Shown one piece after another: positions 1 to 64,000 of a DNA stretch of 64,000 bases. This DNA comes from a virus, in IMG/VR virus record IMGVR_UViG_3300045825_000261, positions 21,175-85,174 of that record. One strand, 5' to 3'. The notes beneath the pieces are model-generated. The model made no database searches and was not told the origin of the DNA. It worked only from the letters and a program-made list of their open reading frames with translations. The position numbers and the translations under genes are program-made. Within the stretch, counting starts at the first letter, position 1. Each line of letters begins with the position of its first letter.

Positions 1-244
1 TGATAAGGTCACGGTAGCAGTCCTTTGTTGGATTCAGCACCGACGGGGGCAGACTGCCACGAACATGAAACAGATCACCGCCATGAATGATCGTGTCACC
101 TCCAGCCTTTCGTACTTCGGCAGCGCAACGCCTTGTCTCGTCCAGAAGAATCTGCAATCGTGAGTTCACGCCATTTGGCAGAGTTTCTGAAAAGGCAGAC
201 CAGCTATGGTGATGACTATCTGAGATAATTCCGTAAGGGCGCAT
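1..244 (-). CDS. Mre11/SbcD-like metallophosphoesterase nuclease (runs off window start)
   Basis: Not in ORF track. Manual translation from ATG 244 gives MRPYGIISDSHHHSW...IIHGGDLFHVRG, with DxH and GDxF motifs. Confidence 0.85.
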   Translation of the reverse strand, partial: MRPYGIISDSHHHSWSAFSETLPNGVNSRLQILLDETRRCAAEVRKAGGDTIIHGGDLFHVRGSLPPSVLNPTKDCYRDLI

Positions 245-245
245 A

Positions 246-536
246 TTAAACCTCACACTCGTCTGGAATTTCAAAATATTCACCTTCGGTATAAGGCACT
301 GACGCAACGTAATACCCGATGCTGTTTACATAACGGTATCCGGAAACAACACAGGTGCAGCCGTCATCACCATCAACCAAAGTCCACACGAGTCGTTCAT
401 CGAACTTACCCATCACAAACCTATACTCTTCGCCGTAAGTTTCAAACATGAAACCGTCACTTGAGGCGTTTTCATCAAAGTGATTCTTTACCGGCTTGAA
501 CTTCTCAAGAAAATGCTCCCAACTTATTATGCTCAT
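246..536 (-). CDS. hypothetical protein
   Basis: ORF; ATG 536 preceded by GGAGG. Confidence 0.7.
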   Translation of the reverse strand: MSIISWEHFLEKFKPVKNHFDENASSDGFMFETYGEEYRFVMGKFDERLVWTLVDGDDGCTCVVSGYRYVNSIGYYVASVPYTEGEYFEIPDECEV

Positions 537-564
537 ATAACCTCCATCAGTCATAAGTGACTTA

Positions 565-774
565 TCAACCAAACTTATAAAAAATATGCTGCCCTATTAC
601 TGCAACCTTCTTCATTCCACGATCTTTAGTGACAACCGTACAGACTCGATCAGCATCGTGACCGGCACGATTCCAAGTAACCTGCGCAACGGCGTGCTGC
701 CCCGCAAGCGGTTGTTTGCGACTTTCGTGATAGATGTTGAGGCTCAGACAAACGAGCGCTGCTGCGAGAACCAT
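565..774 (-). CDS. SleB/Hydrolase_2-like cell wall hydrolase, internally deleted
   Basis: CLSLNIYHESRKQ..GQHAVAQVTWNR and terminal IGQHIFY present; central part of the domain missing (only 69 aa). Confidence 0.7.
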   Translation of the reverse strand: MVLAAALVCLSLNIYHESRKQPLAGQHAVAQVTWNRAGHDADRVCTVVTKDRGMKKVAVIGQHIFYKFG

Positions 775-844
775 AGCGTCCCTTTCAATTTGTTACTGCG
801 ATGTAAGTATGATAATCGAGTAAGTCAGGAGTGACTATCTTATT

Positions 845-1207
845 TTAACGAATTTTTACCGTCTTTTCGATGTACTCAATGGTCGAGAATGGATTGACTC
901 TGAACTTTGCCAATGGCAAACCTCGCTGACGAGTCTGCTCATGACGAGCAAATGAGTACGGACTACTGAAGAAATCATCAATTAGGGCAATCCAAAATTT
1001 CTTTGAACTTCCCTTTCCTGTGACCACGCCGGCGGCAATTGCGCCGGCTGTCTTTGCCTTTTCGAGTACCGCAACGTCTAGCAGCCATGCGTTTGTCTTT
1101 CTACACACATCACGACTGCGCCTGTGAGCGAGATACACACCACTGCCGGCATCTAGGTAATACATGCCGGCGAATTCGCCATTAACCGTATGCGGTACTC
1201 GAATCAT
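845..1207 (-). CDS. hypothetical phage protein
   Basis: ORF coupled to upstream gene (TAATG overlap). Confidence 0.75.
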   Translation of the reverse strand: MIRVPHTVNGEFAGMYYLDAGSGVYLAHRRSRDVCRKTNAWLLDVAVLEKAKTAGAIAAGVVTGKGSSKKFWIALIDDFFSSPYSFARHEQTRQRGLPLAKFRVNPFSTIEYIEKTVKIR

Positions 1208-1557
1208 TAAATTCTCCGTAGTGAAATTACCGTTGTTTTCTTTTCAACGTTTACAATGTGAGGCCCGTGAATTCGTAACAACACTTTAAAAAGTCTCTCG
1301 GCACTCTGCACACCTGAACCTTCCGCTATCTGGCTATGATTGCCTTCGGAGTGAAGCAGTAGCATTTCCCCAAGCTTACCGACATCAATAGCCTCAACGA
1401 CAGCTTTGCCAAATACCGACTTTTCCTTCTCATTCATAAGCAGGACTTCCTCACCGACCTTCAGCCTCGATGCGTAAAATCCGCCAATTCTAAATGTGTT
1501 GAATTGCTCTTCAACGCCCAATACAGGCGGTATAAACCCAATAACTCTTATTTCCAT
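1207..1557 (-). CDS. hypothetical protein, possibly ASCH/PUA-like
   Basis: FNTFRIGG..LKVGEEVLL pattern; ATG 1557 after AGAGGG. Confidence 0.6.
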   Translation of the reverse strand: MEIRVIGFIPPVLGVEEQFNTFRIGGFYASRLKVGEEVLLMNEKEKSVFGKAVVEAIDVGKLGEMLLLHSEGNHSQIAEGSGVQSAERLFKVLLRIHGPHIVNVEKKTTVISLRRI

Positions 1558-1606
1558 GACGCCCTCTATCAGTGAGTGAGACACCCAATGATAGAGGGGT
1601 GGTGGC

Positions 1607-2614
1607 TTATTTTGGCAACAATGCCGTCAATTCAGCTTGCAACCCTTCCTTTTCAACCTTTTCAGCAAGCGCTTTTTTGTAATAACTTTTACCGTCAGTC
1701 CAAGTTACACGCGCACCGCCTGATGGTATCAATTTCTTATCCACCAGATAGTCGATCAGGCTCGTGGTGGTATCGAAGCTTGCTGCGCCCAATTCGTCAA
1801 ACGACATACGCAGCGAAGTCTCACTAAATGGCTTCGTCAATTTAGACTTCACGCACTGAATCGAAACCATCTGCCCAACAAACTCTTTCTCACCGCCACG
1901 CTCTTCCATGATCTTCTTGCGTCCTAGAGCCAGACGAGCGGTAGCGTAGAACTCCATCGCCTTACCGCCTGGGGTTGTGCGAGGATCGCCATACACAACC
2001 CCAGGCTTCAGGCGCATCTGATTCAGGTACAAAAATGTCGCATTACTTTCTTCGCAGAAGTGAGCCATAGACTTCAGCGTAGTCGATGTAACGCGAGCCA
2101 AAGCTGTCGTGTCGTTCATTGAAAGTTCGTCCAATTCCTTATCGGCGACCGACTTTGGTAAAGCTGCGGCAATCGAGTCGAATACGAACAAGATTGGCGC
2201 GTCTTTTGAAATTGCGCCAGATGCACGAATCAGACGCGCTGCCTTACCTGCAATCATATTGCCCTCCTCCCAAGTCTTAGGCTTGTGATAAATCCAGTGA
2301 GGGCGTTTTGTATTCAGGCCAAACCCTTCCGCCAAATGAACGTCGAAAGATCGCTCCCAATCAATGAAGCCGGCGACGCCACCCATTCGTTGAGCCTCAA
2401 CCATCCACTTCGTTGCTAAAGCAGTCTTGCCCGTTGAGGACTCGCCGAACATTTCAACCATGCGACCGAATGGCAAACCGCCATCATAGCGACCAGACAT
2501 GATTTTGTTCAGCGGTGGAAAGCCCGTGTCAATAAACTGCGATACCGCTTGGTTGCCTGCGTTGTCGCCCAACTCTTTAAGCAGCGCTGCTGCCAAGTCA
2601 TCTGATGCGCTCAT
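1607..2614 (-). CDS. recA: RecA/UvsX-like recombinase
   Basis: GGLPFGRMVEMFGESSTGKT Walker A, VFDSIAA, NQMR, TTPGGKAMEFYA. Confidence 0.95.
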   Translation of the reverse strand: MSASDDLAAALLKELGDNAGNQAVSQFIDTGFPPLNKIMSGRYDGGLPFGRMVEMFGESSTGKTALATKWMVEAQRMGGVAGFIDWERSFDVHLAEGFGLNTKRPHWIYHKPKTWEEGNMIAGKAARLIRASGAISKDAPILFVFDSIAAALPKSVADKELDELSMNDTTALARVTSTTLKSMAHFCEESNATFLYLNQMRLKPGVVYGDPRTTPGGKAMEFYATARLALGRKKIMEERGGEKEFVGQMVSIQCVKSKLTKPFSETSLRMSFDELGAASFDTTTSLIDYLVDKKLIPSGGARVTWTDGKSYYKKALAEKVEKEGLQAELTALLPK

Positions 2615-2847
2615 TAGAAATGCTCCTCTTTAGTTTTTTCAGGTTCGACAACTTCATCTTCTTCCATCATCAGCTCAAGACTTTTCGCCACGTCTGCCGT
2701 CTTCCAGTAAATTGCAGCGAATGCAAAAACAAGCGCAGACCCATAGCGGCCAGCCATCGCGAAAGCCAAAGTCATAAAGAAGAAAAAATTCTCCATAATA
2801 TTCAACACAATGCCAATCAACGCTACTTTCATAAAATGAAAATTCAT
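2614..2847 (-). CDS. small membrane protein
   Basis: Hydrophobic ORF tightly packed between exonuclease and recA. Confidence 0.6.
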   Translation of the reverse strand: MNFHFMKVALIGIVLNIMENFFFFMTLAFAMAGRYGSALVFAFAAIYWKTADVAKSLELMMEEDEVVEPEKTKEEHF

Positions 2848-2848
2848 A

Positions 2849-3850
2849 CTATTTCCCTTCAAACGGACTGCAAAAATGATCCAAGTTTCTCGTGATGCTG
2901 GCAAAGTTCAACTCTTGGCACAGTCCTTCAAACTCGATTTTATTCAATGGTTCGGAAACGATCGTCACGTCCTTCGGGTCAGGCTTTACAACCTTCAACA
3001 ACTGCATCATCCTCAGATTGCGGTTGAAAATGATTCGCCCCTGTCCGGGCCACTCGCTCATGTACTTCTTGATCGCCTTGTCGTCAAAGTCATCGCCGGT
3101 ATAGTTGATAGCCCACTGCTCTTTCGTCTGATCGCACCGCCCCTTCCACAGATTAACGTGGGGCTTCTTGGTGGGGATGAATGAACCGTCGTCACACTGA
3201 GCCCAGAACGCACGAACAGAACCGAACTCAGCTATGAACTCTGGCGCACCTTTTTCACCGATACCACCAACGCCAGAAATGCAGTCTGACGAATCGCCTT
3301 GCAAACACTTAGCTTCAAGAAAGCCATAAGGCGTTTTGCATCCGGTGTAGTCTGTGAAATTCTTCATCGTCACAATCTTGGCGTCGTCGCGCAAATCTCG
3401 CCACGTAACGCCTGGACGAACAAGCTGAAGCCAATCGCCGTCACCGGTAATTAGCACAACCTCGTTACCTTCTTTTGCCATAAGCTGCGAAACAAGCAGT
3501 CCAGCAAGATCATCAGCCTCGTGCGTTGATGCCGTCATTTGACGAATTCCGAGATACTTCAATGCTTTTGTGATGTATGGACGCTGCTCGGCGTAAGCTT
3601 CGCGAACCTCCTTCTTTTTTGGATCATTGTCACGATTGCTCTTGTATTCAGGACACAGGTCAAACCGCCACTGAGCTTTACCGTCCCAAAGAACAATAAT
3701 TTGATAGCCTATGTAAGTCGTGCGCAGTTCGCGCATGGTCTTAATGAAGCCAAAAATCGCTTGCGTTTGAAGACTGCCTGACGTGAGCTTTGTCGCGTGG
3801 TGAGCGGCATACCCAACAGAGTTGCCGTCAATTATCAAAGTACGACTCAT
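2849..3850 (-). CDS. 5'-3' exonuclease / flap endonuclease (PolI N-terminal, T4 RNase H-like)
   Basis: IIDGNS, YKSNR, EADDL, TGDGDWLQL, GDSSDCISGVGGIGEK motifs. Confidence 0.93.
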   Translation of the reverse strand: MSRTLIIDGNSVGYAAHHATKLTSGSLQTQAIFGFIKTMRELRTTYIGYQIIVLWDGKAQWRFDLCPEYKSNRDNDPKKKEVREAYAEQRPYITKALKYLGIRQMTASTHEADDLAGLLVSQLMAKEGNEVVLITGDGDWLQLVRPGVTWRDLRDDAKIVTMKNFTDYTGCKTPYGFLEAKCLQGDSSDCISGVGGIGEKGAPEFIAEFGSVRAFWAQCDDGSFIPTKKPHVNLWKGRCDQTKEQWAINYTGDDFDDKAIKKYMSEWPGQGRIIFNRNLRMMQLLKVVKPDPKDVTIVSEPLNKIEFEGLCQELNFASITRNLDHFCSPFEGK

Positions 3851-3866
3851 ATTTTCTCCTTCAGAT

Positions 3867-3896
3867 GAAAACTGCCCAGATTAAGAGGCAGTTTTC
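3867..3896 (-). terminator. intrinsic terminator-like hairpin after ssb
   Basis: GAAAACTGCC-N10-GGCAGTTTTC. Confidence 0.6.
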
Positions 3897-3914
3897 GTTC
3901 ACAGCTACAGACGA

Positions 3915-4766
3915 TTAGCCTTCAGTGCCGGTGCTGTCTTCAAACTCGCCAAGCAGATCATCAAGCTCGTCATCAAGAGCCGGTGATGCTTTTGCGGCCT
4001 TGATGTTGCGCTCAGATGCTCGCAAGCCTTCTTCCCGCTGATCATCAAGCGAACTCGCAGATGTTTTTGGACGATCTTCAGCAGATGCCGGTAACAAGCC
4101 TGCAACATTGTTGATGGCGTTCAGAGCACGTTTCTGGTTTTCCTCGTTCTCTTGCAGAACGTATTCGTCCAGATTGTTCAACTTGCCCATTACGTCATCA
4201 GGCATAGTCGAACGCTTGGCGCTGATCTGAACCGTGTACTTGGTGGTCAAACCTTTGCCATCGCGGTTGATTGTGATGATCTGAGGTTTTTCCTCGTCAA
4301 ACACGCCAGACGCCCACTCTTCAACGATTTCAACAATCTGACCGAAGACAGATTTGCCAACTTCGAGAATTTGAGGGGTTTTTGCTTCTGTCGTATCCAG
4401 AGCCAGTACGTTCAACAAATACTTCTGCTTACGCGCACCGCAAGCCGCTTCATCCAACTGCTTCAAAGTTTCCTCGTCACCAGCATCGGTCATACGAACG
4501 GCCTTGCCGATACCTTCGCAAACGGGACATGGGCGACCGTAAGTTGCGTCCATGCAAGGGTAGACCGCCTGAATGACACCAGCAGAGTCCTTGATGAAGT
4601 GTTGCCCAAACTCGTGAAAGTAGACGTGCTCTTCGCCTTTGCGCCAGCCTTGCAGCAGAACGTAGCGATTAGCGCCTGGATTTGGTTTGAGAGTTTTTGC
4701 CTTTTGTTTCAAGGCGGCCTTTTTCTGTTTCATAAGACCCATGAGTTTGCTTGTATCCATTGCCAT
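3915..4766 (-). CDS. gp32-like single-stranded DNA-binding protein
   Basis: H..YPC..YGRPCPVC zinc motif, acidic C-terminal tail (DDELDDLL), recombination-gene context. Confidence 0.8.
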   Translation of the reverse strand: MAMDTSKLMGLMKQKKAALKQKAKTLKPNPGANRYVLLQGWRKGEEHVYFHEFGQHFIKDSAGVIQAVYPCMDATYGRPCPVCEGIGKAVRMTDAGDEETLKQLDEAACGARKQKYLLNVLALDTTEAKTPQILEVGKSVFGQIVEIVEEWASGVFDEEKPQIITINRDGKGLTTKYTVQISAKRSTMPDDVMGKLNNLDEYVLQENEENQKRALNAINNVAGLLPASAEDRPKTSASSLDDQREEGLRASERNIKAAKASPALDDELDDLLGEFEDSTGTEG

Positions 4767-4918
4767 GATGTTTGCTCCTTGTTGAGATTGAATTTAAAAG
4801 TTAATGCCTTTAGATTTTCAGTACGCGACAACCAACCATTCGGAGGATCACCGCGTACCGTTTACCGTTTCAGCAACTATATTATAGCTCACTACTGACT
4901 TACGTTACTTGGGAAATG

Positions 4919-5701
4919 TTACGCGGCTTCCCGTTTTGCCGACGACAGTGCGCGACTACGAAAATCGTCACGTTCACTTTGTTTTTCGAGAACGCGAGCG
5001 GCGCCCTTGTATTCATCACGCCGATCTGCACCCAACTGAATAATCATGTCGCGGCGATCCTTCAGGGCTTCGACGTTTTGCTTATTTATCGAGGCGATCG
5101 TGCCGGCTTCAATGACGGTATTCTTTGCCTTGAACCAGCGAGAGTCGAGCTTGACGGCGTTTTCAACCATCTTCTCAGTAACTTTCTCGCCTGAAGCCAC
5201 CAACTCCTTACGGTGGTGGTCGTACAGCGTTGCCTCTACAACCTCGAAGCGAGCCTTCAAGCGATCGTGCTGCGCCTCTGCACGGGCGGCTAATGTGCCG
5301 TAATAGGCACGCAGACCGCTTTGTTCGTACATACACGAATCCAGAGTTTCTTCAGTGACGCGAATGTCCTTGATGAACTTGGAAGAATCGACGTAATGTT
5401 GAAGACCGCTTGACGCTGTTTTTGGAACATCTTCATCAAGCTCGTCCGAAGCAGCAGTCTCTTCAACAACTTCCGCAACAGACTCTTTCACCTTAACCGG
5501 CGCTTCTTCGTCCACTAACTGCTCAGAAACACTCTCAACAGGCACTTCTTCGACCTTAACAGGCTCTTCGACCTCGACTACGGTCGCAGCAGGCGCTTTC
5601 GCAACAGCCTGGCTTTCGACAATCTTCGCGCTCTCCTCTTCGAGCTCCGCCATCAGCGATTCGATTTCGTCATCCGATACGTCAATTTCTTTTACTGCCA
5701 T
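4919..5701 (-). CDS. UvsY-like recombination mediator (coiled coil)
   Basis: KVTEKMVENAVKLD..W helical motif; adjacent to SSB and RecA; acidic N-terminus. Confidence 0.55.
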   Translation of the reverse strand: MAVKEIDVSDDEIESLMAELEEESAKIVESQAVAKAPAATVVEVEEPVKVEEVPVESVSEQLVDEEAPVKVKESVAEVVEETAASDELDEDVPKTASSGLQHYVDSSKFIKDIRVTEETLDSCMYEQSGLRAYYGTLAARAEAQHDRLKARFEVVEATLYDHHRKELVASGEKVTEKMVENAVKLDSRWFKAKNTVIEAGTIASINKQNVEALKDRRDMIIQLGADRRDEYKGAARVLEKQSERDDFRSRALSSAKREAA

Positions 5702-5782
5702 TTCGCTCTCCTTACGTTATTGTTGCGACAAAATAATGATACATATTCAAGTCAGGAGCATAAATCATTCCTGACTTATCTC

Positions 5783-8700
5783 CTACTCTAGCATTTCTGC
5801 GACACGTTTGAATACGGAATCCAACACCTCTGACTTCGATGGATCAAAAACCAATTGTTGCGCATTCAGGCCACAAACTATCGAGGCATCGAGCTTCGGA
5901 TCATAGATCACCTTACCGGCGAGCTCCGCAGTGCCACCTTTCATTCCTGGCATAAAGAATTTGATCGCAGCAGAGCCCAGAGCCACAATGATCGCAGGCT
6001 TCACAATCTCAAGCTCATGCTCAAGGTAGTGTCTGCACCCATTTAGCTGCTCACTGGTCAAGAACTTGTCAGACTTTTTGGCCTTGACTAAGGTCGTGTA
6101 ATAACCGTCACCAGCAGATAAACCAGCATTCTTGATCGCTGCTTTAACAAACGCGGCAGAATCGCCTTCAAGCAGCTTATCAGCCCTCTCTTCTTGCCAC
6201 GAAGGACAATCCGAAACCACCATAAACTTCACCGTGGACTTCAAGCGAATGGTTGGGTGAGGCTGACTTGCAAGAGAGCATCCATCGCATTTTTTGTACT
6301 CCTGAACGAGAGAGATTATCTTGGCACGCAAAAACTTGTCCGATACATCGGTTGTTCTGTCTGACTTAACGGAGTCGATAATCAGTCCAGGCATAAGCTC
6401 GGTTTGATCCTTGCGGCGCTCAAAGTGTCGCGCAGACTTTGATCCAGCTTCAATCGCAGCATAAGCACCGACAAGACCAAGGTTCGCCACAACGGTAGCG
6501 TTTACTTTAGAGCCCTGCTCAAGCGCCGCCAACTCAAACTCTCTTGCAGTATCGAAGCGACCCTTGACCGGAGACTCCAAGTCCATACCCCATACCTCTT
6601 CAACCGTGCCGTCACGCTTTTTCTTCTGACGAATAACAACCCAATCACGATTGCGCTCACGAAGCTCCGCAATTCGCAGCGCGGTATTTTCAGAGATACC
6701 CTTCACCGCCGAGAATGGTGCGAGAATGTGCTTATCGTCAGGAATGGTGAACTTGTCGCGAGACAGGTTAATGTCTGGCGGAAGAACCTCAATGCCGCAA
6801 CTACGTGCGTCCGTAACCAATCCTGGCAACTTGTCCTCTTTCACGATACTCATACACGCAGCAAAGTATTCAGCTGGATAGCGACAGCGAACCCACATTG
6901 TCCATACCGAGATAATGGAGTATTCGACAGAGTGCGACTTATTGAAACCATAACCAGCAAACGCCTCAATCTTATCAAACAGATTACCCGCCTGCTCTTC
7001 TTCCATTCCGGACTTGATCAGACAGCCGTCAATCCACTTCTGACGCATTTCAGCCATCTTTTCACGGTCCTTCTTACCCATCGCTTTTCTCAAGTGATCA
7101 GCTTCAGCCCCAGTAAAGCCGGCAAGATCGACTGACAATTGCATGACCTGCTCCTGATACACAATAACGCTGTATGTGCTACCGAGCGCCGCTTCCATAT
7201 TGGGATGATCATAATATGGCGACTTGTAGCCTTGCTTAATCGCAACAAAGTCATCCATCAGACCTGAGTCCATTGGGCCAGGGCGGTACAGTGCGGTTGC
7301 GGCAGATATGTCTTCAAAGGTCAGGTCGCCACCTTCGGCAAGTGACTTCAGTAACTTACGCATGCCTGGGCTTTCAAATTGAAACACGCCTGTCGTGTCG
7401 CCACGCGCAAACGCATCCATTACATCTTTCTCTTCGAGTGGAATCTTGAGGTAGTCAACTATAATGCCGTGACGCTCCTTGATGTACTGCTTGGCTATCT
7501 CAAGAACATCGAGCGTTGAAAGCCCAAGAATATCCATCTTGATCAGCCCCCAATCTTCAACAACTCGCTTGTCCCAATTTACGACCGCCGATTCTGCGCG
7601 AGTCTCAACGACCGCACGTTCAACGAGAGGCTCACCAGCAACAACGATACCTGCGGCGTGCTGACCAAACGAACGCATAACACCCTCAAGGCGCAGCGCG
7701 TGACCCCAAATCTCAGGATTAGTGTCTCTGAACTTCTCAAGCTCCGGAACAGCGGCAGCGGCCTCGGTCAACGTAAAAGTCTGACCGTGATCTTTTGGAA
7801 CAAGCTTCGTTGCCATTAGGTCGATGCCGCTCATGCCATATACTCGACCAGTGTCGCGTAAAGCAGAGGCAGAAGCGAGCGTTGAGTAGTTCGACACACC
7901 GGCAACGTGATCAGCGCCGTACTTTTCAATCAGGTACTCAACGACCAAATGTCGCTTGCTGGACATGAAGTCAAGATCGGCATCAGGTAAGTCAAGACGC
8001 TCAGGATTAATGAAGCGCTCAAACAGCAGATCAAATCGAATTGGATCAACGTCAGTGATGCCAAGTAAGTACGCGACCAGCGAACCACCGACAGAACCGC
8101 GTCCTGGGCCAACGATGATCGAATTCTCTTTCGACCACATTACCAAGTCCTCAACCAGCAAAAAGTAGCCAGAGAAGCCCATCTTCTTCAAAACACTCAA
8201 TTCGTATTCGAGGCGAGCCTTGTACCTTGGCATCAGTTCTGCGGGCGGCAGATAACCGAGAACCGGATGCGTGAAGCGGCGCTTCCAGCCTGCCAGACAC
8301 TTTTTGCCAAGTGTCATGAACTCATTGTCTGACATTTTTGGAAGACAAGGCGCTTTCTTCTCAAATTTGTAATTGCACATATTGGCAAGAACTTCGATAT
8401 TGCGAACACCATCACCCCAAGCCTTCGATGCGTTTAGATCGTTCCATTCGACCTGACGCTTATGTGCAAGCTTAACCCGCTCAAGAATCTTTGTCGGCGC
8501 GTCGAGACAGAAGTCCTTCACGTACTGCTTTGGACGATACGTTACGGAAAGCTGAGTGTTGCTGGTAATGGCGTTCAATACCTGTAACGTGTCGGCATCG
8601 TCATTTTCGCGATACATTGCGGGGTATGTGACCAATGTCGGTGCGCCGACATACTCAGCCGCCTTGATCGCTTTCTCGTTAAGCGTATCGAACAGCGGGG

Positions 8701-9235
8701 TATTGATTGGGCAAAGCTCCGCAAAAACCTTATCGCTGCCAAACTTATGCAGCAACTTTGTCAGAATCAGAACGTGATCAGGGTGGTGAAACAGATTAAA
8801 CATGTCGCCGGTAGAGATTGCAACGCCCTTCATATCCAGCACATCATTCAATCCAACTCGCGAATGGTAATAGAAGTGATCGGCGCGACCGCCAATAGAC
8901 AACAACTTCATCAGAGAGTTGATGCCTGTCTCGTCAATCACGTAAGCCTTTAGAACATACGAATGATTGTCATTCGGCGCAATGCCAGATGCCTTTGAAG
9001 GCAAACGGTACAGTGGGTCATCATAGACGCGAATTCTGCAACCGATGATGGGCTTAATGCCGGCCTTCTTTGCCTTGTTGCTGAAATCAACCAGCGCGTG
9101 AATGGACATCATGTCCACCAGCGCAACGGATTCGTAGCCTAACTCTTTGGCGCGATCGACCAAGTGATCAATTTGAAGCAGCGACTCGCCAATAGAGAAA
9201 TCGCTTCTTACCGCTAGTGCATTGTTTAAATTCAT
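5783..9235 (-). CDS. dnaE: DNA polymerase III alpha-like with C-terminal UDG family 4-like domain
   Basis: GPGRGSVGGSL, FERFINPER, PDADLDF, KMDILGL, YQEQVM, YGFNKSHS; C-terminal CDGCSL...LVKAK...C.....ELEIVKP.IIVALG. Confidence 0.95.
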   Translation of the reverse strand: MNLNNALAVRSDFSIGESLLQIDHLVDRAKELGYESVALVDMMSIHALVDFSNKAKKAGIKPIIGCRIRVYDDPLYRLPSKASGIAPNDNHSYVLKAYVIDETGINSLMKLLSIGGRADHFYYHSRVGLNDVLDMKGVAISTGDMFNLFHHPDHVLILTKLLHKFGSDKVFAELCPINTPLFDTLNEKAIKAAEYVGAPTLVTYPAMYRENDDADTLQVLNAITSNTQLSVTYRPKQYVKDFCLDAPTKILERVKLAHKRQVEWNDLNASKAWGDGVRNIEVLANMCNYKFEKKAPCLPKMSDNEFMTLGKKCLAGWKRRFTHPVLGYLPPAELMPRYKARLEYELSVLKKMGFSGYFLLVEDLVMWSKENSIIVGPGRGSVGGSLVAYLLGITDVDPIRFDLLFERFINPERLDLPDADLDFMSSKRHLVVEYLIEKYGADHVAGVSNYSTLASASALRDTGRVYGMSGIDLMATKLVPKDHGQTFTLTEAAAAVPELEKFRDTNPEIWGHALRLEGVMRSFGQHAAGIVVAGEPLVERAVVETRAESAVVNWDKRVVEDWGLIKMDILGLSTLDVLEIAKQYIKERHGIIVDYLKIPLEEKDVMDAFARGDTTGVFQFESPGMRKLLKSLAEGGDLTFEDISAATALYRPGPMDSGLMDDFVAIKQGYKSPYYDHPNMEAALGSTYSVIVYQEQVMQLSVDLAGFTGAEADHLRKAMGKKDREKMAEMRQKWIDGCLIKSGMEEEQAGNLFDKIEAFAGYGFNKSHSVEYSIISVWTMWVRCRYPAEYFAACMSIVKEDKLPGLVTDARSCGIEVLPPDINLSRDKFTIPDDKHILAPFSAVKGISENTALRIAELRERNRDWVVIRQKKKRDGTVEEVWGMDLESPVKGRFDTAREFELAALEQGSKVNATVVANLGLVGAYAAIEAGSKSARHFERRKDQTELMPGLIIDSVKSDRTTDVSDKFLRAKIISLVQEYKKCDGCSLASQPHPTIRLKSTVKFMVVSDCPSWQEERADKLLEGDSAAFVKAAIKNAGLSAGDGYYTTLVKAKKSDKFLTSEQLNGCRHYLEHELEIVKPAIIVALGSAAIKFFMPGMKGGTAELAGKVIYDPKLDASIVCGLNAQQLVFDPSKSEVLDSVFKRVAEMLE

Positions 9236-9268
9236 ATCTTCCTCTTATTCGCGATTGCAGAATTCATA

Positions 9269-9907
9269 TTACGACCTCAATTCAGGAGCAGCAACGATAC
9301 GACCAGCGATTTCCTGCGCTATGCAAAAATCAAGCAGAATCGGTAAAGTGATAGATACATGAGAAGCTGCGGCGCTGTCGCCCATTTCGGTTTTGGTTAA
9401 AAATAACTCTTTCAATTCGCGTTTATCAAAGCCTCCGTCAATCAGACCGTCAATCGCTACAGACATAAAACGTGGCCGTGAATTCGCTAGAGCGTTGCGC
9501 CCCTCCTGAATACCTTCTTTTATCTTTTCAATCAGACCTTGATTACACAGATTGCGAGCCTGCTCTCGCGGCTTAATCTTCATCTTCGCAAGAATCAATT
9601 CATGCTCGACCGGAATCGAAAACTTCACAACCTCAACGCCAGTCACGCGCTCTACCGGCTGAGTAATCTTCGCCTCAACTTTTGAGGCGAGCTCCTCAGC
9701 CGTCATACGACGAGCCATTTTTCGCTTTGCGTCGTCATGCCGCTTCAGCAAGTCAGTCACATTAACAAGCCCTCTTATTGACTCAAGCGTCTTCAGAGAC
9801 TCGTCAGAGCACGCCTCAAAATGAGAGCATGTCTTGCAAATGTCAGAATCGTGCGAAAACACACTTGCTGCGCCATAACATCCCGGAACACCTTTGGCTT
9901 CACTCAC
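9269..9907 (-). CDS. hypothetical protein with N-terminal Cys cluster
   Basis: PGCYG...CKTC...C; overlaps upstream stop (GTGA). Confidence 0.75.
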   Translation of the reverse strand: MSEAKGVPGCYGAASVFSHDSDICKTCSHFEACSDESLKTLESIRGLVNVTDLLKRHDDAKRKMARRMTAEELASKVEAKITQPVERVTGVEVVKFSIPVEHELILAKMKIKPREQARNLCNQGLIEKIKEGIQEGRNALANSRPRFMSVAIDGLIDGGFDKRELKELFLTKTEMGDSAAASHVSITLPILLDFCIAQEIAGRIVAAPELRS

Positions 9908-10563
9908 TTGATTCCCCTTATCGCAGATTTTTTTAACTCAAACCTTGCCTTACTTACCGACGCTTCGCTGACTCCAAGCAAAACAAGAAAATTACAAATA
10001 AAACTCATATCAATTGTCTGTCTTGCTCTTTTTTGCTGTCCGGCTTGTCGAGTCAACCCAACATGAGCAACGCAAGCCTCAAATTCGCGCTCAAGCTCTT
10101 TGGGCGGGTCAATTAGCCAACGCGCAATCAATGAAGCGAGAGGCGATAGGTTAGAAAGCATCCTACTCAACGACTGAGAAGTGGAAAGCTCACTCTCTGG
10201 CGTTTGACGAGAGCATGTTAAAATATCAAAGTCATCAATATCTGTGCCTGTTGCGCTACTATACCGATGTGCCATTTCTTCAACAGACCTGACTCCATTA
10301 TCGACTCGTTCCTCCTTTACCTTCTCGGCGATTTTGTTGATCTGGTTGTAGGCTGCGCGAGTGTAGTAACTTGAAAACTTATACCCACACTCTTCAGAAA
10401 ACCCATCAAACGCCTTTACAAAAACAACGCTTAACTCCTGCACAAGATCGTCATAGTCTACCGGCGCACCCATCGCAACAAGTCGCCCATAACCTTTTCT
10501 CGCCGCGTAATGCACGAGCCCCACATGAGTGGTGTAGTATTTGTTTAACTCATTGCGGTCCAT
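9904..10563 (-). CDS. sigma70 region-2-like factor
   Basis: HVGLVHYAARK...DDLVQE...KAFDGF...GYKFSSY..RAAYNQI. Confidence 0.7.
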   Translation of the reverse strand: MDRNELNKYYTTHVGLVHYAARKGYGRLVAMGAPVDYDDLVQELSVVFVKAFDGFSEECGYKFSSYYTRAAYNQINKIAEKVKEERVDNGVRSVEEMAHRYSSATGTDIDDFDILTCSRQTPESELSTSQSLSRMLSNLSPLASLIARWLIDPPKELEREFEACVAHVGLTRQAGQQKRARQTIDMSFICNFLVLLGVSEASVSKARFELKKSAIRGIK

Positions 10564-10567
10564 GAGA

Positions 10568-11755
10568 TTAACCAAATATTCTCTGAGCGAGGCCATCAAT
10601 TACTTCGCGATCCACGCGAGATAGCTTATTGATAAACGATAGCGTCAGACCTTGACGGAACGAGCCACGCTTAACACCGATCTTGGCCGCGTAAATCAAG
10701 GTGCGTGGCGAAATAACGTCACTGACCTTTGCGCCGTCATACGCATCACGAACAAGCCCTGCGAACTCAACCATCTTGTCAGCGTCCTCTTTAACCAGAC
10801 CAACGTGATTTTGAAGAATTTGCGACTCAGCCTTCTTGTTCATGTACTGCTTGTTCACAACCATGCCGAAGCGGTCGTAGTTGGCGCTGTTACCGATAAC
10901 CGTACCTTGATACAGACCAGTTTCGTCACCGGAGCCATTTGTGTTACCTGTAGCAACGAAGCGAAAGTTCGGGTGAGGCTTGATAATGCGCATCGTTACA
11001 GGTGCTTCCTTGATGACCAGCGGCTTACCTTCGAGCACGGCTTGATAGACCGAACTTACAGAAGGCAGCATGAAGTCATATTCATCAGCGCAGTACGTCC
11101 AGCCGTTGATCATCGCAAGAGGCAATTGACCGTATTCAAATACAGTGTGACCATCTTTCACCGTCCACTGACCGACAATGTGGCTCTCTTCAGTGTTCAC
11201 GGTATGCTGAACGCGAACGTATGGGCGACCAGTGCGTGCCGCTACCTGCTCATGCAGTTCTGATTTACCAGCGCCCTTGTGACCCCAGACGTAGCAAGGA
11301 ATATTCAGTTCTTGCGCCAAGATCACGTTTTTCAATTCGTCAATATCGAAGACGTAATTGTCAGATATGTCCGGTACAAAATCCTGACACGAGCTATTGA
11401 CCAGAACGCCGATGGGTATCGCTTCGCCTTTTGCAGACATTGCAGACTTAACCTTGCCAAGACCAAAAACTTCGTGAAATGCCTTTTTAATGATCGAGTC
11501 TTTGGGCGCGACAGTTGCGGAGGTCGCCATTTCAAATTTCAAACCAGAGGCTTCAGCCGGTGCTGCCGCTGCGGCACGCTTTTCTGCACGCTTTTCTGCA
11601 AGCTTTGTCTGAGCAAATTCAGACATGAGCGGAGCTTCTGGGAATTTAGCCACGTACTGCTCGGTGGTCATTTCGGGGTGATCCTTCTTCAAGTGCAGTT
11701 GAACTGAGTGAATTTGAGCTCCGCAAATTGCGCAAGTGATTTTGTCTGTTGACAT
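10568..11755 (-). CDS. CobS/MoxR-like AAA+ ATPase with N-terminal zinc finger
   Basis: GHKGAGKS, ADEYD, HPNFRFVATGNT, DRF, ISPR; N-terminal CAIC..H..H. Confidence 0.9.
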   Translation of the reverse strand: MSTDKITCAICGAQIHSVQLHLKKDHPEMTTEQYVAKFPEAPLMSEFAQTKLAEKRAEKRAAAAAPAEASGLKFEMATSATVAPKDSIIKKAFHEVFGLGKVKSAMSAKGEAIPIGVLVNSSCQDFVPDISDNYVFDIDELKNVILAQELNIPCYVWGHKGAGKSELHEQVAARTGRPYVRVQHTVNTEESHIVGQWTVKDGHTVFEYGQLPLAMINGWTYCADEYDFMLPSVSSVYQAVLEGKPLVIKEAPVTMRIIKPHPNFRFVATGNTNGSGDETGLYQGTVIGNSANYDRFGMVVNKQYMNKKAESQILQNHVGLVKEDADKMVEFAGLVRDAYDGAKVSDVISPRTLIYAAKIGVKRGSFRQGLTLSFINKLSRVDREVIDGLAQRIFG

Positions 11756-11867
11756 ATAAGTCTCCTAAAATTTGATTCAGTGCAGCAACATTGCTGCGAC
11801 AGAAGAATAATAATCATTTCTGTCAGGATAGACAAGTCACTTGTGACTTATCCTGACGGTTATCCAA

Positions 11868-13814
11868 TTAAGCTACCAGCAAGTGACGCAATTCCTTGAT
11901 AACCTGATTTGGCAACTCGGTCACGTCATTTATAACCAAGTTCTTTGGGTAGAACTTGCGAACTGACTCATCCATGATGCCAATACCGACAACCTTCACT
12001 CCTGACTTAGTTACCTCGGCAACAACCTTAGTCAAGTGCGTCCGCATTGCGCAACTATCGCCGTAAGCACTTGGTGAGCCGTCCGACAGTACGATCATCA
12101 CCTTGCCTGTTTCGCGCCTTACCTTGAGACGATGAGCGGCGACCTCGACACATTCGCCGTCCACGTTGTTTCGTAAAATGCTTGAGTTAGGCAACCAACC
12201 AAAGCGGTCACGAACTGGTGCGGTTAGGCGCTCATCGAAAGACTTCAGTATCGGCATATACAATGGCTCGCTTCGCGAAAAATTGCGCCCAAGCTTTTTA
12301 ACCTCCGCCTCAATAGCGTATCTGTCTTCAGAGCTACCGCCGGTCGTGAAGCAGATCACCTCATGCTTGATGCCAATACGTTCGAGAACCTGCGACAGCG
12401 CATAGGCCGCCTGTGTCGCCAGATGAATTTTCGCACCAGCCATCGAACCAGACGCATCAATAACCAAAGACACCGCCACGTCCTTGCTGTTCGCTTCGTG
12501 CTTTTTGCGAAACACACGATCGTCGCCACAAGCTAAACGAGAAAGGTTAGCGGCGTGCATACGGCCGGAACGACGACCGTTTTCCCACTGAGACAAAGAA
12601 CGGGCAGCTATGGCGCGTTCAAGGTCTTTTTGCAGTGGCCCAACCATGTGATCAACCTTATCTGCCAAGCTAACAAACATTTCAGGGCGGTAGTCTCTAC
12701 CAACCTTCAGAGGCTCAACAACATCGTCGTCCTTTGTAAAAACAAGGTAATCAGACTCTTTAGCCATACCAAGAGCGGAGTCAGAGATTACGACCGACAT
12801 TGCCTCGTCAAAGCCGTTTGCAGAATCTTTATCAACCGCAGCCATGATTGCCGACGTGTCGCCAAGCTCAACTTCTTTATCGGAAGAGTCGCTTTCAGTC
12901 TCGTCTTCGGCGTCACCTTCAGAACCGCCTTCTTCAGAATCATCTTCGCCTTCTTCAGAATCATCTTCGCCACTCTCTGACTTTTCTGATTTTTCACCTT
13001 CATCAGACTCGCCTTCGTCTTTACTTTCCTCGTCAGACTCGCCTTCCTTTTCTTCAGATTTGGCTTTAGACTCTGGTGCTTTACCTTTACTCTTGGTCGA
13101 TTTTTTAGACTTCGATTCGCCTTCACCTTCGTCACCAGCGCCATCTTCATTCTTGTCTTCCGACTTTTTATCACTCTTATCGCCACTGCGAAGGCGCTTT
13201 TCAATTTCTTGCGCAAGCGCAAAACACTCTTCGGTAGACGAGGCGCGTTCTATTTGCGATTCCAAATCTTTGATTTTTTCATAAATCGGCTTTACGCTTT
13301 CCATCTTGTCACGCATGAACTCTTTGAAGAGCCACTGACCAGACATTGCGCGAAGCAGCGGAACAAGCAGTACGCCGACTAGCTTATTCATATCGCCCTC
13401 TTCCATCGCCTCTTTCATTTTCGGTACGGTGAACTTGTCCAAAAAGAACTTACCAGTGACAGACAGGTTACTTGCGCATCCGGCGAACTTCTTACCCATG
13501 CACTTTTCAACACGAGGGTCTTCAAGAGCATTCAGCATTTTTCCACAACCTGCCTTGTTTGCCTTTTGCATGACTGAAAAATCGCTAAACATAATGTGAG
13601 CAACTTCGTGATCCAAGAAGCCTTGAATCGCATAACACAATTCGTCAGTTGCGTTATCTGGTAAATATGGAAGGTTGACCAGAATTGGTCGACCCATATG
13701 ATCACCTCTAACGTAAGCGGTAACTCCTCGCTGAGTTACCTTAATGCCCTTGCCGGACAGCATTTGTGTGATTTTCACTACCGCATCGCGGAGGACTAAT
13801 ACTCTATCGCTCAT
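11868..13814 (-). CDS. CobT-like vWA protein
   Basis: DHEVAH, LEDPRVE, acidic linker, MIDAS DASGS, LSDGSP. Confidence 0.9.
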   Translation of the reverse strand: MSDRVLVLRDAVVKITQMLSGKGIKVTQRGVTAYVRGDHMGRPILVNLPYLPDNATDELCYAIQGFLDHEVAHIMFSDFSVMQKANKAGCGKMLNALEDPRVEKCMGKKFAGCASNLSVTGKFFLDKFTVPKMKEAMEEGDMNKLVGVLLVPLLRAMSGQWLFKEFMRDKMESVKPIYEKIKDLESQIERASSTEECFALAQEIEKRLRSGDKSDKKSEDKNEDGAGDEGEGESKSKKSTKSKGKAPESKAKSEEKEGESDEESKDEGESDEGEKSEKSESGEDDSEEGEDDSEEGGSEGDAEDETESDSSDKEVELGDTSAIMAAVDKDSANGFDEAMSVVISDSALGMAKESDYLVFTKDDDVVEPLKVGRDYRPEMFVSLADKVDHMVGPLQKDLERAIAARSLSQWENGRRSGRMHAANLSRLACGDDRVFRKKHEANSKDVAVSLVIDASGSMAGAKIHLATQAAYALSQVLERIGIKHEVICFTTGGSSEDRYAIEAEVKKLGRNFSRSEPLYMPILKSFDERLTAPVRDRFGWLPNSSILRNNVDGECVEVAAHRLKVRRETGKVMIVLSDGSPSAYGDSCAMRTHLTKVVAEVTKSGVKVVGIGIMDESVRKFYPKNLVINDVTELPNQVIKELRHLLVA

Positions 13815-13947
13815 TCTCTTCCCCTTTAAGTCACTATTGACTGAACAATTACATGATACTCAGACAGGTCAGGAAGAGCAAACAACTTTTTAATTGCCCA
13901 AGGTGAGAGTATCGAGACTTTGCAACATTCTCACCCTGGAAACGAGG

Positions 13948-14133
13948 TTACTGGATTACCGCCGCCCTGCCACATGCGGTATTAACAATGGAAAAAACTT
14001 CGCCATTTTCATCTTTAACTATATGAATCAAGGCTGAACCAATATCTATACTTGAAATTGTTTCGGTTGTCTCAACTATACGGCAATAATTTTCCAAACT
14101 AATCTCATCAACTGCGAGCTTTTCGTAACTCAT
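13948..14133 (-). CDS. hypothetical protein
   Basis: Short ORF with AAGGAG RBS. Confidence 0.65.
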   Translation of the reverse strand: MSYEKLAVDEISLENYCRIVETTETISSIDIGSALIHIVKDENGEVFSIVNTACGRAAVIQ

Positions 14134-14449
14134 AACATCTCCTTATATAAATATACACAAACATCAAAACGAATCAATCTTACACTAAACTTACATATAA
14201 TCACAGTAATTATAGTCATTTTTTACTTACTTTTTTCAATATTTTTAAACAAACCATACACAAACAAGAAAAGGCTCACAACTCATAAGAAACTACCTAT
14301 ACATAAATAAGAAAAGTACGATTGGGAAAATTAATATATTATTTTTTAAAAAACTACTTCACCACTAGGTTATTTTTTCTATAATACGCTTAAGTAAGCA
14401 ATATGTTGCTAACCCACAAAATTACGACTAATTAAGTCAATAGGAGAAA

Positions 14450-14896
14450 ATGATGGTTGAAAAAACTGTTAATACGAAGCACTCTAATAACATTACAAAG
14501 AAAACAAGATCGGTAGCAGAGTATATCTCTTGGCAAATTGCGCTTTGCGGAAAGCCGCAGTTGGACATAGCGGTAGAAGCCGGTTTCGAGAAACCGAACA
14601 TCGTAACGATGATCAAGCAGGGCAAGACAAAACTACCACTGGGCAAAATAGGCAAGTTCGCAAAGGCCATCGAGGTTGATCCAATGCACTTGCTCAAACT
14701 TTGCATGTCGGAATACTGGCCCGACACATGGAATGAAATAGAAAGCATCTCAAAACAACCCGTACTTACCAACAACGAAATTAGCATTATTATGGAGATT
14801 CGCGAGTGTGGGGCGGGCAATCCCAAGATCAGCACAGATGAAGACAGAGAGCGTTTGGCTGTATTCGTAAGTACACTCAAAACAGACAATCAATAA
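14450..14896 (+). CDS. XRE-family HTH repressor
   Basis: GKPQLDIAVEAGF.KPNIVTMIKQGKTKLP; divergent from leftward genes, upstream of xis. Confidence 0.8.
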   Translation: MMVEKTVNTKHSNNITKKTRSVAEYISWQIALCGKPQLDIAVEAGFEKPNIVTMIKQGKTKLPLGKIGKFAKAIEVDPMHLLKLCMSEYWPDTWNEIESISKQPVLTNNEISIIMEIRECGAGNPKISTDEDRERLAVFVSTLKTDNQ

Positions 14897-14946
14897 TTCA
14901 ATGGCGGAAAAATGATAGGGCGCTCACTGTAGCGCTCTATTTTGGC

Positions 14947-14976
14947 TTGCAAAAGTAAGTCATAACTGACTATAAT
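14947..14976 (+). promoter_or_regulatory. sigma70-like xis promoter with operator palindrome in spacer
   Basis: TTGCAA-18-TATAAT; TAAGTCATAACTGACTAT at 14956-14973. Confidence 0.65.
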
Positions 14977-15006
14977 TTCGCCTGTTGAAACTTTGCAAGC
15001 GTTGCT

Positions 15007-15297
15007 ATGAAAACATTTGACGTTGCCGCATGTGCGGACTTCCTTAAAATTCACCGAACCACAGTCCTAAAGCTTGTGGCGTCTGGCGACCTTCCAGGCG
15101 CAAAGATAGGCCGCGCCTGGGTCTTTCTTGAAACAGACTTAATCGACTATATACGCAACGCCATTCGCTCACAGAGTCACGTCACAACTAAGCCACAAGT
15201 GACTGAAGCTATGCGAGCAGAGCCAATAGGTCGTAAGCGAAAGGTTGCGCCAGACCTCTCTGCATACACGTCACCACATCTTTCGCGCCAAATCTGA
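15007..15297 (+). CDS. excisionase-like HTH protein
   Basis: CADFLKIHRTTV...GDLPGAKIGRAWVF; convergent with integrase. Confidence 0.85.
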   Translation: MKTFDVAACADFLKIHRTTVLKLVASGDLPGAKIGRAWVFLETDLIDYIRNAIRSQSHVTTKPQVTEAMRAEPIGRKRKVAPDLSAYTSPHLSRQI

Positions 15298-16446
15298 CGC
15301 CCTAAGATTTGCATAGCGACCCAACATTTGAGTGCTGCTGTGTCCGGTGATCTTCATAATCTCAAAGTCCGACATTTCCGTTCTCTCGAAAAGTCTACTG
15401 GTCGCCTCGTGGCGCATGTCGTGAAAGTTTAAATCAACACAGCCGGCCGCCTCAAAGATTCTGGTGAACTGGTGCGACAGTGCCGATGTAACTTTCTCAT
15501 ATCGCTCCTTTGGCAAAAGCATAGCGATCTTCTTCTCAGCGAGCCATGGGAATAGATACCCACCGTCAAACGTAAACAACTCCATTCCTCTTCGCTTTGC
15601 AAGAACGTGCTCCGTATAGGTAATCAGGCTCGCGATGGCAACAGACGACAGCGGCACCTGTCTGCTTTTGCCATTTTTGGTTTTTTTAAGAAAGATTGTC
15701 GCATTCTCAATGTCCACCATGTCCATTTCAATTGAATAGATTTCACTGAGCCGCATTGCTGATTCAACAGCAAGATCAAACACGCACTCGATAGCCGCTT
15801 GGTAATCAAGCTTAAACGCCCTTTCTCGGCCCTCTGGCTTAACCTTGTTCATCACCGCCCTAATTCGCTCTTCCTCACCAGACTCAAGGCGTCTGATGCG
15901 CCCTGCGCTGTGCTTAACCTCCAACGTGTCATCTTTAGCAATGACGGCCGCATCTGCTGGCGTATAGGCGGAATACCCCTTCGGCAACAGTCTGAGAGGG
16001 TTTGGAGCAAGCTCCGCAACACCCTGCGTTATTGCCCAGTCAAAACACCGAGCAAGCGCACCGACATTATGTCTGATTGTGGATGGGGACAAATTAGCCA
16101 CGCGCTTCATCGAGCTTATCCATGACTCGATCCACTTGTAGTTGACGAGTCTTATACTTACACCGCCAACCTTATTAAGCAAACCACTCAGGTAATCAGT
16201 ATCGCAGGACGTGACGTGACGCTCGCGCATATATTCACGAATAAGATCGCCAATTGAAGAATACTTCTTCACATCGTCAAGAAGCTCTGGTGGCACGATA
16301 CCGGCATCGAGCAACGACTCGACATGTTTGCCGTAAGCGATCGCAGCCTCTTCCGTATCGAATGTCCAATACCACGGCTTTTCTCTTACTGCTTTTCTTT
16401 TCACGGTCAACTCAAAGCGACCGCCTCTTGGCTTAATTGACGCCAT
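15271..16446 (-). CDS. int: tyrosine integrase
   Basis: AMRLSEI, KTKNG, FHDMRHEATS, ITGH, RY catalytic set. Confidence 0.95.
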   Translation of the reverse strand: MASIKPRGGRFELTVKRKAVREKPWYWTFDTEEAAIAYGKHVESLLDAGIVPPELLDDVKKYSSIGDLIREYMRERHVTSCDTDYLSGLLNKVGGVSIRLVNYKWIESWISSMKRVANLSPSTIRHNVGALARCFDWAITQGVAELAPNPLRLLPKGYSAYTPADAAVIAKDDTLEVKHSAGRIRRLESGEEERIRAVMNKVKPEGRERAFKLDYQAAIECVFDLAVESAMRLSEIYSIEMDMVDIENATIFLKKTKNGKSRQVPLSSVAIASLITYTEHVLAKRRGMELFTFDGGYLFPWLAEKKIAMLLPKERYEKVTSALSHQFTRIFEAAGCVDLNFHDMRHEATSRLFERTEMSDFEIMKITGHSSTQMLGRYANLRASDLARKMW

Positions 16447-16513
16447 AACGACTCCCGTTCGCCCACATGGGCTGATTATTGTAACTCACGTCCTTGCACA
16501 AAAGTATGGTTAG

Positions 16514-16727
16514 TCGGTAGGTTCTGCCTACCGAGCAGCCGACTTGATGCGACTTTTGGCGACTTTAGACGATAATGGGCAAATAAAAAGCCGCCCGAAG
16601 GTGGCTTAACTTGTTGATTTTGTGGTGCATTTTGTTTTTTACTTCAGATGGTGAGTGGATTTGCAATCCGTCCGGTTATCTTTAGAATCAGTAACTTACA
16701 AGCTTCGCCTACTAACTTGCCTACCGA
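16514..16727. other. intact attP
   Basis: Core GGATTTGCAATCC at 16657-16669. Arm repeats GCCTAC(C/T)(G/A)A at 16526, 16707, 16719 and inverted at 16514. IHF-like sites at 16607-16619 and 16686-16698. Phased CGACTT at 16540/16550/16560. Confidence 0.75.
16585..16607 (-). terminator. intrinsic terminator
   Basis: Minus strand AAGCCACC-TTCG-GGCGGCTTTTT. Confidence 0.75.
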
Positions 16728-16731
16728 TATT

Positions 16732-16805
16732 TGGAGGTGCGTCCCAGAGTCGAACTGGGCTAACGTGATTTGCAATCACGGGCATAACCGATTTGCTAAC
16801 GCACC
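16732..16805 (-). tRNA. tRNA-Cys(GCA)
   Basis: 74 nt; GGTGCGT/ACGCACC acceptor stem, U73, encoded CCA, anticodon arm CGTGA-TTGCAAA-TCACG, T arm CCCAG-TTCGACT-CTGGG. Confidence 0.95.
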
Positions 16806-16822
16806 ACAAACCAACGGACAGC

Positions 16823-16851
16823 ATAGTACCTTATACAGTGATCTTCGTCCA
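16823..16851 (-). promoter_or_regulatory. putative tRNA promoter
   Basis: TGGACG-17-TACTAT followed by GC-rich discriminator. Confidence 0.5.
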
Positions 16852-17262
16852 CTGCTCTTCCCAAGAGCTCGCCTCAACATCTTCGTCTATCCAGATCAAG
16901 CGATCACAGGCAACATCAAGCTCGCACCACAATAATCCAAAAACCTGACTAATCATCCACTCAAGATCAAACAACTGCTGTGGCTTACCGCCAATCTCGA
17001 TCCAGAACACGTACTTGCAGGCTATATGTACAGGTTGAGATTTTAAAATATGCACCGCATACTCCGATAGCTCACCATTAACAACCATAGACCTCGCATC
17101 ACTCCACGTCAGAGAGATAACGCTATCGGGGTACATAGATGTGTCCAATCCAAATAAAACTGCGGCAGGACAAGGGCGAGGCAACTTCTCAAAGCCGCGA
17201 CGCAACTGTCCTGCCGTCATTCTTGCGTAATTGTGTCCAGTCATACTTCCTCCTGGACACAA
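16831..17262 (-). CDS. hypothetical protein resembling a degenerate tyrosine-recombinase catalytic fragment
   Basis: AAVLFGLDTSMYPDSVISLTWSD resembles box I without Arg; start may be ATG 17244. Confidence 0.55.
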   Translation of the reverse strand: MCPGGSMTGHNYARMTAGQLRRGFEKLPRPCPAAVLFGLDTSMYPDSVISLTWSDARSMVVNGELSEYAVHILKSQPVHIACKYVFWIEIGGKPQQLFDLEWMISQVFGLLWCELDVACDRLIWIDEDVEASSWEEQWTKITV

Positions 17263-17269
17263 GTATAGC

Positions 17270-17923
17270 CTAGTCGCGTCTTACGGGAACATGAATGGCG
17301 CTTGCCATGACTAGAGTCAAGACCTGATCCATAACAATATAAGCATTCATTTCATCAAAGCTTGGAATGTAAAGATCATACTTGTCTTGAGTGCTTTTGG
17401 CGTTAATTGACCAGCCGGCCTCAACTGACAGCATTACATTAAAGCGTGCCGAATAAGTCAATAGTGCTTTATCGTTTACCGATGGGTCGGTTAAGCTAAT
17501 CTCGGACAAGAAGCGACGCAGAAATCTGTCACCAATGACTTCTGGTGGGCAGTCAATAAATAGAGAGATGAACTTAATTCCATTTTGTTTTGCGAACTCC
17601 TTAATCTGCTTTTTACCTTCAGGCTCAACGACAACGACAACGCTTTTACCAAGCGCAAAAATTCTCTCAGTTTCGGCAACAGAGACGCCGTAGTGGTTTC
17701 CGCTAAACTGCACACTCTCCACAAACTCACCTCTTGCAGCGCTTGCGGCAAATGTAACAGCGTCAACGAAATAGTAATCGACGCCATCAACTTCATCTGG
17801 GCGAGGCGTGCGCGTGGTTGTGGAAATTACACTCTCGAAGCCAAGCAGCCCAATCATCATTTCCTCAAGCGTTGATTTGCCGGCACAGGATGGGCCAGTA
17901 AGCGTAACAATCATTCTACTCAT
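17270..17923 (-). CDS. guanylate kinase-like (d)NMP kinase
   Basis: GPSCAGKST, STTTRTPRPDEVDGVDYYFV, GNHYG. Confidence 0.9.
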   Translation of the reverse strand: MSRMIVTLTGPSCAGKSTLEEMMIGLLGFESVISTTTRTPRPDEVDGVDYYFVDAVTFAASAARGEFVESVQFSGNHYGVSVAETERIFALGKSVVVVVEPEGKKQIKEFAKQNGIKFISLFIDCPPEVIGDRFLRRFLSEISLTDPSVNDKALLTYSARFNVMLSVEAGWSINAKSTQDKYDLYIPSFDEMNAYIVMDQVLTLVMASAIHVPVRRD

Positions 17924-17946
17924 TTCATTTCTCCTATCGTTAAAAT

Positions 17947-17972
17947 AATAAGGGAGCCGAAGCTCCCTTATT
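17947..17972 (-). terminator. intrinsic terminator
   Basis: AATAAGGGAGC-CGAA-GCTCCCTTATT. Confidence 0.75.
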
Positions 17973-17993
17973 TGTCGCGTTAATTAAAAACCA

Positions 17994-18704
17994 TTAAGCG
18001 GCTACAGCACCATCATTCATCACCAAGCGCCACTTAGCACCCAAGAACTGCAACACAACTGCGTCATTGCCGTTGAAGGTGATTGTGGTCAAAACGCCAG
18101 GCATATGAAGACCGCGCATTGTTACAGTGCCAGCGCCAAACATCGCCAGAGACTTCTTCTGAGACTCGTCACCATCAGGCAAGTACACATCAAACGCGCC
18201 AGCAGCATTGAACTGAGTGTGCTCGGTATCCATAGAGATGTAGGACAGGGCAGAGCCCAAGTTCGTGGACTGAGTAATAGTGTTTGTACCGCCGGAAGTC
18301 TTAGCGCTTGCAACGGTGAAGCCAGTTGTCGCGCCGTAAGAAGGCGTGCAGGTCAAAGTCGTTGTGCCGTTCGTAGAGAACAGACCAGCGGCAACGCCTG
18401 GATATGCAGCTTGAGAAGCCAACAGACCGTTAAACTGAGCAACCAAGGAGGTCAGAGACGCAGCCAAAGAAGCGCCAGGAACAAACTGAACGGCAGTTGG
18501 GTTAGCGGCTACAGCCGTCAGGGCTACAGCGCCAAAGGTGATCGAATCGCCAGCGGCCCAGTTGGTGCTCAACAACACACTTGATGCAGACGAAATCACA
18601 CCGCCTGCTGTAATTACTTCCGGTACGCCGGATTTTCCAGCTTGAATTGCTGGCATTGGTGCTTGAAAGTGTTCAACGGGCACGTACTTGGGTGAATGAG
18701 ACAT
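17994..18704 (-). CDS. putative virion/decoration protein, beta-rich
   Basis: Ala/Gly/Thr-rich; own RBS, promoter and terminator; internal domain similar to tail-tube insertion. Confidence 0.6.
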   Translation of the reverse strand: MSHSPKYVPVEHFQAPMPAIQAGKSGVPEVITAGGVISSASSVLLSTNWAAGDSITFGAVALTAVAANPTAVQFVPGASLAASLTSLVAQFNGLLASQAAYPGVAAGLFSTNGTTTLTCTPSYGATTGFTVASAKTSGGTNTITQSTNLGSALSYISMDTEHTQFNAAGAFDVYLPDGDESQKKSLAMFGAGTVTMRGLHMPGVLTTITFNGNDAVVLQFLGAKWRLVMNDGAVAA

Positions 18705-18780
18705 CGTATTACTCCTTAAATTAAGTTTGGTAAGTCACGAGTGACTTTATCACAGAAAGAAAAAATGTTCAAGACTTCAC

Positions 18781-18972
18781 CTATATTGAGCCACCTGTCG
18801 GCTGATTGACCAATTTACGTGTAATCATTTCCAAAAACCGCGTCATAACAAAGATCGAAACCTCCTGACCTCGATTGTCCAAAACTCGAACAACCCCACC
18901 CACTCCAGTGGCGATAATTTGCTCCGTCCAGGGGAATGTTGCCTTAATCGCTTCAAACTCTTTTTGATCCAC
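18781..18972 (-). CDS. hypothetical protein
   Basis: Short ORF coupled to ligase, GGAGAG RBS. Confidence 0.6.
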   Translation of the reverse strand: MDQKEFEAIKATFPWTEQIIATGVGGVVRVLDNRGQEVSIFVMTRFLEMITRKLVNQPTGGSI

Positions 18973-18974
18973 AA

Positions 18975-20351
18975 CTACTCTCCCTTAATTGCGTTTTCAA
19001 ATTGCTTGCGAACCTGAGCAAGATCATCGGCAACCGATTTGTCAGTGCGATAACTTTGCTCTGCCATGCGAGGCAAAAACAACGAGTGAAAGTCATTGCT
19101 TTCAGACGGGTCAACCAACTCATTCGCACGAACGACGATAATCTTGCCGATGAACTCTTCCGGATTCGCATCAACGCGGTCACGCAAAGCCTCATTCTTT
19201 ACCGTAGTGCTTACCAGCAAAAGCCCATCACTTGAGCGACAAGCAAATGCACCGGCACGACCTTCGTTCTTTGAGCCAACCTTGCCGGATTCGATGCCAA
19301 TAATTTCCAGATCGACATCTACTTCAAGCTTGAACTTGATTTGCTCCTTGCTCGTTGTGTCCTTCCAGATCGCGTCAGGATGCTTTAAAATCACGCCCTC
19401 TTTACCTTGAGCAAGCAACTTGCGATAATGCGCTGTGGCTGCGCTAATAGACTTCACAACGATCGTTGGAATCAGCATTACCGATCGCTCAACAGCACTA
19501 GACCCCTTAAGCTTCAAGATCACACCAGCGAGGCGAGAACGGTACGGAGTGGCGTACTTGCCCTTCGGCATCACTGATGAAAGCGGTATTGCATCCCAGA
19601 TCAAATATACCGGACGCTCATTTGGGGCAAAATCGCCGCCGCTTTGAATGCTATTCATGACGCCATTGCCGTCAGCGCGATCGCAAAGAACGCCATCACG
19701 AAACACGACAATTTCACCGTGATGCTGAAATCCTTCATTCGTGCATAAGCGAATGTCGGCAACCAGCGAATCAAACTTCTCGACCGGCAATTCATTACCC
19801 TGACGTGTGGTAATTCGCACAAGACCACCAACTTCGTGATCAATGTTGGAAAACATACCGTCAGCCTTTTCTTGAACGAACACACCTTTATCCCAGGGCC
19901 ACAGCGACAGGTTGGTGTCTTTCGGCAACGCACAGCGCATATATGGAAACTCTGGAATCAACCCCTTCACCGCCTTGTTACAGGTTGACTCTGAAAAGTC
20001 GGCACGCAGATTTTTACGAATGATGCGGCGAAACAGCTCAGCGGAGTCCTCTGTCAGCATGTCAAGCTCGGCGGCCACAACGTCACGCGCATCGTTGCCG
20101 GTGAGCTTACGCGAAATCAGATCGTCGAGAATCTGCCAAGTTACATCATCGAACCGCTTAAAGCCTTCGTGCGCTTTTCCGATCGGGAGCTTATTGATAC
20201 CGAATGTCTTAAATGGATTGTACGTGTACTCAAGCACACGAACGAACTCGGGACTCGCTGCGGCATTCGCTGTCACAAGGGCAACCTTGTCGTTCTTCCC
20301 TGGCGTGGCGGCGATATTTTCAATCGCGGCAAAAATAGCATCAGATAACAT
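18975..20351 (-). CDS. ATP-dependent DNA ligase
   Basis: QEKADG, HGEI, IWDAI, EGVILK, IKFK, SLFLPR. Confidence 0.93.
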   Translation of the reverse strand: MLSDAIFAAIENIAATPGKNDKVALVTANAAASPEFVRVLEYTYNPFKTFGINKLPIGKAHEGFKRFDDVTWQILDDLISRKLTGNDARDVVAAELDMLTEDSAELFRRIIRKNLRADFSESTCNKAVKGLIPEFPYMRCALPKDTNLSLWPWDKGVFVQEKADGMFSNIDHEVGGLVRITTRQGNELPVEKFDSLVADIRLCTNEGFQHHGEIVVFRDGVLCDRADGNGVMNSIQSGGDFAPNERPVYLIWDAIPLSSVMPKGKYATPYRSRLAGVILKLKGSSAVERSVMLIPTIVVKSISAATAHYRKLLAQGKEGVILKHPDAIWKDTTSKEQIKFKLEVDVDLEIIGIESGKVGSKNEGRAGAFACRSSDGLLLVSTTVKNEALRDRVDANPEEFIGKIIVVRANELVDPSESNDFHSLFLPRMAEQSYRTDKSVADDLAQVRKQFENAIKGE

Positions 20352-20353
20352 AA

Positions 20354-20671
20354 TTAAGCCTCTTCACTTTTAAAAGTGCCATCAATAATCGTTTCAGCCT
20401 GATCAAGAAACGATTCAACAAAGACGTTAAGAAGTTTTTGAGCAACCTTTGCCGTCTGCTCATCACTGAGGTCATGAGCAATCTTGGAGCGATTGAGAAG
20501 ATGAGCGTTCAAGTGAACGGCAAGGTCGGTGATAACGGCGCTCGATACCGCAAGGTCAGCATCATCAATTGACGAAAGCGCGTGTACTACGGCATTCCTA
20601 CAGTCATCAAAGTGCTTGTCAAATTCGGCACGTTTTTCGGCAAGTTGCTCTTCGGTAATTTTTGCATTCAT
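20354..20671 (-). CDS. hypothetical protein
   Basis: ORF with AGGAG RBS. Confidence 0.7.
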   Translation of the reverse strand: MNAKITEEQLAEKRAEFDKHFDDCRNAVVHALSSIDDADLAVSSAVITDLAVHLNAHLLNRSKIAHDLSDEQTAKVAQKLLNVFVESFLDQAETIIDGTFKSEEA

Positions 20672-20691
20672 GTTTTTTTCTCCTAAGTAAA

Positions 20692-21330
20692 TTAAGCTGC
20701 TGCGGTTGCGGCAAGTCTTGCTCTTGCCATTTCAATCAAACTCATACCGCTCTTTTGAGGTGATAAGACTGTCATTTTCTCAATCGACATTGTTGACTTT
20801 GGTTTTGGTTCTTCGGGTTTGATGAGAACCTTTTTAAGCTCCGCTGGCGCAGTCTCTTTCATTGCAATATTTATTGCGTCTGCGTAGTCGCCACCAATAT
20901 TAAGTGCGGAATCTTGCGTTTCGACTTCAACTTTTGGCACAGTTCTCGCAACCGGCATGTTGAATGAAGACTTTTTATTACTAAGCGAAGCAATCTTTTC
21001 ATGCAATTCCAATTGTCTCGTCTCGTACTTGGCGTTAATTCTTGCTCTGCTGACGTAATAGAGTGCGTGGCCGGCCGCGACTTCCTCCCGACGCATTCTC
21101 GCCGCCTTGCAGGTGTTGTGATTGATTGCATCGCCGCAAGATGAATTCATTTCAGAAATCTCGCCACGCTTACTTTCACTGAGCCGCTTCATACAAACGC
21201 AATACGCGGCGGTGCGACCAACAATCGTACAGTCGTCAAAGTAAAACGCATTCGTTCCAGACTCACTCTTGTCGAGTGAGTACGGATTGCCGCTTTCATC
21301 TGTTCTGTAAATCTCTTCCATTTCAGCCAT
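20692..21330 (-). CDS. hypothetical protein with Cys-rich N-terminal domain
   Basis: ORF with GGAGG RBS; C..YCVC..C..C. Confidence 0.75.
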   Translation of the reverse strand: MAEMEEIYRTDESGNPYSLDKSESGTNAFYFDDCTIVGRTAAYCVCMKRLSESKRGEISEMNSSCGDAINHNTCKAARMRREEVAAGHALYYVSRARINAKYETRQLELHEKIASLSNKKSSFNMPVARTVPKVEVETQDSALNIGGDYADAINIAMKETAPAELKKVLIKPEEPKPKSTMSIEKMTVLSPQKSGMSLIEMARARLAATAAA

Positions 21331-21343
21331 TTATTCCTCCTAT

Positions 21344-21802
21344 TTACCAGCTTGCCCAATCACCGCCCCGCTCCAGTTCTGGAGCGGGCTCTTCACAAAC
21401 AATGCCATCATCAACGCTGTCGCTATCAACAATAAGCTCAACCCCCAAAGCAATACAAATTCGATTGGCGACAAGCCGCCCATAATGTTCAAAACAAACA
21501 GATTCAAGCGTAACAGACGGAACCTCGTGACCCTCGTTAAATAATCCGTAGCTAGAAAAAGTCTCGTTGTATCCTCGACCCTCTTTTTCATTCAGTATAT
21601 TTAACCGAGCTAGTCCGAGATTTCGCTCGTCTGTAAACATTTCCAACTTCACCTGACAACTGTGACTGTGACACTTGTCTAATTTCCCCCACCTCTTAAT
21701 CAGAACACCTCGCCCCGCACTCTGATTCCAAAGCTGAATCGCCTCATAGAACTTAGTGCCCCACTCGTGAATCTGAATGTGACCACCCTTATGGATGTTC
21801 AT
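21344..21802 (-). CDS. WGR-like domain protein
   Basis: TKFYE...VLIKRWGK...KEGRGY. Confidence 0.6.
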   Translation of the reverse strand: MNIHKGGHIQIHEWGTKFYEAIQLWNQSAGRGVLIKRWGKLDKCHSHSCQVKLEMFTDERNLGLARLNILNEKEGRGYNETFSSYGLFNEGHEVPSVTLESVCFEHYGRLVANRICIALGVELIVDSDSVDDGIVCEEPAPELERGGDWASW

Positions 21803-21896
21803 GTCTCACCTCTCTATCTTGCACTGCTCACAAGAAACATTATATAAACCGCAAGCTGGATATTATAGTCATTTGTGACTTACTCCAGCTAATAAG

Positions 21897-22982
21897 TTAC
21901 GACATTTTTGACGCCATCATCTTCAACTTAGTCATTGTCATGGCATTGACGCTCATTGCCTTCCAGTACGCATCGCGAACAGCGGGCGCGGCTACCTCAT
22001 TCGGATCTTTGCCGACCGGCAGTACGGCAACGCGAGTGTTAAAGCCGTAACCTTTCAACTTTAGCGCCGCTTCTGCCGCCGCCTCAAGTGCTTTCGGTTC
22101 AGCATCCCACATAAACGTAACCGTCTTCAGACCTCGCTCTTTCAATTGCATTAGCTTGGCTACCTGACTGCTATCGTCGCCAAACGACAGGCTCTTACCA
22201 AACGAACCAACAGGCACAATGTCCCTAAGCTCCATCTGTCCATCGAGCGCGATCTTGGTGGCCATAACGTCGAACACGCCCTCGCCAATTACGACATGTT
22301 CAGCGCCCAAAGCGTTCTGACCGTTGTAAATGACGCTGCCGGTTGAGGCAAAGCCTGGTGGAAATAGATACTTCTTTTCAGCGTCACCCGTAATGTCGCG
22401 TCCTTGAAACGACACAAGTTCACCTTCCAGATCAAATATGGGAATAATGATTCTGTTGGCGTACGATTGATGACGATCTTTCCCATCTTCGTCCCTGTAG
22501 TTAAACCAGCCCTTCTTTGAAAACCTCAACCCAAAGTATCGAGCCACACTGGAGTCGATGTTTCGATTTATCAGGTACTTCAAGTTTCGCCCATCGCGAG
22601 GCAGCGCAAACGAGTCAGGCAAAACTAACTCAGTATTGAGATTGGTAGCTACCGCAATTCGCTTAGGCGGACGCCATCCCTGCTCTTTCGCCGCCTGCTT
22701 AATATGTTCGATAACCTCTCTGGTGCTCATGTGTCCAAAGAATGACTTGATGAATGTGAACTTGTTAAATTTCTTTTCACAATCGCCAGAGAAACAGTTC
22801 CCAAAGCCAGTCTCAAGACCAATATAGACCTTCCAGTTTGAATTGCCGCAGCATGGGCATTCCTTTACGTTTGCTTGTGGCCCTCTTGAGCCACGCTCGC
22901 GCTTGTAAGTAATTCCCTCTCGATCAAGCCATGACTCTATGTCCAGCATGTCGAGAATTTCGCCAAGCTCGTCACTCAGCAT
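21897..22982 (-). CDS. DNA primase (Zn finger + TOPRIM)
   Basis: CPCC..CFSGDC, RIIIPI, FQGR, EGVFD, WDAE, KDPNE. Confidence 0.9.
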   Translation of the reverse strand: MLSDELGEILDMLDIESWLDREGITYKRERGSRGPQANVKECPCCGNSNWKVYIGLETGFGNCFSGDCEKKFNKFTFIKSFFGHMSTREVIEHIKQAAKEQGWRPPKRIAVATNLNTELVLPDSFALPRDGRNLKYLINRNIDSSVARYFGLRFSKKGWFNYRDEDGKDRHQSYANRIIIPIFDLEGELVSFQGRDITGDAEKKYLFPPGFASTGSVIYNGQNALGAEHVVIGEGVFDVMATKIALDGQMELRDIVPVGSFGKSLSFGDDSSQVAKLMQLKERGLKTVTFMWDAEPKALEAAAEAALKLKGYGFNTRVAVLPVGKDPNEVAAPAVRDAYWKAMSVNAMTMTKLKMMASKMS

Positions 22983-23178
22983 ATTCTGCACTCACTAACG
23001 TCCAAAAGTCCGTGATAACACATACGATAGCGCTGGCGGAAAGACCGTGACGAACGAGCATGGCAACTATGTTGCGAAGACGCTTCTCTGTCGTCGCACA
23101 CCAGAAGCCAACACCCTTCACTTTTACGATTGCGTCCTCAATCTCTTTTTCAAACTTGCTCACTTCAACCTCACTCAA
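22972..23178 (-). CDS. hypothetical protein
   Basis: Short ORF overlapping primase start. Confidence 0.5.
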   Translation of the reverse strand: MSEVEVSKFEKEIEDAIVKVKGVGFWCATTEKRLRNIVAMLVRHGLSASAIVCVITDFWTLVSAEYAE

Positions 23179-23238
23179 TTTTGACTTACATTATTTTCTC
23201 ACAATTGATCAGGAGTGACTTACCTCCTGACCGGACAT

Positions 23239-24651
23239 TTACTCAACCCCAATGACGCTCTCTACGAACTTCATTCGAGCCAAATCCTGCTTGATAATAA
23301 TGACGAACCCGCTCTCTTGATTTCGAGACGCGGCAAAGTACAGACGAGCCTCGCCCTTCTTCGCCTCTTCTTCCGTCTTGTTGATCGAGATAACCAAATC
23401 GGCAGTTCTGATCTTGTTAAAGTCTTCAGCAACGTGTTCGGCTTTCGCTACCGTAGCCTTAAAGCCTTCTCGATTCGTCTGAGTTGCGGTAAGAACGGCG
23501 CAGTCAAACTCAAACGCTATCGCACGAAGTCCAAGACCGATCGACTTGGAGTTCTCAATAACGCTGTCAGTGCGATTGTCGGGACACATAATATCGGCGT
23601 AATCGACAACAACCATGTCATAGCGAGTACCCTTTGACTTGTGTGCCTCAAGCAGCTTTCGCAACATTGCCGGACTCAACATGCCAGACGGGTACTCTGC
23701 AAGGTCAAGTTTGCCGGCGCGAGCCTCTAGCGCCGACAGCTTCGACTCAATGGTCTTCATGCTGATGGTCAAGTCCTTCATCAGCGTGTTTGTAATACAC
23801 GCATCTAGCCGCTCTTCAATAATCCGAGCAGCAACCTCACACGTCACATACAGTACATTTTTTCCAGCGAGTGATGCTGCTTGAGCGAAGTTAATCAAGG
23901 CAGTGGTCTTACCCGCTTTCGCACCGCCCATAATGATCGTAAGTTCCTTGCGCCCCCAGCCCTTGTGATAAAGCAACTCGTCCATGCGGTGAATGCCGGT
24001 CGTGATGCCCATAGGCGGCATCTTTCCGGCTATTCTGTCTGCACGTTCTTCTGTTCTTGCCTCGGTATCCCAATAACTGCGAATGCCGCCGTCCTCATTC
24101 AACCCAATCTCAAGAGCGGCCTTGAACGAACTCTCGATTTTGGAGAAGTTTTTCTTCTCCAGAAGCGATACCGATGCAAGAATCGCCTGCGCAGTGGCCT
24201 GATGTCTTGCGAATTCAGCAAGCTTATCCGCAACATAGTTGCCGTCTGTCAGATCATCCTGCTTCATTTGCTTCCAGGCGGCGGACACGACAGACAGAAT
24301 GTCCTTACGAATCACGCCGCTACGAATAGCCTCAGTGATCAACTCCTTCATCGAGGCTGTCGCGGGAACGGCGTTATACTTTTTGAAGTGCTTTATCGCC
24401 ATACTGACGAGAGCGGCTTCGCCCACATTCTCGAAGTGATCAGGGTTAAGCAGATGTATCGTTTTTCGAACAAAGCCATCGTCTCTCAACGTAAGAGCGG
24501 CTATTCTCGACTGAAACGCATCGCTAAACTCAAACTTCTCGGCCTTTACCTCTTCTTGCTCCGACTCATCTTCGGTCGGTGAGCCGCCCATATACGAGGC
24601 GGCAATCATATCTGCGACAGAACCCTCTGTCGCACTGGTGGTTTCGACCAT
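23239..24651 (-). CDS. dnaB: replicative DnaB/gp41-like helicase
   Basis: GGAKAGKT, VVVDYAD, ATQTNR, AED, ADLVISI. Confidence 0.92.
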   Translation of the reverse strand: MVETTSATEGSVADMIAASYMGGSPTEDESEQEEVKAEKFEFSDAFQSRIAALTLRDDGFVRKTIHLLNPDHFENVGEAALVSMAIKHFKKYNAVPATASMKELITEAIRSGVIRKDILSVVSAAWKQMKQDDLTDGNYVADKLAEFARHQATAQAILASVSLLEKKNFSKIESSFKAALEIGLNEDGGIRSYWDTEARTEERADRIAGKMPPMGITTGIHRMDELLYHKGWGRKELTIIMGGAKAGKTTALINFAQAASLAGKNVLYVTCEVAARIIEERLDACITNTLMKDLTISMKTIESKLSALEARAGKLDLAEYPSGMLSPAMLRKLLEAHKSKGTRYDMVVVDYADIMCPDNRTDSVIENSKSIGLGLRAIAFEFDCAVLTATQTNREGFKATVAKAEHVAEDFNKIRTADLVISINKTEEEAKKGEARLYFAASRNQESGFVIIIKQDLARMKFVESVIGVE

Positions 24652-24652
24652 A

Positions 24653-25039
24653 CTAACCCCCTACAGACTGTGTGCGTTCTGCAAATTGAGGCTCAAATTC
24701 AGAAATATCATGCTTGAAAATTACACGAGTTCTGCCGTCGCTCAAGACGGATACGGTGTATTTATCAGAATGCTTAATTGTCCCAGTGAACCTTTCACCG
24801 GAGCTAACCTTCTCAAACGCTACAGTAGCGTTAGACGCCTCTAAAGCCTTCAGAAACGCCTCGTGACCCTTTGGCACTATCTTCGTCTTAGACGAAGACT
24901 TTGGTGCGCGAATAGTGCCTGAAATTCTAGACTGCATGACGCCATCAACCATCTTAGACGGAACAGAATCAGCCTCTCTCATATTTAGTGCAAACGCTCG
25001 CTGTTCCTCGCGAACCTGTTGATCGAACGGTTTATTCAT
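24653..25039 (-). CDS. hfq: Hfq/Sm-like RNA-binding protein
   Basis: HEAFLKALE..NATV....SGERFTGTIKHSDKYTVSV....RVIFKHDIS aligns with Hfq helix, Sm1 and Sm2 (YKHAIS). Confidence 0.7.
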   Translation of the reverse strand: MNKPFDQQVREEQRAFALNMREADSVPSKMVDGVMQSRISGTIRAPKSSSKTKIVPKGHEAFLKALEASNATVAFEKVSSGERFTGTIKHSDKYTVSVLSDGRTRVIFKHDISEFEPQFAERTQSVGG

Positions 25040-25100
25040 AACTCCCCCTTATAAAAATGCAGAATCGCGCTGCACCGCTATTATAGTCACTACTGACTTA

Positions 25101-25835
25101 TTATTCTGGGAATCTCAATTCTTTCATCGCTTCATCTACCAGATCGTCCCCAAACTGTATTCTTGCCGTTTCGATTCTCAGGGCGTTATGCTCATACATC
25201 GAAGCGCATAAAGTGAAACGCTTATGTTGCCGATTGCGAATCTGTGCAACGATAAAGTTCTCATAAGCTTTTTGGTGCGCATCTCCGTGCCACCTATAAC
25301 ACTTGTACCAAGTGTCCTTTGAAAGTTGTAAGCGAGTTGCACACTCCTCTTCCCACCGCATCATTACCGCAACGATCATCTCCTCGTTATCCCCCATCTG
25401 ACCTGGGCGTGGCGGATACAGCGATTGCCTTCTAAAACATTCCTCTGTGTACCAGAGCATACACTCCGTCAAAAAGAAGTCATACCGAATGCCGAGACTA
25501 TCAACCAACTGACGCAACCGCCAAATCGAAAGCTTTTCCCGCGCATTGAGGAAATCATCTCCCTTGATTGGCTTAACAAAATCCGCTCTGTCTGAATCAA
25601 CCGCTATTCTGGTGAATTCCCGATACGCCATCTTGTAGCATTCCATAAAATAATTTGTCGCATACAGTGGGTGCATCCGACGATAGTCAAACCACTTTTT
25701 GTTCATCAGTTCGACCTCAAGCTTTAAAAGTTTTGCCGGTATGTGCTGAATCGTTAGAATCTCACAATCCCGAAAAGAAAAATCAGAACCAAAGAAGGAA
25801 CCGCACCACTTGGGAATAACTTGGGGCATCCACAC
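25101..25835 (-). CDS. conserved phage protein upstream of helicase
   Basis: KWFDYRRMHPLYAT motif recalled from SSU5-like genomes; start uncertain. Confidence 0.7.
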   Translation of the reverse strand: MWMPQVIPKWCGSFFGSDFSFRDCEILTIQHIPAKLLKLEVELMNKKWFDYRRMHPLYATNYFMECYKMAYREFTRIAVDSDRADFVKPIKGDDFLNAREKLSIWRLRQLVDSLGIRYDFFLTECMLWYTEECFRRQSLYPPRPGQMGDNEEMIVAVMMRWEEECATRLQLSKDTWYKCYRWHGDAHQKAYENFIVAQIRNRQHKRFTLCASMYEHNALRIETARIQFGDDLVDEAMKELRFPE

Positions 25836-25924
25836 CGCTCCTATAAGTATTTACAATATATTTAAAACCAATTATTACCATTTATTCTTTACCGCTCGTC
25901 AGAGGACGACCCAAGTTGGGAAAG
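25808..25924 (+). repeat. iteron/AT-rich element, copy 1
   Basis: ACTTGGGAATAACTTGGGGC-N13-CTATAAGTATT, AT-rich tract, CAGAGG..TTGGGAAAG. Confidence 0.7.
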
Positions 25925-25978
25925 CGTATCGGTTCAGCTTTTCAACTCAAGTCGCATTGTTACATCTGAACTCTGGAA

Positions 25979-26740
25979 CTACAGTAGCGGCTGCTCGTAA
26001 GCCTGAACTATCTCCTGAACCAAACCGCTGCGAACAATATCGTCTCTTGTGAACTGAATACATTTTACTGATGGTATGTAGGACAGTTTCGCAATCGCGT
26101 CGGCAAGACCAGATTCCCCGCGAATGTCTTTTTGAGTAATGTCGCCATTCACCACAACCTTTGTATCTTGACCAATGCGGGTAAGAAACATTTTCATTTG
26201 AGTTGGGGTTGTATTTTGGGCTTCATCAAGAATTACAAAGGCGTTCTTAAATGTTCTGCCACGCATATATGCAAGTGGGGCCGCCTCAATACGGCCGGCT
26301 TTAATTAGATACTCTACAAATGTCTTCCCAAGCCGCTCATTGAGAACGTCCTTGAACGGTTGAAGGTACGGATCAAATTTATCTTCAATCTCCCCAGGCA
26401 GGAATCCCAAGTTTTCACCAGCCTCAACAGCGGGTCTGGTGATAATGATCTTTTCAATCTCGCCACTCTCAAGCATCTGTGCCGCTGTCGCTGCGCATAA
26501 CCACGTTTTACCGCTTCCAGCAGGTCCAGTTGCAAAGGTTAGCGTAGAAGACTTCATGGCGTTGATATAGCGCCGTTGCGCATCGCTCTTAGCGGTTATT
26601 GGAGAGGTGTCTCGTTGTCGTGCTGGTGCTGGTGCTGCGTGTTCTCGCAGTTCAATTTCAACGACTTGCGCGTCATGTGGGCGTTGGTTTTTAGAGCGAT
26701 GGTGCGATTGGCGCTTACTAGACATACTTGCGTTCCTCAT
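25979..26740 (-). CDS. phoH: PhoH-family ATPase
   Basis: GPAGSGKT, ITRPAVEAGENLGFLPG, YMRGRT, LDEAQN, GDITQ. Confidence 0.95.
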   Translation of the reverse strand: MRNASMSSKRQSHHRSKNQRPHDAQVVEIELREHAAPAPARQRDTSPITAKSDAQRRYINAMKSSTLTFATGPAGSGKTWLCAATAAQMLESGEIEKIIITRPAVEAGENLGFLPGEIEDKFDPYLQPFKDVLNERLGKTFVEYLIKAGRIEAAPLAYMRGRTFKNAFVILDEAQNTTPTQMKMFLTRIGQDTKVVVNGDITQKDIRGESGLADAIAKLSYIPSVKCIQFTRDDIVRSGLVQEIVQAYEQPLL

Positions 26741-26803
26741 AAGTGATTAAGTGACGACTAAGAATAGCTCAGTCGTGACTTAATCACAATATAAGAAAGG
26801 TGA

Positions 26804-27133
26804 TTATCCCCAGAATTCAGCGGAAACCACACATGTTGCAGTTGCAATTACACTAATTGAAGCAATGTCCTCAACGCAGAAAAATGGCTGAACGGTGGCG
26901 GGAACAGACACCGACCCAATACCTGTAGTTACATCAATTGTTCCAGTTGTGGCTACTCCATTTGGGTTGTAGTAAAACAGTGCACCAGCAGACAGCCTCA
27001 CAAAGCGAGCTCCGACAGGTTTAGCAAATGACTTTGCGACGTTTGCAACAAGCGCCACGGAGTTAATATAATCTGGAACGTTCTCTGTGTAGCAAAGAGA
27101 GTTGGCGTCCGCTGTGTAAATAAGTTTTTTCAT
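26804..27133 (-). CDS. hypothetical beta-rich protein
   Basis: ORF with RBS and upstream operator/promoter. Confidence 0.7.
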   Translation of the reverse strand: MKKLIYTADANSLCYTENVPDYINSVALVANVAKSFAKPVGARFVRLSAGALFYYNPNGVATTGTIDVTTGIGSVSVPATVQPFFCVEDIASISVIATATCVVSAEFWG

Positions 27134-27189
27134 AATATTTCCTATAAAAGTTAATAGCCAAGTATATCAGTTATGACTTATCTGTCCAG

Positions 27190-28491
27190 TTAAGACTCGT
27201 CTTTGTTTCGGTGATACCACTTCCCGCCTGAGATTGCAAAATCAGTAACGGTTACATAGTCAAAGTTGGTGGATCGCTTTTTCGTATCGACGTTAATTAG
27301 CGCGAACCCATTGTTCCAACGTTCGCCTTCACAATACGAAGCCGATCTTCTGTGCCCAGAGCCCAACTGATGCCACTCATATGGGCCGTAGATTGGGTTA
27401 AAGGCACTCCAAACCTGATGCTTGTGATGATGCCCATTTACGCCAGCGAGCCCCATGTTTCGAGCATGTGGAAAGTGGTGACAAACAACTGTTTCCCAAT
27501 AAATCTTGTAATTGTTTGCCAACTCTTTCTCTTGCTCGCGTTTTGTCCACGCTGCAAGGTCTGCTTTTGCAATATAGTTTATATCGAAGTCGTTAAGCCC
27601 AAGCAGCTTGCTCGCCGTAAACCCATGCAGATCGGCAAGAACCGACCTGAGTGCCGGCGTTGCATCGGCAAGCTGACGAATCATTCTAGCCTCATGATTA
27701 CCCTCAATGAGGTCAAATTGCGAGTCGGGGCAAGCCTCTCGAAGCGGTGCAAAGATTTTTTCATGCACAAACTTAATGCGACCCACTACATCCCATTCGC
27801 GAGGATCGACTAGATATTTGCCAAACTCAGCAAGGTCAAACACATCGCCAACGAAACATATGACATCAGGCTGTACTCGCCTTGCGGTATCTATTAGAAC
27901 GCGAAGATAGAATGGGTCAATTTCAATGTCGTGAAGGTCGGAGCAGGTAAGAATTGTCTTGAAGCGATTGCTGTTCTCACGAATATATTTATCGGCGTAG
28001 TCCTGACGCTCGATACTCACCTGACGATAATGATCGACGCTGGCGTGTTTCGCGATATTTCTTTCATGCGCGTGCTGTTGACGAGAAAGTTTTACACCGG
28101 CTTGTCGCTTGAACTCTTCAAAAGTTCCAAAATATCTATTCCACGTAGCTTCTGAAATTTTTGAATGGTTACGGAAATAGTTGCGAGTAACAATTTGCTC
28201 AACGTCAATTTCAGAAATCCTGCGAAGCTCGTCAAGGCAATCATCAGCAGTCCACTCGTCGTGAAATCTTGAAGAGTCTTCCGACATTGGAGCTTCGGAA
28301 TGACATGCTCTCAATATGATTTTTGGCATTCGAGGATCGCTCTTAGACAGCCCTCGAATAACAGCCGCCTTATTTCTTACTGTCTTGATTGAAATGCCCA
28401 AGAATGCAGCAACGTCGGCGAGTGTGTGATACTTTTCCAAATCGTTGTAGATGGATAAGAAGTCGTCGCCTGATTTGATTTTATCAGCCAT
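27190..28491 (-). CDS. HTH + helical repeat + calcineurin-like metallophosphoesterase
   Basis: TLADVAAFLGISIKTVRN; YFGTFEEFKRQAG; SDLH, GDVFD, GNHE, GHHH. Confidence 0.8.
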   Translation of the reverse strand: MADKIKSGDDFLSIYNDLEKYHTLADVAAFLGISIKTVRNKAAVIRGLSKSDPRMPKIILRACHSEAPMSEDSSRFHDEWTADDCLDELRRISEIDVEQIVTRNYFRNHSKISEATWNRYFGTFEEFKRQAGVKLSRQQHAHERNIAKHASVDHYRQVSIERQDYADKYIRENSNRFKTILTCSDLHDIEIDPFYLRVLIDTARRVQPDVICFVGDVFDLAEFGKYLVDPREWDVVGRIKFVHEKIFAPLREACPDSQFDLIEGNHEARMIRQLADATPALRSVLADLHGFTASKLLGLNDFDINYIAKADLAAWTKREQEKELANNYKIYWETVVCHHFPHARNMGLAGVNGHHHKHQVWSAFNPIYGPYEWHQLGSGHRRSASYCEGERWNNGFALINVDTKKRSTNFDYVTVTDFAISGGKWYHRNKDES

Positions 28492-28514
28492 AAGTGTCTC
28501 GTGTGAAAGTGAAA

Positions 28515-28533
28515 CGGCAGACCTAAGTCTGCC
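28515..28533 (-). terminator. terminator-like hairpin after lysis genes
   Basis: GGCAGAC-CTAA-GTCTGCC. Confidence 0.5.
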
Positions 28534-28551
28534 GCCTGTTAATCAGCAGGA

Positions 28552-29163
28552 TTACTGCCGTTTACTTAACGCCGCCCCTAATTGACCAATAGACGCAGAA
28601 AGCGCCTCACGATTGTCGCCAGAGCCCTTGCTTGAACCATAGTAATAACCCACCACCTGTTGAGCGTTTGCCGCCATGTAGCCAACCATAGTTCCGAGAA
28701 ATGAGAACACCGCAGCCACCATACCAACATCCTTTACTGTGATTCCTCCCGACAGTAGTAAATACGCTCCCCACATCGCCATTCCGATAGATATGGCAAA
28801 TGTCGCCAAAATCACCGCGCCGAGCCTAAAAACGCTTTGGTTAGTTGCAAACTTATCACGAGCCTGTTGGGTGTCTGCGGCATAGGTCTGCGTCTCAGCG
28901 AGAGCTAGACGACTCATCTCCTCAATGTGATTAAAGCCCAACGTTTGCATCTTTAACTTAAACTCACTATCCTTAACCTGCATATCCACAAGCTGCTCTG
29001 GGGTAGCAGCAGACACGGCAGATGAAATTGCCTCACGTGTCGGCTTAACCTCAACGCCAATCGCCTCACTTACCGTATTTGCAGCCATGCTTATTAGCGC
29101 CGGTACGTTGCCTGATGCGGCTGCACCGATCCAGGGCAATACTTTTGTCAAAAAATCTTCCAT
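28552..29163 (-). CDS. lysis-associated membrane protein (3TM holin-like)
   Basis: Two TM segments ending YYYGSSKGS; follows endolysin. Confidence 0.65.
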   Translation of the reverse strand: MEDFLTKVLPWIGAAASGNVPALISMAANTVSEAIGVEVKPTREAISSAVSAATPEQLVDMQVKDSEFKLKMQTLGFNHIEEMSRLALAETQTYAADTQQARDKFATNQSVFRLGAVILATFAISIGMAMWGAYLLLSGGITVKDVGMVAAVFSFLGTMVGYMAANAQQVVGYYYGSSKGSGDNREALSASIGQLGAALSKRQ

Positions 29164-29184
29164 AGTTTCCTCACTCGTGACTTA

Positions 29185-29604
29185 TCATGCTGTTGGGATT
29201 TTGCCGGCCTGTAAATCTACCAACTTCAACCCGCCAGTATATTGGCAGTGAGCCAATTCTTTGAACGCCTTCCAGTTGCCGGCCCATTCCAGACCGAGCG
29301 ACGTGGCGATACGGCCGCACTTTTGAAATATCACCGTGTCATTCCACTGAGCCTTGCCATTTACGATGGGGCAAAAGTCGAAAGCAACTCGAAAATTGTG
29401 AAACGATTGCCCCGCCTTTGCGTTCGTAACGACCTTCCCAGGAACACTTCTCCCCTGAGCGTACAAAGCGCTCTGTGATGCCGCATCGCGATAGGTGCTC
29501 GTGATCAAGATATCTATACCGGCATCAGCGCAAAGCTTCACAAACTGCTCTGCAAGCGCTTTTACATGCGGGGTCAGATCATTTAAATCTCTACTGTTGA
29601 TCAC
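29185..29604 (-). CDS. endolysin, M15 L-Ala-D-Glu peptidase
   Basis: TYRD..Q..LYAQGR, TNAKAGQSFHNFRVAFD, WAGNW..ELAHCQ. Confidence 0.92.
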   Translation of the reverse strand: MINSRDLNDLTPHVKALAEQFVKLCADAGIDILITSTYRDAASQSALYAQGRSVPGKVVTNAKAGQSFHNFRVAFDFCPIVNGKAQWNDTVIFQKCGRIATSLGLEWAGNWKAFKELAHCQYTGGLKLVDLQAGKIPTA

Positions 29605-29618
29605 TTTTAAACCTCACG

Positions 29619-29981
29619 CTAAACATTATCGCCAGCGCGATAGTTTCGGTCAGCCCCAGAAGTGCGGACAGCTAAGCCAGACGACAGTTTGTCTTCAAAT
29701 CTCGTTTCAATAATCTTGATAAACTCAACCCCCATGTGTCCAGCTAGACCAGTGCAGATTGCGGTAAGTGGAGCCGGCACATTAAACTGAAGACAGCCAA
29801 GCCAGCACATAAGCCCCGCAAAGCCAGACATGCCAAGGTGCATTATGACACTCCCAAACGAATGCTCATGTCCACGCTGAACTCTATGAAAATAACTCAC
29901 AAGACCCCCCCAAAGCGCTGTTATCGCAGCAAGCCAAACATGAGTCCATTCCAAATTTCCAATAAGTGTCTTTTCAGGCAT
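29619..29981 (-). CDS. holin (LydA-like)
   Basis: MPEK..WGGLVSY..SGFAG..GLAGHMG; upstream of endolysin. Confidence 0.8.
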   Translation of the reverse strand: MPEKTLIGNLEWTHVWLAAITALWGGLVSYFHRVQRGHEHSFGSVIMHLGMSGFAGLMCWLGCLQFNVPAPLTAICTGLAGHMGVEFIKIIETRFEDKLSSGLAVRTSGADRNYRAGDNV

Positions 29982-30038
29982 ATTGTTTCCCTAACTTTGT
30001 TAATTGCGGGTTAGCCAACTAGCCAACCCGTTTAAAAT

Positions 30039-30692
30039 TTAACCCTCGAAATAATCAACATCCATTGTCAACTGCCACGTACCGCCAGCATCCATAGCGA
30101 CAGGACAACGAACGCCAATGCACTCGCCTGGACCGAGCTCATATGGCTGATCGTTCGGCGCAGTGTACTCGATTACCTTTTCGTAAAACGCGCCAGCCGC
30201 CCCGCAATGAGATAGAGTCATGCAGTCAAACGGGTACGCTTCCCAAATAATGCCGGTGGTGGTCAATGCTGTGGTTGTAGCCACGTTAATTGCTCCGCCG
30301 CTTGCCGCATCAAGCTGACTTGAGATAGACGACATAACTTTCTTGGGGGCTGTGGCAATCGCCGTGCCGCCAGACGCGGCAGCGCCAGTGCCGCGATAAA
30401 GTTCAAGGCGACGACCCGCTGTGACGGGAACTGTAAATGCGGCTATCGTCGTCCACAGCAAGCGAATGCGCTGAAAGTGAAGCATTGATGTGACGTTTGC
30501 TGCGGGATTATTTCGCAAAACAACAAACGCCGAGCCCGCTGCCTGAGCGGCGGCAAGCGTTCCTGTAGTTAGCGCAAGTTCGTACTGGCGATCATAACCA
30601 AGTGCGCGACCTGTCACAATCAAGCCGCCGGAACCAGAGTCGATAGTGATTGCTGCGCCTGATGCGGGGTCTCGAATAGCTGCGTCTAACAT
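30039..30692 (-). CDS. putative virion beta-sandwich protein
   Basis: Composition and position in fibre operon. Confidence 0.6.
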   Translation of the reverse strand: MLDAAIRDPASGAAITIDSGSGGLIVTGRALGYDRQYELALTTGTLAAAQAAGSAFVVLRNNPAANVTSMLHFQRIRLLWTTIAAFTVPVTAGRRLELYRGTGAAASGGTAIATAPKKVMSSISSQLDAASGGAINVATTTALTTTGIIWEAYPFDCMTLSHCGAAGAFYEKVIEYTAPNDQPYELGPGECIGVRCPVAMDAGGTWQLTMDVDYFEG

Positions 30693-30704
30693 AATGCTCT
30701 CCTA

Positions 30705-32099
30705 TTAGTAGTGGTAGGACACATTAAATGTGCCCGTAAGTTGTTCGATACTTGTTGCGTAAATGGTGAAGCCAACTCCGGCGGTTACGGGAGAACAGGT
30801 TAAGCTCGCAAAAACACTCGCATATCGGTGATCGCTTGCTGTTCTGTCTACTGTCGGGCTTATTAAAAACCGCGCATCAACATTGCTCGTTGCGGTGATT
30901 GCGACCAATCCTGTTATGGATACCTGAGCTTCGTTAGAGCCTGGAAACGAGCCGAAGTTAATAACCGCCGTTCCGACGTTTCCAGACGATGCCGCTTGCG
31001 CGGCGGCAATTGCAGTAGTCGCACTCGCGGCGGCAGATGTGGCCGATCCTGTAGCCGATGCAGCGCTCGCTGCTGAGCTTGTTTCGCTCGCTGCGGAGGC
31101 CGCTGCTGACCCCGCTGAGGCGGTCGCGCTTGACGATGAAGCTGTCGCCTGCGCCGTCGCTATTCCAGCCTGAGTTATCGCCGCTGCTGCTGCTGCTGCT
31201 GACGCTGTTGCGGATGACTCCGACGCCGTTGCTTGCGTTGTTGCTTCAGTCGCTTTGGATGTTGCTATTGTTGCGAAATTAGAAGAGGCTGCCGCTGATG
31301 CTGCTGAAGCGGTTGCGGATGCCGCAGAAGCAACAGCTTGCGCTGTTGCTTCGGTAGCCTGCGCCGTTGCGGTTGTTGCTGAAGTTGCTGCCTCTGTCGC
31401 TTTGGACGTTGCTATTCCAGCTTGAGACGTTGCTGTCGTTGCGCTCGCTGCTGCTCCTGTGGCTGACGCTGTAGCCGCTGTCGCTTGATTTGTCGCTGCT
31501 GTAGCCTGGGTCGCCGCAGAGAGCAGACTTGCCGCTGCACCTGCCGCAGACGATGCAGCGTTGGTCTCCGAGGTTGCCGCGCCGTTCTTAGAACCTGTTG
31601 CGCTTGCGGCGCTTGCCGCTGAAGCTGTCGCGGAGACCGCTGCGTCCGTAGCCGAGCCACTAGCCGCCCCCGCACTACCGGCTGCCGCAACCTTACTTGT
31701 ATTCGTCGCAACAACATCAGCCGCAGTAGAAGTTGCTGAAAGCGCGGCACTGGCTGCTGATGTGTTTGCCGCCACTGACGAAGCAAGTGCGGCTGTGGCT
31801 GATGCTGCCGCTTCTGCCGCTGTAGTTGCCGAGCCTGCTGCCGCTGCTACAGCGGCAGAAGCGGCGCTAGTTGCCGCTGCCGTGGCTGACGCTGCTGCGG
31901 ATGTGGCTGACGCTGCTGCGGATGTGGCACTACCTTGTGCGGTTGCGATTAGTGAATCATATGCGGTTGGATCGAATAATCCGATTGGCCCTTGAATACC
32001 TTGAATACCCTGCGGCCCTTGTGACGACTCTGCAATAACCTCGACAACGGCACTCTCGACGAGAATGTTTCCGTCAACCGATACAGTTATGATGTCCAT
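30705..32099 (-). CDS. Ala/Ser/Thr-rich fibre protein
   Basis: Short collagen-like GPQGIQ followed by long heptad A/S/T repeats. Confidence 0.75.
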   Translation of the reverse strand: MDIITVSVDGNILVESAVVEVIAESSQGPQGIQGIQGPIGLFDPTAYDSLIATAQGSATSAAASATSAAASATAAATSAASAAVAAAAGSATTAAEAAASATAALASSVAANTSAASAALSATSTAADVVATNTSKVAAAGSAGAASGSATDAAVSATASAASAASATGSKNGAATSETNAASSAAGAAASLLSAATQATAATNQATAATASATGAAASATTATSQAGIATSKATEAATSATTATAQATEATAQAVASAASATASAASAAASSNFATIATSKATEATTQATASESSATASAAAAAAAITQAGIATAQATASSSSATASAGSAAASAASETSSAASAASATGSATSAAASATTAIAAAQAASSGNVGTAVINFGSFPGSNEAQVSITGLVAITATSNVDARFLISPTVDRTASDHRYASVFASLTCSPVTAGVGFTIYATSIEQLTGTFNVSYHY

Positions 32100-32452
32100 T
32101 ATTGAGTAACGCCCTGAGACAAAGTAATCTTCCCTTGAAGCAGCCGTTGCCCAGTGCCATCTGGAGCAATCATCAGAAAGTCGTAAAACGCAGAGGTGAA
32201 GCTCATTGCAGCGGTTGCCGTTGACGAGATAATGATGTCGATCGTGCCATTTATGCCGCCAAGAACAATTCCGCCATTCGCTGTAGTTAAGTCAGCAATG
32301 ACTGATGCGCCAGCGCCAATAGCAGAGCGAATCTGCATTCTTGCCGTATATCCGGTTAGGTTGATTGGTTTTTTCATGCGATCGCGCCACACCAAGCGCT
32401 GCTTGAATGTGGCATTTTGCTCAACAATAAAGTTAGAAACGGCTGCGACCAT
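32099..32452 (-). CDS. fibre adaptor/beta-sandwich virion protein
   Basis: EQNATF..PINLTGYTARMQIR..YDF..RLLQG pattern common in phage virion adaptors. Confidence 0.7.
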   Translation of the reverse strand: MVAAVSNFIVEQNATFKQRLVWRDRMKKPINLTGYTARMQIRSAIGAGASVIADLTTANGGIVLGGINGTIDIIISSTATAAMSFTSAFYDFLMIAPDGTGQRLLQGKITLSQGVTQ

Positions 32453-32521
32453 GATTGCCCTCGTAAATAATGACCGATTGTATGGCGAGAATCTTAAAAA
32501 AGCAAGTCAGTCGTGACTTAT

Positions 32522-33802
32522 TTATGAGCCAGTGGTTTCTTTGATAAGTTTATACAGTCTGTTCATCCAAGCGTAGTCGCCGGAGTACCTTCCCCACTCT
32601 ATTGCCATATAGAATGTAGGCGCAATCGTTTCCGTCCAAGAAACGCCCTTTGTGTGAGAGCTTCTGTTGGCGGGGTTTTCTATTCCGGAGTTTGCGTGAT
32701 AGTCAGAAACGCAAAATTCATGTAATGGCAATAACGACTCGGTAAGCATACTTGGCCTGCCGGCTCTCGCGTTATTCATGTAGAACGTATGAAGCCCAAC
32801 CATTGCTGCGGTATCGTTCGCTGCGGCTGTGGTTGGGAATGTGGCAACCGCTCCGGCCGGTGGGCCGTTGACAAGCATTGCGTAGGTGTTGAATATCTCC
32901 GCCATTTCCCAACCGACGGGGTTCGTAGAGAATGCACCAACAAGCAGGTTTGACATAAACGCTGTTCCGATCGCACCAGCGCCATCGCCATTCACTGTGG
33001 CGACACAGGATGTCATGTTGTACCCCCAGGACACTATGGCGTATCGAATAATTTTACCACCGGCGATAATCGGCGTAGCTACTGGCGCAACTGCCCCTGC
33101 GCCAGTAATTTGAAAACTTACGCTTGCGGTTGTGTATCCGGAACCCTCCGCAGTCTGGTATATTCCAGCAAGCGTGCCCGTTATAGTTTGGCGCTGTCTC
33201 GCGTAGATGTCATCAAGAAGTCTGCGATACCACTTTAAAGCAATCGCATCCCCATCAACCCAATATTTGAAGATGCACGCTGCCGCAATTGTAGCGTAAG
33301 CGTACACCGCTCTATACGAATACCCCACAGTACCATCAACATTAAAGTCTGACGGAGGATACCAATACGCGCCATCTGCAAGAATATTCACGTCAAGCCA
33401 CGCCATCCAGTTGTCGAGAATTGTTTTGGCTTGTGCCGATCTGGTATAAAAGTAATGTTTGGCAACAGAGAGAAGTGCTCGATACATGTATCCAAACCAG
33501 TTATCTTGCGCCGGAAAGTACCACTTGTTGTCGGTTCTTGAAACATAAACGCCAGCAACATAGCCTGGAGTCTCAAGTGCCTCAAGCGAAACTCTTCCGT
33601 ACATTGGCATAAATGGCCCAATAAGCTTCGCTGGAAACTGTGCCTTATACGCAAGCTGTGAGTCGGTCATCATGTTCAGCATTGAGGCGGAAATAGCTCT
33701 ACCGTTTGGTGCCGTTAAGCCACTGGCATGCCACCCACTTATCCACGAATACCCCGGAGCCATCGGGCCACGCCATGTTCCGTATGCAATTGACCCACCC
33801 AT
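32522..33802 (-). CDS. (alpha/alpha)-barrel glycoside-hydrolase-like virion protein, part 2
   Basis: Repeated aromatic-capped amphipathic helices (WFGYMYRA, GWEMAEIF, SWTETIA); inserted GSGYTT beta domain. Confidence 0.6.
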   Translation of the reverse strand: MGGSIAYGTWRGPMAPGYSWISGWHASGLTAPNGRAISASMLNMMTDSQLAYKAQFPAKLIGPFMPMYGRVSLEALETPGYVAGVYVSRTDNKWYFPAQDNWFGYMYRALLSVAKHYFYTRSAQAKTILDNWMAWLDVNILADGAYWYPPSDFNVDGTVGYSYRAVYAYATIAAACIFKYWVDGDAIALKWYRRLLDDIYARQRQTITGTLAGIYQTAEGSGYTTASVSFQITGAGAVAPVATPIIAGGKIIRYAIVSWGYNMTSCVATVNGDGAGAIGTAFMSNLLVGAFSTNPVGWEMAEIFNTYAMLVNGPPAGAVATFPTTAAANDTAAMVGLHTFYMNNARAGRPSMLTESLLPLHEFCVSDYHANSGIENPANRSSHTKGVSWTETIAPTFYMAIEWGRYSGDYAWMNRLYKLIKETTGS

Positions 33803-33832
33803 AATTAACCTCTAAAGTTGATGATGCTGCAA

Positions 33833-36800
33833 CTACAATGTTCTTGCGATCATTTCAGCTAATGAAGCCTGAGTTGGTTGCAAGTTTATATTTGATATTT
33901 TTTTACTATCAACACTTGAGTGTCCAAACTCAACAGTCTGCGATATTGCTGCGAAGGATGTATCTGGGTTACTTGTGCCGCTGGACCCATTACAGACGAT
34001 TTCGACCCCGGCAGCACCACACGATCCGCAAACCTTGTACTTAGTTCCGGTAGCGATTTGCATCGCTACGGTTGCGGAAAACAATACTCCAGCAATGCTT
34101 TTGTGCATGTTAATCGTGTTATTTTCTCGCGTTATGCCGAGCCAGTTAGCCGTATCGACTTTTGACAGCGCAAGGCACTCAATCGCTCCGGTTGTCGTTT
34201 TTGGAGTCCACTCAAGAGAAATTGTGCACGCGATTGTCCCAATTGTGCCGACAGACGTAACGCTAACCATGTCGCCATCTCTAAACTTCGGAACTGCTCC
34301 TGTCGCAATGTAACTTGTTACATTTGGACCGTCCTCCGCTTGAACAAAGTTGACAAGCCCAGAAACCGTGTAAATAACGGTTCCGGCGGACGTAACGTCA
34401 AATGTGAAGCTTGACGAGTACGTTGCAGCGCCGGTCGCAGATAGCGTCGCGGTTCCAGCGGCAACGGCAACAGTCCCAAATCCACTTAACCAAACGGTGT
34501 ATGTTCCAACGGCGAGCGTCAAGCTCTCTTGCGTCATTGGGGCAGATGAATATAGGAAGTGATTTGTTCTGGGTGGCTCAACCAAAAGCTCTGGCAACGT
34601 TTGCACGGGGACGTAAGCCCCATTCGTCCACCCAAGAACGGCCGCTCCAGCCGCGAACACCGTGTTTGCAACAACCTCATACCCCGCTGAGTTAAGATGC
34701 AGCCAGTCATACCTTAACGAGCTAGGTGGAACGCCGTTTGCGAAGTCTATAACGTCTTGAGGGACAGATGAGTTATATGCGTTAATCAGTGGGGTCGTTA
34801 CGTCAACAAATCTTGCTCCGTAAGTTGCGGATAGTTGTAGGTTGGTGCTTTGAATCTGTGAATAACCAACGCCGCCAATATACTCCGAAGTTGATGGGGT
34901 TATATACAGCATCGTATCGCCATTTATTATTGACAGCACCAAGTAATTCGTATGCCCAACTGCGGCGACCATCGCTGCAATGTCTGCCAATATAGTCGTC
35001 TGGTCGTAGTAGTTGTTTCTACCCGCCCAAATAATTACGTGCTTATTGAACAGCGTTATGTCAGAAATTAGTCTATTAAGAATTTGAGTAGAGGTTTCAC
35101 CGTCCACTCCTCGAATGTCGGGAGACGGCCAATTGTGCGCTCTGGCAATTTGCTCTCCATACGGAATAAGAGGCGATACGCCATTACCATGCGTTAAGCT
35201 GTCACCATAACATGCGAGTTTTGTTCCGGATAAATGATTCACATCCCATCTATAATCCCCAACAAATATAGATGGGTTTGTGTCTGCCAAATTTGTTACA
35301 TCCTCGTACATGCACTCGCTAATGAGAATATCAACGGCTTGAGAGTTTCTATTGTATGAATTTTTGCTTATAGATATTTCAAAATTCATTAAATTTGAAG
35401 AGTATTTTTGAGTAACGAAATATTCTTTCTCAACTGCGCCAATCACTACCTCCGCACCATACAAATACGGTGCACATGAAATCATTACTGATTGTGGGAG
35501 TCCTGTATTTGACTTTGCTAAAAACGATATTGTTCCAGAACTGCCGAACGAAAATGTTGTAGGGTATATAACCTGACAAAAGTCCGACGCGAGCGTTCCC
35601 GCACCCGCGTTCATTTGCACTCGATAGGCCGGCCTTCCATTACTCATCGTTCCTGATTGTGTGACGATTGGTGGAGTGCCTGTTCCAGACTGCCACTTCT
35701 GCCATGCTGGCAGTGTCATATCTTGGGTTGAGATATGGTTCTCCGTCAACCTTCCGCCCTCAAATCTAGGCCAATTTTGCTTAACGCTTTTCAGCGCTCC
35801 ACTGTAGTCAACCACGGTCGCGTCAGACGCCCTAATCAGAGATACAGGAGCGTTTCCCGCGCTAGGTAGTAGCGATGATGATAGTGGAAGCGTAGTCATC
35901 GCCGCGCCCTGAGATACGGTTACTAACTTAGAAATGGTTGGTGCAGGAAAATAGTCCGCATTACCTGGCTGACTTGCTACAATCTCACACACGCCAGCAG
36001 ACAGCCCAACGACAAAGTTTCCAGAAATGTAGCAGACGGATGGCGTTGTTGTGTTGTATTGAACCGCAAGCCCAGATGACGCAGACGCTCCAACTATGGA
36101 TGCAGAGCCAACACCAATAACGGATGGTGTAACAAGCATTGAATTTATTTCTTGTCTACTTGCACCAGCTTGAGTTTTGGTCCACTGATACGTCCATCTT
36201 GGAATGCCAAGATACCTATTTGGATCGGCGATTGTTCCATCGTTGACCGTCTGATCAACTCTAACGCTCCCAAACCACACCTCATATGGCGTGCCAAGAG
36301 CATTGGTCTGAAACTCAAACTGAAACCCGTTCAGTGTCGTTAAAACGTTAGAGGCCATTGTTTTTATAGAGTCGTATCTAACGCGGTTGATTATGAATTT
36401 TCCAGTCGTCATTGTGTTTGATGGCTCTACCTTAAACTCAACGGCGGGGTGAGCAAATGTAGTCTGCGAGAAACTAGGGGCCACACCAACCCATTTAATT
36501 GACAACGACTGCCACCCTATAACAACGCTCTTCGTGCACGCGAATGTTGTTCCTGCGCTATCTTTTGCGGAAAATACAACTGATCCAGCAACGGATGAAT
36601 AAAAGTCAAAATTGTAATTCGTGCTTCCGAGACTGGTTCCTGACGCGGCATTAAATACAAACCCGGCATACCCGGTTCCAGACCCATTAAAATTAAACGA
36701 AAACTCGTTTACCATTCTTGAGTTCGCCACGTCCTCTATCTCAAGAAACGATACGACGCCTCCAGGATTAACGTATGAAGAAACGTACCTGTGATCTATA

Positions 36801-37924
36801 TGGTCAGCGTCATATACAACGTTCGACACGTCCCAAAACAAGGATGGTGGATACACTCTGGTAACGAACGCGATTCTTGCAGATGGAAGCAGCGGCACTA
36901 AGACTTGAACGTTGCCGGATGGGTCATTTACGGGACTAACATTTGTCTTAAGAACCATTTTTCTACCACTACCGTCGCCATAAAACGATGTTGAGAAAAA
37001 GTTAAATGGCGTTGTCGGAGTAACATCTACTCTTGCCCAAAGCCCCCATCCCGCGTACTTGTAAGGTGGGCCACCCGCGCTCACGGTAGCGGTTACTCTT
37101 AAAGCGTTTCCGTAAGAGCCGTCTGGTCTAGGTAAAATATCAAAGCCCATGAGCGTACTTGCGTCGCTAAAGTTAAATAGGCCAAGCGGCCCCTTTTCAG
37201 CGTTAGGGGGAACGCTGAATGTCAATTCCATCGCGGATGACGCTTCTGCGGCGAGCATTGCGTTTCCAATTCTATTCGCAAGCGAACTGTATTTTGCGTC
37301 AGAGGTTGTTCTCCAAGCGTGGTACAGAGCAAGCATCAGATAATTGTCACCGTCATTCGCTGTTGATTGTGTCGTGGGTTGGTGAACCATCGGCCACCCA
37401 TCCACAGCGCCCCACCGCTTTGATAGCGTTCCGTTTCTGTATGAGTAAAATAACTGCAACACCGTGCCTATCGCTACTGTCGAAAGTATAGGAACAAGCG
37501 TTGACATTGCGCCTGCTGAAAAGCTATTCTCAATCGGTTTTGTTGTATCGACATAATTTGTGCTATCGCCTGACGATATTACTGCCATAAAATCTGGGCT
37601 TTTCATAACAGCGGCATTTACGCCGGTTGCAAAAGCCCCACGCACCCATGTCACATCACCACCAAACCAGCTTTGTGGAATAATTACTCGCTTACCTGTA
37701 GCGCCACCTGAAACAACAACAAACTCGGCGGGTAGGGAATTGAAGTTTAGAGCAGAAATTGACCCGCTCATGTTTGACTGCATCGGCTCACCGCCAACAA
37801 AGTCAGACTGCGCGTGAGACAACCCGTTTGACATTCGCGGATATGGCGCAACGTAGTGAGTGTGCAGGTCAGAGTTGAAACCTCTTGCGATTGCTGCTCC
37901 AGACAATGTGCTTAATGATGGCAT
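33833..37924 (-). CDS. multidomain tail spike: GH8-like segment, Ig-like, SGNH hydrolase, lectin-like
   Basis: ATG 37924 right after upstream stop; TANDGDNYLMLALY; SGNH blocks YGDSLT, GET, GRNN, DWLH. Confidence 0.75.
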   Translation of the reverse strand: MPSLSTLSGAAIARGFNSDLHTHYVAPYPRMSNGLSHAQSDFVGGEPMQSNMSGSISALNFNSLPAEFVVVSGGATGKRVIIPQSWFGGDVTWVRGAFATGVNAAVMKSPDFMAVISSGDSTNYVDTTKPIENSFSAGAMSTLVPILSTVAIGTVLQLFYSYRNGTLSKRWGAVDGWPMVHQPTTQSTANDGDNYLMLALYHAWRTTSDAKYSSLANRIGNAMLAAEASSAMELTFSVPPNAEKGPLGLFNFSDASTLMGFDILPRPDGSYGNALRVTATVSAGGPPYKYAGWGLWARVDVTPTTPFNFFSTSFYGDGSGRKMVLKTNVSPVNDPSGNVQVLVPLLPSARIAFVTRVYPPSLFWDVSNVVYDADHIDHRYVSSYVNPGGVVSFLEIEDVANSRMVNEFSFNFNGSGTGYAGFVFNAASGTSLGSTNYNFDFYSSVAGSVVFSAKDSAGTTFACTKSVVIGWQSLSIKWVGVAPSFSQTTFAHPAVEFKVEPSNTMTTGKFIINRVRYDSIKTMASNVLTTLNGFQFEFQTNALGTPYEVWFGSVRVDQTVNDGTIADPNRYLGIPRWTYQWTKTQAGASRQEINSMLVTPSVIGVGSASIVGASASSGLAVQYNTTTPSVCYISGNFVVGLSAGVCEIVASQPGNADYFPAPTISKLVTVSQGAAMTTLPLSSSLLPSAGNAPVSLIRASDATVVDYSGALKSVKQNWPRFEGGRLTENHISTQDMTLPAWQKWQSGTGTPPIVTQSGTMSNGRPAYRVQMNAGAGTLASDFCQVIYPTTFSFGSSGTISFLAKSNTGLPQSVMISCAPYLYGAEVVIGAVEKEYFVTQKYSSNLMNFEISISKNSYNRNSQAVDILISECMYEDVTNLADTNPSIFVGDYRWDVNHLSGTKLACYGDSLTHGNGVSPLIPYGEQIARAHNWPSPDIRGVDGETSTQILNRLISDITLFNKHVIIWAGRNNYYDQTTILADIAAMVAAVGHTNYLVLSIINGDTMLYITPSTSEYIGGVGYSQIQSTNLQLSATYGARFVDVTTPLINAYNSSVPQDVIDFANGVPPSSLRYDWLHLNSAGYEVVANTVFAAGAAVLGWTNGAYVPVQTLPELLVEPPRTNHFLYSSAPMTQESLTLAVGTYTVWLSGFGTVAVAAGTATLSATGAATYSSSFTFDVTSAGTVIYTVSGLVNFVQAEDGPNVTSYIATGAVPKFRDGDMVSVTSVGTIGTIACTISLEWTPKTTTGAIECLALSKVDTANWLGITRENNTINMHKSIAGVLFSATVAMQIATGTKYKVCGSCGAAGVEIVCNGSSGTSNPDTSFAAISQTVEFGHSSVDSKKISNINLQPTQASLAEMIARTL

Positions 37925-37926
37925 GG

Positions 37927-39222
37927 CTATGCGTAAATTGATTGGTTTGCGAAAAACTCGAACTGAGCGTTTCCGGTCTTTATTACGGTGTACGAATAAA
38001 CATCTGTTGCGTTGGAGCTTCCGGATACGGGAGCGATTCCGCCTGACCATTTTGGAGTAACTACCACCCCATCAACTTTATAGATGGTCGGGTAGAATGT
38101 CCCAGTTGTGTTTTTCACAATAAGAGTCACGGTTACTGACTGCCCTACTGCTAATTCCGCATCCAGCGCCTTTGTAGCACTTGCTCTAATGTTTAAGATG
38201 CAGTTTGCGGTTGCGGCGGTTCCGTAAAACAATATTCCTTGAGTGTCTATATCAAAGTCTATTGTCGCCGGCACAACTGTCGCTATCGTTGCTGCCTCAA
38301 CCATTGTGTGAATTGATGCCACGCCAGTAAATGACGGATTTGCAGACGAAGCTTTTTTTAACGCAAGGTCACTTAGGTGATCTTGAACTGTTGCACCCAC
38401 GAGTCCAGTTATTGCTGCGCTTTGTATCGTCGTCGCCGTTAGTGTTGCTGCCGCCGCTGCGCTTGCTGCTGCTGCATTTTTTGAAGCGAGTGCGGCTGCG
38501 GCTGATGAGGCGGCGTTTGTCTCGGACGTCAATACGCTTGAGGCTGATGATGCTGCCGCCGCTGCGCTTGCTGCTGCTGCCGTGGCTGAGTTTGCGGATG
38601 TTGTGATCGCTACCGTCATCGCGGCAGATGTCGCGCTTGCTGCCGCTGCTGTGGCTGAGTTTGCGGCGCTTGTAGCGGAGCTTGCCGCATTTGCTACCGA
38701 AGTGGACATGGACGTTGCTGAGTTTGCCGCCGTGGTTGCTGAGTTTGCTGCTGCCGTGGCTGAGTTTGCCGCTTCTGTTGCTTTGGCTGTTGCGGAAGTG
38801 ACTATTGCAGCCCCCGCTCTTTGTGTTCCAGCTATCGTACCTACGGTAAACTGATTCCCCATGTAGTCCGACAAAGTTGTCGTGTCTGCCGTGGACGACA
38901 GATACGATTGCAGTTCTGTCAGCGTTATTCCGTATCTGTATATTAAGTTCGCAAGGCTCGCCGCAATATCGGCCTGTAGCGTGCCGGTGAAGTTTCTAAC
39001 TATCGCATATGGAACGCCAGTCTCGGCCGATTCAAGATACGGAGTTCTCAGCGTGATGCTTAAATCATTAGTGACAGACAAAACTTCGTAAAACTTCGAG
39101 CCGTCACGAGTCAATAAATCACCCATCAACACTTGTGTTGACCACAGCGTACCGACGCCAGTTACCGCCGTACTTCCTGTCGTAAGTGTTGCCGTACCAA
39201 CTCTATACCATTGATTAGCCAT
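37927..39222 (-). CDS. tail fibre protein
   Basis: WYRVGTAT..GSTAVTGVGTLW N-terminal anchor; A/S/T heptads; C-terminal PKWSGG.AP domain. Confidence 0.8.
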   Translation of the reverse strand: MANQWYRVGTATLTTGSTAVTGVGTLWSTQVLMGDLLTRDGSKFYEVLSVTNDLSITLRTPYLESAETGVPYAIVRNFTGTLQADIAASLANLIYRYGITLTELQSYLSSTADTTTLSDYMGNQFTVGTIAGTQRAGAAIVTSATAKATEAANSATAAANSATTAANSATSMSTSVANAASSATSAANSATAAAASATSAAMTVAITTSANSATAAAASAAAAASSASSVLTSETNAASSAAAALASKNAAAASAAAAATLTATTIQSAAITGLVGATVQDHLSDLALKKASSANPSFTGVASIHTMVEAATIATVVPATIDFDIDTQGILFYGTAATANCILNIRASATKALDAELAVGQSVTVTLIVKNTTGTFYPTIYKVDGVVVTPKWSGGIAPVSGSSNATDVYSYTVIKTGNAQFEFFANQSIYA

Positions 39223-39287
39223 TGCTTGCCCTCATAATTCTTACATAGTAACACTCAGAGTTAAATATGTCATTTATGACTTATTTC

Positions 39288-39560
39288 TTACGCTAAAACA
39301 TTCGCGCTCAACCACTCAGCTTCCGAACAAACAAAATTAAGCAGGTTATCGGCATAAACGTATGACCAGTTCGGTAACGGAACATCGACCACCGATTTTG
39401 CTGAAGCCATGCTGCGACTGCGTGCCGCCGATTCAGTTTCATAGGATTCAACGATGATTTGCATGTGGCACGTCGCCATATCCAAATAAAACTCAGCCGG
39501 TACATGGAAGGCAACTGAACGACCGTCTGGCAATGTCTTTGCTAAGTGTAGGATACTCAT
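39288..39560 (-). CDS. small tail-associated protein
   Basis: ATGA overlap with gpJ-like gene. Confidence 0.6.
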   Translation of the reverse strand: MSILHLAKTLPDGRSVAFHVPAEFYLDMATCHMQIIVESYETESAARSRSMASAKSVVDVPLPNWSYVYADNLLNFVCSEAEWLSANVLA

Positions 39561-42500
39561 ATCTGGTTTCCCCCTATACCCGCTTGAGCTGTATTGAATG
39601 TCGTTATCTGTGCCAATAAAGCGTTCAACGAGGCAGTCGCGGTGGTTAGAGCTGGAATATTGATAGCTGGCGTTCCTGTGGTTGCAATGCCTTGAGAGGT
39701 TAGAGCCGCCAGCAATGCTGTGTATTCTGAGCGGATTACCACGCCATTCGGGTTAAAAAATTCAATCCCCGCCATACCCGGCGCACCTGCTCCACCGGGC
39801 AGTCCACCTGCAATGTTGTGATAGCCACCGCCGCCTCCGCCGGAACCATACCCAATCCCGCCGACCCCGTAATACCCATAACCCACCCCGAAATTATCAG
39901 AGCCTATGCCTCCGCTCCCTGCGCTCGGCCCTCCAAAACTACCTGATGCGCCATTGCCTGCTAATTGATTACCGTTACTGGTTGTGCGTGCCACCCCACC
40001 AGTAACACCTGCCGCAGCAGAAACAAGTCCAGCCACTCCGGTAGCGACTGCGGATGCCCCGACCGTTAGTGTATAAGTAGCGCCGGGTGTCAAACCATTA
40101 AAAGTAGCTATAACAACCGCGCCTGCCGTTCCTCCGGCGCCATAGTAATATCCCGCCCCTATCGCCCATGATGGATTTGGATTGCCCGCCGTGCCATTTC
40201 CCCCGCCGCCAACTAGTGTCACTCGCATCGAGGTTTTATCTGCTGGTACGGTAAGTGTGTACGTGCCAGGGGTCAGGTAATTTGTTGTTATTCCGACCAA
40301 CTTAGTTATATCAACCGTACCAGCAGATAACGATCCTCCGAAAGTGCCTGTCGCACCGGTAATGTCACCAGAAAATGTTCCCCTTGCTGCGTTTAAATTT
40401 CCCGAAAATGATCCGTTGCCTGTAATTGCTAGACCGTTTCCATTTATCTGTGCAGCGGTGACGCTGCCATCAATGATCAGATTGCCGTTGATACCTACCG
40501 CACTGATGCCGCCAAGCGTACCCACCTGAAACGCTGGAATCGCACCTGTGCCGTTGGGCTGTGATATTGCAAACTTGTCACACGCAAAGATCACAGCAGA
40601 GCCCACGCCAGTTGAGCCCAGTTGCATCGCTGCATATGTTCCATTCGCTTGAGCCTTGATCGTATATGTCGCACTCAAGCCTGTTAGCGCACTGGCGTTT
40701 GCGCTAGAGGTGGTCGCAACGCCAGAAATCTGACCGGCGAGATTTGCCTGAACTGTATTTATGCTCGTTACCGCCGAGCTAATCGCGTCCGTTCTCGCCG
40801 TTGCTTCGGCGGCTATTGCTGCTGCGTTGGCTCCAGTCGATGTCGTCAATGTGCTAACTTGTGTTGCTAGAGAGTTTGTTGTTGTGGTTAGCGCGTTTTG
40901 AGCTGCCACCACGCCAGCTATGTTCGCGTCAGTCTGTGTCGCCAGCGCTTGACGAGCAAGAGACTCCGCACCGAGAGCGGTTATTGTGTTTGTTACCGAG
41001 TTTTCTGTTGCTATAAGTCGATTAGTCAGCGTGCCATTTACAGTCTGCCTTAGCGCCTCAGCGCTCAACAGCCCCGTAATCACTGCGGTTGCGGAGCTTG
41101 CTTGACTCGCAATGTAGACCGGATCAGTAATCATTGCCAATGGCGTAGCTAGACTTGAAACCATCTGACCTAAGCCAATTGACGCATTTAGTTGAGTCAG
41201 TAGTGACGTAGAGTCTAAGGTGTAAACAAGGCTCGTAGACAACCACCCAGAAAACAACCCAGATGCGTTTTTGGTGCGAATGTAGTAGTTAAATGTTCCG
41301 GCTGTCATTTGTCCAGTATGCACATACGATGTCATTGGCCAGGGCAGTGTTGTGACAATCGTTGCATCAATCTGGTTTCCGGTTGCGCTTCTCCAGACCT
41401 CAACATTGTCAGAGCTTACAACGGCAGCGCCATACATCCACGACAAGTTGATCTGAAACGACCCCTGTGCCGCCGCAAACGTAGCTATAGCTGCCGGTGG
41501 GGGCAATTGCCCCGCAGACGAGAAAGTGGCGTAGGTTGGCTGCGATGCGATTCCAAACATGTTCACGGCAACTATCGTAAACGAGTACACGCCCGCCATA
41601 GAGTTTAGCAGGTCAAATGTCGGCGTGCTTACCGATGTCGTCACTGGGTTTGTTTGGTTTGCGCCAGTTCTGCTCCATGTGACGTTGTAGTAGCTTGCCT
41701 GCCCAGTCCATGAGACAAGCAACTGAAGACCAACTGTGCCTGGAGCAACCTGATATTGCGCCTCGGCTATTGTGACATTGGTGGGCGCAACAACAAGACT
41801 GGAGTTTATTGACGAGGTTAAGGGCGCTGTCAGTATTGTGCCGCCATCTATGCTCGCGTACTTTGCGGGATTGTGTTCAACTGCGGTAATCAAATACTCC
41901 GACGCAGACTCGCTCTGACTTACTCCAATCACTCTAGCGAGAAGCGGAACCAAGTTTGCTTCGGCTATAACCCACATTGCTCCCGGCAACGGGACCTGAG
42001 TAAGTGCGGCATTCCAAGTGATACTTGCGGTAGTTACACCCTGCTGATTTATAATAACGTCTGCAAATGTCCCGTCAGGTAGTCTTATCGACATCGTAGG
42101 CACTGGACCGGCAGTCAGAGTAACTGGTGCATCTAGCGTCGCCGTTGTTGCGGTACAGGCTATCAGGCGACCGCCTAGGCGCCTCCCCGCACGGCTGGGG
42201 TCTTGAATCTTCACAACGTCGCCAGGAATACACAGCGACGAGTCTATGCCGACTCTGAATGTGATAAATGATGACTCAAACTCCTCAGTGTGAAGAATCC
42301 ACAAACCCGCTCTATGTGCCTGACCTCGTGATGTACATCCGAACGCCGTAACGTCTAACTTGCGAACACCAAGTTGCGCAATTAAGGCGGGGTTATCAAC
42401 GTACTCAATTACCTGCTTGTAATACTGGGTTGGGTCATTCCACGTCACCTGAACAACACTATGACGATCTTTGCGAGATGCGCCGGAGTAATTGAATATC

Positions 42501-43804
42501 CCGTCAACCACGTTGGCCGGAGTAAATATCATGCTTGGAGCGGTTGGCGCGTCTTGTGTAAAGTTCACCATTCCGCGCCAATACGCCATTCCTCTAAATG
42601 CTGACGAAATGTCGGAGATTATCTTGTACGCATCCGCCTGTGTTTGAATTGCAGTATTGATGGTGAAGCGCGGCTCAAGACTTCCAAATCCGTCACTTAC
42701 CATCCCGTCGCAATACATTCCTATCTGATACAGTGCAGAAACATTCACGTTGGCTGGAGTAATGTACTGACCGAGACCGTATCTGGTCTCGGTCAGTAGG
42801 TCGTACATGATCCAAGCGGGGTTACTTGTGATCGCCATCTTAAATGTGCCGTTCCATATTCCGGTATAAACTGCCGGCGTCCATACGCCAGCGGCCGACA
42901 TATTTGGCGGCGTATAGTTGCTTGGAACTTTGATGTATAGCCCATTCACCATATAGCTGCGAACGGGGATTGAGCTAAATTCCTGAGAGTTCAGCGTCAT
43001 GCCGATCAGCGCAGAGTTCGGATACGAAAGCTGCGAATTTACAATTTCAACATAGTCGGAGAAGTGAATGTCGTTTGATAGGTTCGATAGAAGACTGTTA
43101 GGCGTAATTCTGGTCATCGCTATGTTCCAGAATGTTGCCGCAGCACCGCCTGCGCCAGTCTTCGGCAAGGCGTACTGGTATGCCGCTTGGTATGTCGAAC
43201 TAACTTTTCCTGAAATCGTTAATACGTCAGACAGCGGGGCGTATGCCCCTCCATTCACCGACACCTCAAACTTAAACTGAACAGTTGTGCCGCTCACGTT
43301 TCCGTTTGTCGTGTCCTGAAACATCAACGATGGCGTTGAAACTATAAGCCTTACCGCATCTACGTTTGGATTGGTTATCGACACAACGACCGGAGCTTGG
43401 CCCTGAGTCACCTTCGTTCCAAGAACGTGCGGCGTCTCTACGTCAGAAAATCCGGTAACTGGTAACTGTGCCTGTTGACCATCACGGAAGTCATAAGCAA
43501 AACCAGTCGGCGTCGATAGAGCTACTCCAGTGGTCGGGTCGATTGTTTGTATTGAAAAGTTCCAGCTTCCGTCTGAGTTTTGAACTGGCGTGTTGTTGAA
43601 GAAAATTGACTGAGCGCCAGCAACCAGACCCCCAATCTGCCCTTCGCCTATCAAATCCAGAACAGAAATCATCGCATGTGAACGAAGGTTGTCTGCCGCA
43701 ACTACCGCGCCACCTCCGCTACCGCCCGCCTTACCAGCGCCGCCAGAGCCGGCGATAGTCAACAGCTCTTCATCCGTAACTCCAAGATCAATATCGCTGC
43801 TCAT
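39557..43804 (-). CDS. central tail fibre / tip protein (lambda gpJ-like)
   Basis: DLIGEGQIGGL, YPNSAL, SNPAW, EPRF, AFGCTSRGQAHRAG; Gly-rich C-terminal domain. Confidence 0.92.
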   Translation of the reverse strand: MSSDIDLGVTDEELLTIAGSGGAGKAGGSGGGAVVAADNLRSHAMISVLDLIGEGQIGGLVAGAQSIFFNNTPVQNSDGSWNFSIQTIDPTTGVALSTPTGFAYDFRDGQQAQLPVTGFSDVETPHVLGTKVTQGQAPVVVSITNPNVDAVRLIVSTPSLMFQDTTNGNVSGTTVQFKFEVSVNGGAYAPLSDVLTISGKVSSTYQAAYQYALPKTGAGGAAATFWNIAMTRITPNSLLSNLSNDIHFSDYVEIVNSQLSYPNSALIGMTLNSQEFSSIPVRSYMVNGLYIKVPSNYTPPNMSAAGVWTPAVYTGIWNGTFKMAITSNPAWIMYDLLTETRYGLGQYITPANVNVSALYQIGMYCDGMVSDGFGSLEPRFTINTAIQTQADAYKIISDISSAFRGMAYWRGMVNFTQDAPTAPSMIFTPANVVDGIFNYSGASRKDRHSVVQVTWNDPTQYYKQVIEYVDNPALIAQLGVRKLDVTAFGCTSRGQAHRAGLWILHTEEFESSFITFRVGIDSSLCIPGDVVKIQDPSRAGRRLGGRLIACTATTATLDAPVTLTAGPVPTMSIRLPDGTFADVIINQQGVTTASITWNAALTQVPLPGAMWVIAEANLVPLLARVIGVSQSESASEYLITAVEHNPAKYASIDGGTILTAPLTSSINSSLVVAPTNVTIAEAQYQVAPGTVGLQLLVSWTGQASYYNVTWSRTGANQTNPVTTSVSTPTFDLLNSMAGVYSFTIVAVNMFGIASQPTYATFSSAGQLPPPAAIATFAAAQGSFQINLSWMYGAAVVSSDNVEVWRSATGNQIDATIVTTLPWPMTSYVHTGQMTAGTFNYYIRTKNASGLFSGWLSTSLVYTLDSTSLLTQLNASIGLGQMVSSLATPLAMITDPVYIASQASSATAVITGLLSAEALRQTVNGTLTNRLIATENSVTNTITALGAESLARQALATQTDANIAGVVAAQNALTTTTNSLATQVSTLTTSTGANAAAIAAEATARTDAISSAVTSINTVQANLAGQISGVATTSSANASALTGLSATYTIKAQANGTYAAMQLGSTGVGSAVIFACDKFAISQPNGTGAIPAFQVGTLGGISAVGINGNLIIDGSVTAAQINGNGLAITGNGSFSGNLNAARGTFSGDITGATGTFGGSLSAGTVDITKLVGITTNYLTPGTYTLTVPADKTSMRVTLVGGGGNGTAGNPNPSWAIGAGYYYGAGGTAGAVVIATFNGLTPGATYTLTVGASAVATGVAGLVSAAAGVTGGVARTTSNGNQLAGNGASGSFGGPSAGSGGIGSDNFGVGYGYYGVGGIGYGSGGGGGGYHNIAGGLPGGAGAPGMAGIEFFNPNGVVIRSEYTALLAALTSQGIATTGTPAINIPALTTATASLNALLAQITTFNTAQAGIGGNQI

Positions 43805-43805
43805 A

Positions 43806-44477
43806 CTATGCCCCTGGACGAATTAGTGACGCTGCTACAATTCCAATCGCCAGCGCTGTTGATCCGCTACCGCTTGATGTCTGTTGAATTACTTGAGCGA
43901 CCGTCAACGCGGCAGATATACAATTTGAACCAACGAGCGTTCTGCCGTAGATCAGTTGAACTGGAGCGCCCTGACCTACCGTGTTCACAGGCCCATTAAA
44001 GTAGTGTGATGTCGCGGTAGGATTACTTGCTACGGGAGACAGAGAGTTCGCAACGCCCGCCATCAGCAGAGATGCCCCCATCATGCCGACCGACAGCGCC
44101 GTACTCGCACTCATAGACATTCCTGCGATTCCTGGCCCTAGTGGGCCAAGCAAGCACGCCGAAGCTATCAAAGCGATTCCCAAAATCGACTTACTAGCAC
44201 CTCCAGAGCCCGCGATAATCGGCACGAAGCGAATCTGCTTAACTCGCATATTCATCTTAAAGTCTGCCTCTGTAATTTCCTCATCGGAGTCGTCGGCTCT
44301 GGTGCAGATTACGGTATAGTTTGGATACTCTCCCAAATTATCTCTAATCCAATGAAACAAATGCGGCTTGTTTGCGTTGATCAGATTAAGGGCGTCACTT
44401 GGCGTCTGAACACTAAGCTCCCATTCGCGCCCAAACTCCTTACCCATTGGCCCTTCCAAAATAACTTTCGTAAGCAT
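43806..44477 (-). CDS. tail assembly protein I-like
   Basis: FGRE..L.VQTP, FNGPVNTVGQGAPVQLIYG. Confidence 0.9.
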   Translation of the reverse strand: MLTKVILEGPMGKEFGREWELSVQTPSDALNLINANKPHLFHWIRDNLGEYPNYTVICTRADDSDEEITEADFKMNMRVKQIRFVPIIAGSGGASKSILGIALIASACLLGPLGPGIAGMSMSASTALSVGMMGASLLMAGVANSLSPVASNPTATSHYFNGPVNTVGQGAPVQLIYGRTLVGSNCISAALTVAQVIQQTSSGSGSTALAIGIVAASLIRPGA

Positions 44478-45208
44478 TACTTGCCCTTAAGCCGTAAATG
44501 ATGCGTTGTGTGCTTCAGGTACATTCCGCCGTATATCTCTTCGCGAGATAGTCTTTGTGCCGAGTGGTGAAGCATCATTCCGTTGCCGAGATATATTGCC
44601 AAATGATTCGATTCGTGACTGCCGATTTGCATTATAAATAAGTCACCTTTGACTGGCTCACTTCCGCAAACTGATTCAAATCCCTCTTTCTCATATCTGC
44701 TCGCGAAAAATGTGTACCCCGGCGTGCCATCAGCTTCGGTTCTTGGGTAGTCGCTTATTTCTACGCCGTATTCGCGCTTGTAAAAATCGCGCACAAGAGA
44801 AAAGCAATCGAATACCCCAGATACATAAGGTCGCTCCAAATATGGCATTTCAAAGTCATTTGGAGTGAGTTTTTCAAGATCGCTGAATACAAACGCGCCA
44901 TCGCGTTTGTACACACTTACGATGTACCAAGGCATTCCGCTATTGCTGCATCCGACAATATCTGCCTGCGATGGTGTTGAGGGCTCTTCAACATGGGTAT
45001 GCCAAACACCAATAACCTCACCAACATCACATGCAACCACATAGTCGTTAATGTCGATAATGAAATTGTTTCTCTTGTCTTCAGCGGTGTTTTTGCACGC
45101 TATTGCGACACTTTTTTTCTTGCCAAACTTAACAACCAGACCACAAGCTTCGTTGGGGTACTGGACCTCACCTTCGGTGCGAATTGACTCAAGCAAATTA
45201 TTGCCCAT
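44477..45208 (-). CDS. tail assembly protein K-like (JAB + NlpC/P60)
   Basis: YPNEACG, HTH..PSQAD, DCFSLVRD, NHLAIY..MLHH. Confidence 0.92.
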   Translation of the reverse strand: MGNNLLESIRTEGEVQYPNEACGLVVKFGKKKSVAIACKNTAEDKRNNFIIDINDYVVACDVGEVIGVWHTHVEEPSTPSQADIVGCSNSGMPWYIVSVYKRDGAFVFSDLEKLTPNDFEMPYLERPYVSGVFDCFSLVRDFYKREYGVEISDYPRTEADGTPGYTFFASRYEKEGFESVCGSEPVKGDLFIMQIGSHESNHLAIYLGNGMMLHHSAQRLSREEIYGGMYLKHTTHHLRLKGK

Positions 45209-45893
45209 ATCTAAGCGCTCCTGGAAAACCGCCATACGGCAATGGGCCTGTCGGGTGTCTGATTTTGCACGAACTCAGCCGCTTCGAGCAGAAGTCGTTC
45301 ACCTGAGTTGTCGGCGTATCGTTGGTGGTAAAGTACGATACCCCCGCATACCCACACTCCGCGCTCCTGTACGTCCAAGTACAGCAGTTTTGCACAACCT
45401 GACGAAATGGAAGTCTTACGCCCTGCACGTCTAACGAAGAGGACAATTCCCACTCGATTATGTATTTGTTTTCCGACATCTTCATGTCGATAATCCAAGT
45501 ATCATCAGAAAAGAACTGAGTTGGGTCTGCCGCTGGATTTACTCCACCTGGGAAATTTGCAGCGTCAAGGTATCTTGCAAATGTGCGTTTTCTTGTCACC
45601 TTGCACCCGATAAGATCGGCGTTTGCAGCAACTAATGACGAGAACATGCCGTTCACATTCGCCACACGCACTCGCGGTCTTGGCAAAGTTCCCTTTGTAG
45701 ACATGTCGAAACCGCTCGCCTCGATAGGCAGAGCGGAATACGTCGCGCCCTGCCATATTACTGGCTGAGTAAGCCCATTGGTTCCCGCGTGAAAATACGA
45801 TATTACTCCGCCAGGAATGTTCGTCATGTCAAGAACGAAAAGCTCCATGATCGCAGATGGAGACATTGATTGAATTTCAGAAATGATAACCAT
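45198..45893 (-). CDS. minor tail protein L-like
   Basis: RKRTFARYLDAANF; C.W.YR..ECGY, C.K.LS.C, YGGFPG. Confidence 0.93.
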   Translation of the reverse strand: MVIISEIQSMSPSAIMELFVLDMTNIPGGVISYFHAGTNGLTQPVIWQGATYSALPIEASGFDMSTKGTLPRPRVRVANVNGMFSSLVAANADLIGCKVTRKRTFARYLDAANFPGGVNPAADPTQFFSDDTWIIDMKMSENKYIIEWELSSSLDVQGVRLPFRQVVQNCCTWTYRSAECGYAGVSYFTTNDTPTTQVNDFCSKRLSSCKIRHPTGPLPYGGFPGALRYGQ

Positions 45894-46231
45894 TAGAACT
45901 CAAACACCTGATCGAAAACGCAATTCAACTCAAACACCCCAAACATCGTCTGCGCCATGTCCCACTCTCTGCAAACGTAAACGGCTGTAACGTTGTATGT
46001 GTCCGTCCAAGTAAATGCGGTGGTTGCCGCCTGCGTCTCAAGAAACGCAAATATCAATGACGCCTCTGCATAGTTTCTCGTAAAGCGCAGCATCCACTTT
46101 GCCGGCGATGTGTTTATACCAATCGGAACACGAACCTCATACCCGTCGCCAAACTTGGTCGGCTTTACGCTTGGTTTTGAGATTCGTCTCGCGCCCAAGT
46201 CTGGGTTCCATGTAAATATAGGTTTAGCCAT
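45893..46231 (-). CDS. minor tail protein M-like
   Basis: FGDGYE..GIN..W..F, FDQVF. Confidence 0.9.
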   Translation of the reverse strand: MAKPIFTWNPDLGARRISKPSVKPTKFGDGYEVRVPIGINTSPAKWMLRFTRNYAEASLIFAFLETQAATTAFTWTDTYNVTAVYVCREWDMAQTMFGVFELNCVFDQVFEF

Positions 46232-46255
46232 GTCTAATAATACCTCACCTGTGAC

Positions 46256-49200
46256 TTACTTGTAAAGAAGTCCGCCTGGCCTTAATTGGCTTACCATCTC
46301 TTGACGAACAAGCGCCGATATGTTCGCTGCAAGATTGTTCATCTTTGTCGCCGTGTTTCCGGCTGGTTGCGACGATGTTGCTGTCGCGTCGCCGCCCGCC
46401 GCTTGGTTTACAATGATAGATATGTTTATCGCCTGTCCGCCCTGCTTTGACGAGCTTGTTGCTGACGCCGCCCCCTTCATCGTTACGGGTATGCTGCGCC
46501 CGTCGGGAAGGGGAACATAAGCTTCTGGGCCAGCTTCGCCGAACATAGCCAGTTGTGGAGAGTTAGCTATGCCTCCGGTAGCGTACTTCTTCAACTCGAC
46601 TTGCCCAAAGTTAGTCATGATGCCGCCATTTGCGAATGGTATTGTTGAAATTAACCCATCAATACCCATCGGCCCCATAATGCTGCCGCCTGCCGACGCC
46701 GCGCCTGCCGACGCCGCGCCCGTTCCGCCACCCATAAGACCGCCAAGTAGACCGCCACCTCCACCGCCACCTCCACCGCCAGATGCGGCTATAGATGCCG
46801 CTGCGCTTGTCGCTGCTGCCGCAAGATTTGTCAGAGAAAGAGTCGCTGCCTGCTCCGCAGACATTCTTGTAGTCATACCTGCGACTTCAGAAGCGCCCTT
46901 TACCGCAACATCAACCGCAGACTTCGCCATGCCGTCCGTTGCCGTCTTCGCTCCGAAGATTGAAGACAAGAATCCGCCAACTGTTGTCTTTGCCTTGTCC
47001 AGTGCTTGAGCAAGCATACCTGCGGGGGCTGTCGCCGCATTTGCAATCGTCGCTGCCGGACTAACACCCTGAACCGTCACAAGTGGATTTTGCGCTGTGC
47101 CGTCTGGCTTCGATGGCCCCTTGTTTCCAGAAAGCAAAGCTCCAAGACCAGATGTTTGATCAAGGCCAAATATCTTGGAAACGCCTCCACCAATCATATT
47201 TGCCGCTCCGCCAACTAGGTCACCAGTTGCGCGGTGCAACAGCATGTTGCTGGTGTCCGTAGCCATGCCTGCGAGCGTACCGCGAGCCATAGTGCCCATC
47301 TGCCTTCCGGTCATTCTTGTTCCGTTTGCGTTTCTGCCCTGAACCATGCGCTCAAGGTCGGTCATCATCGCGCTTCCCCACTTAGCCTTTAGACCGTTAA
47401 TTTCATCCATCGAGTTTTTCCAAGTTACAACCTGATGGTCGAGCGCGGTCTTTTGCATTTGCGCTTTTTGCTTCTCTGCATTCTCTTCGTATTTTTTAAG
47501 ATTATCCTTAAGCATGGTTGTGTCTGCGCCAAGACGCTTTAGCTCTTCGATATGCTTTTTTGTAAGATCGACTGCCTCTTTTGTGTCTTCTTCAAACTTC
47601 TTTACCGCTTTAGATTCTTTGCTCAAAACGGAACTGCCATCCCACTCTTCTGGCTTTTTCTGATCTGTGAGCATTTTGCCAAGTCGAAGCTGCGCGGACG
47701 CAAGCGTTTGATTGCTTAGCGCCTCACCTTTTTCGCGCAAATAATCTGCATTCTTATCGAGGCCAGGAGCGTCCTTTTCCCTGCGGGCTAGGTCGCGCTC
47801 TAGCGCAACAAGCGCGGCGTCTCTGTGGTCTTTTCCGCCAGACGCAAGAAATGTCGATGATTCTGCTGCGGATACTTTTGACGCTGCCGAAAGCTCACCT
47901 GCCGATTTGAGACCTTTGGCAATGTCGACTGCTTGCTGTTGTTGCGCATAGGCGGCCATCGCCTTTTGAGCAACAGCACCTTCTGTTGTCCACTTCCCAC
48001 CAATCTTGATTCGCTTTTGGCTGTTTAGATCAACGTCTTCTTCGCCCAAAGGATTGTTTTTGTCATACTCGCGATCGTTCTTCCAGACCTCTTTGCCGCC
48101 CTTTTTCTCGTAGTGACCTTTGCGAAGACGACGATTTCTCGGGTCGCCACCGTCGTCCATATTGCCCGCGAGCAACTGTGCCTTGAAGTTTGCTTCGGCC
48201 CTTTTCTCGTAGGTGTCTGCACCTGTCGCAAGTGATTGAAGCTTTAATTGTGAAACCTCATTTTTGCCTGTCGCAATTGAAGCAAACTTAATCAGCCCGT
48301 CCTCAAACTCGCGTGGCTTTTTCTTAAGGTCGTCGGCAATCTTAAACCCGCCAGATGTATCGACCTCTGAGTGCTTTATCTTTTCTTTTGCAGCGTCTAT
48401 TTTATCTTTTGTGGTTTTGAACTCCGTCAATCTCTTTTCTTCCTTCTTGCCCTCAGAAGATTCCTTGTAGCCCTTTTTGTTCTTAAGCTTTTCCTGATGC
48501 GCTGTCTGATCAATTTTGAACTGAACTGACTCTTTTTTGCTTACCTCGTCAATTCGCTTATTTTCTTTGGCAAGCTCCTCGTTATTCTTTTGCATCAAAG
48601 CGTTTTTCCGCTCCTGCATCTCTAGAGAGCGCTCCTGCAATGCAAGCGTTGCCGTCTCTGTCTTCAGAATTCTGTCAGCTTCGTCAATCTTCTTTTGACC
48701 CTCAACTTTAAAGTTAAGCAAGCCACCTTCCAAAACGCCCTTACCCGCCCTCTCTACTTCCTTAGAGCCTTTCTCTCTTAACTCCTTCGCTTCTGCAATT
48801 CTCTTCTCGGTTTCGGTCTTGTCTTTAACCGTACTCATTCCTGCCGCTGCGCGTTCTGCGCGACCAACCGCATCCTCCGCCTTTTGAGCAGCTTCTTCCG
48901 CAGCATTGCCCCAGTTAGACCACGCGAGCAAACCAATGCCGAGAGCGGTGGTTATAAGCCCGATTGGGCCGCCTAACAGCATCATTGCTCGACTAAGCAC
49001 GCCTGTCGCTACCGTCATTCCCCCTTGGGCCACCGCCGCTGCTGTTGTTGTTGCCGCAACCGTAGCGGTTCCTCCAGCAGCGATCGTTGCGGCAGAAGCC
49101 TGAGCCCTCAGCCCCATCGCTGCGGAAAGACTTGTGCGAGTCATCGCGGTTTCACCTACGGCCGCCGTGGTTGCCGATGTGGCAACTGCGGTATTTGCGA

Positions 49201-51937
49201 CCGCAAGGCTGCGCAATATCTGAGGAAGAGTTACCGCAATGCCAAAGAATCCACGCAGCGTAAGAGTAACTGCCGTAATCGCCCCCGCCATCATTGTCGC
49301 TTGGGCGGCTACCGGATGTCCTTCAAACATCGACCCAAGCGCGTCGCCAACCTTAGACACCACCTCAAAGAACTTTGTCAGAAGCGGAAGAATGCTTGCG
49401 CCAAGACTTGTTTTCAAGTTTGTCATTGATGCGTTGAACGAGTCTACGCTACCTGAGTAGCTCTTCATTACATCCTTGTCCATTCCATCGGCGGTCTTAC
49501 TGCTCAGAATCTTGCTTGCTTGAGCGTCTGCGCGAGCCATCTTGTCCGAGTCGCCCGCTGTCGTAAGCATACTTTGCGCGGTAACAGACCATCCGGTAAT
49601 CGTAGAGAATTTACGCATCGCGTTACGGCGAAGCTCTTCGTCACTCGTGTCGGCGGACTTACTTCCAAAGTATTTCTCGATGTTCTCAGGGCGAGACATG
49701 TACTTGTACGCCGCGTTCGCAACCTGCTTCATCGCCTCAACTGGGTCAGCATTTGACAATTGGGCAACCTTTAGACCGCCCATAGCGAGTGCCTTACGGC
49801 CCTCCTTGCCCGTCTTGCCGCCGGCGTTAGTTGGGTCAATCAAACCCGCGCCAGCGAATTCATCTTGCGCCTCAGCGGTCATACGACCGCCGTTCATCAT
49901 CTTCTGAAACATCTTCACCGCAGTGCCTACGGTAGAAACCCCAGACGCAGCACCTCCGCCGCCATGTCCTGAAACTTTCGCTTCGTCCATGAACGCAACC
50001 ATTTTGGCGATGCCCTTATCACTCATGGTATTCGCGCCAAGGTTGTCACGACGCAAGAAGGTTTCCAAGTCAGCAATGTCAATCTTGCGACCAGTGCCCA
50101 TTACAATCTTTTGAACCAAGTCGATTGTGTTTTTTGCCGCCGATGAGTCTTTTGTCTGACCGCGAGCTTCGATAACGCCCGAAATGTTTCGGATCATGTT
50201 CTCAAAGCCCTCTGGAGACTTATCGCCTGTCACGGTCTGAATGTTATGAGCCGCCTTTGCTGCTTGAGGCAGCAATTCATTGATCGTAGCTTGACTGACG
50301 TTAGGCATACCGCCCATCATCGCCAGACGACCCTTAACCATATCCAGTGCGCTTACGAACTTCAGAACCTTAGAATCGTCCCAGGCTTTCTGCGTGACGT
50401 AATCAATCTGATCTTTTGGCAGATTGAGCCCCTTCAGAACCAATTCCTCACGCTGGAACTTGTCGGCCGAATCAACAGACGCGCCCATTCCGTGAGTGAT
50501 CTTTGACGCAGCCCACAACTGAGCCATGCCCTTGAGCATATCTGAGGTTTGCTTGATCTGAGCGCGTTCCGATTCCGCTGCCGCACGAGCGATTGCTGCT
50601 TGTTCTTTTGCCTGCTCTGCTTTTGCGCGAGTCTCCTGACGGTACAGCATCACCTTTTCATTATGAAGCTGCTGTGCTTTTAGCTTATCTTCGCGATATG
50701 CCGCCGTAGCCGCTGTCGCGGTCGCCCTCTCGTCTGCACGCCTCTGCTTCTCTGCCGCCGCGTTTGCTACTGCCGTTTGTTTTGCTATCTCACGCTTTGC
50801 CAATGACTCAGCGCGGGCCTCATCTATGCGGGCCTTCGCCTCTTCTCTTTCCTGTGCCGACGTTTCTCGATTCATTTGAGCGAAATACTCTTTCGCCTCT
50901 TTTAGAATTATCTCTTGCTCTTTTGCGGCCTTTCGCGCCGATCTGACCTTTTCCGCATCAGCTTCGCGACTCGCCCTTAACTCTTCACGCTTTTGGCGAA
51001 CAGCCTCTTCTGAGCGCTTCTTTTCCTGCTCCGCGAGCGCTTTGTCTAGCGCGGCGTCTTCTGCTTCAGCCCGACGCTCTCTCATCATCGCTTCGTTTGC
51101 GACATTGCTTCTCTCTGCGGTTATGCGCATTTCCTCCTTCGCTAGTTCGATGCTCTTTGAAATTTCTGAATTCTTCCACTTTATTTCACGAACTAGCGAC
51201 TCTATATGCGTCGCCTGCGCTTTTACCGCCTCTGCCTCTGCTGCGTATGCTGCTGCCTCTGCACGCGCCGGTGCTCCCTTTGCCGCGTTTTTCCCAAAGA
51301 ACCTGTTAGCGTCCTGTGATGCGAAGTTGCTTGATGTTGCCAGCTTCGACTCAACGGCGACAAGTTCTTTAACTAAAGCCCTTCGCTCCGCTATAATTTT
51401 TGAGTTTGTTTTTCGCTCCGCCTCTAGCGTGACTAGGCGATCTTTGACAGAAGACTCCGAACCTCTCTTCGCAGAATTCGACGCGGCGTCTGTAGAGTGA
51501 GCCAATTCCAGGTATCCTCTGGACGCCTTTTTTATCTCAGAGTCGAGCGCCGACATTGCGTTGCGATACGTGTCGGACTCTTTCGCCGCGCCTGACAGGC
51601 TTTGCTTTAGCGGGCTAAGACTTGAATTAAGTTCGTCAGAGGCTTTTTTTACACCTCTAGTGCCGGCAGACACCTCGTCAAACTTTTCTGCGGCAGACGT
51701 AAGCTTCTCCGCGAAACTATTGATGGTTTGTTCAAGCGACTTGAACTGCTGCGCTGCTCCGGTAACGCTTTTACCGAAGCCTTCAATGTTCTTCTCAAAG
51801 TTATTCGCTACCTTTGAGGCGTTCTGCAAATCTTTGCCAAGATCAGAAAGCCCGACGACCGCCTTCTCCAGCGCCGGTGAAAATTTACTCACATCTAGCG
51901 TGAGCGTGGTGCTGATATTTCCTGAGGTGGTCGTCAT
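46256..51937 (-). CDS. tail tape measure protein
   Basis: 1893 aa coiled coil; C-terminal FANGGIM..YATGG..FGEAG.EA; position after chaperones. Confidence 0.92.
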   Translation of the reverse strand: MTTTSGNISTTLTLDVSKFSPALEKAVVGLSDLGKDLQNASKVANNFEKNIEGFGKSVTGAAQQFKSLEQTINSFAEKLTSAAEKFDEVSAGTRGVKKASDELNSSLSPLKQSLSGAAKESDTYRNAMSALDSEIKKASRGYLELAHSTDAASNSAKRGSESSVKDRLVTLEAERKTNSKIIAERRALVKELVAVESKLATSSNFASQDANRFFGKNAAKGAPARAEAAAYAAEAEAVKAQATHIESLVREIKWKNSEISKSIELAKEEMRITAERSNVANEAMMRERRAEAEDAALDKALAEQEKKRSEEAVRQKREELRASREADAEKVRSARKAAKEQEIILKEAKEYFAQMNRETSAQEREEAKARIDEARAESLAKREIAKQTAVANAAAEKQRRADERATATAATAAYREDKLKAQQLHNEKVMLYRQETRAKAEQAKEQAAIARAAAESERAQIKQTSDMLKGMAQLWAASKITHGMGASVDSADKFQREELVLKGLNLPKDQIDYVTQKAWDDSKVLKFVSALDMVKGRLAMMGGMPNVSQATINELLPQAAKAAHNIQTVTGDKSPEGFENMIRNISGVIEARGQTKDSSAAKNTIDLVQKIVMGTGRKIDIADLETFLRRDNLGANTMSDKGIAKMVAFMDEAKVSGHGGGGAASGVSTVGTAVKMFQKMMNGGRMTAEAQDEFAGAGLIDPTNAGGKTGKEGRKALAMGGLKVAQLSNADPVEAMKQVANAAYKYMSRPENIEKYFGSKSADTSDEELRRNAMRKFSTITGWSVTAQSMLTTAGDSDKMARADAQASKILSSKTADGMDKDVMKSYSGSVDSFNASMTNLKTSLGASILPLLTKFFEVVSKVGDALGSMFEGHPVAAQATMMAGAITAVTLTLRGFFGIAVTLPQILRSLAVANTAVATSATTAAVGETAMTRTSLSAAMGLRAQASAATIAAGGTATVAATTTAAAVAQGGMTVATGVLSRAMMLLGGPIGLITTALGIGLLAWSNWGNAAEEAAQKAEDAVGRAERAAAGMSTVKDKTETEKRIAEAKELREKGSKEVERAGKGVLEGGLLNFKVEGQKKIDEADRILKTETATLALQERSLEMQERKNALMQKNNEELAKENKRIDEVSKKESVQFKIDQTAHQEKLKNKKGYKESSEGKKEEKRLTEFKTTKDKIDAAKEKIKHSEVDTSGGFKIADDLKKKPREFEDGLIKFASIATGKNEVSQLKLQSLATGADTYEKRAEANFKAQLLAGNMDDGGDPRNRRLRKGHYEKKGGKEVWKNDREYDKNNPLGEEDVDLNSQKRIKIGGKWTTEGAVAQKAMAAYAQQQQAVDIAKGLKSAGELSAASKVSAAESSTFLASGGKDHRDAALVALERDLARREKDAPGLDKNADYLREKGEALSNQTLASAQLRLGKMLTDQKKPEEWDGSSVLSKESKAVKKFEEDTKEAVDLTKKHIEELKRLGADTTMLKDNLKKYEENAEKQKAQMQKTALDHQVVTWKNSMDEINGLKAKWGSAMMTDLERMVQGRNANGTRMTGRQMGTMARGTLAGMATDTSNMLLHRATGDLVGGAANMIGGGVSKIFGLDQTSGLGALLSGNKGPSKPDGTAQNPLVTVQGVSPAATIANAATAPAGMLAQALDKAKTTVGGFLSSIFGAKTATDGMAKSAVDVAVKGASEVAGMTTRMSAEQAATLSLTNLAAAATSAAASIAASGGGGGGGGGGLLGGLMGGGTGAASAGAASAGGSIMGPMGIDGLISTIPFANGGIMTNFGQVELKKYATGGIANSPQLAMFGEAGPEAYVPLPDGRSIPVTMKGAASATSSSKQGGQAINISIIVNQAAGGDATATSSQPAGNTATKMNNLAANISALVRQEMVSQLRPGGLLYK

Positions 51938-51956
51938 GCTCTTTCCTTAGTTGTTG

Positions 51957-52235
51957 CTACACTGTCATTGCCTTTAGCTCTGCGATACCAGCACTATCCT
52001 TTTCCGCCATCGCCTCACGCAGAGGGTCGTCCATCAATGTCACCACCGTTCCGACCTCAAGAACCAATTTCTCATGGTGACCCACCGCCATTTCCCCACT
52101 CTGGCTACACATCGTCACTTCCAAAGCTCTCATGTCATGCTGTGCGTTTATTCTGTCAATTTGAGCATTCATGAACCAGAACATCTTAATTGGCAACGCA
52201 AGCATCTCTTCGTAACTGAGTCCGTAAAAACGCAT
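51957..52235 (-). CDS. tail assembly chaperone GT (frameshift C-terminal part)
   Basis: The -1 frame is open from GGGAAAC (52289-52295) into this ORF. Confidence 0.8.
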   Translation of the reverse strand: MRFYGLSYEEMLALPIKMFWFMNAQIDRINAQHDMRALEVTMCSQSGEMAVGHHEKLVLEVGTVVTLMDDPLREAMAEKDSAGIAELKAMTV

Positions 52236-52285
52236 ATTTCGACAAAACAGAAACCCAAAATCGAGCTCCTGTATGTCAGGGGTCT

Positions 52286-52603
52286 TTAGTTTCCCGCTTC
52301 GTCCTTTGTGGTCTCAATACCATCAACATCGTCGCCGCGCACGAACGCTACAATTGCTTGCAGTGTTTCCAGCGACAGTCCGCCAAGGCCAGCGCGAGTC
52401 GCGGTAGGAATGCTGCGTAAAATCATTTCTGTCGTAGCTTCAACCTGAACGGCAAGCGAGGTCTCGTTAGCGATGCGCTCCGCTGCGCGTGTTGTTTCGA
52501 TAAAGTTATCTACCGTCATTTCCTGAACAACATGCTCAACGCCAGCCAATATCAGCTTGCGCACTTCTTTTTTGCCAACCTTGTCTAAGTTTAATACTTT
52601 CAT
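52286..52603 (-). CDS. tail assembly chaperone G
   Basis: Between tail tube and TMP; ends G GGA AAC TAA. Confidence 0.82.
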   Translation of the reverse strand: MKVLNLDKVGKKEVRKLILAGVEHVVQEMTVDNFIETTRAAERIANETSLAVQVEATTEMILRSIPTATRAGLGGLSLETLQAIVAFVRGDDVDGIETTKDEAGN

Positions 52604-52628
52604 TTGAAACTCCTGTAGTTAAAATATA

Positions 52629-52648
52629 AACCCCGCCGAGGCGGGGTC
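52629..52648 (-). terminator. terminator after tail tube
   Basis: ACCCCGCC-GA-GGCGGGGT hairpin. Confidence 0.6.
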
Positions 52649-52686
52649 TAATGTTGCAAAACATAAATCACCGCTGACTTAGTATA

Positions 52687-53532
52687 TTACAAAGCGCCGA
52701 TATTGCCAATAGCAAACAGACGACTTGTCGTTGGGTCTGGGAAACCTGCAAACTCAACGTTGAATACGCGCTCATCTTCCAGTTTGTATGCGTATGTAAG
52801 TGCGCCAGATGTTGCTGCCAAGAACACTATAAAGTCTTCGCTGAAGTCGGTGGCTGCGTTTGCGATCGGATGCAGAACCAGACGTTGAGCGATGTTCAGC
52901 AAACTTACACCAATGGCGGTAGGAACAATCACATTACTCACAACCGCATCAGTACCGCCTGCCAGTGTTGCGCCCAAAGTGAACGTTGCACCTACGCCTG
53001 TCTTGGTTACGGCAATCAAATTGCCGGCAACGCCAGTGTTGTCGGATGTCAATGTGAAGGTTGTAGCGGTTGCCGTTGCTGTTATCGCCAGCCCTGCGTA
53101 GTTTGAAACCTCTGTCGCCAAGTTTGCCAACGACGCTGCAAGCGTCAAGCCAATAGCGATGTCGAGCGGTGTTACTGCCACGACTTTCCATGTAAACACC
53201 ACCCCACCAATTATCAGCGTGTCATTTGCCGCAAACTGACCAGTGATCGCGCCGGACGTGATGGATGCCTTCACGGCGTCGGTTGTTAAAACTGCACCTG
53301 GCATAACTTGAACCAAGTTTTCCAAAGTTGTTTCAGCCATAGGCACTTTTACATGCACTTCGCGACCCATGATGTATTCGTTGATTGGGGTCTTGCCGAA
53401 CTGATCGACATTTACCTTATGTGTGTCTGTTTTTACGGAAACCTCAACGCCGCCCTTGGTGTAGCCAAGATCGTAACCGCCGAAGGATACCTTACAAACG
53501 CCAAGCTTGACGTTCTTAGTATTTGAAGCCAT
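52687..53532 (-). CDS. major tail (tube) protein
   Basis: NVKLGVC.V.FGG.DLGYTKGGVEV; AAGGAG RBS before ATG 53532. Confidence 0.85.
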   Translation of the reverse strand: MASNTKNVKLGVCKVSFGGYDLGYTKGGVEVSVKTDTHKVNVDQFGKTPINEYIMGREVHVKVPMAETTLENLVQVMPGAVLTTDAVKASITSGAITGQFAANDTLIIGGVVFTWKVVAVTPLDIAIGLTLAASLANLATEVSNYAGLAITATATATTFTLTSDNTGVAGNLIAVTKTGVGATFTLGATLAGGTDAVVSNVIVPTAIGVSLLNIAQRLVLHPIANAATDFSEDFIVFLAATSGALTYAYKLEDERVFNVEFAGFPDPTTSRLFAIGNIGAL

Positions 53533-53598
53533 TGTAATACTCCTTTGCAAAGGGTTATATAAGTCATTACTTACTTATCAAGCGTACCACAAAATAGG

Positions 53599-54129
53599 CT
53601 ATCTGTCCAGAGCGCGTAGCGCTGCGGCAATAATCTTGCCAAGTCTTGCCGGCATTGTTTCTTCAACCTTTTGTCTTGCTCGATCTATGAATCTGCCACC
53701 TGCCTCTACGCCGTAATCGTTGCCTCTACTGACCGACTCTTTAGATGGCATAAAACTCTTTCCTCCAGACATCGGCGCACCTTGCGTACTTCCCCAACCC
53801 ATATACTCATGAACCTGTCTCGAATAGTCGCCGACGGTTGTGTCTGATGTTTTCTTGTCCTTTGACACCGGATGACTGTCGTTTACATAAATTTCGTAAC
53901 TGAGGCGCATCGCTACGGGTCCTATTCTTGCAAACTGACCCTTTTCATTTCTCGCCTTTAGTAAAATCGCATCCTGAAGATCACCATACTCATACGGAGC
54001 CATGTGTTTTGCGGTCTCCTGAGTCTCAAGCGCTATCTCAAGAAACTCTTGATTGCAACGGTCAGGAAGTTGCGCCGCCCTCACAAGTCTCGCAACCGCC
54101 CCTTCTAGCCCCTCGTGCTCGAATGTCAT
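53599..54129 (-). CDS. neck protein (HK97 gp10-like)
   Basis: AKHMAP..GDLQDAI, VHE, GGRFIDRA. Confidence 0.65.
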   Translation of the reverse strand: MTFEHEGLEGAVARLVRAAQLPDRCNQEFLEIALETQETAKHMAPYEYGDLQDAILLKARNEKGQFARIGPVAMRLSYEIYVNDSHPVSKDKKTSDTTVGDYSRQVHEYMGWGSTQGAPMSGGKSFMPSKESVSRGNDYGVEAGGRFIDRARQKVEETMPARLGKIIAAALRALDR

Positions 54130-54506
54130 TAGATTACGAACGCCACGTCGAAATCAACAGCAAATTCGAGTAGGTTGCCTTTCGATATGGGGAACACAAC
54201 TGGCAGCGTTCTTGGGCGAATGTACTTAAAGAGCATTTCACCTATTTGTGTTTCGTGCAGCGTTAATACGTCAACCGCCGTCTTCGCTCTACTCTCGCCG
54301 TCTTGGTAACTGTTGGCGCGAACGACAAGTTGAAAGCTGGTTTTGTAGAATCCGGGCAACTCGTGATCAATTTTCGTTCCGGCCAGTGGGCTGCGAAGCA
54401 TAATGCCACTCACACAGTCGATTGGTATTTGGTTGACGAAAATCGTTTTCGCTCGCGTCCCTAGCCCCGCCGTTTCAATGTAGTCCGCAACTGGTAGAAG
54501 GTTCAT
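54129..54506 (-). CDS. tail terminator/completion protein
   Basis: Position and IDHELPGFYK..FQLVVR motif. Confidence 0.65.
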   Translation of the reverse strand: MNLLPVADYIETAGLGTRAKTIFVNQIPIDCVSGIMLRSPLAGTKIDHELPGFYKTSFQLVVRANSYQDGESRAKTAVDVLTLHETQIGEMLFKYIRPRTLPVVFPISKGNLLEFAVDFDVAFVI

Positions 54507-54856
54507 TATGCGCCCGTCCAGTATGTGCATTTAACTTCGTAATGATCTATGTCGCCAAGCAAATCAACTCGCGGGTGCATCGACATGATGCGGAACTGAT
54601 GCCCCATCAGCTCAACGTTGTCGTCAATGTTAGCCACGGTATTCTTCGCCAAGAGCAGAACTGCATCAGCCTCCATTTCACGAGCATTGCCTCGCGTTGC
54701 CGAAGTATCTGCGCGAACGGCAGACTTCTCATTTGACATCACCATCTTCACGACCGCGCAGCGCTCTGTGTGCTTTAGTCCAGGCGTAGGCATACCGTAA
54801 ATGTCTGTAGTTCCCGACGCTGCGTGTATAACGCAGTTTTTATTAGCTCTGAACAT
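54506..54856 (-). CDS. head closure protein
   Basis: DIYG, SAVRADTSATRG; neck position. Confidence 0.6.
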   Translation of the reverse strand: MFRANKNCVIHAASGTTDIYGMPTPGLKHTERCAVVKMVMSNEKSAVRADTSATRGNAREMEADAVLLLAKNTVANIDDNVELMGHQFRIMSMHPRVDLLGDIDHYEVKCTYWTGA

Positions 54857-55511
54857 ACCCATCAATCCTTGCTGTTGAATTTACATGAAACGCACTTGCT
54901 CTCACCTCATCAAATGTCGGGTATCCATCAATTCGACCTCTCGTGGAAAATACAACGTCGTCTTCATTATCTCTTTTCGTCTCTCTCCAGCGATGCGCAA
55001 GCGTGTATCCTGAATCTGCAAGATTGACAACGCGCTGATCAAGCCATGCCTGATACGCAAAATCTCGCACCGTCGTTAGCACCAGACTTTCAGCATCCCA
55101 TCTTCTGTTTGACGTGTCGTACAGCTTAAACTCGATCTTCCCAAGCTTTTTCTGAAGCAGTAGCCCAACTGCCCCATGAGCGCCAATCATCGCTCTCTTA
55201 TGGTCCGCTATGCCAACTCTCGCCATTTTCTCCATCTGACTTACGTTTTCTGTCGTCGCCCTCTCCAATTGCGCAATCATCCCGTCCGCCGAAGTTGTGA
55301 GTCCGTTTACCGCGACGTACTCCCACAAATTTGATCTAGCAGACTCAAGGAATGTGTTCGCCATTTCTCTAGACCTGATTAATATGCTTTTTACAGATGC
55401 CGGCGACACCGCAACCCCAGTTACGGTGCTTTCGTGATAAATGCCCGCAAGCGCAGCCAGAAACATTTTGTAACTCGCAAACACTCGTAAAGCAAGTTCG
55501 TCGTATGGCAT
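54843..55511 (-). CDS. putative minor head protein
   Basis: YDTSNRRW..FHVNS pattern; head module position. Confidence 0.55.
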   Translation of the reverse strand: MPYDELALRVFASYKMFLAALAGIYHESTVTGVAVSPASVKSILIRSREMANTFLESARSNLWEYVAVNGLTTSADGMIAQLERATTENVSQMEKMARVGIADHKRAMIGAHGAVGLLLQKKLGKIEFKLYDTSNRRWDAESLVLTTVRDFAYQAWLDQRVVNLADSGYTLAHRWRETKRDNEDDVVFSTRGRIDGYPTFDEVRASAFHVNSTARIDGYVQS

Positions 55512-55514
55512 TAT

Positions 55515-56408
55515 TTAACCTCTACCAATGCGCTTAGAAAACGTCACAAAAGCACTCAGGTAACGCAGCGCTCTCTTCGAGACTGGAAGATCAAGAGGCT
55601 TACCCGTCCTGAACATTTGCTTAACTTCGCCGATGGATTCGAGTAATAGCCCTTCACGGCGACGAAGCTCTACCGGATCACCGCCTAATATTGAGTCTGC
55701 TTCCGCAACCTGCGCCAAACGCAGCGCCGTCTTGAAGCGCTCAGGCAGACGGCCGTATTGTAGTGGTGTCAAAAGCCCCAAGTTTCCGTTGAACACGAAC
55801 ATATTGTTGGCGCCGGCCGATGCGTACTGAGTCTGGTACGCCCCTTCCGGAACATAGTTCATGTTGTCCTGGCCCCAATTGGTATTTGAGTTCAGAAGCC
55901 AGAAATTAAGCTGACAAATATGATTACGTGCCGTGATCATTGCTGCAATTTTGTCCTGATCACTTGCTGCATTCCAGCCTGTCAGGTTTGAAATGTCCAT
56001 CGCCGTCAGTTCTGCTTTCGTTAAAGGCTGAAACGAATTAATGCCTACTCGCAGTGGGTCTTGGTGCTCAAGGCCGTATGTGACATTTATAACAATCGTA
56101 TTTCCGGATGCGAGCGTACAACTAAGCTCCGCCACACGCGCCTCACGTGTGTTAAATGTGTCGATCTGTTTTGAGGTTATCGCGGAGTCTGCTGGCACTT
56201 CGGCGATTATGTTTTTTACCGCCGGAACAAGTATTGCCGCATAGGCGTCTCCAGGCGCATAAGTGTCGAGCGCTATAGATGCGACTTTCTCTACCCCGTC
56301 CTGATCAACCACCCGATAGGAGATTAAGTCAACGGTGAGCGCATTCCCGTTTCTGTCAACAAGAGGCACTGACAGGTTTACGTCTGTTCCCGCTAGGTAG
56401 AGTTCCAT
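55515..56408 (-). CDS. head-tail adaptor-like protein
   Basis: GINSF..A..W..K.AA, LPE.FK.A, SIGE; follows capsid genes. Confidence 0.65.
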   Translation of the reverse strand: MELYLAGTDVNLSVPLVDRNGNALTVDLISYRVVDQDGVEKVASIALDTYAPGDAYAAILVPAVKNIIAEVPADSAITSKQIDTFNTREARVAELSCTLASGNTIVINVTYGLEHQDPLRVGINSFQPLTKAELTAMDISNLTGWNAASDQDKIAAMITARNHICQLNFWLLNSNTNWGQDNMNYVPEGAYQTQYASAGANNMFVFNGNLGLLTPLQYGRLPERFKTALRLAQVAEADSILGGDPVELRRREGLLLESIGEVKQMFRTGKPLDLPVSKRALRYLSAFVTFSKRIGRG

Positions 56409-56410
56409 AA

Positions 56411-56839
56411 TTATTCAGCTCTTGCGGAGATTCCTGCCTTAACAATCAACTCGATCAGCCCGCCAATCGAGTTGCTTTTTAGCCCGAATGGTTCCGCAAT
56501 CGTGCGCAGACCAGCAATACCCTCCTCGTCTGCAATTGTGCCAAGTTGCTCTTCGGTGTATGTGGGAAGTTTTGTGGCATAGGCCTTTGCAACCTCTTCC
56601 TCTTCCTGCGCTTTCGCTTTTTGCTCGCTCTCAACCGGAGCTTGCATGTGTAAATTGTCCATATATACCTGCCCCACGTTAGCGGCGGTTCCATCTTCCC
56701 ACTCGCAATTCATTACCGCAGCCATGCGAGCCCCCACATTTGGCAGAACATCGGCAGTTGACAAGCCATCAACAAAGTCAGTAATACCCATTTGTCCTGT
56801 ATATTTTTCGTAATGCAGTGCTGTAAGTCGTAATTTCAT
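56411..56839 (-). CDS. hypothetical head-module protein
   Basis: ORF with GGGAG RBS. Confidence 0.7.
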   Translation of the reverse strand: MKLRLTALHYEKYTGQMGITDFVDGLSTADVLPNVGARMAAVMNCEWEDGTAANVGQVYMDNLHMQAPVESEQKAKAQEEEEVAKAYATKLPTYTEEQLGTIADEEGIAGLRTIAEPFGLKSNSIGGLIELIVKAGISARAE

Positions 56840-56855
56840 TTCATGCTCCCGAATG

Positions 56856-56887
56856 TGAAAGGGCGAGCCGTTAAACTCGCCCTTTCA
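56856..56887 (-). terminator. terminator after major capsid gene
   Basis: TGAAAGGGCGAG...CTCGCCCTTTCA. Confidence 0.7.
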
Positions 56888-56919
56888 TTCTAAGTCAGTT
56901 GTGACTTAATCACAAGGAC

Positions 56920-57849
56920 TTAGATGTTAGTGAGACCTTTAATTTGAGCGATCGAACGAGTCGATTTAAGAGCCATGCCGGTGTACCACTTCAGGCGGAT
57001 ACGTGTTGCATCTTTGTTTTGAACAGTGCCGATGTTTTCAACTACGATACCAGCGTTGTCACCGCCATATAAACCATGCAAGCCATCCAACTCGTTCAGA
57101 CGCAGAGCGTATATGGAGCAAGTGGCGGCGTTTGTTCCGGCAACTTCATTACCTGCCAAGAACTCATTCATGATGACTGGGATACCGTTATGGGTCAGCA
57201 TTGGGCGACCGAAGTTTTCCAATTGCTGCATAACTGCATCAGTGCCGTATGTTGCACGCAACAGTGAGCGGAATGCACGCATTGTACCCCGGCGCATAAC
57301 GATAGCATCCGCACCGTTTGGAACCATGTCGCACAGTTGATCCATCATGCTCAGCGTCAGAGCTCCGCCGTTTGCGCCTGCGGTGTCAACTTGTTGACCG
57401 CCAGCAGTTGCAGCGTAAGTCTGTGCGTTTGCAGCCAGCGTTGGCAGACCGTCAAAACCGTTACCGCCAGCAGCTACACCAGTTGCCAGTTGTTGATGGA
57501 ATTTCAAAGCCAAACCCTTTGCCTTTTTAGCAATTTGGATTGCCATTTGGTCATTGGTGTCGCTTTGAGTTGCTTGCAAGAACTTGTCCACATCAACGTC
57601 GCCAGCGAGAATTTTCAAAGTAGTGACAACTTCGTTAAATGTGGAAGCGCTTTCGTTAATTGGGTCATTCGGATTCAAAAAGTCCGCGCTCGCCAGTGTG
57701 TTTTCTTGGTTGTAGACGTAAGCCTTGCCGTTCACGCCAACGAAAGGCAGAACAGAAAACAAATCGTCACGATAGATGATTTCCTCGATAACGCCGGAAA
57801 CCAGTTGGTTGTTACTCAAGTGTGCAGCTTGTGCAGACAATAATGGCAT
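56920..57849 (-). CDS. major capsid protein
   Basis: LSNNQLVSGVIEEI, LAGDVDVDKF, FDGL, RIRLKWY; follows scaffold. Confidence 0.9.
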   Translation of the reverse strand: MPLLSAQAAHLSNNQLVSGVIEEIIYRDDLFSVLPFVGVNGKAYVYNQENTLASADFLNPNDPINESASTFNEVVTTLKILAGDVDVDKFLQATQSDTNDQMAIQIAKKAKGLALKFHQQLATGVAAGGNGFDGLPTLAANAQTYAATAGGQQVDTAGANGGALTLSMMDQLCDMVPNGADAIVMRRGTMRAFRSLLRATYGTDAVMQQLENFGRPMLTHNGIPVIMNEFLAGNEVAGTNAATCSIYALRLNELDGLHGLYGGDNAGIVVENIGTVQNKDATRIRLKWYTGMALKSTRSIAQIKGLTNI

Positions 57850-57922
57850 TTCAGTTCCTTTAAGAGAAGTTAAACCGCTTTGTTCGGCTGTCTAAGTCTC
57901 TCTAGTCACCGATGACTTGCGC

Positions 57923-57966
57923 ATCCTACCACAAGTGGCAGAAATTATCAAGTCACGGGTGACTTA
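57923..57966 (-). promoter_or_regulatory. capsid promoter with operator overlapping -35
   Basis: TTGATA-17-TAGGAT; palindrome at 57949-57966, second site at 57902-57919. Confidence 0.6.
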
Positions 57967-57977
57967 CTTAATTGAGA

Positions 57978-58856
57978 CTACTTACTGCCGTTTGTTGCAA
58001 CCTTCAAACTCGCAAGCCCTTGAGCGATTTTGCCGATACTTGTGGTATCTGCCATTTGCTTAGAGGCGTTCGCGGAACTACCTGAAGGCTTCTTGGTGTC
58101 TGAGCCTGCCCCTGGTTTAATCTTACTTTTCAGCATGTGATCTTTTTCAGGGTCAGCCTCAACAATTTTGCGCATTGCGTCTTCAAACGCAACTGAGTTG
58201 CCGTACTGGTCAACGATTGCTGTGCGGTTAGCTGCGCCACGCGGCTTGTCGTAACCAACTACTTCGCCATCAACCAAATCAAAGTGATCGCCGTAAATTA
58301 CGCGAGCCTTGCCTGGGGTTAGCGTCAGCTCTTCTGAAATGAACTGTGACTGCCCAAACTTGCTACCGATAGACAGTTCGTTAATTGTGTTGTTGGCTTG
58401 ACCGAGCGTAGATTGCAGCGCTTCGAGTTGCTGTTTAACGCTTCCCATTTCGCGAGTGTGTTCTTCAGACATGCGCGTCTTCAAGCGGTCCCAGTCACCT
58501 TTGGCCTCTAATGCTTTGCTTTCGGCAGACTTTTGGTCTTCCAGCAGCTTGCGAATTGCGTCTGGGTCAATGCCCTCAAACTGTTTCAGCTTTGCTTCGA
58601 GAGACGCTTTCTCTTCGCCGGCCTTGCGCAGTTCCTCTTTGCGCTTCATGTTTTCCTTCAACAGACGTGCCTCTTCGTCAGTTGGGCCTTTCTTACCGCC
58701 TTTGTCGCCGTCACCAGCGTCACCCGCTGCGCCCTGACCGGCATCACCTGTGCCTTGGCCGCCGTCACCAGCACCACCCGCTGCACCGCCAGTACCGTCG
58801 CCGGCCTGATCCATGTATCCACTTTGAGCCAACAATTTTCTTAACAGGTAGTTCAT
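57978..58856 (-). CDS. capsid scaffolding protein
   Basis: Gly-rich N-terminus, coiled coil, position between portal and MCP. Confidence 0.8.
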   Translation of the reverse strand: MNYLLRKLLAQSGYMDQAGDGTGGAAGGAGDGGQGTGDAGQGAAGDAGDGDKGGKKGPTDEEARLLKENMKRKEELRKAGEEKASLEAKLKQFEGIDPDAIRKLLEDQKSAESKALEAKGDWDRLKTRMSEEHTREMGSVKQQLEALQSTLGQANNTINELSIGSKFGQSQFISEELTLTPGKARVIYGDHFDLVDGEVVGYDKPRGAANRTAIVDQYGNSVAFEDAMRKIVEADPEKDHMLKSKIKPGAGSDTKKPSGSSANASKQMADTTSIGKIAQGLASLKVATNGSK

Positions 58857-58925
58857 TTTATTGCCTTTCCGACCATTCTCTTGGTCATGGTTAAATATGC
58901 CAATCAGTCACTTGATTGACGGTTA

Positions 58926-60581
58926 TTACTTCGTTTTGTCCGTCACCTGCCCCTGCCTGCTTTCGCTTGCTGGCTTTGCCTGTGCCGTCTTCTTTGCTGC
59001 ACCGCCCTTGATAGAGATTGAGTCAGACTCCTTCCCGTTCGTTGCGGCCATTTGAGTTGCCAACTCGATTGGGTCAGCAGGCCAATCCTTAATGCCGTCC
59101 TCGATATTCTTACGGAGCTCTTTGGTCAGTTGAGGGAATAGCTTGTCAACCAGCATTTTCATTTGCTCTTGACGAATCTCATCAGGTGCGTCCACCAACA
59201 TCAGTTTCGATGCAATGTCGAACTCGTCATACAGTCCACGTGTGTCGAAGTTGTCGGGGTATGTAACGAGCCGATCGCTCTCGTCCAACGACTGACCATT
59301 CCACAACGCTACAAGCTCAATGATTCGGTTTTCAATTACCTCAAGACTGTCTGCCTTGGCCGCCAACAGAGCATTCACTCGCTCAAAGTCATAAGCCTTA
59401 GCAACGCCGCTTGAGTTGTCTATTCCAACCGCATTATCTTGCTTTGTGCGCTCACCAGCCAAACCAACCGTGTGGTAAATCTCCGCAATAATCTTGTTGA
59501 CCACTTCGAGAATCAAAGTCGCCTGACGAGGGTCTGGGGATAGAAAGAATGGCTGTGAGCCACCTTCGCCGTCGTATAGGAACACTCGCTTAGTTCCCAT
59601 TTCTACAAGCTTGGTGTAATTGTCCTCCCCTGGTAGCACGTTTTGCGCCGGCATAGCCAATTGAGAATATGTTTGATCCTGAATTATTGCATCTAGGTTC
59701 GAGAGGTAGTTGGCAATGGCGCGATCAAGATACGCAATATCGTCAATCATCGCCTGAGCTTCATATTCCTCGTCGGAAATAATATGGTCCGCTATAATCA
59801 CAGGAACCGCGCCGAGCTCATGTTCAGCCTCACCCTCAAGAATAACGGTAACTTTGCGCCCTTGTTTCTCTTCGCGGTAAAGCTTCCAGTCAGTCTTTGT
59901 CCACAACCGATAGCGGTAATCCTCATCGCCTGATGAAGTGAATGGGTCAGCGTCGTCTCGAACGCATTCTCTAATTAGAACCCATTGCAGTTCTCCGTTA
60001 TCGTCATAACTGTAGTCTAGCAAGTGCTCAGGCGTAACAATGTAAGCGTAAGCTCTTGCGCCGATACGCTTCTCGTCCGCCTTTGAAATAACTTTATCTG
60101 TCAATGCGGTCATATCCACCACTACCGCCACACGACCGTAGATTGATGTCTTCTTACTAATTTGTCGAGCCAAGTCATTCACTGACAAGCCGTTCTTGGT
60201 AGACTTTTTCCAGAAAGCCTTGACGTGATCTGGTGCGTCATCGCTGCGCGTGATGTTTTGCTTGAACAGATACTTGTTGATTAAGTCCACAACCTCTCGT
60301 GTGTGGTTGAATCGGTAGCAGCGCTCAATTCGATCGCCATGCTCCTGATTGCCTTCCTTGATGTAGCGAAAGATGTTGCTCTTAAACCACTCGCGCCCAC
60401 CTTCATAAGTGTCCTCAAGAAATTCCCAATGATTCTCGTTTTCTTCGTACTCAGGGTGACGACGAGCAATCAGGGTCTTTAGCCTCTTCTGCTCATCTGT
60501 AATGACCCCAGTTGACGTGGAGTCGATTCCCTTTGGGTCGATGTTGGCAGAAGTGCCTTGTTTTGGAGTTTTCGTTTTCAT
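58926..60581 (-). CDS. portal protein
   Basis: HPEY..W.FL..YEGG, LGAVPV, SGVAK; follows TerL. Confidence 0.88.
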   Translation of the reverse strand: MKTKTPKQGTSANIDPKGIDSTSTGVITDEQKRLKTLIARRHPEYEENENHWEFLEDTYEGGREWFKSNIFRYIKEGNQEHGDRIERCYRFNHTREVVDLINKYLFKQNITRSDDAPDHVKAFWKKSTKNGLSVNDLARQISKKTSIYGRVAVVVDMTALTDKVISKADEKRIGARAYAYIVTPEHLLDYSYDDNGELQWVLIRECVRDDADPFTSSGDEDYRYRLWTKTDWKLYREEKQGRKVTVILEGEAEHELGAVPVIIADHIISDEEYEAQAMIDDIAYLDRAIANYLSNLDAIIQDQTYSQLAMPAQNVLPGEDNYTKLVEMGTKRVFLYDGEGGSQPFFLSPDPRQATLILEVVNKIIAEIYHTVGLAGERTKQDNAVGIDNSSGVAKAYDFERVNALLAAKADSLEVIENRIIELVALWNGQSLDESDRLVTYPDNFDTRGLYDEFDIASKLMLVDAPDEIRQEQMKMLVDKLFPQLTKELRKNIEDGIKDWPADPIELATQMAATNGKESDSISIKGGAAKKTAQAKPASESRQGQVTDKTK

Positions 60582-60589
60582 AATTGGCG

Positions 60590-60618
60590 AGTATAAGTCA
60601 GTCGTGACTTATATGCAA
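60590..60618 (-). promoter_or_regulatory. portal promoter with perfect operator in spacer
   Basis: TTGCAT-17-TATACT; TAAGTCAGTCGTGACTTA at 60594-60611. Confidence 0.65.
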
Positions 60619-60619
60619 G

Positions 60620-61864
60620 CTACAAGGAAATACCACCCACGTCGATCTTTCTGACTGGGTATTCAAGTTCTATACAGTAGCCTCCGGCATCTGCCGAATG
60701 CTCGACGCCCGCCGCTTTGTCAACATCGCGAGTTCCCGGCTTGTAAATCGTCTGCTCAAATGCGTTGATTAGGTGCTTGCATTTCGCGTCTATGCGCAAT
60801 CTAACAGAGCCATTCGCTGCGCGTAGCATTCGGTTCACGCTGTTAACGCGATCAGCGATAAAGGGGTGCTTTTTGCGATACTTAATGCGCTTCAATCCAC
60901 TCTCGCGAAGAATGTCCAAGTCAGTCTCGCCACGGGCGTGTTGACGCTGACCGCCTGCGGGGTCGGGGTACATGACGATCTGTTTCTGGTGACGCCAGTA
61001 CCGTTTGTCAATCTCGGCACATACCTCTTCGGTATTTGAGCCAAACAAAACTATCTCATCCACCGCCCACAGTTCGCCATTTGCCTGCGGCTGAAAGATA
61101 ACCGTGCTCATCGGGTCGATGTTGAAGTCCATGCCGATCCAGATTGGTAGAGCGGGATTGAACGCATATTTACCCACATGCTCTTTGCGGTCGAACGGGT
61201 AATACACTCGCCCGCTCATTGTCTCGAAGGATGCTTCAAACTCTTGCTTGAAGCTCTTCTCGTCCATATCTTGACGAGCCGCTTCAATTTCTGATGCCGG
61301 AATATAGGGAGACGTAATGGTTGGGAACTGCCAACTTTCCCACTGAAGCGCTTTGATCTTCTTTTTATTCTGCCCCTGCTTGTATAGCGTATAGAGGTAG
61401 TTGTACGCCTTTGGCGTACCAATGAAGATTGCGTGTCCGCCGGTGTCCGCAAGCGTTGGGCGCAATACTTGCGTCCAAGTCTCCTCGCTCATATCCTGAA
61501 ACTCGTCGAGAACCAGAAAGTGAATACCCACACCGCGCAGAGAGTCGGCCTTATCAGCGCCCTTTAACTCGATCCGCGTATTGTTGATCAGAGTGACTGA
61601 CAGCGTTGTCTCGTTTATCTTTTTGATCCACGCTTTCGGAATCGCGTCCATGAGGTCAAGCCACATAATCTGCTTCGCCATGCGGTAGGTTGGCGCAACA
61701 TACCAAATCTTTCTCTTTGGAATTTGCGCCATCTTAATAATCAGAACTCGCGAAAGTGCGGTCTTGCCCCACCGTCGGCCGGCAACAACAACGCGAAAAC
61801 GAGCCTTCGACTGAAAGACTCGCATTTGCGCGGGGTGAAGATTTAAGTGCGCCGACTGTGCCAT
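60620..61864 (-). CDS. terL: terminase large subunit
   Basis: AGRRWGKT, LRG, LDEF, GTPK, GMDFN, DPAG, HSADA. Confidence 0.95.
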   Translation of the reverse strand: MAQSAHLNLHPAQMRVFQSKARFRVVVAGRRWGKTALSRVLIIKMAQIPKRKIWYVAPTYRMAKQIMWLDLMDAIPKAWIKKINETTLSVTLINNTRIELKGADKADSLRGVGIHFLVLDEFQDMSEETWTQVLRPTLADTGGHAIFIGTPKAYNYLYTLYKQGQNKKKIKALQWESWQFPTITSPYIPASEIEAARQDMDEKSFKQEFEASFETMSGRVYYPFDRKEHVGKYAFNPALPIWIGMDFNIDPMSTVIFQPQANGELWAVDEIVLFGSNTEEVCAEIDKRYWRHQKQIVMYPDPAGGQRQHARGETDLDILRESGLKRIKYRKKHPFIADRVNSVNRMLRAANGSVRLRIDAKCKHLINAFEQTIYKPGTRDVDKAAGVEHSADAGGYCIELEYPVRKIDVGGISL

Positions 61865-62526
61865 TACTCGTCCACAACGCCGTCATCTTCCACTTCATCT
61901 TCCGCATCATCTTCGCCAACATCATTGTCTCCGTCAGAGGATGGCAGTTCGTCAAATGCGGTATGGTCACGAGAGCGAAGCTGCTCCACTTGATCCGCAG
62001 TCAGTTCTGACACGATCAAGTCTGGCAAGCCTTCGTCTTCCGAAACGTCTTCTTTATCAAGACCGAGCAGCGACCACTTCTCCTCGCGAACCTTCTTGAT
62101 GTTGTTAATTGCTGTCTCAAGCGCTTTGAGGTTTGGAAGCGATGCTGCAAATGGCACACCGCTTGTTTTAGCGTTGACAATCTCTTGCCAAGTGAGCTTG
62201 CCCAGACCGGACACCATTTTGTAGTGCTCTTCTTTTGTTTCGCGTATTCGCGCTACGAGAATGGCTGTATCTTCGACGTGCGCTTTCGCAATCTCTTCTG
62301 CAACCTTCTTACGGGTTTCGCTCGCCTTGCTGCCGCGCTTTACTTCATACTCAAACATGTGGCGCTGAATTGTTCGCGTTGATATGCCGTACTTTTCAGC
62401 AAGCGTTTCCAAAGTCATATCTCCGGACGCCCAAATAGCCTCGCACTCAGCCCAACGCTTCTTGTTCATGACGCGCTTGATCTTTGCCTTTACCGCCGCT
62501 TTTGCAATTTCTTTTTCTTCAGTCAT
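61864..62526 (-). CDS. terS: terminase small subunit
   Basis: N-terminal HTH (TLETLAEKYGISTRTI), acidic tail, coupled to TerL. Confidence 0.75.
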   Translation of the reverse strand: MTEEKEIAKAAVKAKIKRVMNKKRWAECEAIWASGDMTLETLAEKYGISTRTIQRHMFEYEVKRGSKASETRKKVAEEIAKAHVEDTAILVARIRETKEEHYKMVSGLGKLTWQEIVNAKTSGVPFAASLPNLKALETAINNIKKVREEKWSLLGLDKEDVSEDEGLPDLIVSELTADQVEQLRSRDHTAFDELPSSDGDNDVGEDDAEDEVEDDGVVDE

Positions 62527-62537
62527 TCAAGTCTCAC

Positions 62538-62566
62538 AAAAAAAAAGGGCGCAGGAGGTTGCGCCC
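62538..62566 (-). terminator. intrinsic terminator in terS leader
   Basis: GGGCGCA-ACCTCC-TGCGCCC followed by T9, ~11 nt before terS ATG. Confidence 0.75.
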
Positions 62567-62594
62567 AGTTGGTAGTAGAAACCCTACGCCGCGC

Positions 62595-62638
62595 ACCATA
62601 CCACTTGTTCCGTAAAATATCAAGTCAGTCGTGACTTA
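62595..62638 (-). promoter_or_regulatory. late promoter with operator overlapping -35
   Basis: TTGATA-17-TATGGT; palindrome at 62621-62638. Confidence 0.6.
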
Positions 62639-62671
62639 ATTGTATTCCGTTTACTTTGGAAGCCTACTTAT

Positions 62672-62793
62672 CTTTCCCAAGTAGCCTCTGCCGGCTATAA
62701 AGTTATTTGTTATTTGTTATTTGTTATTTGTTGTTAAAAATATGTATGTAATACTTATAGCCCGAGCATGGCGGCCCCAAGTCATTCCCAAGT
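62672..62793 (-). repeat. iteron/AT-rich element, copy 2 (inverted), containing (GTTATTT)x4
   Basis: Minus strand ACTTGGGAATGACTTGGGGC-N13-CTATAAGTATT...CAGAGG..TTGGGAAAG; heptamers at 62702-62729. Confidence 0.7.
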
Positions 62794-63119
62794 CATTTCA
62801 AACTATCTAAAAAATCTTCTTCCTCAACAGTAGAAACAACCCCGCGCATTGTCCCCTTTCTGGGAGACAGCGGCCCCGCGTAGTGCTTTCCCATGTGTGT
62901 TGGAATAATTGTTACGCGCATTCTTCCGCGTCGCCTCTCTTTTGATCCACGCTCCACAAGCCCCTTCTCAACCAACGCACGGATTGAAAACTGAATGGAT
63001 TGCTTTGACGGGTTGTACCCGCACCTTTCGATTACTTGATCCAGGTCGGCGTGAGTTCCGTCTGAGTTTCCCATGGCAATTACTTGAATTAGGGCAATTT
63101 GTTTTTGTGTCAGTAGCAT
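62793..63119 (-). CDS. winged-helix DNA-binding protein
   Basis: LTQKQ..DLDQVIE..SKQSIQFSIRALVEKGLVER. Confidence 0.8.
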   Translation of the reverse strand: MLLTQKQIALIQVIAMGNSDGTHADLDQVIERCGYNPSKQSIQFSIRALVEKGLVERGSKERRRGRMRVTIIPTHMGKHYAGPLSPRKGTMRGVVSTVEEEDFLDSLK

Positions 63120-63128
63120 TTCTATCTC

Positions 63129-63983
63129 TCAGTTCAGTTTTGAAAGGTCTAACGGCGTGTCCGTTGCTTGATTGTCGAAAGCCAAAAGAGGTATTCGAGC
63201 AGGTAGCTTCACTGGACTGTCCGCGATCATGTCGTAGTCGGGATTCTCGTATACGCCATACAGGGGGCTTGCGAATACCAATTGCTGCAAACTCTTCAAC
63301 AGCTTTTCTGTTGTCAGCCCGTCCACGCGATCAGTCCCATTTGCTCGATTGTTTCCCGTCTTCTCCATCGCGGAGAATGAAAAGTACGTTTTGCGCATTT
63401 CGTCCACGCACTTCACTCTCATCGCTGCCGGCATCGCGTTGATTTCGTTCATTACCCCAACAAAGTCTGTCGGCAACGACTCAAACCAGCGACGAAACCA
63501 AGCGAGACCTCGTTCATAGTTCGATGCACGACGCGGCTTAGTGAATCGTATGCCTGCCTTTGCTGCGAATGGGTTGTACTTTGACATCGAGGACTGAAAC
63601 TCTATAAAGCGCTTTCCTGTCATTCTCATCATCAAGTTTTGCATTCGATACGCAATGCCTGATCCTCGATACATCGTGTCAAGAACCAAGCGGCTATTAA
63701 GTGTCATTCGGCTATTGATCCACAGCGCTCGCTTTCGGTTTGTCATTTTTGTATCTTTGCCGTTCACGTTTGGGCGTAGATATTTTTCAAAAAGCTCATT
63801 GCGCCCACTCAGCAATAGACGAGTCACAGTCATTACCCCAACCCCAATCAGTTGGTCTCCCAACATACAGCGGTAAATGTTGGGGCCAATACCTAAGCTG
63901 TCGGCCTTATAGTGAAGCTCATGCAGTGTGTTCCAGTCCTCGATCGTGCCGCGCTCGATATAAATATCCTTAAGCAGAGACAT
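63129..63983 (-). CDS. GNAT/Mom-like acyltransferase-fold protein (may start beyond window)
   Basis: LHELHYK, SRLVLDTMYRGSGIA, SSMSKYNPF..KAG; frame is open to window end. Confidence 0.65.
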   Translation of the reverse strand: MSLLKDIYIERGTIEDWNTLHELHYKADSLGIGPNIYRCMLGDQLIGVGVMTVTRLLLSGRNELFEKYLRPNVNGKDTKMTNRKRALWINSRMTLNSRLVLDTMYRGSGIAYRMQNLMMRMTGKRFIEFQSSMSKYNPFAAKAGIRFTKPRRASNYERGLAWFRRWFESLPTDFVGVMNEINAMPAAMRVKCVDEMRKTYFSFSAMEKTGNNRANGTDRVDGLTTEKLLKSLQQLVFASPLYGVYENPDYDMIADSPVKLPARIPLLAFDNQATDTPLDLSKLN

Positions 63984-64000
63984 GCGGTGGTTCTTTGGAG

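Follow-up and report, generated by a model that had tools for sequence, protein, structure and literature searches.

A core-only attP beside a complete tRNA-Cys gene: a predicted proteobacterial example of tRNA-dependent lysogeny in a large phage

The window, i.e., the whole 64-kb stretch of viral DNA that was analyzed, contains on its minus strand the gene of a tyrosine integrase of 391 aa (15271..16446; Pfam PF00589, E 1.1e-23), which belongs to a tRNA-Cys-targeting family. The integrase is intact and retains every column that is invariant across 19 homologues. The 3′-end of its gene is overlapped by a divergent ORF on the plus strand (15007..15297), which encodes an excisionase-like HTH protein of 96 aa. 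The ORF was identified with PHROG, and its matches to excisionase families had E-values from 6.6e-6 to 3.6e-4. In Curvibacter phage PCA1 the excisionase is found in the same position. On the other side of the integrase gene, ARAGORN and Rfam revealed a complete tRNA-Cys(GCA) gene with encoded CCA (16732-16805, minus strand). The Rfam model RF00005 matched the tRNA over its full length with 51.2 bits, and its predicted fold of -26.2 kcal/mol was equaled by 0 of 200 shuffled sequences. It is the single tRNA found by ARAGORN in the window, and also the sole tRNA of the whole 85-kb record. Upstream of the tRNA gene lies an ORF of 143 aa (16831..17262, minus strand), which matched phrog_4693 (function unassigned; E 1.8e-10) and had no match in Pfam. 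Inspection by eye indicated that the C-terminal motif of this ORF resembles the end of the ORF upstream of attP in the loci L005, L011, L017, and L035.

The attP was placed between the integrase gene and the tRNA-Cys gene. A first-pass annotation had proposed a core on the minus strand that is flanked by arm repeats and IHF-like sites, and each of these elements was located. The core, CGGATTGCAAATCC (16657-16670, minus strand), is a single exact match and comprises only the anticodon arm of a tRNA-Cys; it is the predicted crossover site. The sequence occurs once in the window, and according to our own arithmetic the chance expectation for a 14-mer in 2 x 64 kb is about 5e-4. The right half of this mini-core deviates from the family consensus at +4, which is a point against the interpretation given below. 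A repeat search showed that the P′ arm (16514..16572, minus strand) consists of the inverted pair TCGGTAGG/CCTACCGA (16514-16534) and of three direct CGACTT-type repeats with a spacing of 10 nt (16540-16572). The P arm (16704..16727, minus strand) contains two arm-type copies as direct repeats, which read GGTAGGC and AGTAGGC on the minus strand, and adjoins the tRNA at its 3′-end. The two arms are linked by TGCCTACCGA, which is present at 16525-34 and 16718-27 and has an inverted copy at 16514-21. Relatives have the same arm-repeat layout on both sides of the core, as judged by eye.

Two IHF-like sites bracket the core. The site on the integrase side, AATCAACAAGTTA (16607..16619, minus strand), is an exact match to WATCAANNNNTTR, which we take to be the IHF consensus; the whole window contains seven matches to this motif, including the one mentioned. 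Equivalent sites were seen by eye in PCA1, 8P, L077, and L165. The site on the tRNA side (16686..16698, plus strand) was found by eye and has one mismatch to the consensus. The distance between the left IHF-like site and the core is 16 nt, compared to 15 nt in PCA1. This spacing is as in the classic attP of PCA1 and therefore indicates that the crossover occurs in the mini-core and not in the complete tRNA. Between the core and the integrase gene, a terminator-like hairpin followed by a U-run was found (16583..16607, minus strand; -12.1 kcal/mol, z -2.49), in agreement with the terminator that had been predicted on this side of the core. A simple terminator scan had missed the hairpin because its stem contains an A·C mismatch. 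Relatives have a hairpin at the equivalent position. Taken together, the integration module looks functional, as judged from the intact integrase, the excisionase-like ORF, and the repeats on both arms.

The core is not part of a larger tRNA remnant. Rfam did not reveal any partial tRNA after the core (E<=10), and the 39 nt past the loop were no more similar to the 3′-part of the host tRNA than shuffled sequences, 424 of 2000 of which scored equally well. Thus, the earlier statement that no T-arm or acceptor half follows the core was verified. By eye, the sequence preceding the core also did not contain a tRNA 5′-half. The complete tRNA-Cys gene has the same orientation as the core, and its 3′-end is separated from it by 61 nt, matching the roughly 60 bp given previously. 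The block GATTGCAAATC is common to the core and to the loop of the phage tRNA (start-to-start distance 109 nt), in line with the shared loop that had been described; two of its anticodon-stem pairs differ from those of the host tRNA. The promoter that had been ascribed to the phage tRNA was not confirmed: no sigma-70-like promoter was detected on the minus strand from 16300 to 17400, and the best candidate found by eye had 8 of 12 consensus positions.

To place the locus among its relatives, a set of 245 integrase loci was compared. A near-identity search with the region 15200-17300 against phage GenBank records yielded no match, and a search of viral contigs with the single integrase protein yielded no confirmed relative; the latter search was redone with the alignment of the 19 integrase homologues. 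The closest integrases (P0002-P0009) were 53-65% identical, and several of them are encoded on contigs of about 77-108 kb. In 94 of the 245 loci, a tRNA-Gly and a complete tRNA-Cys are encoded just upstream on the same strand. A complete tRNA-Cys is also present in 24 further loci, which either had too little upstream sequence to show a tRNA-Gly or had none within 900 nt (Cupriavidus-type). Another 17 rows represent free attPs with a tRNA-Cys 3′-half. In genomes, the integrase relatives are situated 145-290 nt downstream of tRNA-Cys. A Sideroxyarcus genome contains a classic attL and attR 57.5 kb apart, and in both attR sites examined the left edge of identity was at -4 (CGGA). This comparison supports the view that the target of the integrase family is the anticodon arm of tRNA-Cys, and on the family level the proposed target was thus confirmed. 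The loci L183, L098, and L112, which have a complete tRNA-Cys and no upstream tRNA-Gly, had been considered as a third type of attP; they turned out to be classic attLs of Cupriavidus-like chromosomes, which have upstream host sequence in common. In G183, a second tRNA-Cys-like copy proved to be a degenerate duplicate at a distance of 0.9 kb, unrelated to the core-only layout.

The phage tRNA was then compared with the tRNA-Cys of Gallionellaceae. In all 26 loci examined, 70 of 74 positions were the same in the host tRNA and the phage tRNA, and the four differences were at the same positions in all 26 loci. They form two compensatory base pairs of the anticodon stem, and the probability that four of four differences fall within the 10 stem positions by chance is 1.8e-4. 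The loop of 7 nt and 2 nt on each side of it are common to both tRNAs. Both variants of the host arm match the core over an exact block of 14 bp, compared to 11 bp for the phage tRNA. Of the 26 loci, 17 had the gene order Gly>Cys>Leu and 6 had Gly>Cys>Gly, in accordance with the operon context that had been predicted. Most Gallionellaceae genomes contained one match to the full-length tRNA-Cys (these are incomplete MAGs), and the insertion target appears to be the host's sole cysteine tRNA gene. The phage host is probably a member of the Gallionellaceae, and the comparison supports the view that the phage tRNA is a copy of the tRNA of this likely host, altered only in the anticodon stem.

Of the targeted host tRNAs, 56 of 56 had a G:C pair at -3:+3, which the phage tRNA has lost. 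A C:G pair at -4:+4 was found in 55 of 56 unique attL tRNAs and in 0 of 4 phage tRNAs (Fisher 1e-5, with rows that are not independent of each other). The latter pair was rejected as a strict integrase determinant: T:A is found at this position in 9 of the 26 host loci and in one attL tRNA, showing that the pair is polymorphic and not an absolute requirement. When the phage tRNA was compared with the nearest attL tRNA, the differences were concentrated in the anticodon arm (window versus L160, p = 0.045). For L080, L077, and L165 the respective concentration was not significant, and their nearest attL tRNAs may not be those of the true hosts.

The layout of the window is not unique. Seven distinct core-only attPs were found, and four of them are accompanied by an adjacent complete tRNA-Cys, i.e., that of the window and those of three other phage contigs, L077, L080, and L165, which are on separate branches of the integrase tree. 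In contrast, all 17 classic attP rows lack a complete tRNA-Cys in the 900 nt upstream. On the integrase tree the combination of a core-only attP and a tRNA requires four changes, three of which are forced by well-supported branches.

Integrated copies were searched for in several data sets. Among 175 loci for which 230 nt or more of the upstream sequence were available, none had a tRNA-Gly followed by a broken tRNA-Cys. The double signature that an attR should have, i.e., a complete tRNA-Cys and about 60 nt behind it a tRNA-Cys 3′-half on the same strand, was found in none of 50 provirus records, and the attR signature was also found in none of 317 Gallionellaceae genomes. The phage-type tRNA was absent from the Gallionellaceae genomes scanned (best identity 95%), and the best relative of the integrase in this family was 53% identical. 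A pattern scan of viral contigs retrieved only the free form of L165 and two tandem tRNA-Cys pairs. In two wetland metagenome runs, the contigs passed straight through the core, and no joint or loose end was detected there; this is weak evidence, because contigs drop rare variants. In the runs X3 and X4 only small shares were present, too little to bear on habitat or integration. Breaks in the phage contigs were seen only inside the tRNA (16735-16759), where the tRNA-Cys genes of other organisms share words. Loose ends at 16726-16732, 16763, and 16805-16807 were rejected as att junctions; they belong to the tRNAs of other organisms. A CobT-like neighbor gene was 50-60% identical to genes in two proviruses of 108-110 kb, which indicates that the phage family lysogenizes by integration. 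Relatives of the integrase were indeed found at tRNA-Cys, as had been expected, but a split host tRNA-Cys with the phage tRNA at the junction was not encountered. As no integrated copy was found, integration is something that we infer for this phage.

Taken together, we consider it reasonably likely that the locus serves for the integration of a temperate wetland phage with a size of about 100 kb, probably with a Gallionellaceae host, and that this phage uses tRNA-dependent lysogeny. Int, assisted by IHF-like bending at two sites and by the arm-type sites, would recombine the 14-bp core (16657-16670) with the anticodon arm of the host tRNA-Cys. Because the attP does not contain tRNA sequence beyond the arm, the host tRNA-Cys gene would be split, and according to the sequence a crossover at the mini-core cannot rebuild a tRNA on either side. 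The inability to rebuild a tRNA supports this part of the original proposal, although a split copy was found neither in the genomes nor in the proviruses or metagenomes searched. The predicted attL would consist of the host 5′-half, the phage hairpin/terminator, and the integrase gene, and the predicted attR of the phage tRNA-Cys, the P arm of 61 nt, the orphan host 3′-half, and the downstream host tRNA (Leu or Gly). The phage tRNA-Cys has the same orientation and lies directly at the P arm; it would therefore land about 100 bp upstream of the position of the old gene, and this predicted replacement tRNA would supply the lysogen with cysteine tRNA. The two compensatory pair changes would keep the cloverleaf and cut the identity to the core from 14 to 11 bp, and they plausibly prevent the phage-encoded tRNA from serving as a target for Int. 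We infer such an immunity, which had already been proposed, from the lower identity (11 versus 14 bp); however, the tRNA of L080, which shares 12 bp with its own core, fits poorly.

A rather unlikely alternative is that the module is decaying or unused, that the mini-core is a remnant of a classic attP, and that the phage is lytic or episomal and uses the tRNA-Cys for lytic translation or counter-defense. The integrated form was found nowhere in the data searched, and the terminator stem has a mismatch. Furthermore, the complete genome L035, which is bounded by terminal repeats, has a core-only attP, 0 tRNAs, and an integrase that is matched only from residue 59, and its near-twin L106 is on a contig of 112,962 nt in the assembly of a Massilia isolate, which is approximately phage size. 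L214 likewise has a core-only attP and no tRNA in the 246 nt that are available upstream of the core. These two cases indicate that a stripped core can also be the sign of a module in decay. In L165, similarity to a tRNA 3′-half is still recognizable after the core (equaled by 32 of 2000 shuffles), showing that the decay path is real; no significant remnant was found in the window or in L077 (1354/2000) and L080 (1792/2000). Against decay of the window's module, the integrase has kept all invariant columns, the excisionase-like ORF is present, each of the two arms has paired repeats, and the two IHF-like sites are at family-typical positions. In addition, the only tRNA in the 85-kb record has just the isotype that is targeted by the integrase and abuts the attP, and the same pairing occurs in three other phages from different integrase branches.

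It is very improbable that a functional module uses another chromosomal site with the short core and that the phage tRNA has nothing to do with integration. The core has a length of only 14 bp, and secondary sites can be used by short-core integrases (PMC10865867), but it coincides exactly with the anticodon arm of the target established for the family and matches both likely-host tRNA variants over 14 bp, and the occurrence of a core-only attP together with a cognate tRNA would have to be a coincidence in four phages. Similarly improbable is a crossover in the complete phage tRNA-Cys, with the whole tRNA in the attP and the mini-core as an accessory or fossil: the loop plus 2 nt on each side is shared with host tRNAs, and the 100% identity outside the stem would make any hybrid tRNAs nearly wild type, but the IHF-like sites and arm repeats bracket the mini-core, the P-arm repeats separate it from the tRNA, the tRNA loop is 329 nt before the integrase gene (mini-core 220 nt before its start, classic family cores 185-303 nt), and the G:C pair at -3:+3 of the 56 targeted host tRNAs is missing.

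tRNA-dependent lysogeny has been published for actinobacteriophages by Guerrero-Bustamante & Hatfull (mBio 2024; PMC10865867), where it was experimentally established by junction sequencing, tRNA deletion, and plasmid assays; the examples are Fionnbharth/K4, Cluster L, Gaia, and the Gordonia CQ2/DL phages. The mechanism is not new, and the phage of the window is a predicted proteobacterial example of it. Its module combines a tyrosine integrase and an adjacent attP with arm-type sites, a short core of 14 bp that rebuilds no tRNA at attL or attR, and a phage-encoded tRNA-Cys(GCA). Overlap of attB with a host tRNA gene is seen in the 94 family loci, and for this phage it is predicted from the 14-bp block shared with the tRNA-Cys of the 26 Gallionellaceae loci; a junction was not seen. 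As in the actinobacteriophages, the integrase is a lambda-like tyrosine integrase, the attP is flanked by arm-type sites, close relatives have classic tRNA-restoring attPs, the layout has several independent origins on the integrase tree, and some relatives have a stripped core but lack a tRNA, i.e., Daredevil there and L035 here (PMC10865867). In contrast to them, the present case is a prediction from sequence and concerns a phage of about 100 kb with a tRNA of the isotype Cys and a predicted betaproteobacterial host. The tRNA of the window has the same orientation and directly adjoins the P arm, so that it would lie about 100 bp upstream of the orphan 3′-half and of the next host tRNA, and it is host-identical save for two stem pairs, whereas that of Fionnbharth overlaps an opposite-strand protein gene and is 'not closely related' to that of the host (PMC10865867). 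In the passages of that article that were considered, no discussion of a protection of the phage tRNA from Int was found, and the word 'self' does not occur in its text. The position of the tRNA directly at the attP and the 'integrase-proof' stem are possibly new.

The classic attPs of the family (PCA1, OP588919; IMG/VR L005/L011/L017; the Sideroxyarcus MAG prophage) are similar in many respects. They have a homologous integrase (33-51% identity), the same target arm, and the same order of arm repeats, IHF-like site, core, IHF-like site, hairpin, arm repeats, and integrase gene. However, they carry the tRNA from the anticodon arm to the CCA, whereas the attP of the window is devoid of the T arm and the acceptor strand, and thus of the sequence from the crossover to the 3′-end that characterizes a restoring attP, and has a complete tRNA next to it. 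G054 (the L005 record), the sole classic genome that was scanned as a whole, contains no tRNA. In the proteobacterium Sinorhizobium meliloti, similar to what is proposed here, prophage-related sequences are reported to substitute a host tRNA gene with their own tRNA of the same isoacceptor; this is based on in-silico work, and the authors liken the substitution to tRNA-dependent lysogeny (PMC11476347, PMC12429752). That case differs in that an alphaproteobacterium and other elements are involved, and the tRNAs are described as similar to those of unrelated species and not as near-identical host copies (PMC11476347, PMC12429752). A further literature search did not list any article whose title or abstract opening hinted at this layout.

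If integration is confirmed, the known range of tRNA-dependent lysogeny would widen from Actinobacteria and include large phages of iron-oxidizing, environmentally important Betaproteobacteria, and it would have evolved repeatedly within one integrase family. A lone phage tRNA beside an integrase gene would then have to be read as a lysogeny gene and not as a help in codon usage, and the ends of such prophages would be misplaced by detection programs that rely on a tRNA 3′-end being duplicated at both borders. In addition, host and phage tRNAs that differ only in two stem pairs would be a natural experiment revealing the base pairs that are read by the integrase. It is tempting to speculate, and we do so tentatively, that replacement tRNAs are actively 'integrase-proofed', i.e., are host copies in which only the Int-read stem pairs were changed, that they are placed to rebuild the host operon in situ, and that proteobacterial phages evolved this layout on several occasions. 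The phage's own Int, and perhaps related superinfecting integrases, would then be unable to cut the sole tRNA-Cys of the lysogen, and the tRNA gene parked at the P arm would head the orphaned tRNA-Leu or tRNA-Gly after integration. Otherwise identical host tRNAs have either C:G or T:A at the same stem pair, and this polymorphism could represent the host side of the conflict.

The integration module lies on the minus strand, which holds nearly all long ORFs around it. In minus-strand order, an ORF of 143 amino acids (17262-16831), which matched no Pfam family and among the PHROGs only phrog_4693 of unknown function, is followed by a complete tRNA-Cys(GCA) at 16805-16732 (ARAGORN; Rfam 51.2 bits over the full length). 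The first-pass annotation had described this tRNA correctly as standing beside the core in the same orientation with a different anticodon stem, CGTGA...TCACG. It is the sole tRNA of the source record, an 85,174-bp linear IMG/VR virus of 81% estimated completeness, of which the window comprises bases 21175-85174. A repeat search revealed two direct arm-type copies directly 3′ of the tRNA (16727-16704), and an IHF-like site with one mismatch to the IHF consensus was found at 16698-16686. The 14-mer CGGATTGCAAATCC at 16670-16657 is an anticodon arm of tRNA-Cys and has no second exact match in the window. After it come roughly 39 unrelated nucleotides, then an exact match to the IHF consensus (16619-16607, one of seven in the 64 kb) and a hairpin with a U-run (16607-16583, -12.1 kcal/mol), which corresponds to the terminator that had been proposed on the integrase side of the core. 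Three repeats at 10-nt spacing and two inverted copies of the arm-type motif (16572-16514, repeat search) precede the integrase gene (16446-15271, PF00589), and an excisionase-like ORF, recognized by a protein family match, overlaps the end of the latter on the opposite strand. The promoter that had been ascribed to the tRNA was not recovered, as a scan of the minus strand from 16300 to 17400 yielded no sigma-70-like site for it. In several relatives of 110 kb, a C-terminal motif like that of the 143-aa ORF was seen by eye in the reading frame that terminates just 5′ of attP.

In the Curvibacter phage PCA1 (OP588919), 15 nt separate the end of the left IHF-like site from the anticodon arm; the corresponding distance to the 14-mer in the window is 16 nt, and here the arm repeats bracket the 14-mer. 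The latter is 220 nt from the integrase gene, within the 185-303 nt of the family cores, and the loop of the complete tRNA is at 329 nt. Therefore, the 14-mer is the predicted attP core, and the complete tRNA would sit just outside the P arm. No tRNA-like sequence was found after the core, neither with Rfam nor with a shuffle-tested alignment to the 3′ part of the host tRNA, in agreement with the proposal that attP carries the anticodon arm without the 3′ half, and no 5′-half-like sequence was seen before it. Strand exchange anywhere in the 14 bp would thus leave no intact hybrid tRNA, and the host tRNA would not be restored on either side. Separately, a 13-nt stretch after the core (16619-16631) is 92% complementary to 16798-16810, i.e., the 5′ leader and acceptor 5′ strand of the tRNA; by a rough estimate a 421-nt sequence would contain about 0.05 pairs of this kind, and the stretch could be a fossil acceptor 3′ strand or chance.

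An alignment of 19 homologues was the basis for a set of 245 integrase loci: 80 each from viral contigs, genomes and metagenomes, supplemented with L165, three phage records and the window. Six records had been collected twice (L168=L005, L187=L035, L235=L080, L242=L077, L189=L036 and L201=L046). In 94 loci a tRNA-Gly(GCC) is followed by a complete tRNA-Cys that ends 143-290 nt before the integrase gene on the same strand, which is a classic attL with a rebuilt tRNA. A complete tRNA-Cys was also present at 24 loci with too short an upstream sequence for tRNA-Gly or none within 900 nt (Cupriavidus-type), tRNA-Val(TAC) at 18, and a free attP with the 3′ half of tRNA-Cys (anticodon arm, T arm, acceptor and CCA) and no 5′ half at 17, PCA1 being a named example of such a classic attP. 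The core-only attP occupies ten rows, seven of them distinct; at 70 loci the upstream sequence was shorter than 230 nt, and 12 were classified as other. In a Sideroxyarcus MAG a classic attL and a classic attR are separated by 57.5 kb. Among named phages, the closest integrases, at 45% identity, are those of the Pseudomonas phages 8P (L002) and vB_PaeM_USP_18 (L003). Their attP has the same layout with the 3′ part of a tRNA other than tRNA-Cys (T arm and ...CACCCACCA), and ARAGORN called no tRNA in the stretch upstream of their integrase genes.

Of the attL tRNAs, the one most similar to the phage tRNA came from a Sideroxyarcus MAG (67 of 74 positions), a member of the Gallionellaceae. The 317 species genomes of this GTDB family were searched with the 74-nt phage tRNA; 177 yielded matches, including 28 in 27 genomes at 95% identity, and none of the 317 contained a match above that value. 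Of the 28 top matches, 26 were examined, and every one departs from the phage tRNA at four positions only, linear 27, 28, 40 and 41, which form two anticodon-stem base pairs; the remaining 70 are identical. The probability that all four differences fall among the ten stem positions is 1.8e-4. The host stem reads CCGGA...TCCGG at 17 loci and CTGGA...TCCAG at nine, and both pair changes are compensatory, so that the cloverleaf is preserved. The exact block in common with the attP core is 14 bp for each host variant and 11 bp for the phage tRNA. The gene order at these loci, Gly>Cys>Leu(TAA) at 17, as had been anticipated, Gly>Cys>Gly at six and beyond the edge of the sampled stretch at three, means that integration would leave the phage tRNA directly in front of the host's orphaned downstream tRNA. 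The host tRNAs (L258-L263, L267-L286) form two variants that differ in one compensated stem pair and are otherwise alike at all 74 positions. One genome (G183:C22, L264) has, 0.9 kb from its intact Gly-Cys-Gly cluster, a second tRNA-Cys-like copy that is degenerate and has a further tRNA-Gly after it; this copy looks like a local duplication.

The layout of a complete tRNA-Cys at 103-109 nt, loop to loop, from a core without T arm or acceptor strand recurred in three further phage contigs, L077 (105,979 bp, terminal repeats), L080 (89,634 bp) and L165 (81,388 bp). A CobT-like neighbour gene is common to the window, L077, two proviruses of 108-110 kb and one classic-attP phage; it is not shared by L080. 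A FastTree tree built from 216 integrases requires four changes for the layout, and branches supported at 95% or more enforce three of these. L165 is the sister of the classic-attP phage PCA1, and the integrase of the window falls in one clade with eight Logan-only proteins; the position of several layout rows is uncertain owing to their long branches. An adjacent tRNA was found in 4/7 distinct core-only attPs versus 0/16 distinct classic ones (Fisher p ~0.004 by hand arithmetic on rows that are not independent). The exceptions are L214, with just 246 nt available 5′ of the core, L035, a complete genome of 111.6 kb (111,592 bp, terminal repeats) with zero tRNAs and an integrase match from residue 59, and its near-twin L106 (match from residue 42) on a 112,962-nt contig of the Massilia sp. 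TN1-12 isolate assembly. As this contig is about phage-sized, the L106 element may be carried unintegrated.

The first-pass annotation had proposed that the changed stem protects the phage tRNA from its own integrase. As a pattern, such integrase-proofing is well supported for the window by sequence comparison: besides the 14 versus 11 bp, the pair -3:+3, which is G:C in 56/56 unique attL tRNAs and 26/26 host loci, is changed in the window tRNA only among the four phage-borne tRNAs. As a mechanism or a general rule it is not shown; C:G at -4:+4, present in 55/56 unique attL tRNAs, is absent from all four phage-borne tRNAs, but T:A stands there at 9/26 host loci and the L080 tRNA keeps 12 bp in common with its own core. 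It is this stem pair, polymorphic among the hosts (C:G at 17 loci, T:A at nine), at which each of the four phage-borne tRNAs deviates.

A split host tRNA-Cys with the phage tRNA at the junction, which the first-pass annotation had named as the structure to look for, was not found. Among the 175 loci whose upstream sequence was long enough, none had a tRNA-Gly and then a broken tRNA-Cys ahead of the integrase gene, and none of 50 provirus records with the integrase at the record edge had a double hit about 105 nt apart. A single loop-plus-T-loop match was present in five of these, in four near the end opposite the integrase gene as in a classic attR, and a sixth provirus record (G035) had two matches 2.8 kb apart. 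Apart from L165, which is a free form, the double-signature scan of viral contigs returned only two tandem tRNA-Cys pairs of an unrelated kind, and none of the 317 Gallionellaceae genomes had the signature, ten of them containing integrase relatives (best 53% identity). Contigs of two wetland runs crossed the core unchanged and had loose ends only at the tRNA borders; joints were absent. Two contigs of one wetland metagenome run (57,030 and 44,012 nt) match the stretch at 100% identity and overlap within the tRNA, suggesting a genome of about 100 kb. The main rival explanation is that the integration module is decaying or unused. The observation itself is real, and its anatomy matches a working attP.

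On the best reading, to which we assign a moderate probability, the module represents a predicted case, in Proteobacteria, of tRNA-dependent lysogeny with tRNA-Cys as the target. This kind of lysogeny is already known, and the text of Guerrero-Bustamante and Hatfull (mBio 2024, PMC10865867) defines it exactly as the first-pass annotation had described its "destroy and replace": the common cores, 8-17 bp long, lie in the anticodon region, the tRNA is not reconstructed, and survival of the lysogen requires the cognate phage tRNA. According to the same text there were several independent origins, and classic-attP relatives exist. The window shares with these phages the short anticodon-region core, from which no tRNA would be rebuilt, and the presence of a cognate phage tRNA. 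L035 resembles their phage Daredevil, which forms clear plaques, in having neither reconstruction nor a tRNA. Their discussion allows for the phenomenon outside actinobacteriophages, and a comparable tRNA substitution in Alphaproteobacteria is mentioned for Sinorhizobium (PMC11476347, PMC12429752). The word "self" is absent from the text of PMC10865867, and literature searches found nothing on a recoded stem in a phage tRNA, nor on phages of this type in Gallionellaceae. The near-perfect host tRNA copy with stem-only recoding and the placement of the tRNA against the P arm may be novel.

In many family members a GTTGACGCGAGT-like motif is situated 20-40 nt 5′ of the integrase start codon, where it may act in regulation of the gene or in ribosome loading. 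The window has the similar GGACGTGAGTT at 16478-16491, with equivalents in L005, L011, L033, L035 and L092. The core of L035 and L106 is directly before the motif, which is normally just 5′ of the integrase start, and a second motif copy lies upstream; in L035 the core-only site is about 119 nt 5′ of the integrase match. The stem halves of this core are unpaired, GCGGA...GCCGT being a hybrid of the two common host arm types.

Follow-up and report, generated by a model that had tools for sequence, protein, structure and literature searches.

A phage gene whose product resembles Hfq, one of the best-studied bacterial RNA-binding proteins, sits directly ahead of the gene for a DnaB-type replicative helicase, and its position raises two questions: is the product a genuine member of the Hfq family, and what would such a protein do in a phage replication operon? 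The stretch of DNA analyzed here (64,000 nucleotides, "the window") is part of an 85,174-base IMG/VR virus record with a CheckV completeness estimate of 81%. Its genes lie almost all on the minus strand. PHROG scans reveal a siphovirus-type terminase, portal, major head protein, tape measure, and J-like tail fibre, together with lysis genes, an integrase, and a full replication complement of DNA polymerase, SSB, exonuclease, recombinase, ligase, primase, and DnaB-type helicase. The region holding the integrase, an excisionase-like ORF, and a tRNA-Cys gene (15007..16805; Table 1), along with copies on large bacterial contigs, indicates a temperate, integrating phage. Also present are two adjacent auxiliary genes (10568..13814, minus strand) whose products resemble CobS/CobT-type (porphyrin/cobaltochelatase-like) AAA proteins, assigned to PHROG 249 and PHROG 1576.

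Table 1. Coordinates in the window of the features discussed in the text, with the basis for each.
Feature	Coordinates	Strand	Basis or detail
Divergent excisionase-like HTH ORF	15007..15294	+	
Integrase	15274..16446	-	
tRNA-Cys gene	16732..16805	-	
DnaB-type replicative helicase, 470 aa, second gene of the operon	23239..24651	-	Pfam DnaB_C 58.6 bits; PHROG 19, E 8.6e-78
Helicase N-terminal peptide A-E-x-S-V-A-x-M-I-G-x-x-F-x-G, followed by an acidic linker	24583..24630	-	Alignments
Stop-start junction TAG-T-ATG between the Hfq-like gene and dnaB	24649..24655	-	Sequence: TAG 24655-24653, one base, ATG 24651-24649
Hfq-like ORF, 128 aa plus TAG stop	24653..25039	-	ORF listing; Pfam Hfq; AlphaFold2 model and Foldseek
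Sm/Hfq core, residues 58-118: alpha-1 KGHEAFLKALE, Sm1 (G86, D92, K93, Y94), Sm2 (F108 K109 H110 D111 I112 S113)	24686..24868	-	pLDDT 94-97; conserved columns; mapping to canonical Hfq
Disordered basic linker, residues 24-57	24869..24970	-	pLDDT 46-59
N-terminal helix, residues 4-23, with R10 and Q13 (I/V-R-x-E/D-Q...A/G-R-x-M)	24971..25030	-	AlphaFold2 pLDDT 70-87; conservation
Shine-Dalgarno-like AAGGGGGAG, last base 2 nt from the ATG	25042..25050	-	Sequence reading
Palindrome TAAGTCA-N4-TGAC overlapping TATAAT	25080..25100	-	TAAGTCA-GTAG-TGAC 25100-25086; TATAAT 25085-25080; begins right after the stop of the upstream gene
Upstream gene, PHROG 2500	25101..25835	-	PHROG 2500, E 5.8e-67; separate transcription unit, with phoH

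A diverged member of the Hfq family

The original prediction, made by eye, was that the C-terminal part of the ORF aligns with Hfq, and several independent lines of evidence bear this out. All three of the motifs on which it drew are found in the 128-aa product: FLKAL at residues 62-66, GERFTGTIKHSDKY at 81-94, and IFKHDIS at 107-113. The Pfam search proposed as a check gives a match of PF17209 (Hfq) to residues 61-118 at 36.3 bits (E 4.4e-9), above the curated gathering cut-off of 27. Among PDB sequences, phmmer matches at E<0.1 comprise Hfq proteins only, led by those of Bacillus subtilis (3ahu, E 8.4e-5) and Staphylococcus aureus (1kq1, E 5.6e-4), and a profile of the family reaches the same two proteins at E 2.2e-7 and E 8.4e-8, respectively. 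The Sm fold, on which the identification had been staked, is present in an AlphaFold2 model built from an alignment of 69 family sequences: mean pLDDT is 80 overall and 94-97 for residues 61-120, and the confident part (pLDDT 94-97) consists of a helix (residues 59-69) followed by five strands between residues 72 and 117. The top Foldseek matches of this model in the PDB are Hfq without exception, at rmsd 0.9-1.1 A; for 1kq2_H, E is 6.9e-6, with rmsd 0.9 A across 59 columns and a TM-score of 0.88 by target. In the family, G86 and D92 of Sm1 are invariant, and F108, K109, H110, D111, I112, and S113 of Sm2 are invariant or at least 90% conserved. Membership of this ORF in the Hfq family is thus solid.

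Equivalence with cellular Hfq is another matter. Both NCBIfam equivalog models for the cellular protein miss it by a wide margin (TIGR02383, 30.4 bits against a cut-off of 61.7; NF001602, 22.7 against 95). Given the Pfam and fold matches on one side and these scores on the other, the ORF belongs to the Pfam Hfq family without being the equivalent of cellular Hfq; within the Sm fold it is a true member of the Hfq branch, though one that has diverged strongly. From homology, the protein is presumed to assemble into a homo-hexameric ring and to bind nucleic acid.

The same divergence weighs on the idea that the phage protein acts as a poison subunit, entering mixed rings with host Hfq and so disabling host riboregulation. 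In favor of this idea, conservation extends to the Sm2 strand region, through which the subunits of Hfq contact one another in the ring (FKHDIS in the phage protein, YKHAIS in the host type). The proteins are nevertheless very distant: BLASTP against a host-type Hfq (Massilia) yields no significant alignment (E 0.48), the relationship is seen by profile only, with identity at that level of 32% over 56 columns, and the TIGR02383 score is far below its cut-off. None of the data indicate the host protein as a target. Mixed rings become less likely with such distance, and we regard this explanation as very improbable.

The family is large. One homologue search returned 204 matches at E<=1e-3 out of 211 candidates, about a quarter of the homologues being named Hfq by JGI or NCBI and many lying on contigs of 100-118 kb. 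When a profile was run over 1.84 billion cluster representatives, 620 were hit at E<=1e-3, of which 222 reached E<=1e-10 and 41 reached E<=1e-30; the 222 clusters come almost throughout from metagenomic viral contigs, with a few from Burkholderiales genomes. Bacterial assemblies that carry the gene include a Betaproteobacteria MAG, Massilia sp., a Paraburkholderia MAG, and Herbaspirillum huttiense, all of them Burkholderiales or nearby. Searches of other collections were negative: tblastn with the Hfq-like protein found no match among 50,697 phage records (E<=0.01) or 72,556 plasmid records (E<=1e-3), megablast of positions 23000-26800 found none among the phage records, and PADLOC returned nothing for the Hfq-like protein or four neighbors. 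Judged from sequence, then, the ORF falls in a distinct subfamily that was previously without characterization. In the literature searched, the phrase "phage-encoded Hfq" was absent and no description of such phage Hfq homologues was found. One study does class a different protein, gp39 of mycobacteriophage Adephagia, as Hfq-like from structure prediction (PMC11373665).

With a family of this kind in hand, there is next to no probability that the ORF is a chance reading frame or a decaying remnant without function. The sole point in favor of that reading is an alternative start picked by one gene caller. Against it stand the 204 homologues and 222 clusters from two separate searches, many invariant or near-invariant columns, a confident fold, and a kept genomic position; these conservation data already contradict it.

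The alternative start bears more directly on the N-terminal extension, for which a length of about 55 residues had been predicted and about 57 residues are found ahead of the Sm core. One public gene call (P0001, 109 aa) begins instead at M20. The longer form is supported by the Shine-Dalgarno-like site before the ATG at 25039, which reads AAGGGGGAG-TT up to the start codon, and by R10 and Q13, both at least 90% conserved in 69 relatives. The helix motif that contains these residues occurs in 87 of 112 unique family sequences; it is not found in a short subgroup (88-107 aa) whose Sm2 reads FKHAI and which retains coupling to dnaB. Charge is distributed unevenly along the chain: across the 112 unique sequences, net charge averages +4.6 (range +2 to +7) over the 20 residues ahead of the GH motif and -1.2 over the Sm core.

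How the core compares with canonical Hfq at functional positions is instructive. The proximal uridine pocket of Escherichia coli Hfq comprises Q8, F42, K56, and H57; the rim arginine patch (R16, R17, R19) is required for annealing two RNAs; and the distal face offers an A-rich site with an aromatic residue at position 25. Mapped by HMMER and hhalign alignments, K93, Y94, K109, and H110 of the phage protein correspond to K41, Y42, K57, and H58 of S. aureus Hfq and are invariant or at least 90% conserved. The Gln8 position is taken by an invariant histidine, His59, inside an invariant G-H-x-A-F-L at the start of the helix. The rim is different in kind: R16, R17, and R19 of the E. coli protein become E67, A68, and N70, the stretch reads E67-A68-S69-N70, and zero Lys or Arg occur in the five-residue rim stretch of 104 of the 112 unique sequences. 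On the distal side, E. coli Tyr25 aligns with E76, as does the B. subtilis Phe, with a one-residue insertion beside it. Conserved columns fall in helix alpha-1, the SDKYT loop, and RVxFKHDISEF, and strands 1-2 differ among subgroups.

As aligned, the uridine-pocket residues of the proximal face are retained in the phage family except for His in place of Gln8, and uridine binding is predicted; the arginine rim patch and the distal-site aromatic residue of the E. coli-type matchmaker are absent. From this pattern of residues and charge, conservation is centered on the proximal face and helix alpha-1, and positive charge has shifted from the rim to the flexible tail. The family may thus be regarded as a natural separation-of-function variant, in which the proximal pocket stays, the rim and distal sites are lost, and charge is carried on a flexible tail.

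An operon with the replicative helicase and its regulatory site

Placement of the gene in a replication module and its translational coupling to dnaB had both been anticipated from the single sequence, and both are borne out across related loci. The helicase lies directly downstream in the window, with TAG-T-ATG as the junction, and in 66 of 66 IMG/VR loci recovered via the Hfq-like protein, among which the protein is 34-69% identical to that of the window. The helicase start codon lies -4 to +5 nt from the Hfq-like stop in 61 of these 66 loci; the remaining five distances are -10 (two loci), -8, +10, and +24. The start codon nearest to the stop was chosen in each case, which favors small values, and most tblastn helicase alignments start at residues 1-9.

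Because the 66-locus set is circular with respect to gene presence, a second set was fetched via the helicase alone. Among the best 80 loci so obtained, 75 have an Hfq-like ORF ending at the helicase start, and 22 of these 75 carriers are contigs outside the first set. The other five are not assessable: four are at contig ends, and in one a large helicase insertion leaves the search range short of the upstream region. Three Burkholderiales genome assemblies hold the same module. Hfq had been thought not to be a standard phage gene; in this clade that view does not hold, as the count of 75 of the 80 closest DnaB loci attests.

Shared operon and translational coupling imply that the Hfq-like protein and the helicase are made together. 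How much more can be read from the arrangement is a separate question. Other junctions of the replication module in the window measure 61, 143, and 247 nt, and many genes elsewhere in the phage genome also meet at tight stop-start junctions. Since all loci also belong to one clade with conserved gene order, the synteny may reflect descent rather than function. No fused Hfq-DnaB or longer forms were found at E<=1e-5, which is weak evidence. In one IMG/VR contig (loci L015 and L158) the helicase frame extends to 937 aa, where about 475 is usual, and the part of the match covering the C-terminal half is displaced by about 2 kb, suggesting an intein or other large insertion.

By helicase, the nearest cultured phages are Pseudomonas phage nickie (45% identity), Rhizobium phage RHEph10, Stenotrophomonas phages, and SSU5-like phage-plasmids. 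In the Salmonella phage SSU5 and in RHEph10, the same upstream gene is followed by the same helicase with no gene between them, so the Hfq-like gene is not indispensable in the wider phage group. In Stenotrophomonas phage BUCTxx99, a 69-aa hypothetical ORF (L071:2281-2490) at the equivalent position overlaps the helicase start and looks Sm-like by eye; it has no Pfam hit at E<=1 and an hhalign probability of 0.07%, and we do not claim it as a homologue.

The upstream gene is itself a steady companion. It belongs to PHROG 2500, lies directly upstream in 65 of 66 loci (the last being cut at a contig end), and is kept beside the helicase in SSU5, nickie, and RHEph10 as well. Its product is modeled as all-helical (pLDDT 94, pTM 0.90). 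Searches of Pfam, PDB sequences, and NCBIfam found no match for it, Atlas hits stay below 0.8, Foldseek gives no match at E<=1e-3, and the best VIA match, at Z 5.5, is at the noise level for helical proteins. With sequence and structure matches this insignificant, naming the protein a loader or initiator is unsupported.

Between this gene and the Hfq-like gene lies the promoter-like site, which the original prediction described as a TATAAT overlapped by an operator. The overlap itself stands. The palindrome is no private operator of this gene, though, for GTCA-N4-TGA occurs 57 times in the window against 8.9 expected. The coding strand has about 32 such sites (for example, at 60608, 56905, 32517, 26779, 25097, 21879, 11847, and 5775), and 23 of them fall in the non-coding part of the window, which makes up approximately 6% of it; most of these sit shortly ahead of a gene, and the majority of intergenic regions bear the element. 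The strict palindrome pattern has five matches, with 0 expected, and the full consensus is a perfect 18-bp palindrome, TAAGTCA-N4-TGACTTA, often overlapping or preceding a TATAAT-like hexamer. A generic sigma-70 scan did not list the TATAAT at 25085-25080, because no -35 hexamer lies at the usual spacing. Conservation extends to the related loci: of 51 unique loci, 36 carry the promoter-like motif 33-51 nt ahead of the Hfq-like start codon, as counted in the 70 nt upstream, a span that clips the motif in several of the other loci. The element has the look of a binding site for a dimeric regulator encoded by the phage, or of a promoter element peculiar to it, and its recurrence, together with the stop-start junction, identifies the Hfq-like gene and dnaB as a two-gene unit at one general phage regulatory site. 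Elsewhere in the window, an ORF (9904..10599, minus strand) has a weak sigma-70/ECF likeness (PHROG 351, E 1.8e-12; TIGR02937, 39.3 bits against a cut-off of 42.9) and is a candidate reader of the phage-wide motif.

The leader between this site and the start codon is where translational autoregulation would act, with the ring binding the hfq-like/dnaB mRNA leader and setting helicase dose via coupling. There is precedent, in that E. coli Hfq represses its own mRNA, and coupling would make dnaB translation depend on the first cistron. The leader in the window carries AUUUUUAUAA immediately ahead of the Shine-Dalgarno sequence, and a run of at least four U is found by eye in about half of the related leaders. 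Many other leaders are C/A-rich and lack a U run, however; the predicted leader fold is not better than shuffled sequence (z -0.83); and hairpin-plus-U elements follow several other promoter-like sites of the phage and so are not specific to this gene. Autoregulation by this route seems to us improbable.

Candidate roles in replication and RNA biology

The most likely explanation, which we put forward tentatively, is that the protein binds U-rich RNA or single-stranded DNA on one face, is made together with the helicase, and acts in the replication programme. In outline, the Hfq-like/dnaB unit would be transcribed from the palindrome-marked promoter-like site, and Hfq-like subunits would form a ring whose proximal pocket binds U-rich RNA and possibly single-stranded DNA. 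Each subunit would bring an N-terminal tail that is flexible and strongly basic, joined in most members by a short conserved helix. The ring may then bind primer or origin-region RNA, or work beside the helicase. The conserved coupling to dnaB favors a replication-linked role, without demonstrating it. Loss of the rim arginines speaks against matchmaking between sRNA and mRNA in the classical manner, and we do not favor a general role of that type for the Hfq-like protein.

A broader alternative places the protein outside replication altogether, as a general phage RNA chaperone or sponge whose ring binds U-rich 3' ends of host or phage small RNAs and transcripts, stabilizing or sequestering them so that the host is reprogrammed; the position ahead of dnaB would then provide early or middle timing only. 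The proximal uridine pocket is the best-conserved surface, annotation pipelines already call relatives Hfq, and the hosts inferred from prophage copies are Burkholderiales with a canonical Hfq of their own, encoded in all three genomes searched (103 bits on the Pfam model, against 33 for the phage-type copy). Hfq-like folds also occur in many unrelated phages with no helicase link, according to the viral structure library and one study (PMC11373665). Several observations pull the other way. The window offers no Rfam family and no candidate partner sRNA: a search of its whole length at gathering thresholds found nothing, and relaxing the threshold to E<=1 over 21800-27300 brought up nothing beyond one snoRNA-like hit of the kind expected by chance. 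The rim arginines used for annealing are missing, and the coupling to dnaB kept in 61 of 66 loci despite 34-69% protein identity is left unexplained. On balance, this role is the chief competitor of the replication-linked one, though on the unlikely side.

A more specific version of a replication role would make the Hfq-like ring a physical partner of the phage DnaB hexamer, with a conserved hydrophobic helicase peptide on an acidic tether docking on the ring or its basic tails. The peptide in question, at the very N-terminus of the helicase, is present in 62 of 62 unique helicases with a typical neighbor (at least 65 bits on the family profile; 74 helicases in total) and absent in 11 of 12 with an atypical or missing Hfq-like neighbor; the helicases of SSU5, RHEph10, and BUCTxx99 are likewise without it. 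Placed on the helicase tree, co-variation of peptide and Hfq type reduces to two independent pairs on supported branches, or three on all, of which about two point in the same direction (sign-test p 0.5), and with two to three independent contrasts only, the test is underpowered. One loss of the peptide, at locus L129, is nested inside the clade. Acidity of the helicase segment is ruled out as a trait specific to carriers: its mean charge is -8.3, and RHEph10 (-9) and SSU5 (-5) are also acidic. Complex prediction with the helicase and the Hfq-like protein each supplied as an alignment (score 0.00, mark 0.32) counts neither way, and the pointers to contact between the two proteins are gene position and the accompanying peptide. 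Docking of this sort is doubtful at present. If it does occur, an RNA-chaperone fold will have been recruited as a helicase cofactor, for example in loading on RNA-primed or R-loop origins or in primer-RNA coupling, and the family would represent a previously unknown class of replication accessory protein.

Whichever role applies, in a large clade of temperate phages, about 105-115 kb in size, an Sm-fold family is tied to the replicative helicase. Once known, the role would reveal either phage interference with Hfq-dependent regulation or an Sm ring serving DNA replication, and either would widen the known uses of the fold. It would also supply a function for a conserved gene whose product is labeled hypothetical in cultured relatives, phage nickie among them.

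Relation to known Hfq proteins and helicase loaders

By position, the closest parallels are the phage helicase loaders lambda P, SPP1 G39P, and T4 gp59, which are encoded directly upstream of the helicase gene. Like them, the Hfq-like protein is the product of a small gene right before that of a DnaB-type helicase, with which it is co-translated. The resemblance is one of arrangement: the folds are unrelated, no sequence or structural similarity is seen, and SSU5 and RHEph10, which do not have the Hfq-like gene, still have the same helicase.

Burkholderiales host Hfq and Burkholderia Hfq2 belong to the same Pfam family as the phage protein, and hosts of related prophages hold both host-type and phage-type members. 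The available part of one account describes Burkholderia species as keeping two Hfq-like proteins, Hfq and Hfq2, and does not mention phages (PMC7074383). Relative to the host Hfq, the rim arginines and distal tyrosine are replaced in the phage protein, and there is no significant pairwise similarity.

Among cultured phages, gp117 of nickie (YP_009620715.1, a hypothetical protein) is encoded at the corresponding position, with the PHROG 2500 gene on one side and dnaB on the other; it aligns at an hhalign probability of 92.7% and is the second-best match in the viral structure library. It differs in several respects. At 89 aa it is without the N-terminal helix, its Sm2 reads FKSS instead of FKHD, with loss of the histidine, its Pfam score of 23.4 bits is under the cut-off, and the helicase that it accompanies has an N-terminus unlike those of window-type helicases.

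The best matches in both sequence and structure are the Gram-positive-type Hfq proteins of S. aureus (1KQ1, 1KQ2, and 3QSU) and B. subtilis (3AHU and 3HSB). These share with the phage protein a common fold and the K-Y and K-H pairs of the uridine pocket, and their rims are weakly basic too. The phage protein departs from them in having His for Gln8, one extra residue between alpha-1 and strand 1, and no distal aromatic residue. Where cellular Hfq carries a C-terminal tail, it carries an N-terminal extension of about 57 residues, and, unlike the Gram-positive proteins, it is encoded in the dnaB operon of a phage.
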